Shown: one piece after another, positions 1 to 64,000 of the stretch
Position numbering within the stretch: the stretch's first letter is position 1
Layout: the number at the start of each line of letters is the position of its first letter
Assembly: GCA_965649765.1 (NCBI GenBank)
Contig: OZ287759.1
Coordinates: 10,912,001 to 10,976,000, forward strand
Length of the DNA: 64,000 nt
From: Bispira polyomma
Taxonomy: Eukaryota
Reading direction: 5' to 3'
Made by a program: the position numbers and the translations under genes
Notes under the pieces: generated by a model
What the model was told of the DNA's origin: nothing
The model's input: the letters and a program-made list of their open reading frames with translations, nothing else
Database searches by the model: none

Positions 1-1085
1 AATGCTACTATTAAGTGGTCGGACCGGTAACCTGGTTAAATATTACAAGAAATATACCAGATCTAGAATGGAGTTGGAGCTGCTAAAATAGTCTAATCTT
101 GCCTGTTCATGCCGGTTTCATCAACGCTAAGTATATCTTTTAATTTCTGGACTCTTATATAGGTTCATATCATGCAGATTGTATTCAGCCATAGTGAAGG
201 TTGCGTTAAGGGTTAGATTTAGATCTTCACATATCAAACCATGACCTTGTTCCCTATTGATTATTAAATATTTGATACTTTTAAAAAACTCAGGGGAGTC
301 CGAGTTTAATGCATGATACATTGACAAACATAATAGTTTGTTTTCTGTAGTACCATATCAATTACCAGAAGATTTCCTTCTTGGTTTTTGTATGAGTTCA
401 CAATTTTACATTCAAAATTAGTTTTTATGAGTTTAGTTTTCCTTGTTGATGGATTTAAATACATGGCACTGATTGCAGTATCTGTGGGTAAAAAAGGTCT
501 TCAACAGCTGTGTCCTGCAAACATGTCAAGTCATAACTAGCCTCAATTCTAAGTTCTGCTTATCTCTGAGGAGAGTGAAGATACACAGAGCTGACTATAA
601 TTCTGCACTAAAAGCTCTATTAAAATGATCACAAATAGAGGTCATTCACATATTCGGTCTAGCTCTACTTGGACAGTATTCACAAAAGGGCTAAATCTAG
701 ACTTCATCCCTACATTTAGCACAAAGCTATATTAGGTCTGGGCTTAGCCCATTGGTGAATAATGAGGTTTGCAATAAATTTGTTCACACAGGGTAGTACA
801 GAATTGATAAATCCTACATCATGAACCGTTTCTTCCAAAGCAATGCTGGCTTTGAACTTGGTCCTACGGTCCAGTCCCTACTAAAGGTACCTGGGTCTGG
901 GCCCGCCCCCACCCCTTGGAGTCTCACCGTACCCAGCTATTAGTGGACATGGAGGGTCTAAGCAATGTGGAGAAGGGCGACAAAACCCATGACATGAAGC
1001 TCTTCTCTCTGGCTCTGTTACTAAGCAAGTGCTTGGTGTACAATGCTATGGGAACACTGGACGATGCCGTCATACAGGACCTACA

Positions 1086-1487
1086 GTATCCTTCTGGCTG
1101 ATTTAAATAAAGCATCAAATAAAATGGCAGTGGCAGAAAATATGGCCCCAGGCTTTCAAATTGAGTCACAAACAAAATTATAAGATTCTTCAAACATATC
1201 TGTGAATAATTTACTAATCTTTGAGTATCAATCTTTTCCTGTAATTTAAAAGTGCTGGCATTGTCTCTGTCAAAGAGGTTATTTTTTAACCCGTATGAGG
1301 TGGTTAGTTAGTTTTTGTGTGCTTTTAACCATTACCCAGATTACACAAAACTTTCAAAAGCAATTGACATGAAATTTGGTATTGGATATTCTATTTTATA
1401 AATGAAATTTTGTAAAATCTCCCCACATGTGTGTTTTCTACTGTATCTACAATTTTAGTTTGTATACACCTTACATGACTTGGTTAG
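1086..1487 (+). other. U12-type (minor spliceosome) GT-AG intron of the GBP-like gene
   Basis: Donor GTATCCTTC at 1086 (U12 consensus RTATCCTT). Branch-like CACCTTACA at 1467-1475, ~14 nt from the AG at 1486-87. Splicing keeps the frame (..DLH|LVKELTEHI). Confidence 0.75.
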
Positions 1488-3519
1488 CTTGGTGAAAGAG
1501 CTGACAGAGCATATTCAGACAAGAGAAGATGAGGAGGAGGAGGGGAACCACTTCAACAAGTACTTTCCTTACTTCTTTCTTCTGCTCAGAGATTTCTTCT
1601 TTGACATCAAACTAGAAGGACAAGACTGCACACTCAATCAGTACCTGGAAAATGCCTTAAAGATGAAACAGGGCCACAGCAAGAAGGTGAACGAGTACAA
1701 TAGACCCAGGGACTGCATCAGGTCCTATTTCCCACACAGGAAGTGCTTCACCCTGTGTAAGCCTGTGGATGATGACGCCAAGTTAAGGAGGCTGGACGCT
1801 GTGGATGAACAGGAGATTAAACCCGAGTTCTTGGATCAGGCCAAGGAAGTCACAGATGCTATGTAAGATGGATATTTTGTCATTAAAGGTTTAAATTTAA
1901 TTTTAAAATATGTGCCCTTCTGTCATAAAAATGTTAATGAGTTAATATTAAGGAATAGCTGAAATATTGGAGATATCTTTCTGTCTTGGACCTTGATTGT
2001 CACAAATACATATTAGCATATTATATTATACTAAAATGCTTTTCATAAACATGTTTGGATAATACAGGTCCTACTGTATTTTTAGTATTACAGAATTCAT
2101 GGAATTGGTCAAAATGTATGTAAATTGTATGAATGATGGGGGTGTGCCGTGTATATCCAGTGCTGTAGAACTGCTGAAGAACAATGAGTGCCAGAAAGCC
2201 CTTGACTCTGCTCTGGCTGTGTTCGACCAGATCACAGATAAACACTTAGTGGAGAGGTACCCAGTAGAACTTGACGCAGTTTGTGTATATAAAAAATCCT
2301 AAAGGGGAACTATGGGCCTAGTATTCTGCATCAAAAGAACGTATTTAAAATTTGAATGTTTTTCTCTTCTTTACATCTATTTCAATGATGCAACCGTATG
2401 TACCTATCAACTGTACCATTTTTCAACTCTGATGTATGGAACATGCATCAGTACTCTTCTGCTATTGGTCCAGCGTATAGTTCCTTTTTTGTCTAACATA
2501 CTTTTGGTGCGCTTCAGCTGCTATAGCTGGTTGAAAAATATTGAAGTTAAGTAATTTGCTGGAATGAATATTCACTGGTGGCCATTTTTGGTTTAAAAAG
2601 TAAATACTAAATTTCAACTGTCACTGGTGATTAATTTTTACTGTTATCCATTTGGCTGAGTTAAAGCAAATACCTTGTGTAACATTGCCAAAATAATACA
2701 GTATTAATTTTCTATTATAACAGGTGACCTGGAAAAGAAATATCAGAAGTATGTTGCCCTTAACAATGACATGTCTGTTGCGACCTGTGAACGTGTGCTG
2801 ACAGAGTGCTTTGCTGATCTCCAGGCCAAGGTAAAAGACGGGAAATATGTGTGTCAAGGTGGATATCAGGTGTACAAGAACGACAAGGATTCTGCTGTAA
2901 GCAAATATACCCAAACCCCAGATAAAGGCTCGATGGCTGAAAACAAGCTCAATCAGTATCTGGAGTCCACAGCCGGTGAGAAGGGTGCAGTCATTAATGC
3001 TGACAAGGTAAGAATACATTGAGGACGTCATATTTAATTGACCGGTGAGGCTGAGGTAGTGCTTAACTTTAGGGTAGTAACGTTTGATTGCAAACTGATC
3101 CCTTTTAAAGTTCATTTCTAAATATTAATGTGTATAATTGAAGCAAAAAAGGTTAATATTTTTTATACAACATGCTTCATAAATGTGACATACAAAGAGA
3201 AAATCAATATTATGTATGCTAAAGCACTAGAAAAAAAGAAAACTTCATCATGATTTGCATAGTTAATATTTTTAAAACTACATGCGTCATAAACGTGACA
3301 ACGTGATGTATTGTAAATCACTGGAAAAAAGAAAACGTCATCAATATTTGCATGATTTTATTTAATGTAAGCATTAAAACTGGTGTAATTTTAGAAAACT
3401 ATTAATGTTACTCTTTTCCAAACAAAAACATGTTTTATATTCTTCGTTTTTTTTAAATAAGTAAACGTATCAAAAAATAAATTGCTTAAAACAATATATA
3501 TATTCTCTTAATTTGGACA

Positions 3520-3800
3520 AAATACTCTCTGTTTCTTCGGTCAGACCCTTTAGGAAGGCGGCATCCAGAGCTTTCTCTATTGCAGCTCCTTTGTTATGGA
3601 ACAGTCTTATGGAACAGTTGACCTCAGATCAGTTAATAGACTCATCAGTTTTAGGAAAAAGCTTAAAACCTAAATTTTTAACCTTGCCTACCCACCAAGC
3701 TTCCACTTCTTCCCTTACGGCTCTGCTATGCCCATGGACTTTACAATCGGATTAATGATTCTGCTGTTGCACTTTAGAGGATGCCAAGCATCAATAAAGC
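3520..3800 (+). mobile_element. L2/CR1-type LINE 3' end fragment
   Basis: Translation SRAFSIAAPLLWNSL...KSLKPKF is the typical L2/CR1 ORF2 C-terminal motif. Confidence 0.6.
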
Positions 3801-3974
3801 ATGTTAAAAATTCATAATAATGAAAAAATACACATTGTCATAATATAAGCTGGATCAATAACCACATTATCTCACAGCAGAATGCCTTTTCTCTGAGATT
3901 TTTTTACTAATATGACTTTCTACATAAATTTTTAAATTGTGTGACATTGTATTATACATATTGAACGCCCTTTA

Positions 3975-4470
3975 TTAATGCAGGCATCTTCTAAAGTGTA
4001 ATCAACATAGCCAAAGTTGTAAGGAAGGATGTGTGGGGTGTACAGGAAGGAAACTACGGGGGATAATAGGAAATAGGTTTTGAGCTAAGTTCTCCTAAAC
4101 CTAGAAAGTGTTTTGAGTGATCTAAGACTAATTTATAACATTGGGCCAGCAACAGAAAAAGCTCTAGATCCAGCCGTCTTGGTAGGTTTCACAGAGGAAA
4201 CATTATACTTTTTTCCCTATTAACCTAGAAGGAAAGGTGAACCGGAAGATAGCTTTGGAAGTTGTTACACGGATTTCAAACAAAATTCTGTAACAAATAG
4301 GAAGCCAGTGTAATCTTTTGAGGTTTGGGGGAGGCATCAGTATGCATCCCCAGATGACAAATGACTCTACACAGATAGTTTTGAATGGACTGTAATTTAT
4401 TTATGTGAGACGGTTTTACCTTAAACAGAACGGAATTGCAGTAATCAACATCACAATGCAAGAATGGGTG
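3975..4470 (-). mobile_element. L2/CR1-type LINE 3' fragment (degraded)
   Basis: DYCNSVL...KLQSIQNYLCRVI motif, with a downstream SRAFSVAGP-like segment on the minus strand. Confidence 0.6.
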
Positions 4471-5002
4471 CTTTAATAATTTTATATCCAAGCAGCAAAG
4501 TTTTTAATTGTTTGGATATATAAAAATAGTTGAAAATCTATCTAAAAATATAATTTTAAAGTCATCATATTTTTTTACAGGCCAGAAATGACCATTAGTA
4601 AATTGGCATGCTTTATCCCTGGCCCGTTTATTCATTTTCATTGCTAAACCTTTAATGCCAATTTTTTTTTGCCACCATAGTGAGAATACAGACCAAACGC
4701 ATGCTTTTGTAAAGTAGCACAACCCATGAATGACGGCTTCTGTGATTACATTACATTCCATCTTATAATGGAAAATAAGAAAGAAAGTGTAAAATTTGGC
4801 CACACACCTAAAGGCAAAACTAATAGTATATACTCAGAAAATAATGTGTTTTGACCTTGTTTTAGTTAAAAATTTCAAGCAAATCTCTACATATACTCTT
4901 AAAACCCCACTACTTTCTTCTTGTAAAAAAGTTTGGCGGTACTTTGGTGGTTCCAAAACTACCTGTACAAGTACATCTGGCCATCAGAATACGACCAAAG
5001 AT

Positions 5003-6143
5003 CTTAATCTAATCTAGTCATACTTTTATAGCGCTTAATCTTTGTACAACAAATTCTAAGGTGCAACAAACCCAAAACGTTAATCGAAACGTTAATCGAA
5101 AATCAAAAAGTGGGCGGATGGAATTCGTAACCAGGGAGACTACCGTAAATGGTTGCGACGGCTAAGGTGGAAAAGCCTGTTCAAAAAGATAGGCCTTCAG
5201 CTTACTCCTGAAAGAGGAGAAAGTTTGAGCCAGGCGAACATGATCAGGTAGGCTGTTCCAAATGAGGGGGCCATCATGAGCTAGGCAGTGATTGAACTGA
5301 ACTTTGGATTTGTGGATGTGAGGGTCGAAAGTGGGAATGTTAAGGTATAATTTATCAGGGTTACTGCGCCTTGTCCTGACTGAGCATGTATATTTGGATA
5401 GATGGGGGGCTAAAATAAGTGGGTAATCCAGAATTTAGAAATTTATATATTATTGTTGCTGTTTTGAAAGCAACACGATATTTTATTGGGAGCCAGTGCA
5501 GTGACTTGAGTATAGGAGTAATGTGGGAAAATTTAGAAGTTTTGGTCACAATACGTGCCAACGAGTGTTGGATATTTTGAAGGCGTCTGAGATCACTACG
5601 AGATAAGGAACGGAACAAAGAGTTGCAGTAATCAAGCCTGCTGCTGACCAAAGCATTGGCAACAGTGACTGCAGTGGATTTGGAAAGATAGTGTCGAATC
5701 CGCCTGAAATCACGGAGGCCAACAAAACATGATCTACACACCGCTGCGACATGGTTTGAGAAGGAGAATTCAGAGTCAAACACCACACCCAGGTTTCGTA
5801 CTTTGTCAGCTGGAGAAAACCTGCTGCCAAGAATGTCAAGTGGAAAACAACAGGACAATTTTTCCCGTTGCGACTTGGAGCCAAACAAAATAAACTCAGT
5901 CTTCTCAGGGTTCAGCTTGAGTTTATTTGCTGCCATCCAGTGTTGTACATCAACAAGGCAGTTCTATAAGGAAGTGAAAGCTGCCTTGGCAGAGTCAGGT
6001 GTAAGGTGGATATACAGTTGGGTATCATCAGCATAGAAGTGAAAGTTTATGTTTTTGTATGCAGCAATAATCTTGCTGAGTGGAGTGGTGTACATGGAAA
6101 ACAAAATGGAACCCAGGATGGAACCTTGGGGAACACCAAATTT
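5003..6143 (-). mobile_element. 5'-truncated L2/CR1-clade LINE (RT C-terminal half plus 3' UTR with (ATTAG)n tail)
   Basis: Minus strand encodes [61 protein letters not shown]. Ends in a short tandem tail (ctaatctaatct on +). Confidence 0.92.
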
Positions 6144-8194
6144 TGACCATGTTGGGTCATCTTGACAGTTGATATAAAAATTTCAAATAAATACAAAAAA
6201 TAACTTAAATTATGTATTTTATATGTCTATCCTAGGCCCTGTCAGATAAGGACAAAGCACTGGCCAAACAGAATGATGAGCTTCAACGACAAGAATACCA
6301 GGCCAAGGCTGCTGAAGCAGACCAGGAGAGTCTGCGGCAAGACTTAAAACATCAACAGAAGGAACAACAGGAAATGATATCACAGACGCAAAAAGACTTC
6401 GAGACCAGGCATGACAAAATGATGGAGGTGTGTGTGAGAGAGTGTGTGTGTAAATGTGTGCGAGTGTGGCACCAATAACTGTCATTCCATTAAATGAAGA
6501 GAGACCCTCGGGAATGACTATTTATCAACATCCCCAACTTTTTTTCGCCTGCCAGAGGTGACTGTCATTTTAAGTGTTGAGCAAAAACTATTTGTCTGTC
6601 TGTACCTAGTTGTTGCTCCAGGCTGGGATTCCAACTTGTTTTCGCATGCCACTGGGGTTGGACCCAGTGACAGAGGTGACTGTCATTTTAAGTTTGACCT
6701 ACTTTGACCTGCCTGCCTATACCTAGTTGCTCCAGACTGGGATCAAACCCAAGTCCTCTGCATTCGTAAATGAATGTGTTACCTAATAGGCTACAGTGTT
6801 TCATTATATACATGATCATTTGATAAATTTGTTTTTCTTTTTAACATTACAAGCTTGTGTTTTCAATTCTGATTGGTTCATAGGTTTAGTAAAATCCACA
6901 ACAATACTTAGGAATCACCAAGACTGTTTTCTTCCATAATGTTTGTTATGCCTTGTTAAATACTTCAATGTCTTTTCGAGTCTTGGAGTTATAGAAAAAC
7001 TTTTGACTTTTTGACTTTTGTCTTACTACGACACTAATTGTGGTAAAATCCCTTGTATACCTTGATTTGTATGGTTGTGCAATGTTATTTCGACGTATTA
7101 AATTTATTTACTGCATGTCACATTTCGACTCATTATTAAAGAATAATATCGTCATTAAAGCCCTTTTAATTAAATAAAATATTTTTCATTGAATGTCTGT
7201 TTGCATATTAAAATAGTAAATTAAAAATGTCAAAAACGCTTGATGGTACTTCCATCGATTTGCGCCAAATCTTAAATTCCAACTTTCATATCCACTTTTT
7301 TGTTGTTGATACATACACTTGTTTGATTCGACATAATGGAGAAAACCTATAATGTAGTCTTATATTTCACATATTTTTTAAAATAAATGTTTTACAGGTA
7401 CGCATATATTCTCATCTATAAATTTCAATGATGAAATACTGTCTTATATGAGAATATGTTCTCTAGTTTCCAAAGCACTTGCTAAATGGCGGCAAATACG
7501 AAAATGAGAAAGCAATTTAACTAAAATAAAAATGGCTACCAGTATTTAAACCTAAATATCTCTTGTCATTTCTCAACAGATTTTGATGCATCCAAAAGCA
7601 CAATAATCATAATAACATATGCTTTCTCACCATATTTTTCACCAAAAATTTAGCTACAGTAATTTGTGAGGTATTAATAAATTTTTGGCAAGTTAACTTT
7701 ATACGTCAAAGTTATATATGCGTCGAAATAACATCATACAACCCATACACAAACTTGTGATGAAGCTTTGTTTCATTGCTTTAGTGAACATTTGATGATG
7801 TTGTGTTTCATTATTTCTTAGTACATCAGATAACATTAGAGGGTTGTGGTGGCTTGGTAGTTGGAAACCTTCAGACGTTTAGACATCTGCTTTCATCCAC
7901 CTTTAAATCAGGGTGTTGTGATATGCCTTAACAAATTGAAAGAGATGTAAAGACCAACTACATTCAAAACAGTTGATGTTTTAATGTTTACATGTACATT
8001 TAATGGATCTTTACAGGATCACAAGCAGGATATGCAAGAGAAGGAGAATGAGTACAAGCGGCTGAAGGACGAGGGTTTGACTACACAGGCAGAGCAGCAC
8101 AAGGCACTAATGGATGACATGCACATAGAACGCAAGAAGCTGGAAGAACAGCACCTGGCTCAGATGGGTCAGATAAAGGTAAAGTGTAGGTGTA

Positions 8195-8312
8195 ACTATG
8201 TAAATATAAGGTATAAATAGATGAATGTAGGATATAAATAGGTAAATATAAGGTATATATAGATGAATGTTGAATATCAATAGGTAAATATAGGGTATAA
8301 ATAGGTAAATAT
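8195..8312. repeat. AT-rich minisatellite (~20-nt units, ggtaaatatagggtataaata-like)
   Basis: Visible imperfect tandem units. Confidence 0.7.
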
Positions 8313-8689
8313 AGACAGTAAGAGGGACAGCACAGTGTTAAGAAAACAATTAGTTCTTACATCTTTCCAGCTCTCAGATAACTATTTTGACACTAAAAAC
8401 AGTATCAGTAGTCTGACAAAAAAGTCACTCACTGTGTGATTTTTCAGGTCAGCTGACGAAGTCACTGACTTAATCTCATGGGTATGTTTACCCATCTGGG
8501 TCCTGTAACAACAAAAAACTCCTAATGTATGCATAAATCTATATATATATATATATATATATGCTAACTGCACTGGTCCATGTAATTAAGTAAACACTCG
8601 AAAGAAAGAAATATATTTTGGGAGCCATAATTGTGACACACTTGTGATCAGAGCTGATTTGTTGTGTCAGTGATGTGCATAAAGATGTA

Positions 8690-8809
8690 CCTTTAAATTG
8701 GTTTTTAACTGTATAAAACTCAAGGCTCAGTGTTACAGCTTTATGAGAACTTTAAATTGGTTTTTAACTGTATAAAACTCAAGGCTCAGTGTTACAGCTT
8801 TATAAGAAC
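8690..8809. repeat. Direct tandem duplication (~59 bp x2)
   Basis: ctttaaattggtttttaactgtataaaactcaaggctcagtgttacagctttat occurs twice head to tail. Confidence 0.9.
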
Positions 8810-10874
8810 CATATGATGCTCAGTTAAAATTGTATTCCTAGGATTATGAGAAGAAGCATTCTGATTTATTAAAAGAGATGATGAACCAGCGAGAGGCCGG
8901 CTCTAAACAGATCGCAAAAATGCAGGCTCAGATTGAGTCACTCAAATTCGCCAACAGAGGCAATGGTAAGCTCATTATTGCTTATTACTATTATTCTAAA
9001 GTGAACCCCCTTAAGGACCCTATCTGTCGAGTAGCAGGCGAGAGTAAAGTGTATTCGTCAGTTTCATCATATGAAGCCATCAACACCCCAAAATTATTAT
9101 TTCACTTTCTGTCAGTACCACGCATTTGCAACGTGTTAGTACTGCAGAATTCTGCATTTAAAACAATTATGAAACATTTCAAATGCTAGCCGTCATCTTT
9201 GGTGTGTGTGTTTAGTGACTTTAATAAATTAGATAGTATGTATAACAGTAACTATGCATATTTACTGAAATTTTTAGGGATTATGCTGATTTAGTAACCA
9301 AATCAGTAAAAATGTGTATTTACTAAAAAAATTAGTAAAAATGTGCATTTACTGACTATTTGAGTAAATATGCCTATTTACTGATTTCACATATTGACTG
9401 TAACATATATACAGAGTTTGTGTCAAATGAAAAAAAATTGCAGGAATTGTTATTGTGAGTAAAAGTGATTAATAAAAGTAATAATGGAAGATTATTAACA
9501 AAAAGAGGAAAATTAAATGATAAAAATCATTATTTAGCCTAGATATATAAACAAGGTAGGTGATGTCATATTTGTTCCAAAATGCAAATTACCATTTAGT
9601 TATCAGCTTCTTGACTCAATTGACATTCTGTGATCCTAATAGTGCCTCACTGACCCCCAACAGGCATTTACTTAGAAATTTTTATCTAGTTATTCACCTC
9701 TGTTGCCACCATTTTTTCAACCATGATATTAAAATTATGATGAATTGAGAACTTGTAAGAACAGATTGAAAAGTATTGTTGAATATGTTAATAGTATACG
9801 GAATATATTTACCATTTTAGGTGAATTGTTTGGCTTTATTGGCAATGCTCTTGATGCTCTATTGCCTTTGTGAAATGGGTGGGCCCTGAATCGATTAAAA
9901 GTATGTGCATGTGAAATTTTTGTGTTTGTTACATTCAATTTGTTTTTGATTTCATACAGATAATATTTAGCTGGTAGGTAACATTTAACGGTTCAGGAGC
10001 ATGAATAGCATACTTTTTGCTTTGCCTGTGGCAGTCATTTAACATAACAGTTGATTTTAAATCTATTATTGTACTTGTAGGATTAACACCACTATGGTTG
10101 ATTAGTTTATAAATATGAAAATATCAAAGGGATTGAAAATATCTTACTTAACGTTGGCACTGCCTGCCTCAACGTATTATAATTTGTTCCTGCCAATGAC
10201 GTTATAATGATATATAATACCTGTATTAGTCATACGTAAGGTTTGTTAATTTGTAAAATATTCGTGACTTGTTGATGTAACTTTATTCCTACACTAGATC
10301 CTCTATTATCTCAACATGTTGGGAGAGCAATATTGTGCTGACAGTAGGCACAATAGCAGCATCGTGAAATAGACTGTGAATTGTAGTACTTGGATATAAA
10401 ACAGTTAAATTTACAAGAGTGGAAATGTAGAAGAGTGGAAATGTGTTCATAAAGTTAAATAATGTGATAATAGAGGTTCAGAAAGTAGATGTTTTACGGT
10501 ATTTGAATTTAGTTCTGGACATATGTTCTTTTAGCTAGGTTTTCCTGACGTACCACTTGATTGGGACTATTGTAAGCACAGCAGCTCCAGCAGAGTTTAC
10601 AATAATGCGGCTGGCTAAAATTGGTCAATGAATTGGAAACTTTGCACAGGCATTCAAAATTAAAAAAGTGGTGTTTCCTTGTTTATTTCTGTGTATTGTG
10701 TTCGTATAAAAATGATACTGAAGTTATTGGTTAAAATTCTTTAAAATATATCAAAGTACAAAGATGCCAAGTAACCCTGTTAACTGGAAATAAATTCAAA
10801 CTCTTCCCAGATTAAAATGTGAGGTTGCAGCATCTGTACCAGCAAAGTTAATATTTAAAACATGTTCTTTTGGA

Positions 10875-11463
10875 CACCGGTGGACATTAATTTGAACATA
10901 TTTTTTAGTTTTTCTTAATATTTTATTATTTAGAACTACAATTTATTTTGTATTATGTACTTCATAAAATAGGTTGCATGACAGCACATTTAATAAATAA
11001 TGAAAAAGGCTTAAATTATTTGATGATTATTCTAAAAATGAAATAGTTTCTTCAAATTTTCAAAATTAAAGTGGACATTAATTGGAACACTTTGCTCGGG
11101 GTTTTTTTTACTATGATTTATGATAATAACAAATGTATACCAATAAAATTATTCTGAATTACATAATCAGCTATGTAGCCAAATTTGCTAAAAAATGGTG
11201 ACAGTAAATCTAAAAAATTAGAAATAGCCCAAAAACAAATAGGCATTCATATTGTCATATTTCCGGTTAACAATGAATAAAATTGCTTTAAAATAGTTGT
11301 TATTGTTTAACATGGGCCGTATTATTGGATATAATTATCAAGGCTTGTTTCAAAATATATGCCAGTGGAATTTATTTTACATTTGTTTTATTTAAGCTAT
11401 AACCTTGCAATTTATTGTATTATCATTCCAATTAATGTCCATTCCAATCAATGTCCACCGGTG
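10875..11463. mobile_element. Non-autonomous DNA transposon (MITE), Tc1/mariner-like
   Basis: TIRs CACCGGTGGACATT ... AATGTCCACCGGTG, followed by TA on the right. Internal subterminal copies of gtggacattaatt. Confidence 0.75.
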
Positions 11464-12518
11464 TAGATAGAGATATATATTAATTCAATATTGAAAACTC
11501 ATATGACATTTTTTAATGTTAAAGTACACGTTTTGTCCATACATGTGAAAGACATTCAACATTTGCCAAATCCAACCTTAGAAAAAGTATTAGACAGCAT
11601 ATTTCAGGAAATAAAAGAGCCCCAACTTATTTTTCTTTGCTGGGCAGTTTTCAAGTTTGTCATGATATAATAATAAGAATTTTCATATCAAGCATAACAC
11701 TTATATTATAGATTAAACCTCATTAACATATATTTGTTAAAATAAGTTCATAATTGTACATCAATCAGCTTCTTAGATATTTACTGGTTGTTTGGGGACT
11801 CTTTTTGGCTCTTCCTCGCATTCCTCTCTTTTGCGCATTCACGTTTAAGCATTCTTTTTTCTGCTTTTTTTGTTTTTAATTTAATTTATATCACTGTTTG
11901 TACCCTTTTTATACAATTTAGAAACCTTTTTTAAGTCACCATGCTCAAAATACTACTCGCATTTTCCATCCTGGTTATTATTTAAATACTGCCTTGGAAT
12001 ACCACACCCACTTGTCACTAACAGTATCCTATCCAAGAACAAATAAGGTAGGTACTTCCTACCATCTTTAGATATAATAACTTCAGTAGTGCTTTTCTAA
12101 GTATCAAAATCCAACTTCAACATGCCCCAACCTTCTGTTAAAAATCCTTGGATTTTGCAACACACTGCCCTTTGTGGCAATGTCTACGTCAATCCTAAGC
12201 TTTTCCCAACCAAACTCAAAACTGGTGCAGTGCCTTTGTGCACATTGGTATGGACGCGGCAAAGCAGTTATCATAGATCTCAAATAAAGCATAGTACACT
12301 CACCGATACAATAAAATCTATTCCAACATAACAGCAGTCATATCCCGGTTGGAGAATGATGGCATTTTTTTAATCGTTTGCATTTGCAAGCATATTTGCA
12401 GCACCCTCTTCAACATGTGACCTGGTCATAAGTAGTGGTTCTTGCAGCAACAGTTGGTCTTATATTATATTTCTTATTATATTTTTCTTTTGCAATTAAA
12501 ACATAACCTCTGACCTCG

Positions 12519-13298
12519 TGTTACATATAAGGACATTGTGGTATGTTAAAGCACTCTGCTAGAGTGATCTATTTATAGAATTGGGGAAACCCCTAAGCTT
12601 CTAGAAGCCAGTTCTATTTTGTTTCTGAAGGTTATTAAAGTTGTGTTCATATGTGTATCTCATCTCTGGAATGTTCTAGTGATTGCTTACATATTCTAGA
12701 GCCTTCTCTAGCAGTTGTATATATAAGGGTTGACAGCCTGGCCACAGACCAGAGTTAATTAAGTTGAGCGGCTATATGAACTGCTACACTGTGAAACATT
12801 TTATTTCTTTTCCTGTGGATATAAACTGATTACTACATATGTTTTTGTGGTGAACTCATTGAAGTGAATTAGATAAAAGTTGTGGATCTACCAGAGATTG
12901 AATTTACTGCATATTGGATATTGTTTGCATCCTGGACTGGATAGCTTAGTTGTGCAGACTCTCTGGATATATACATTTTGTGTTCGTGGACAATGAATGG
13001 ATAACAGGATACAGGCATTGTGTGGACATTGAGCGGATCTCAAGACAGATTGCTGGATACAGTGGACAAATTTGTTTAATTCTTGTTTATGTGGACATGA
13101 CTGTGGTCAGGTCAGATTGGTTTAATTATTGTATTATTGTGTAAACTATTAAGGGTATCTCAGTTGACTAATTCTGTAATTCTGTAATTGTTATTTTATT
13201 TGTTAAATAAATTTGTTAAGTGAAGCTTTTTGTCTTTTCCTGTTACAACCTCAAATCAACCGGTAATTGTTATCACGCTTGCTCCCGTGACCGTAACA
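12519..13298 (+). mobile_element. Solo LTR (TG...CA, 5-bp TSD)
   Basis: Starts TGTTAC and ends GTAACA (inverted termini), flanked by the direct repeat CCTCG (12514-18, 13299-303). Internal TATATAAG ~12720 and AATAAA ~13206. Confidence 0.88.
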
Positions 13299-14079
13299 CC
13301 TCGTTATTACAGCATTTATTTGTGATGTACACGATATGTACATGTTTGTGTGTTTTTTGCAATTTATGCAGACCTTAAACAAAAGATCAACAAGATTTTA
13401 TAAAATGCCAGATGAGGAGTGGCAAATATAGAAAAAATTGCCTTGAATCAGTAAAAATATTATTATTCAATGGCTATTTAATCAAATATTAGCTTATTTA
13501 CTTTATTTCATTAAAAATTCTCTAGTTTTTGATACTTCGCTGGCTTTTCTAATGACTATGTTTTGTGGTCAGTTATATAACACCACTGCACTTCTATGCC
13601 TGTTACGAATTCTGATAAACGAAATATCACATTTTATAAAACAAATGTGGGAGTATTGTCAATAGAAGATTAAAACTAAAATGATGAAAATTTATTCAAA
13701 TATATATATACCTTATATTCACACCTTGTTTAGTTCGTTTTAATATTATATTATCACCCACAAAGTAAATCGTTTTAAAGCAAAAGTATGTGAAAAACAA
13801 ATTATTGAAATAGATTTTAGGGTAATTGGGTTGTTTATACAATAAACAATAGCTAGCTATAATTTTAAGCTAGAATGTTATATTTTTATTTTTGTTTGTT
13901 AGTTTGTGCTTCAGCATCTAGGATATGTGATCTAGTTTGTTGCAATGCTTTCCATACAGCCAATTTTAGATATGTGATCACTTCAGCAGTCACAGACTGC
14001 TTGTCCAAGCTTGGGACAATAATTGTGGAAGGCATTCTCTACCACCCTTCTGCCCCGGGATATCCTATAGTTAAACATG

Positions 14080-52449: not shown

Positions 52450-55400
52450 TCAGCCCATCAAATGTCTTAACTTTGCATTCATGTCTCTTTCCTTTTGCAG
52501 CAGGTTGTTTGAGTGTTTTTTAAATGCTTCAAATTCCTGAAAAACACAAAAGAAAACAACTTTTTAATCACCAAATACATTTGTATCTTTAGCCAATTTA
52601 TAACCCTTATTGACCCCTAGGTGTTAGTGCAGCAGACTACCCCATTTAATAATTTAGAAACTTTCCCATGATTTTTGCTTCAAAATGGACTTTATAGGTC
52701 AACCACTCACAAGTTCTGACCAATGACAACCATTATGTTTTCCCGCGACCATAATTTTAGTTGTCATACAAGTGACCACTGTACTAGACCACTCTGTAAG
52801 CTTTTAATTCAATAGGCAAAACAAACACAAAAATGACCTTTCGCAACTGAAAGTTTATAAATGGCCATAATATAACTGCACATAATATGGTTTGCCATTA
52901 AAACCCCCCTCACTAAAACCCCACAGAATTGCTTTCTGGACATTATCTGCCAATGTGGCCTAGTACCTAGAACACTTGCTAAGAAACACAAGAGCACATG
53001 AGTTTGAGCCCAGCCTGGGGCTCCCACAGATACAGACAGATACACAGTGGCTGGAATGAACACTTATATTGCTGGTCTTTTCTGTCAGTGGGTCCTTTCC
53101 CGTAAAATTCAGTATATACACATTGGCTGTTTTTGTTCGTAATAATTTGATGCCCGGAGGATAATAGTTCCTCCAGTAACGTAAAATTGCAGTAAATACA
53201 GTATAAATCTAATCTAATCTAATTTTATAGTGCTTAAAGATTAGATTAATCTCTATCAAGGCGCATTTTTTTTATGGTCATATTTAAGTCTCGGAACATC
53301 CTTTTCCATTAGGTGGTCGTAACCCAGGAGATGCTGGAATGAAAATTTACCCAGGGAGGGAAAGCCCTTGCAAATCAGTCTTAAGTTTACTTCTAAAGGA
53401 TGACAAGTTAGGAGCAGCACAAATCTCTTGTGGCAGACTGTTCCATAGTTTTCGTGCATTGAAGGAAAAACTGTGATCAAAATGAGTTTTGGATTTGTGA
53501 ATTGAAGGCGAGTAAAGTGGAACCTGAGGGAAAACCTTATCAGGATTACTGCGCCTTGTCCAGGCTTGACATGTGTATCGAGACAAATATGGGCTAAAAT
53601 AACATGGGAGTCCTGTGTGTAAAAATTGTTAAAACTAATGTGGCTAATGTATTTTATATACACTGAAGTTTAGCAAAACTACCAAACAGGGAGTTGCAGT
53701 AGTCCAGCCTACTGCTGACAATAACATAAACGACCGTGGTAGCAGTACTTGTAGATAGATGCCTTATAATCCTCCAAATATCCCTAATGTTCAAAGTCCG
53801 GTAATTGGTTTAATTTTATCAAATTAAAATCACAATAACCCACCACTAAGCCAGGGATACTATGTCTCCAATCATGCTAAAATTCTGTATATCTCTTGGC
53901 TATTCCTTAAATACAATAAGAAAATTGCAATTTCATTGCCAGACATTATATTAATGTGGCTAACATCAAACATTTTGTACTTTTAAGAAGACAGGCCTAG
54001 ATATTTGGGGGTGTTTCCCCTCGTTAACATACCCTATTGACTTCTTTATAGCCCTGATCAGCTTCAGCTACTTCTGCTCTCAGCTTCCGAACCTGTAGGT
54101 TCACATTTACTGCAGCGGCTTCACGTCTGAAGAAATAGAAACATGGAACATTTTTGTCTGTTTTATAAACTCAACTATTGAAGCTGTAATATTTTATATT
54201 TTTTTTTTACCAGTCAAAGTGGACTAGGAACTAGTTTAGTTCCTACAGTTTGTTTGATAATCTAATCAACCAAACGTCTGATGTTCACATCAGAACATTT
54301 TTCACTCCCAGTACTCACCAGTACACTTTAAATAAATCTAAACGCATCTGATAAGCATCTCCGGCCAAACCGTGTCCACCTTACAATGCTATTCCACACC
54401 AGGAAATTGTCTTTTTTTATGACATCACAGATGAGACAGGTGGTACAGCTATAACATCATCACCCAAACCAGGTTGATGCAATTTAATTATGACATCATC
54501 ACCTCTTAAGGTAACGCTTGTTTGACCACAAATCTTTGAAATGTCATTGGTAAGGGAATTATTTATGTTCAGTGAGCAAGGGCAGACTGCAACAAGCTAT
54601 TCACGATCACGCATCCATACCAATGTGAAGGGTATCCAGACCAACATAGCTCCATTCACCAATATTGAAACTGTAATATAAGTGAATACCAGTGCATTAA
54701 ACACTCAAACACTTAGGCTCAACTGTTAAGCATGCGAGAGAAAAAAAGCGTACATAATGTAGAATTATGATGTAGTGTAAGGCCTAAGGACAGGTGTTTG
54801 TGTAGGAGAGGCATGTAATATCAGTGTATATCGGCGTATTAAACACTCTGGATTCCAGGGTCTCCCCTTTAGCTTAACTGTTAAGCATGTGACTATTAAT
54901 CTCAAGACTCAGAGTTTAAATCCCAACAGAAATAACTTTTTTTTGTAATATTACAAAATAATTCTGGACTTGGCCATATTGTCCCCACTGGCTAGTTCTG
55001 ACCAATGACCATGATAATACAACCCTAATTTTACTTATGAAGCCATACATCTAATGTCACGACATATTATAAAGCTGTGAATTTTAGTCATCCCTGATAT
55101 CTTGCCTCATTGCTGTCTTTCAGCAGGTTTACCAAGGATTAACAGAATCTCAGGCTCGGCTCACATACCAGAACCAATAAACGGATTGGATCTTATGCCT
55201 TTAATGTTGAAGCATCTGTGTTTTGGAACTAGTTACCAGCCAATATCAGATCCCAGAGTACCAGGTGCAACCTTAAAACTTAACTTTTCAACCCTCATTA
55301 ATTTTTCTCGTCCACTTCACCTCCACAATCACAAACTTACTTTGGAAAGGAGCGATGACTTTTGTCACTTAAAAATGTCAATGATGTTGCACTTTAGAAG

Positions 55401-58400
55401 ATGCCTGGCATCAATTATTACGTGCATTAAAAATACATATTGATTATAGCAATGTAAAAATTGCTGGATGTAAAAGGTTTGACATGCATCACACAAAGTG
55501 ACAGTAAGTTGTGCTATATATAGAATATATTGAGGAAAACAAGTGTGTGGACATGCAATAGAGGTGCTGTACATTATATGAATGTAATACAATACGGTTA
55601 TATATATAACTTAAAAACTAGACTATTAAAACTTTGTAAAAAGAACACCTCTGAATGAGAATATATGTAAACAGAGTATCAATTAGCTTAAAATGGCAGG
55701 TGACCATTAATGGTTTATCCATCGTACACTCATACTAAGCTCATACTTAAGGAATAAAAGGGGGTGTAAGGACATAATTACACCAGTAAGAGGGGAATAT
55801 AATTCATATATATTGGTTTATGCCAATAGGGTGAATGGAAGGGACATTCCAGATGTATTTTAATTCCTTTCTTCTGTGAATGGATGTGCTATCAGGAATG
55901 TTTGGATTTCCCAACCATTCTATTACACTGAATTCCATATCATTATGGGTATGTTTTTTCTGGGTAAAATGTTTGGCAACTGGGGTACTGTTGTTTTCTC
56001 TTGGTTTCTGAACACTATGTTTGTGTTCATATATTCTTGACCTAAAAGCCCTACTAGTTTCTCCAATATACTGTAATCCACATTTTCTACAATTTATGAG
56101 ATAGATAATGTTGGAGATTTCACAAGTGTAATGGTTTTTGCGTGGGATATTTACACATTTATGTGTAACTCCAGTGTGGTGGCTTATAAAAGTATTAATT
56201 TTATGGAGTAAAGGACAATAGGTACATTTGCCTAATCTGGTACAGATTTTTGGTCTGTCCTCAGATTGTTTAGTATCAAGTGGGGGATACCGTACTGTTG
56301 AGGGAGATAACAAATCTCTAAGGTTGTGCAATCTTTTAAATCCCAAGAATGGTGTTTCAGGAAATAAATGACTGAGATCTGTGGTATTTTGGATTATATT
56401 CCAATTATTTTTAATGAATTTCCTGATGTGTGGGTTTTGAGGGTGATAAGTAGTCACCATGACTGGTGGTGTGGTCTTTTTGGGGGAACTATCTTTTATG
56501 ATTAGTTCATTCTGTGTAAATTTGCTGGCTTTTTGATAGTGTTGTTTCAGGTATTTATACTGATATCCTCTATCTAGATAGTATTTTGTGAGTTTATGAG
56601 CATGCAGATGGAAGTCCTCATCCTTGGTACAAATTCTTCTTAGGCGAAGGTATTGTCCATAAGGGCCCTTTTTCATGACACTTTGTGGGTGTGCTGATGA
56701 ATGGTGTAGGTATAAGTGTGTGTCTGTTGGTTTGTTGTATAGGGTTGTATACACTTCCTTAGCACTAAATTATGCTAATTTATTCATGGATAAATTTGAA
56801 ACTAAAGCATTAAATAATTATCATCTACAACCTCTAATATGGAAAAGGTTTATAGATGACATATTCCTGATCTGGACTCATGGTGTGGATGCATTTATGC
56901 AATTCATGAAATACCTCAATAACATCCACCCCACCATTAAATTCACCCATGAGTATAGTGAGACCAACATCAATTTTCTGGACACCACTGTCAAAATTGA
57001 TGAAAATCGACAATTGTATACAACCCTATACAACAAACCAACAGACACACACTTATACCTACACCATTCATCAGCACACCCACAAAGTGTCATGAAAAAG
57101 GGCCCTTATGGACAATACCTTCGCCTAAGAAGAATTTGTACCAAGGATGAGGACTTCCATCTGCATGCTCATAAACTCACAAAATACTATCTAGATAGAG
57201 GATATCAGTATAAATACCTGAAACAACACTATCAAAAAGCCAGCAAATTTACACAGAATGAACTAATCATAAAAGATAGTTCCCCCAAAAAGACCACACC
57301 ACCAGTCATGGTGACTACTTATCACCCTCAAAACCCACACATCAGGAAATTCATTAAAAATAATTGGAATATAATCCAAAATACCACAGATCTCAGTCAT
57401 TTATTTCCTGAAACACCATTCTTGGGATTTAAAAGATTGCACAACCTAAGAGATTTGTTATCTCCCTCAACAGTACGGTATCCCCCACTTGATACTAAAC
57501 AATCTGAGGACAGACCAAAAATCTGTACCAGATTAGGCAAATGTACCTATTGTCCTTTACTCCATAAAATTAATACTTTTATAAGCCACCACACTGGAGT
57601 TACACATAAATGTGTAAATATCCCACGCAAAAACCATTACACTTGTGAAATCTCCAACATTATCTATCTCATAAATTGTAGAAAATGTGGATTACAGTAT
57701 ATTGGAGAAACTAGTAGGGCTTTTAGGTCAAGAATATATGAACACAAACATAGTGTTCAGAAACCAAGAGAAAACAACAGTACCCCAGTTGCCAAACATT
57801 TTACCCAGAAAAAACATACCCATAATGATATGGAATTCAGTGTAATAGAATGGTTGGGAAATCCAAACATTCCTGATAGCACATCCATTCACAGAAGAAA
57901 GGAATTAAAATACATCTGGAATGTCCCTTCCATTCACCCTATTGGCATAAACCAATATATATGAATTATATTCCCCTCTTACTGGTGTAATTATGTCCTT
58001 ACACCCCCTTTTATTCCTTATATTTATATTGGGGAAGTTCATATTATCAAGGAAACGTCGTATAGACGTGCCATGACGTCATACAATCAAACATGCGTCA
58101 CGACGTCAGCACTATGACGTCATAATGATTTATACAATAAATATACACAAAATACATTTTTGTTCAAATCTCACTTGGCAACCAGACTTTATCAGGCTGG
58201 AAACCAATTTAAAAACTTTTTCTTATCATTTTACCACTCAAATGCTGATCACATAAGATCAGAAAAATATTATACTTTTATAAATTATATTAGTACCGGA
58301 TAATATAATTATTTCGGATTATTATAATATAAAATAATAATTTAGAGTGTTATTATCAGGATTTTTTTAAATACAGTCCTCAGGATTTTACTTTTGATCA

Positions 58401-61400
58401 ACTAACTTGTTGACTTATCAGCTGTTACAGTGGACATTACATCGTGATATTCATGGATATTATCACCTATTAGCACCAGAGACCAAAGAATCCGTGAACA
58501 CAACTCATCTCTATCAAGATTCCTCTGTCTTTGATGATATTTGTGAGTCAAATTATTTGCACAAATATCGTGATAAATCCTGAATATCCACAGGAGTTAT
58601 CTTGTTTTGATCAGCTATTATCATCACATTATATTGATAACCATTCTTAACATGGAGGATAAAACCAGACAAGTCTACTATACTTGCCATCTTTGCCAGA
58701 AGACATTTTTGAGACATTATTATCTCAAACGACACATCCAAAACCAACACATGTTTAAGAGTCTAAACTGTGGTATTTGTGGGACCACCTATAAACAAAA
58801 GGAGGACCTCACCAAACACACGATCAGAAAGCACCCTATCCCCACCAGTGCCATACCAAACACAACTAGGATAGACACTATCAATCTTACTGAGGACCCA
58901 CCAGCAACTCTGATGGAATTACTGGACGAACTTGAGGCTGGCCCTCCTACCCAACAGCCAGACCAGTCAGTTGTACCCACCTCAAACATTTGTGTCCAAA
59001 CAGACACAACTATTTTGCCTTTGTTTCACAAAAAAGTGAACAATAGCACCAATACCAAATTGATCAAACATAGGGACAAAACTACCAGCACTGTACCAAA
59101 TACATGCACAATCGAAACCAACACAGAACCAATGTTGTGCTTTGACCCAGATGATATAACAAATCTCACTGATGGTCTGACTTTAGTCACATATAAAAAT
59201 TGTTTCAAAGCTTTTATGTCTACTAACAACAACAGTCTGATACAACCCACCACACCACAAGTAGTATTACCACCACCAATGGTAAATAAAGCAACCACCC
59301 CAGCCAACAATGAACTGGCTTCCACCACAAAAATCCAAAATGCCAAAAACAACAACAAAATAACGCCCAAGGCTCTATCAAAGCGTATACCTGAAATAAA
59401 TCTGTTCTCTGATCCAAATATAGGCCAGAGCAAGCCAAGAATAGCTTGGCCTACCAATTGTAAACAAACAGCCAAAAAAGAAGTACTAATGAAAACAAAA
59501 CACATCATTCAAAATTCGCCAAAACTGACCCCTAATAAAGTTCACACTAAGAACCACCTACTCAAACTATCCAAAAAATACTTCCCTATGGAACATCAAC
59601 AGATCAGAACCACACCTACCTATGCACATACCAGCACAACTGACTGGTCTAGCCTGGTGAATGAGGCATACTCCCCTACCAAACCAGCACTGACCACCAA
59701 CACTGTGATCATTGATGGGACCCATGACAAACCACTAAGCACCAGTTGGAGGAAGCAAGACCTACTGGTAAAAAAGGACAACTCCTTCATCATGAAAATG
59801 AGGGACCTTTATGGAGAGCTTTCACCCTAAGCTACCCATCTATACTCTTCAATAAGTAATCCTTTTTATTTGTATATATACATTTTTGTTTGGCATTTTT
59901 TGTATAAAAATTACATTAATTATTTTTATCTAATTTTAATAAAGTACAATTTGAGTTATTAAAATTATCTGATGCAGTAAATACTATGATACCATTATTT
60001 AAGTGATCATATGGATACCACAACTTTGAATATAAGTAAAGTTCCATTCATCAAATATGATCATGCCTTATTCTTAAAACTATCCATGTTTTACAGTATA
60101 CCATATAAATCACACCCAACCACCCTAAATCGGTAGGGGGCAATGGGTTTGAGTGAAATGCAAGTTGATATAAATGGTAACTCCCTAATCTAAGGTCAGA
60201 AGAAATCATCATATTTCTTATACACACCCTATAGCCATATATCCCAACAAAATGGACAACTACAACACTTTGCTGTCTATAAATAGCCCCTAAATGACAG
60301 GGGCAACAGGGGCAACCACCGGAGCAACCAGGGCTATAAAACATACCTTAGGAGAATAAGTTGTTTTAACATTTCAGCCTCTGATGAGATCTTCTACAGA
60401 ATAGATCGAAATATATATTGATAAAAGAAATATATATCAGGCTACATATATTATTTAGTCTACTTGTTCATACACAAGACATAAACCCTTATTTGCTTTA
60501 AGCTCATACTTAAGCAAACTTAGACACTGCACCAACCCTGTGCAGGCCATCAGAAGCAAGACACACATTACCGCATAGACTGTAGACCATCAGAAATGGT
60601 GTAGGCCATCAGAAATGGACATAAATAATAATAGAAGGAGGAGGTCGGTAGAGTGTGTGTACTCTGCCAATGTGCCACAGTGCCAAAAAAAGTGAAACTT
60701 TCTTTTCTTTTGAATATTGAATTTACAAAAATTGCCATTTTCTACTCTCTGTTACTGTGATGCATCATAGTTTTATGCTTTTATCACTGTGGTGCCACTT
60801 AATAATATGCTACTGGTAAATGTATCACAGAAGCCTCATAATTTACTTTCTTTATTACGTCAGCTACCTCCCACCAAGGGCAACAGTTAGTATAATAGTT
60901 TAAATTTAGTTGGTCATATCATGAAGGCCAGATTCAATAGTGATACAAACTTAGTGCTGAAGCCACTGAAAACCAACGACCCTACGGCAAGGACCTGACA
61001 AACTTGGTCACATGAAGAAAAGAAGGGGAGCCGAACCCACATTAGTGAGAGGCCAGTAACACATCTAAAACCACAATACCACAGCAGTCCCTGACACCAT
61101 ATATAAGAAGGGGTTACATTTTAGCCCAAAAGTCCTAGCATAGGAAACATTGTGTATGTTTGAAAACCTTCTGTCTGTTGTGATATCATAATGCAAGTTT
61201 GAAACAAGTACATATAGTAGTTACAATAAGGTATTACCCTCAAAATCAGGTTTAAAAAGATGCAAAAATCAAGTTTTATGGACCAGAATATAGTTTACGG
61301 TTGATATTTATATTAGCCACACTTTTTATAAAATATTTTGTATATTTTCAAATATTATGTAAAAGTGACACTAAACACGTCAGAAATTCCTGTAACTACA

Positions 61401-61616
61401 GTTCTTTTCTAATCCATAGTCATGGGTACTGTGTGATATGAAAAATGTATACAACGGTTGATATTTCATTGTAGTGGAGTGGGATACGTATAGCGTAGTA
61501 TGAAATACAATAATTCTCGTTTAGCATACATACTCATACTTATCCTCCATGTCTTTCACTGCTTTTTCCATCTGCTGTATTCTGGTCTCCAGCTTCTTGT
61601 TTTCTGTCTGCTTTTC
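52450..61616 (-). CDS. CCDC89: Coiled-coil protein, last three exons (61534-61616, 54033-54126, 52450-52536); upstream exons not identified, likely beyond the window
   Basis: Spliced translation EKQTENKKLETRIQQMEKAVKDMEDKYE|REAAAVNVNLQVRKLRAEVAEADQGYKEVNR|EFEAFKKHSNNLLQKERDMNAKLRHLMG*, with consistent GT-AG phases. It resembles the CCDC89 C-terminus as I recall it (EAVAVDSNLRVREL...[24 protein letters not shown]). Confidence 0.75.
53206..53790 (-). mobile_element. L2/CR1 LINE 3' fragment with (ATTAG)n tail
   Basis: SSRLDYCNSL, HSFSFNARKLWNSLP..SFRSKLKT; ctaatctaatcta tail. Confidence 0.8.
55748..56753 (-). repeat. Inverted duplicate (~1006 bp) of PLE segment 57015-58020
   Basis: Minus-strand ORF 55804-56754 reproduces the same protein sequence. 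Ends verified by eye. Confidence 0.95.
56754..57964 (+). CDS. PLE reverse transcriptase C-terminal part, Cys-rich linker and GIY-YIG endonuclease (5'-truncated)
   Basis: NYANLFM, WKRFIDDIF, IKFT, NFLD, YNKPTD..YLH..SAHP, CTRLGKCTYC, NIIYLINCRKCGLQYIGETSR.FRSRIYEH, VAKHF, GIN. Confidence 0.93.
58652..59830 (+). CDS. Intact 392-aa ORF with two N-terminal C2H2 zinc fingers and a long T/P/N/K-rich tail, inside the PLE
   Basis: ATG at 58652 (AACATGG). CHLC-x12-HIQNQH and CGIC-x12-HTIRKH. No stops over 1.2 kb of AT-rich DNA. AATAAA at 59938. Confidence 0.75.
   Translation: MEDKTRQVYYTCHLCQKTFLRHYYLKRHIQNQHMFKSLNCGICGTTYKQKEDLTKHTIRKHPIPTSAIPNTTRIDTINLTEDPPATLMELLDELEAGPPTQQPDQSVVPTSNICVQTDTTILPLFHKKVNNSTNTKLIKHRDKTTSTVPNTCTIETNTEPMLCFDPDDITNLTDGLTLVTYKNCFKAFMSTNNNSLIQPTTPQVVLPPPMVNKATTPANNELASTTKIQNAKNNNKITPKALSKRIPEINLFSDPNIGQSKPRIAWPTNCKQTAKKEVLMKTKHIIQNSPKLTPNKVHTKNHLLKLSKKYFPMEHQQIRTTPTYAHTSTTDWSSLVNEAYSPTKPALTTNTVIIDGTHDKPLSTSWRKQDLLVKKDNSFIMKMRDLYGELSP
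60376..60443 (+). ncRNA. Type I hammerhead ribozyme
   Basis: Stem I AGCCT/AGGCT; core CTGATGA; stem II GATCT..AGATC; GAAA; stem III TATATA/TATATA; cleavage triplet AUC ending at 60438. Confidence 0.9.
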
Positions 61617-61761
61617 CTGTACAACATTTATTAAGTAGCCACAACCCATTCAACACACATTGCAAAAGATGGTGCGACATACCAATAATGTAGCATTCAC
61701 ACTTTCATGATCCAATTTCAAGAACTCATGTCATCTGGAGTAGAGGTCTTATTAAACATCT

Positions 61762-62006
61762 GGGCCCGTATTCTCGAACGTAAACTCAGCTTAAACTCAT
61801 ACTCAACTCAAATATAGACCATGTGGAAATCATTATACATGGAAATAACCTATACTTGTGACCATTCATTTTAATAGAGCTTTTAACCCTGAATTCAAAT
61901 ATCAAGTCAGATTTTAGATATATTTACCGTATTTTGAGATATAGAGATTCCAGATTTGAGCTGAGTATGAGTTTAGGCTGAGTATACGTTAGAGAATACC
62001 AGCCCA
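61762..62006. mobile_element. Palindromic MITE family copy
   Basis: GGGCCCGTATTCTCGAACGTAAACTCAGC ... GCTGAGTATACGTTAGAGAATACCAGCCC. Confidence 0.75.
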
Positions 62007-62919
62007 GGTCATAAACTGGGCATAAACTGGAGAGATTGGTAAGAACCGGTGTCAGAGCCAGAAGTTTTTGACATGTTTAGAACTTATGCAGGTGGTCAGC
62101 TCTGAAGAACTAAAGAGAATTGGATGATCGGAGCATAATCTACGTATAATCTTATCAAAACTTATGTGATCTGGACAGGACGGATGTAACCCGGAGCAAA
62201 CGTTGCATAAACATGTAATGATCTTCTTAGATCTGGGCATAAATCGGTCATATTATTGTGAGGTCAGGTAAAAACGGGGCATATCCTGGGCATGATCTGG
62301 TTAATGATATGCAAATGAGCATTTTCACCCATTCTCTCCCAATCAGTCGAGTTCTAATGACCTGAGGTGATCTGGTATATACAGGGCCAAGACCTTGATA
62401 GTGTGATCGCTACATAACAGGATTTGATATATATATACACTCATGCATATCCTCACATTAAAGACACCCATGAGATAACTTGTTCATCAGAAAAACAAGA
62501 TAAAACATTGCGAAATGATTTAGAGTAGAACCTCCTTCATCTGAACTTCTATTATCCGAATATTTCTATAGCATGAACCCAGTTAAAAATTGGCTTTCCT
62601 AAATTTGTTACTGTTATTGCTTTTTACGAATATAATATACCTCTTTTCTTTTATAAGTTTTATTAACTGTTTGTTATCTGAAAGTATTCAGAGAGTAGAG
62701 ATTCGGCTGGAATGCAGTTTGCCGGTACCAATACAACGTCTAGCTAACGCCACTTTAAAAGTTTAAGAAGGTGTTTTGCTCAACCATCATATAACCTATA
62801 CCATTGTAACTGTCATATACTTCTATCTTCTATTATTGCTTAATATTATCTTATTTGTGTAAAATTTACTTTCAAAAACGTCAATTTTAATCTATACATT
62901 CTTTCCGCCATTTCGAAAA

Positions 62920-63142
62920 TTTTGAATTTGAATTGGGATATTTAAAGTCCACTCTGGTACCTGTTTAGGTTATATTGGGACGGGTAGTTGGAAACGCTGG
63001 AGGAAACACTGCATACACTTGATCAAGGTTCTGCACTGAAACCAGCGGCCCACAGTAAGGAACTACCACCTTTCCCACATAGGCATTGACGGTAGTCGAA
63101 CTCACGCCGCCCAGGGGTGAGAGACCAGTGATTGTGAAGCGA
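62920..63142 (-). mobile_element. Young tRNA-derived SINE, 5'-truncated, with TSD
   Basis: Reverse complement of the family body. TSD CGCCATTTCGAAAA at 62906-19 and 63143-56. Confidence 0.9.
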
Positions 63143-64000
63143 CGCCATTTCGAAAAATGTAAAAACAAATGTAATTGGTACCGGTAAAGTGCATTCATGC
63201 TCCAGAGGTTCTACTGTATTGACAGAATATAACATCGACATGCAACAATTAACCTACATATTTTGTTGAAACAATTTACAGCTATTTACACATCAAATCA
63301 TTGCCTATTTTAAGAATAATGTGCAACACGAATGTGTAACAAAAAACATTCTCTTGATGAAGTTTTGTTACAAAGCTTTAGAATCGGGCCAGGTACTGGT
63401 AGAATAAATCAACATCAATGAAATTTAGTGTGAGTTATGCCTAGAAACGACTAAAAAGTAGTAAAACTTCTCAAATTCAATAGTCTGGCAAATGAAAAGC
63501 TATTTTTATGATTATCAGGGAATTTGACTTGACAGTTTTACATAAAGGGGTTTGACTGTAGTCTGTTACGTGTTTCCGGTAAAAAGCATGCATTTTCAAA
63601 TTCTGGTATCTGTATTTGATCTTGTTATTCAGATTAAAAAAATGTCGATACCAAGATACCGGGACTACATGATCTAACCCTTACTTAAAGTGGCACCTAA
63701 ACTGCAGAATTCCCCTGTTTGCAGAATTCTAATTGTGCAAGTAGTTCCATATAAGTATGGAAAATAAAGTTCCTACATATATATTACTAACATTATACAG
63801 TAGACTCTCTAAAACTAGAACCTCCAATATCCCCAGAATTTGGTTCTAGTTATGGCTAACTTCCACTTTTCCTACAAAAATACAAAATTTTCTGACGTTG
63901 AGACCTGAAAAATGGTTTCACTTTTACCTCAATTCAACTTCTAATGGTTCTACTTACACAGAGTCTACTGTTCTATATAATTAAATTTAAGCGTCTGCCT

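Follow-up and report, generated by a model that had tools for sequence, protein, structure and literature searches.

Penelope-like elements that carry an endonuclease (EN+ PLEs) are described as single-ORF elements, and here the original prediction agrees with the literature (PMC8557442, PMC6431247, PMC6515669). Yet an insertion in the 64-kb stretch of Bispira polyomma DNA analysed here (the window) holds a second, uninterrupted ORF of 392 aa with two C2H2 zinc fingers. Is this ORF a gene of the element, captured cargo, a separate element or no gene at all?

The insertion spans 55752–60498 and is flanked by a 16-bp target-site duplication (TSD). It comprises, in order, an inverted 1-kb arm, a 5′-truncated RT/GIY-YIG ORF, a CRE cluster, the intact 392-aa ORF, an AATAAA signal and a hammerhead motif:

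55736–55751, no strand: left copy of the 16-bp TSD (TAAGCTCATACTTAAG), identical to 60499–60514
55752–56756, minus strand: inverted 5′-truncated arm coding for the RT C-terminus/GIY-YIG, perfect reverse complement of 57012–58020
56757–58020, plus strand: R module, only the 3′ part in this copy, with the RT C-terminal region, CX5CxxC linker, GIY-YIG endonuclease ORF and 56-nt tail (ORF and Pfam)
57984–58020, plus strand: R-end hairpin (7-bp stem, stem-loop 57984–58005), then CCCTTTTATTCCTTA; insertion terminus (fold and genomic occurrences)
58021–60498, plus strand: Z module, with the CRE cluster, zinc-finger gene, AT-rich spacer, hammerhead and Z-type terminus (many copies join it directly to R, as R-Z or as Z-R)
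58040–58125, plus strand: candidate promoter/enhancer formed by a cluster of CRE-like sites, two of them perfect TGACGTCA (58074 and 58115), the others variants
58652–59830, plus strand: 392-aa ORF with two C2H2 fingers (ORF, Pfam, AF2, homologues and selection)
59938–59943, plus strand: AATAAA, ~110 nt 3′ of the zinc-finger ORF stop (motif)
60376–60443, plus strand: type I hammerhead ribozyme motif, helix I short; cleavage predicted at C60438/A60439 (fold, Rfam and covariation)
60463–60498, plus strand: Z-end small hairpin and CCCTT(T/A)T(A/T)TGCTT motif; second insertion terminus (146 genomic occurrences)
60499–60514, no strand: right copy of the 16-bp TSD (TAAGCTCATACTTAAG), identical to 55736–55751

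All the features that the original prediction had named were confirmed in place: the 16-bp TSD around the element, the uninterrupted two-finger ORF downstream of the GIY-YIG stop, and its own AATAAA, followed by the hammerhead. The inverted arms form a pair of 1009 nt with 100% complementarity and overlap the TSD by 4 nt. The outer end of the inverted arm is an R-type terminus, the same arm end occurs at L032, L010, L028 and L024, and a minus-strand ORF within the arm (55804–56754) encodes the same RT/GIY-YIG protein. The truncated RT/GIY-YIG ORF stops at 57964 and scores 24 bits against Pfam GIY-YIG (cutoff 22.6). Full-length RT-EN in other copies is an open frame of 840–843 aa with RVT_1 and GIY-YIG domains; the 840-aa ORF of L037 scores 32.2 bits for RVT_1 (cutoff 29.6) and 20.7 bits for GIY-YIG.

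The zinc-finger ORF measures 392 aa from its first ATG and 407 aa from an upstream TTG. It could be imagined as a chance, untranslated product of an A/C-rich, T/G-poor strand: the skew is strong across 58500–60000, an antisense ORF of 160 aa is also open inside the ORF, and the tail of the protein is of low complexity. The genomic copies, however, argue otherwise. At least 18 full-length copies are present in the genome, with 97–100% amino acid identity; 17 of them lack a stop codon, the element context is the same every time, and every copy ends at the equivalent of 60490–60498. Among family copies there is a single, in-frame indel in 21 kb of ORF, as against 21 events in 12 kb of adjacent non-coding sequence. 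The ORF is therefore not a chance frame, given the number of copies, their open frames and the exclusion of indels. Substitutions within the family (38 synonymous and 62 non-synonymous, against ~22:78 expected) correspond to a dN/dS of only ~0.46. In comparison with an older subfamily, identity at the three codon positions is 0.83, 0.89 and 0.47, dN is 0.195 with dS saturated, and dN/dS is estimated at about 0.1; this strong signal covers the N-terminal half only, because the older copy is degenerate beyond aa 192. Moreover, a profile of the non-finger block recovers 67 clusters at E ≤ 1e-3 (42 at E ≤ 1e-10), and full-length relatives have five motif blocks in common with the window ORF. A chance frame is scarcely credible in view of the codon-position pattern, the indel exclusion and these 67 homologous clusters with motifs conserved outside the fingers.

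Homologues of the zinc-finger ORF (27–40% identity) lie between RT-EN and hammerhead in at least five other PLE families of the genome. The order RT-EN, double-C2H2 ORF, hammerhead is kept in L036, L038, L039, L041, L042 and L064/L065, the RT-EN identity of which is 46–64%, and also in all seven loci taken from three unrelated ENA assemblies, one of which has no flanking DNA in common with the B. polyomma genome. The arrangement is shared by several diverged families and extends to at least one further species. In the RT-EN tree, elements whose zinc-finger protein has a CxRKPTRP-type tail form a clade (support 100/99); the protein subtype evidently follows the RT-EN tree, as under co-inheritance.

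These comparisons bear on two other origins of the ORF. A nested independent insertion finds no support, as the genome-wide linkage shows the ORF to be contiguous with RT-EN in many independent copies, with one context common to the full-length ones. The second is that of captured cargo, namely a host C2H2 gene fragment that was transduced and is carried passively, without a role for the element. PLEs can indeed mobilise host genes between terminal repeats, as illustrated by Penelope-framed host genes in Adineta vaga (PMC3846280), and C2H2 is the commonest DNA-binding domain of animals. But all inspected genomic homologues are in a PLE context, and no host-gene paralogue appeared among the genomic matches sampled, which counts against host capture. 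Position and motif architecture are conserved over families and species that diverged deeply, third codon positions have reached saturation whereas the first and second are conserved, and the subtype tracks RT-EN. Passive cargo is thus not supported, and we consider it quite improbable; if the lineage began with an ancient capture, that would concern origin, not present status. The linkage, the position conserved across families and species, the selection and the RT-EN-tracking subtype support instead the other proposal of the original prediction, a two-gene PLE family with a putative DNA-binding accessory protein. The 392-aa ORF is very probably a genuine, selectively maintained second gene of a Neptune/Nematis-like EN+ PLE lineage.

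The repeat unit to which this gene belongs is ~5.9 kb long and bipartite: R contains a short 5′ ORF and the RT-GIY-YIG ORF, and Z contains the CRE cluster, the zinc-finger gene and the hammerhead. Both R→Z and Z→R junctions are precise, recurrent and base-identical throughout, none of the copies showing filler or a variable joint; the templates were therefore longer-than-module RNAs from tandem or partial-tandem copies. Two insertion termini, at window positions 58020 and 60498, both carry a hairpin and the CCCTTTTAT motif. The R-end motif occurs 120 times in the genome, running on into Z in 64 cases and into unique DNA in ~56. Full-length RT-EN copies all end at the R terminus (14/14), with Z directly upstream in half of those checked, and the R end (57984–58020) is probably a reverse-transcription start site. 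The Z-end motif continues straight into the R 5′ end at 12 loci and abuts unique DNA at 17; in tandem copies this terminus is ~17 nt 5′ of the first ATG of the next R unit. TSDs directly follow the R end at L037, L043, L044 and L048. Those framing Z-R insertions measure ~55 bp (L002/L043), 13 bp (L015/L044) and 12 bp (L007/L048), that of the R insertion L037 measures 15 bp, and that of the R-Z insertion in the window 16 bp. Copies are dispersed over 13 chromosome-scale contigs. The R-only copies examined all carry 24–88 nt of Z tail at the 5′ end, and their template was therefore a Z-R co-transcript. The original placement of the gene between endonuclease and hammerhead holds for the window, but PLEs are transcribed as tandems or partial tandems, and there the gene precedes RT-EN. 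Since full-length RT-EN copies also end before it (58020 equivalent), it behaves no less like a 5′ cistron than like a 3′ one.

Could Z nonetheless be an independent but non-autonomous element, a retrozyme-like partner that codes for a protein, starts reverse transcription at a site of its own, parasitises R and is joined to it only through template switching? In favour, R and Z each end in a terminus of their own, the two motifs being similar; R can be inserted alone, as at L037; and the ~56 R ends mentioned above lack Z. Moreover, a finger-less deletion derivative of Z forms tandem arrays with periods of 2079 bp and ~1670 bp, and animal retrozymes are thought to derive from PLE pseudo-LTRs (pLTRs; bioRxiv 10.64898/2026.07.22.740005). 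This reading is improbable, however, considering the base-identical junctions without filler, the Z tail in every R-only copy examined, the order kept across families of 46–64% RT-EN identity and in other species, and the subtype that follows the RT-EN tree; for a tandem unit the distinction is in part semantic. Returning to Z as part of the element, both R-only copies and the finger-less derivative have spread, indicating that the zinc-finger gene is dispensable in cis. The only sequencing runs that contain the element sequence resemble genomic DNA, in that depth tracks copy number and the deletion-derivative joint is present.

As for the protein itself, the window ORF has two exact CX2CX12HX4H fingers. 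Its score for Pfam zf-C2H2 (PF00096) is 19.9 bits, below the cutoff of 25.2, and the homologues in L038 and L042 score 38.9 and 29.2 bits. AF2 folds the window fingers as β-β-α with pLDDT >90; over the whole protein the mean pLDDT is 59.9, and confidence is limited to the fingers and four short helices. The fingers (aa 10–33 and 38–61) are followed by an acidic helix (aa 85–95), a conserved core block (aa ~130–205) and C-terminal conserved motifs (aa ~297–392), among them F..KL.DLFG..SP. The protein thus probably consists of two classical fingers and a mostly disordered chain with conserved short motifs (acidic hydrophobic helix, core block and C-terminal motif). What had been called a long low-complexity tail is of low complexity, but several short motifs in it are kept across species. 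Such zinc-finger ORFs are unnamed in public protein collections.

The minimum free energy fold of the 60376–60443 core is a three-way junction (helices I, II and III of 5, 5 and 9 bp) with the CUGAUGA ... GAAA ... UH core of a type I hammerhead; the match to Rfam RF03152 reaches only 25.9 bits against a gathering score of 56.3. The core is invariant, and helix II covaries, in every other family and assembly read; among the 14 hammerhead sequences read, the helix II arms vary yet stay complementary. At five loci (L069, in both arms, L073, L078, L070 and L071) RT-EN copies start exactly at the A60439 equivalent, the predicted 5′ end of the hammerhead 3′ cleavage product. This suggests that the ribozyme may separate the zinc-finger cistron from the RT-EN template in vivo. 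Alternatively, reverse transcriptase might have stalled at the ribozyme fold and so produced these starts without cleavage. In the only biochemical study, hammerhead cleavage was not needed for insertion in vitro and RNA-seq revealed no RNA ends at the site (PMC11167929).

CRE sites number four in the window against 0.42 expected, two of them inside the 58040–58125 cluster, and perfect CREs occupy the same relative place in L036 (three sites), L038, L041, L051 and L052. The cluster is thus a candidate promoter/enhancer of the element. AATAAA clusters also occur 3′ of the zinc-finger ORF in L049 and L050; as the region is AT-rich, the signal is weak evidence.

In the mechanism that we propose, the CRE-rich stretch would drive transcription of a zinc finger–hammerhead–RT-EN co-transcript. 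Hammerhead self-cleavage, or polyadenylation at AATAAA, would free a capped zinc-finger mRNA, and the remaining RT-EN RNA, with a 60-nt leader, would be translated and then reverse-transcribed from the R terminus. Published PLE biology (PMC11167929) fits this scheme in its tandem transcripts, its pLTR promoter and the internal initiation of reverse transcription. For the zinc-finger protein, the likeliest role is that of an adaptor that binds nucleic acid and serves the element in trans. Our preferred reading, at somewhat less than an even chance, is that it regulates transcription from the element's own CRE-rich promoter; an ORF1-like RNP cofactor is possible as a second choice, and a counter-silencing factor is a doubtful third. 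A role in picking integration sites is unlikely, because the TSDs have no common motif. Only tentatively do we suggest the full combination, in which a trans-regulator would work through the CRE-rich pLTR and host CREB/ATF in a Tax-like manner and the hammerhead would cut between the cistrons in vivo, yielding a regulator mRNA with a cap and an RT-EN template without one. If true, this would provide PLE hammerheads with a concrete function and PLEs with their first trans-acting regulatory gene.

To the single-ORF description of EN+ PLEs, the lineage adds an accessory gene conserved across species, which encodes a predicted DNA-binding domain and has a candidate promoter, likewise conserved. 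The genomic copies of the lineage document what appear to be two discrete reverse-transcription start sites, along with 5′ ends exactly at the predicted ribozyme cleavage site. The binding target of the accessory protein, possible hammerhead processing of a bicistronic precursor and the choice of PLE RT start sites are now directly testable. There is also an annotation risk, as PLE zinc-finger ORFs could pass for host zinc-finger genes.

How does the element compare with known systems? [quoted passage not shown] The conserved second ORF, at odds with the canonical single-ORF organisation, is a point of difference and no reason to exclude the element from PLEs. The CX2-5CxxC Zn-finger-like linker defined for Neptune and Nematis (PMC8557442) is readable 5′ of GIY-YIG as C-TRLGK-C-TY-C; the label Neptune would rest only on this CX5CxxC linker, a motif common to Nematis. 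The family is set apart from known PLEs by their descriptions, and a Repbase/Dfam entry may already exist.

EN-minus Athena/Terminon elements of bdelloid rotifers likewise belong to the PLE clade and have accessory ORFs and hammerhead motifs, but they lack GIY-YIG, reach giant sizes of tens of kb, are associated with telomeres and differ in the ORFs they carry (PMC6431247); here, an endonuclease is present and copies are dispersed. Chlamys-2_cBra, an N-terminal-EN PLE, also has an extra zinc-binding ORF upstream of the RT/EN ORF, and a hammerhead (PMC8557442). By description, however, its ORF has a gag-like zf-CCHC knuckle rather than C2H2, its hammerhead is 3′, and it belongs to another PLE clade, from green algae, with a permuted EN-RT order. 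HDV-like ribozymes of the non-LTR elements R2 and L1Tc free element RNA from an upstream co-transcript and set its 5′ end. They belong to another ribozyme class, and the RNA upstream of them is host rRNA or an adjacent transcript instead of a gene encoded by the element. Non-LTR retrozymes (PMC7229834; bioRxiv 10.64898/2026.07.22.740005) resemble the finger-less Z derivative in its head-to-tail arrays with a hammerhead per unit, whereas the units here are ~1.7–2.1 kb long and still hold ORF remnants.

Poseidon PAc of Anolis (Frangieh et al. 2024, PMC11167929) shares multi-unit transcripts from tandem copies, internal RT start sites by a stem-loop near the pLTR–ORF junction, and a hammerhead, protein-assisted in PAc, near the ORF start. 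Unlike the present element, it has one ORF and two adjacent start sites (a 30–40-nt 'tail') rather than sites 2.5 kb apart; its hammerhead site yielded no RNA ends, but in the present element that site is exactly where DNA copies begin. The canonical Neptune/Nematis EN+ PLEs (Arkhipova 2006; Craig et al. 2021, PMC8557442) are similar in the single RT and C-terminal GIY-YIG ORF with its CX2-5CxxC linker, the pLTR, the inverted 5′-truncated insertions with variable TSDs, the hammerhead between ORFs and the probable retained intron(s) in the 5′ part. In contrast to them, the inter-ORF (pLTR) region here extends over 2.5 kb and contains a conserved gene for a protein, preceded by a CRE cluster, and two alternative insertion termini split the unit into modules.

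The insertion spans 55752-60498 and carries a perfect 16-bp duplication, TAAGCTCATACTTAAG, on either side. Its components are listed below in window positions.

Features of the Penelope-like element (PLE) insertion
55752-56756: inverted arm, exact reverse complement of 57012-58020 (1009 nt, 100%)
ending at 57964: 5'-truncated ORF for reverse transcriptase (RT) and GIY-YIG endonuclease (EN)
58040-58125: CRE palindromes, two perfect and several imperfect
58652-59830: uninterrupted zinc-finger ORF encoding two CX2CX12HX4H fingers; 392 aa when counted from the first ATG
59938: AATAAA
60376-60443: hammerhead motif, with the expected three-way junction as its minimum-energy fold
after the hammerhead: tail of 55 nt

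The original prediction had described the element accurately, since the target-site duplication (TSD), the two-finger 392-aa ORF, the AATAAA and the hammerhead are all present. TGACGTCA sites occur four times in the 64-kb window, against 0.42 expected. Within the zinc-finger ORF, an antisense frame of 160 aa (59026-59508, minus strand) stays open in all near-identical copies. Rather than being a gene, it most likely results from the strong compositional skew of the strand, which leaves few stop-forming triplets.

A six-frame search of the 1.04-Gb genome returned at least 18 full-length copies of the zinc-finger ORF (97-100% amino acid identity), 17 of them without a stop, together with numerous 5'-truncated copies; these counts are lower bounds. 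When the window element was compared with 30 loci, every copy terminated at 60490-60498, and in many the RT-EN ORF and the zinc-finger ORF follow each other without interruption; the 5' truncation points are scattered. A common 3' end coupled with scattered 5' truncation is what target-primed reverse transcription of a single RNA produces. The genome-wide search thus bore out the proposed link between the zinc-finger ORF and the element. A nested insertion with its own TSD was considered and rejected: only a 3-nt TAT flanks 58021-60498, giving no sign of nesting, and the arrangement is ancient.

The copies are built from two modules. R (~3.4 kb) comprises a short 5' ORF and an RT-EN frame of 840-843 aa, and Z (2478 nt) holds the CRE cluster, the zinc-finger gene and the hammerhead; insertions may end at either the R terminus (58020) or the Z terminus (60498). 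Beyond 60498 we found unique DNA in 17 loci and an identical continuation into the 5' end of R in 12, the first ATG then lying ~17 nt past the Z terminus. The last 23 nt before 58020 occur 120 times in the genome, 64 running into Z and ~56 adjoining unique DNA. None of the 14 copies that have a full-length RT-EN frame runs on into Z: every one stops at the R terminus. In seven of them Z, either 5'-truncated or nearly complete, lies directly upstream. The R terminus is also the end point of the inverted arms in the window copy and in loci L032, L010, L028 and L024. TSDs surround Z-R insertions (~55 bp at L002/L043, 13 bp at L015/L044 and 12 bp at L007/L048), an R insertion with a short Z tail (15 bp at L037) and the R-Z window copy, proving single-event insertion for each type. 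The ~55-bp duplication, read from L002 (contig C9:19567344-19571519) with L043 (C9:19574080-19574200), is unusually long, the other TSDs read being 12-16 bp.

At both termini (57984-58020 and 60463-60498) a small hairpin precedes CCCTTTTAT(T/G)C(C/T)TT; the combination is a candidate signal by which the start site of reverse transcription is recognised. The R-end hairpin was also flagged by a bacterial promoter/terminator scan, which is otherwise irrelevant to an animal element. A weaker terminus pairing, TTAT.C.CTT, occurs at L036:2800-2835 and 5195-5230, in a family with 63% RT-EN identity. At L036:5241-5900, L037:1046-1870 and L063:2865-3671 the N-terminal part of RT-EN is encoded apart from the rest, in a frame or ORF of its own (110-268 aa) that starts ~17 nt past the Z terminus. 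In L036 this ORF is followed by a polypyrimidine tract and a TACTAAC-like branch site, which suggests a retained intron, as known for PLEs.

Long head-to-tail arrays of a deletion derivative, with repeat periods of 2079 bp and ~1670 bp, are present at L022, L023, L025, L027 and L030 (C6:739-762 kb, C9:46.434-46.455 Mb, C13:2.184-2.204 Mb, C10:43.294-43.303 Mb and C5:18.755-18.761 Mb). The derivative joins 57794-58440 to 59221-60498 plus ~157 nt of the R 5' end; both zinc fingers are missing, and the hammerhead, both termini and the CRE cluster are retained. It is reminiscent of the non-LTR retrozymes recently derived from PLE pseudo-LTRs.

The hammerhead appears to act between the zinc-finger and RT-EN genes. 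Its CUGAUGA...CGAAA core and 4-5-bp helix I are unchanged in all hammerheads read, and helix II, read straight from the sequences, varies yet stays complementary in 14 of 14 hammerheads from different families and assemblies; the only Rfam hammerhead match, to RAGATH-1, is sub-threshold. Cleavage is predicted between C60438 and A60439. Among ten RT-EN copies bearing only a short Z piece, L069 (both inverted arms), L073, L078, L070 and L071 start exactly at the equivalent of A60439, and others start at 60411, 60456 or 60475 or reach further into Z. Reverse transcriptase stalling at the folded ribozyme could possibly produce such ends but accounts less exactly for starts that pile up at a single nucleotide, the one with which the cleavage product is predicted to begin. 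The A60439 starts are therefore best explained by a Z-R co-transcript that cleaved itself in vivo and whose 3' product was then reverse-transcribed completely. Head-to-head inverted Z-tail pairs with arms of ~60-90 nt also occur at the 5' end of full-length R (L069 at C2:2818440-2818750, L070, L071 and L077); in some, the junction of the two arms falls exactly on the cleavage nucleotide, leaving 0-1 nt in between.

Full-length relatives of the window protein (395-442 aa) have five features in common with it: the two fingers; an acidic IPPDFF.LLE.LE helix; a core block; a KL.KL.KKY.P helix; and a DW.SL....YSP..P motif with a terminal F..KL.DLFG..SP. Hence the tail, originally described as long and of low complexity, is a disordered stretch carrying many short motifs conserved in these relatives. 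The AF2 model agrees, with pLDDT >90 for the fingers, confident helices at residues 85-95, 300-318, 332-340 and 377-387, the remainder disordered and a mean pLDDT of 59.9. Against L068, an older subfamily copy, identity by codon position is 0.83/0.89/0.47 (aa 6-97), and 177 aligned codons of the N-terminal half give a dN of 0.195 with dS saturated, hence a dN/dS of only ~0.1. Within family 1, the window element's own family, the signal is weaker, with 38 synonymous and 62 non-synonymous changes counted against the majority base of each column in an alignment of the ORF copies (~0.46 by Nei-Gojobori); neither ratio is ~1. Indels amount to one in-frame event in 21 kb of ORF, compared with 21 events in the adjacent 660-nt non-coding stretch of the same copies. 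Judged by its sequence, the zinc-finger gene is old, conserved and under selection.

Weaker genome matches (27-40% identity) each come from a different PLE family, with RT-EN 46-64% identical to that of family 1. In these families (L036, L038, L039, L041, L042 and L064/L065) the diverged gene lies between the RT-EN ORF and the hammerhead or, in tandem copies, upstream of RT-EN. Common to the diverged proteins are the two fingers and a block of ~100 aa, DK.TNTEPLI.L.PDE...L..GL.IAT...F..T.NS. A word-index protein search with the whole window ORF gave no match; a profile of the block alone, fingers excluded, matched 67 clusters at E<=1e-3 and 42 at E<=1e-10 in an exhaustive search of 1.84 billion representative proteins. 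The matched clusters that we looked up are unnamed ORFs of three ENA assemblies, and all seven loci retrieved from these have the order RT-EN, zinc-finger gene, hammerhead. The flanks of one external locus have no match in the B. polyomma genome and its RT-EN alone matches (64-72% nucleotide identity), which indicates that at least one other species carries a PLE lineage with the zinc-finger gene. Neither this gene nor a hammerhead was found in the 3.5 kb downstream of six RT-EN copies from 62-64% families; there, as in family 1, the R terminus is where full-length RT-EN copies stop. Upstream, the gene, a hammerhead or both are present in five of the six. L063 (C9:29722600-29726800) has a hammerhead but no recognisable zinc-finger ORF upstream, and L062 (C9:43577000-43581200) has neither; both belong to RT-EN families at ~62-63% identity, and represent either families without the gene or truncated copies. 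In an RT-EN tree, a small sample of eight taxa, the four elements with a CxRKPTRP-type zinc-finger tail form one clade (support 100/99), which indicates that the two genes are probably co-inherited. By its linker motif, the element may be assigned to Neptune.

The data show which genes the unit holds, in what order and how conserved, as well as templates that span several modules, two termini and copy starts at the cleavage site; a possible working of the unit can be outlined as follows. The CRE cluster would be its promoter or enhancer; four or five other families have perfect CREs at the same relative place, in six loci besides the window copy (L036, L038, L041, L051, L052 and the inverted arm of L064). 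The primary transcript would run through the zinc-finger gene, the hammerhead and RT-EN. Cleavage, or polyadenylation at AATAAA, would then give rise to a capped zinc-finger mRNA and to an RT-EN RNA that starts with a leader of 60 nt, and uncleaved or read-through RNAs would give rise to Z-R and R-Z insertions, the window copy included. Contigs from sequencing runs in which the element occurs behave like genomic DNA, and none of these runs is on record as RNA. With its two fingers, acidic helix and docking motifs, the zinc-finger protein looks like a DNA- or RNA-binding adaptor, for which we favour regulation of the element's own promoter first and a role as RNP cofactor second. The gene is dispensable in cis, because R-only copies and the finger-less Z derivative have spread. 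A part in integration targeting is unlikely, since the five TSDs read (12 to ~55 bp) have no motif in common.

EN+ PLEs, those with the GIY-YIG endonuclease, are single-ORF elements in reviews and primary papers (PMC8557442, PMC6431247, PMC6515669), in agreement with the original prediction. Extra ORFs, which the original prediction took to be known mainly from EN-minus elements, are on record for EN-minus Athena/Terminons, for an algal Chlamys element (a CCHC-knuckle ORF) and for Adineta vaga, where host genes lie between Penelope repeats. Full-text literature searches turned up no C2H2 accessory gene in an EN+ PLE; Repbase or Dfam may already catalogue the family. Tandem PLE copies are transcribed, the pseudo-LTR holds a promoter, and reverse transcription begins within the RNA, at defined sites next to a stem-loop (PMC11167929); partial tandems and copies that are inverted and 5'-truncated have been described too (PMC8557442). 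A bipartite unit with two termini fits this published biology (PMC11167929, PMC8557442). What is unusual compared with described PLEs is the presence of two start sites 2.5 kb apart with a gene between them.
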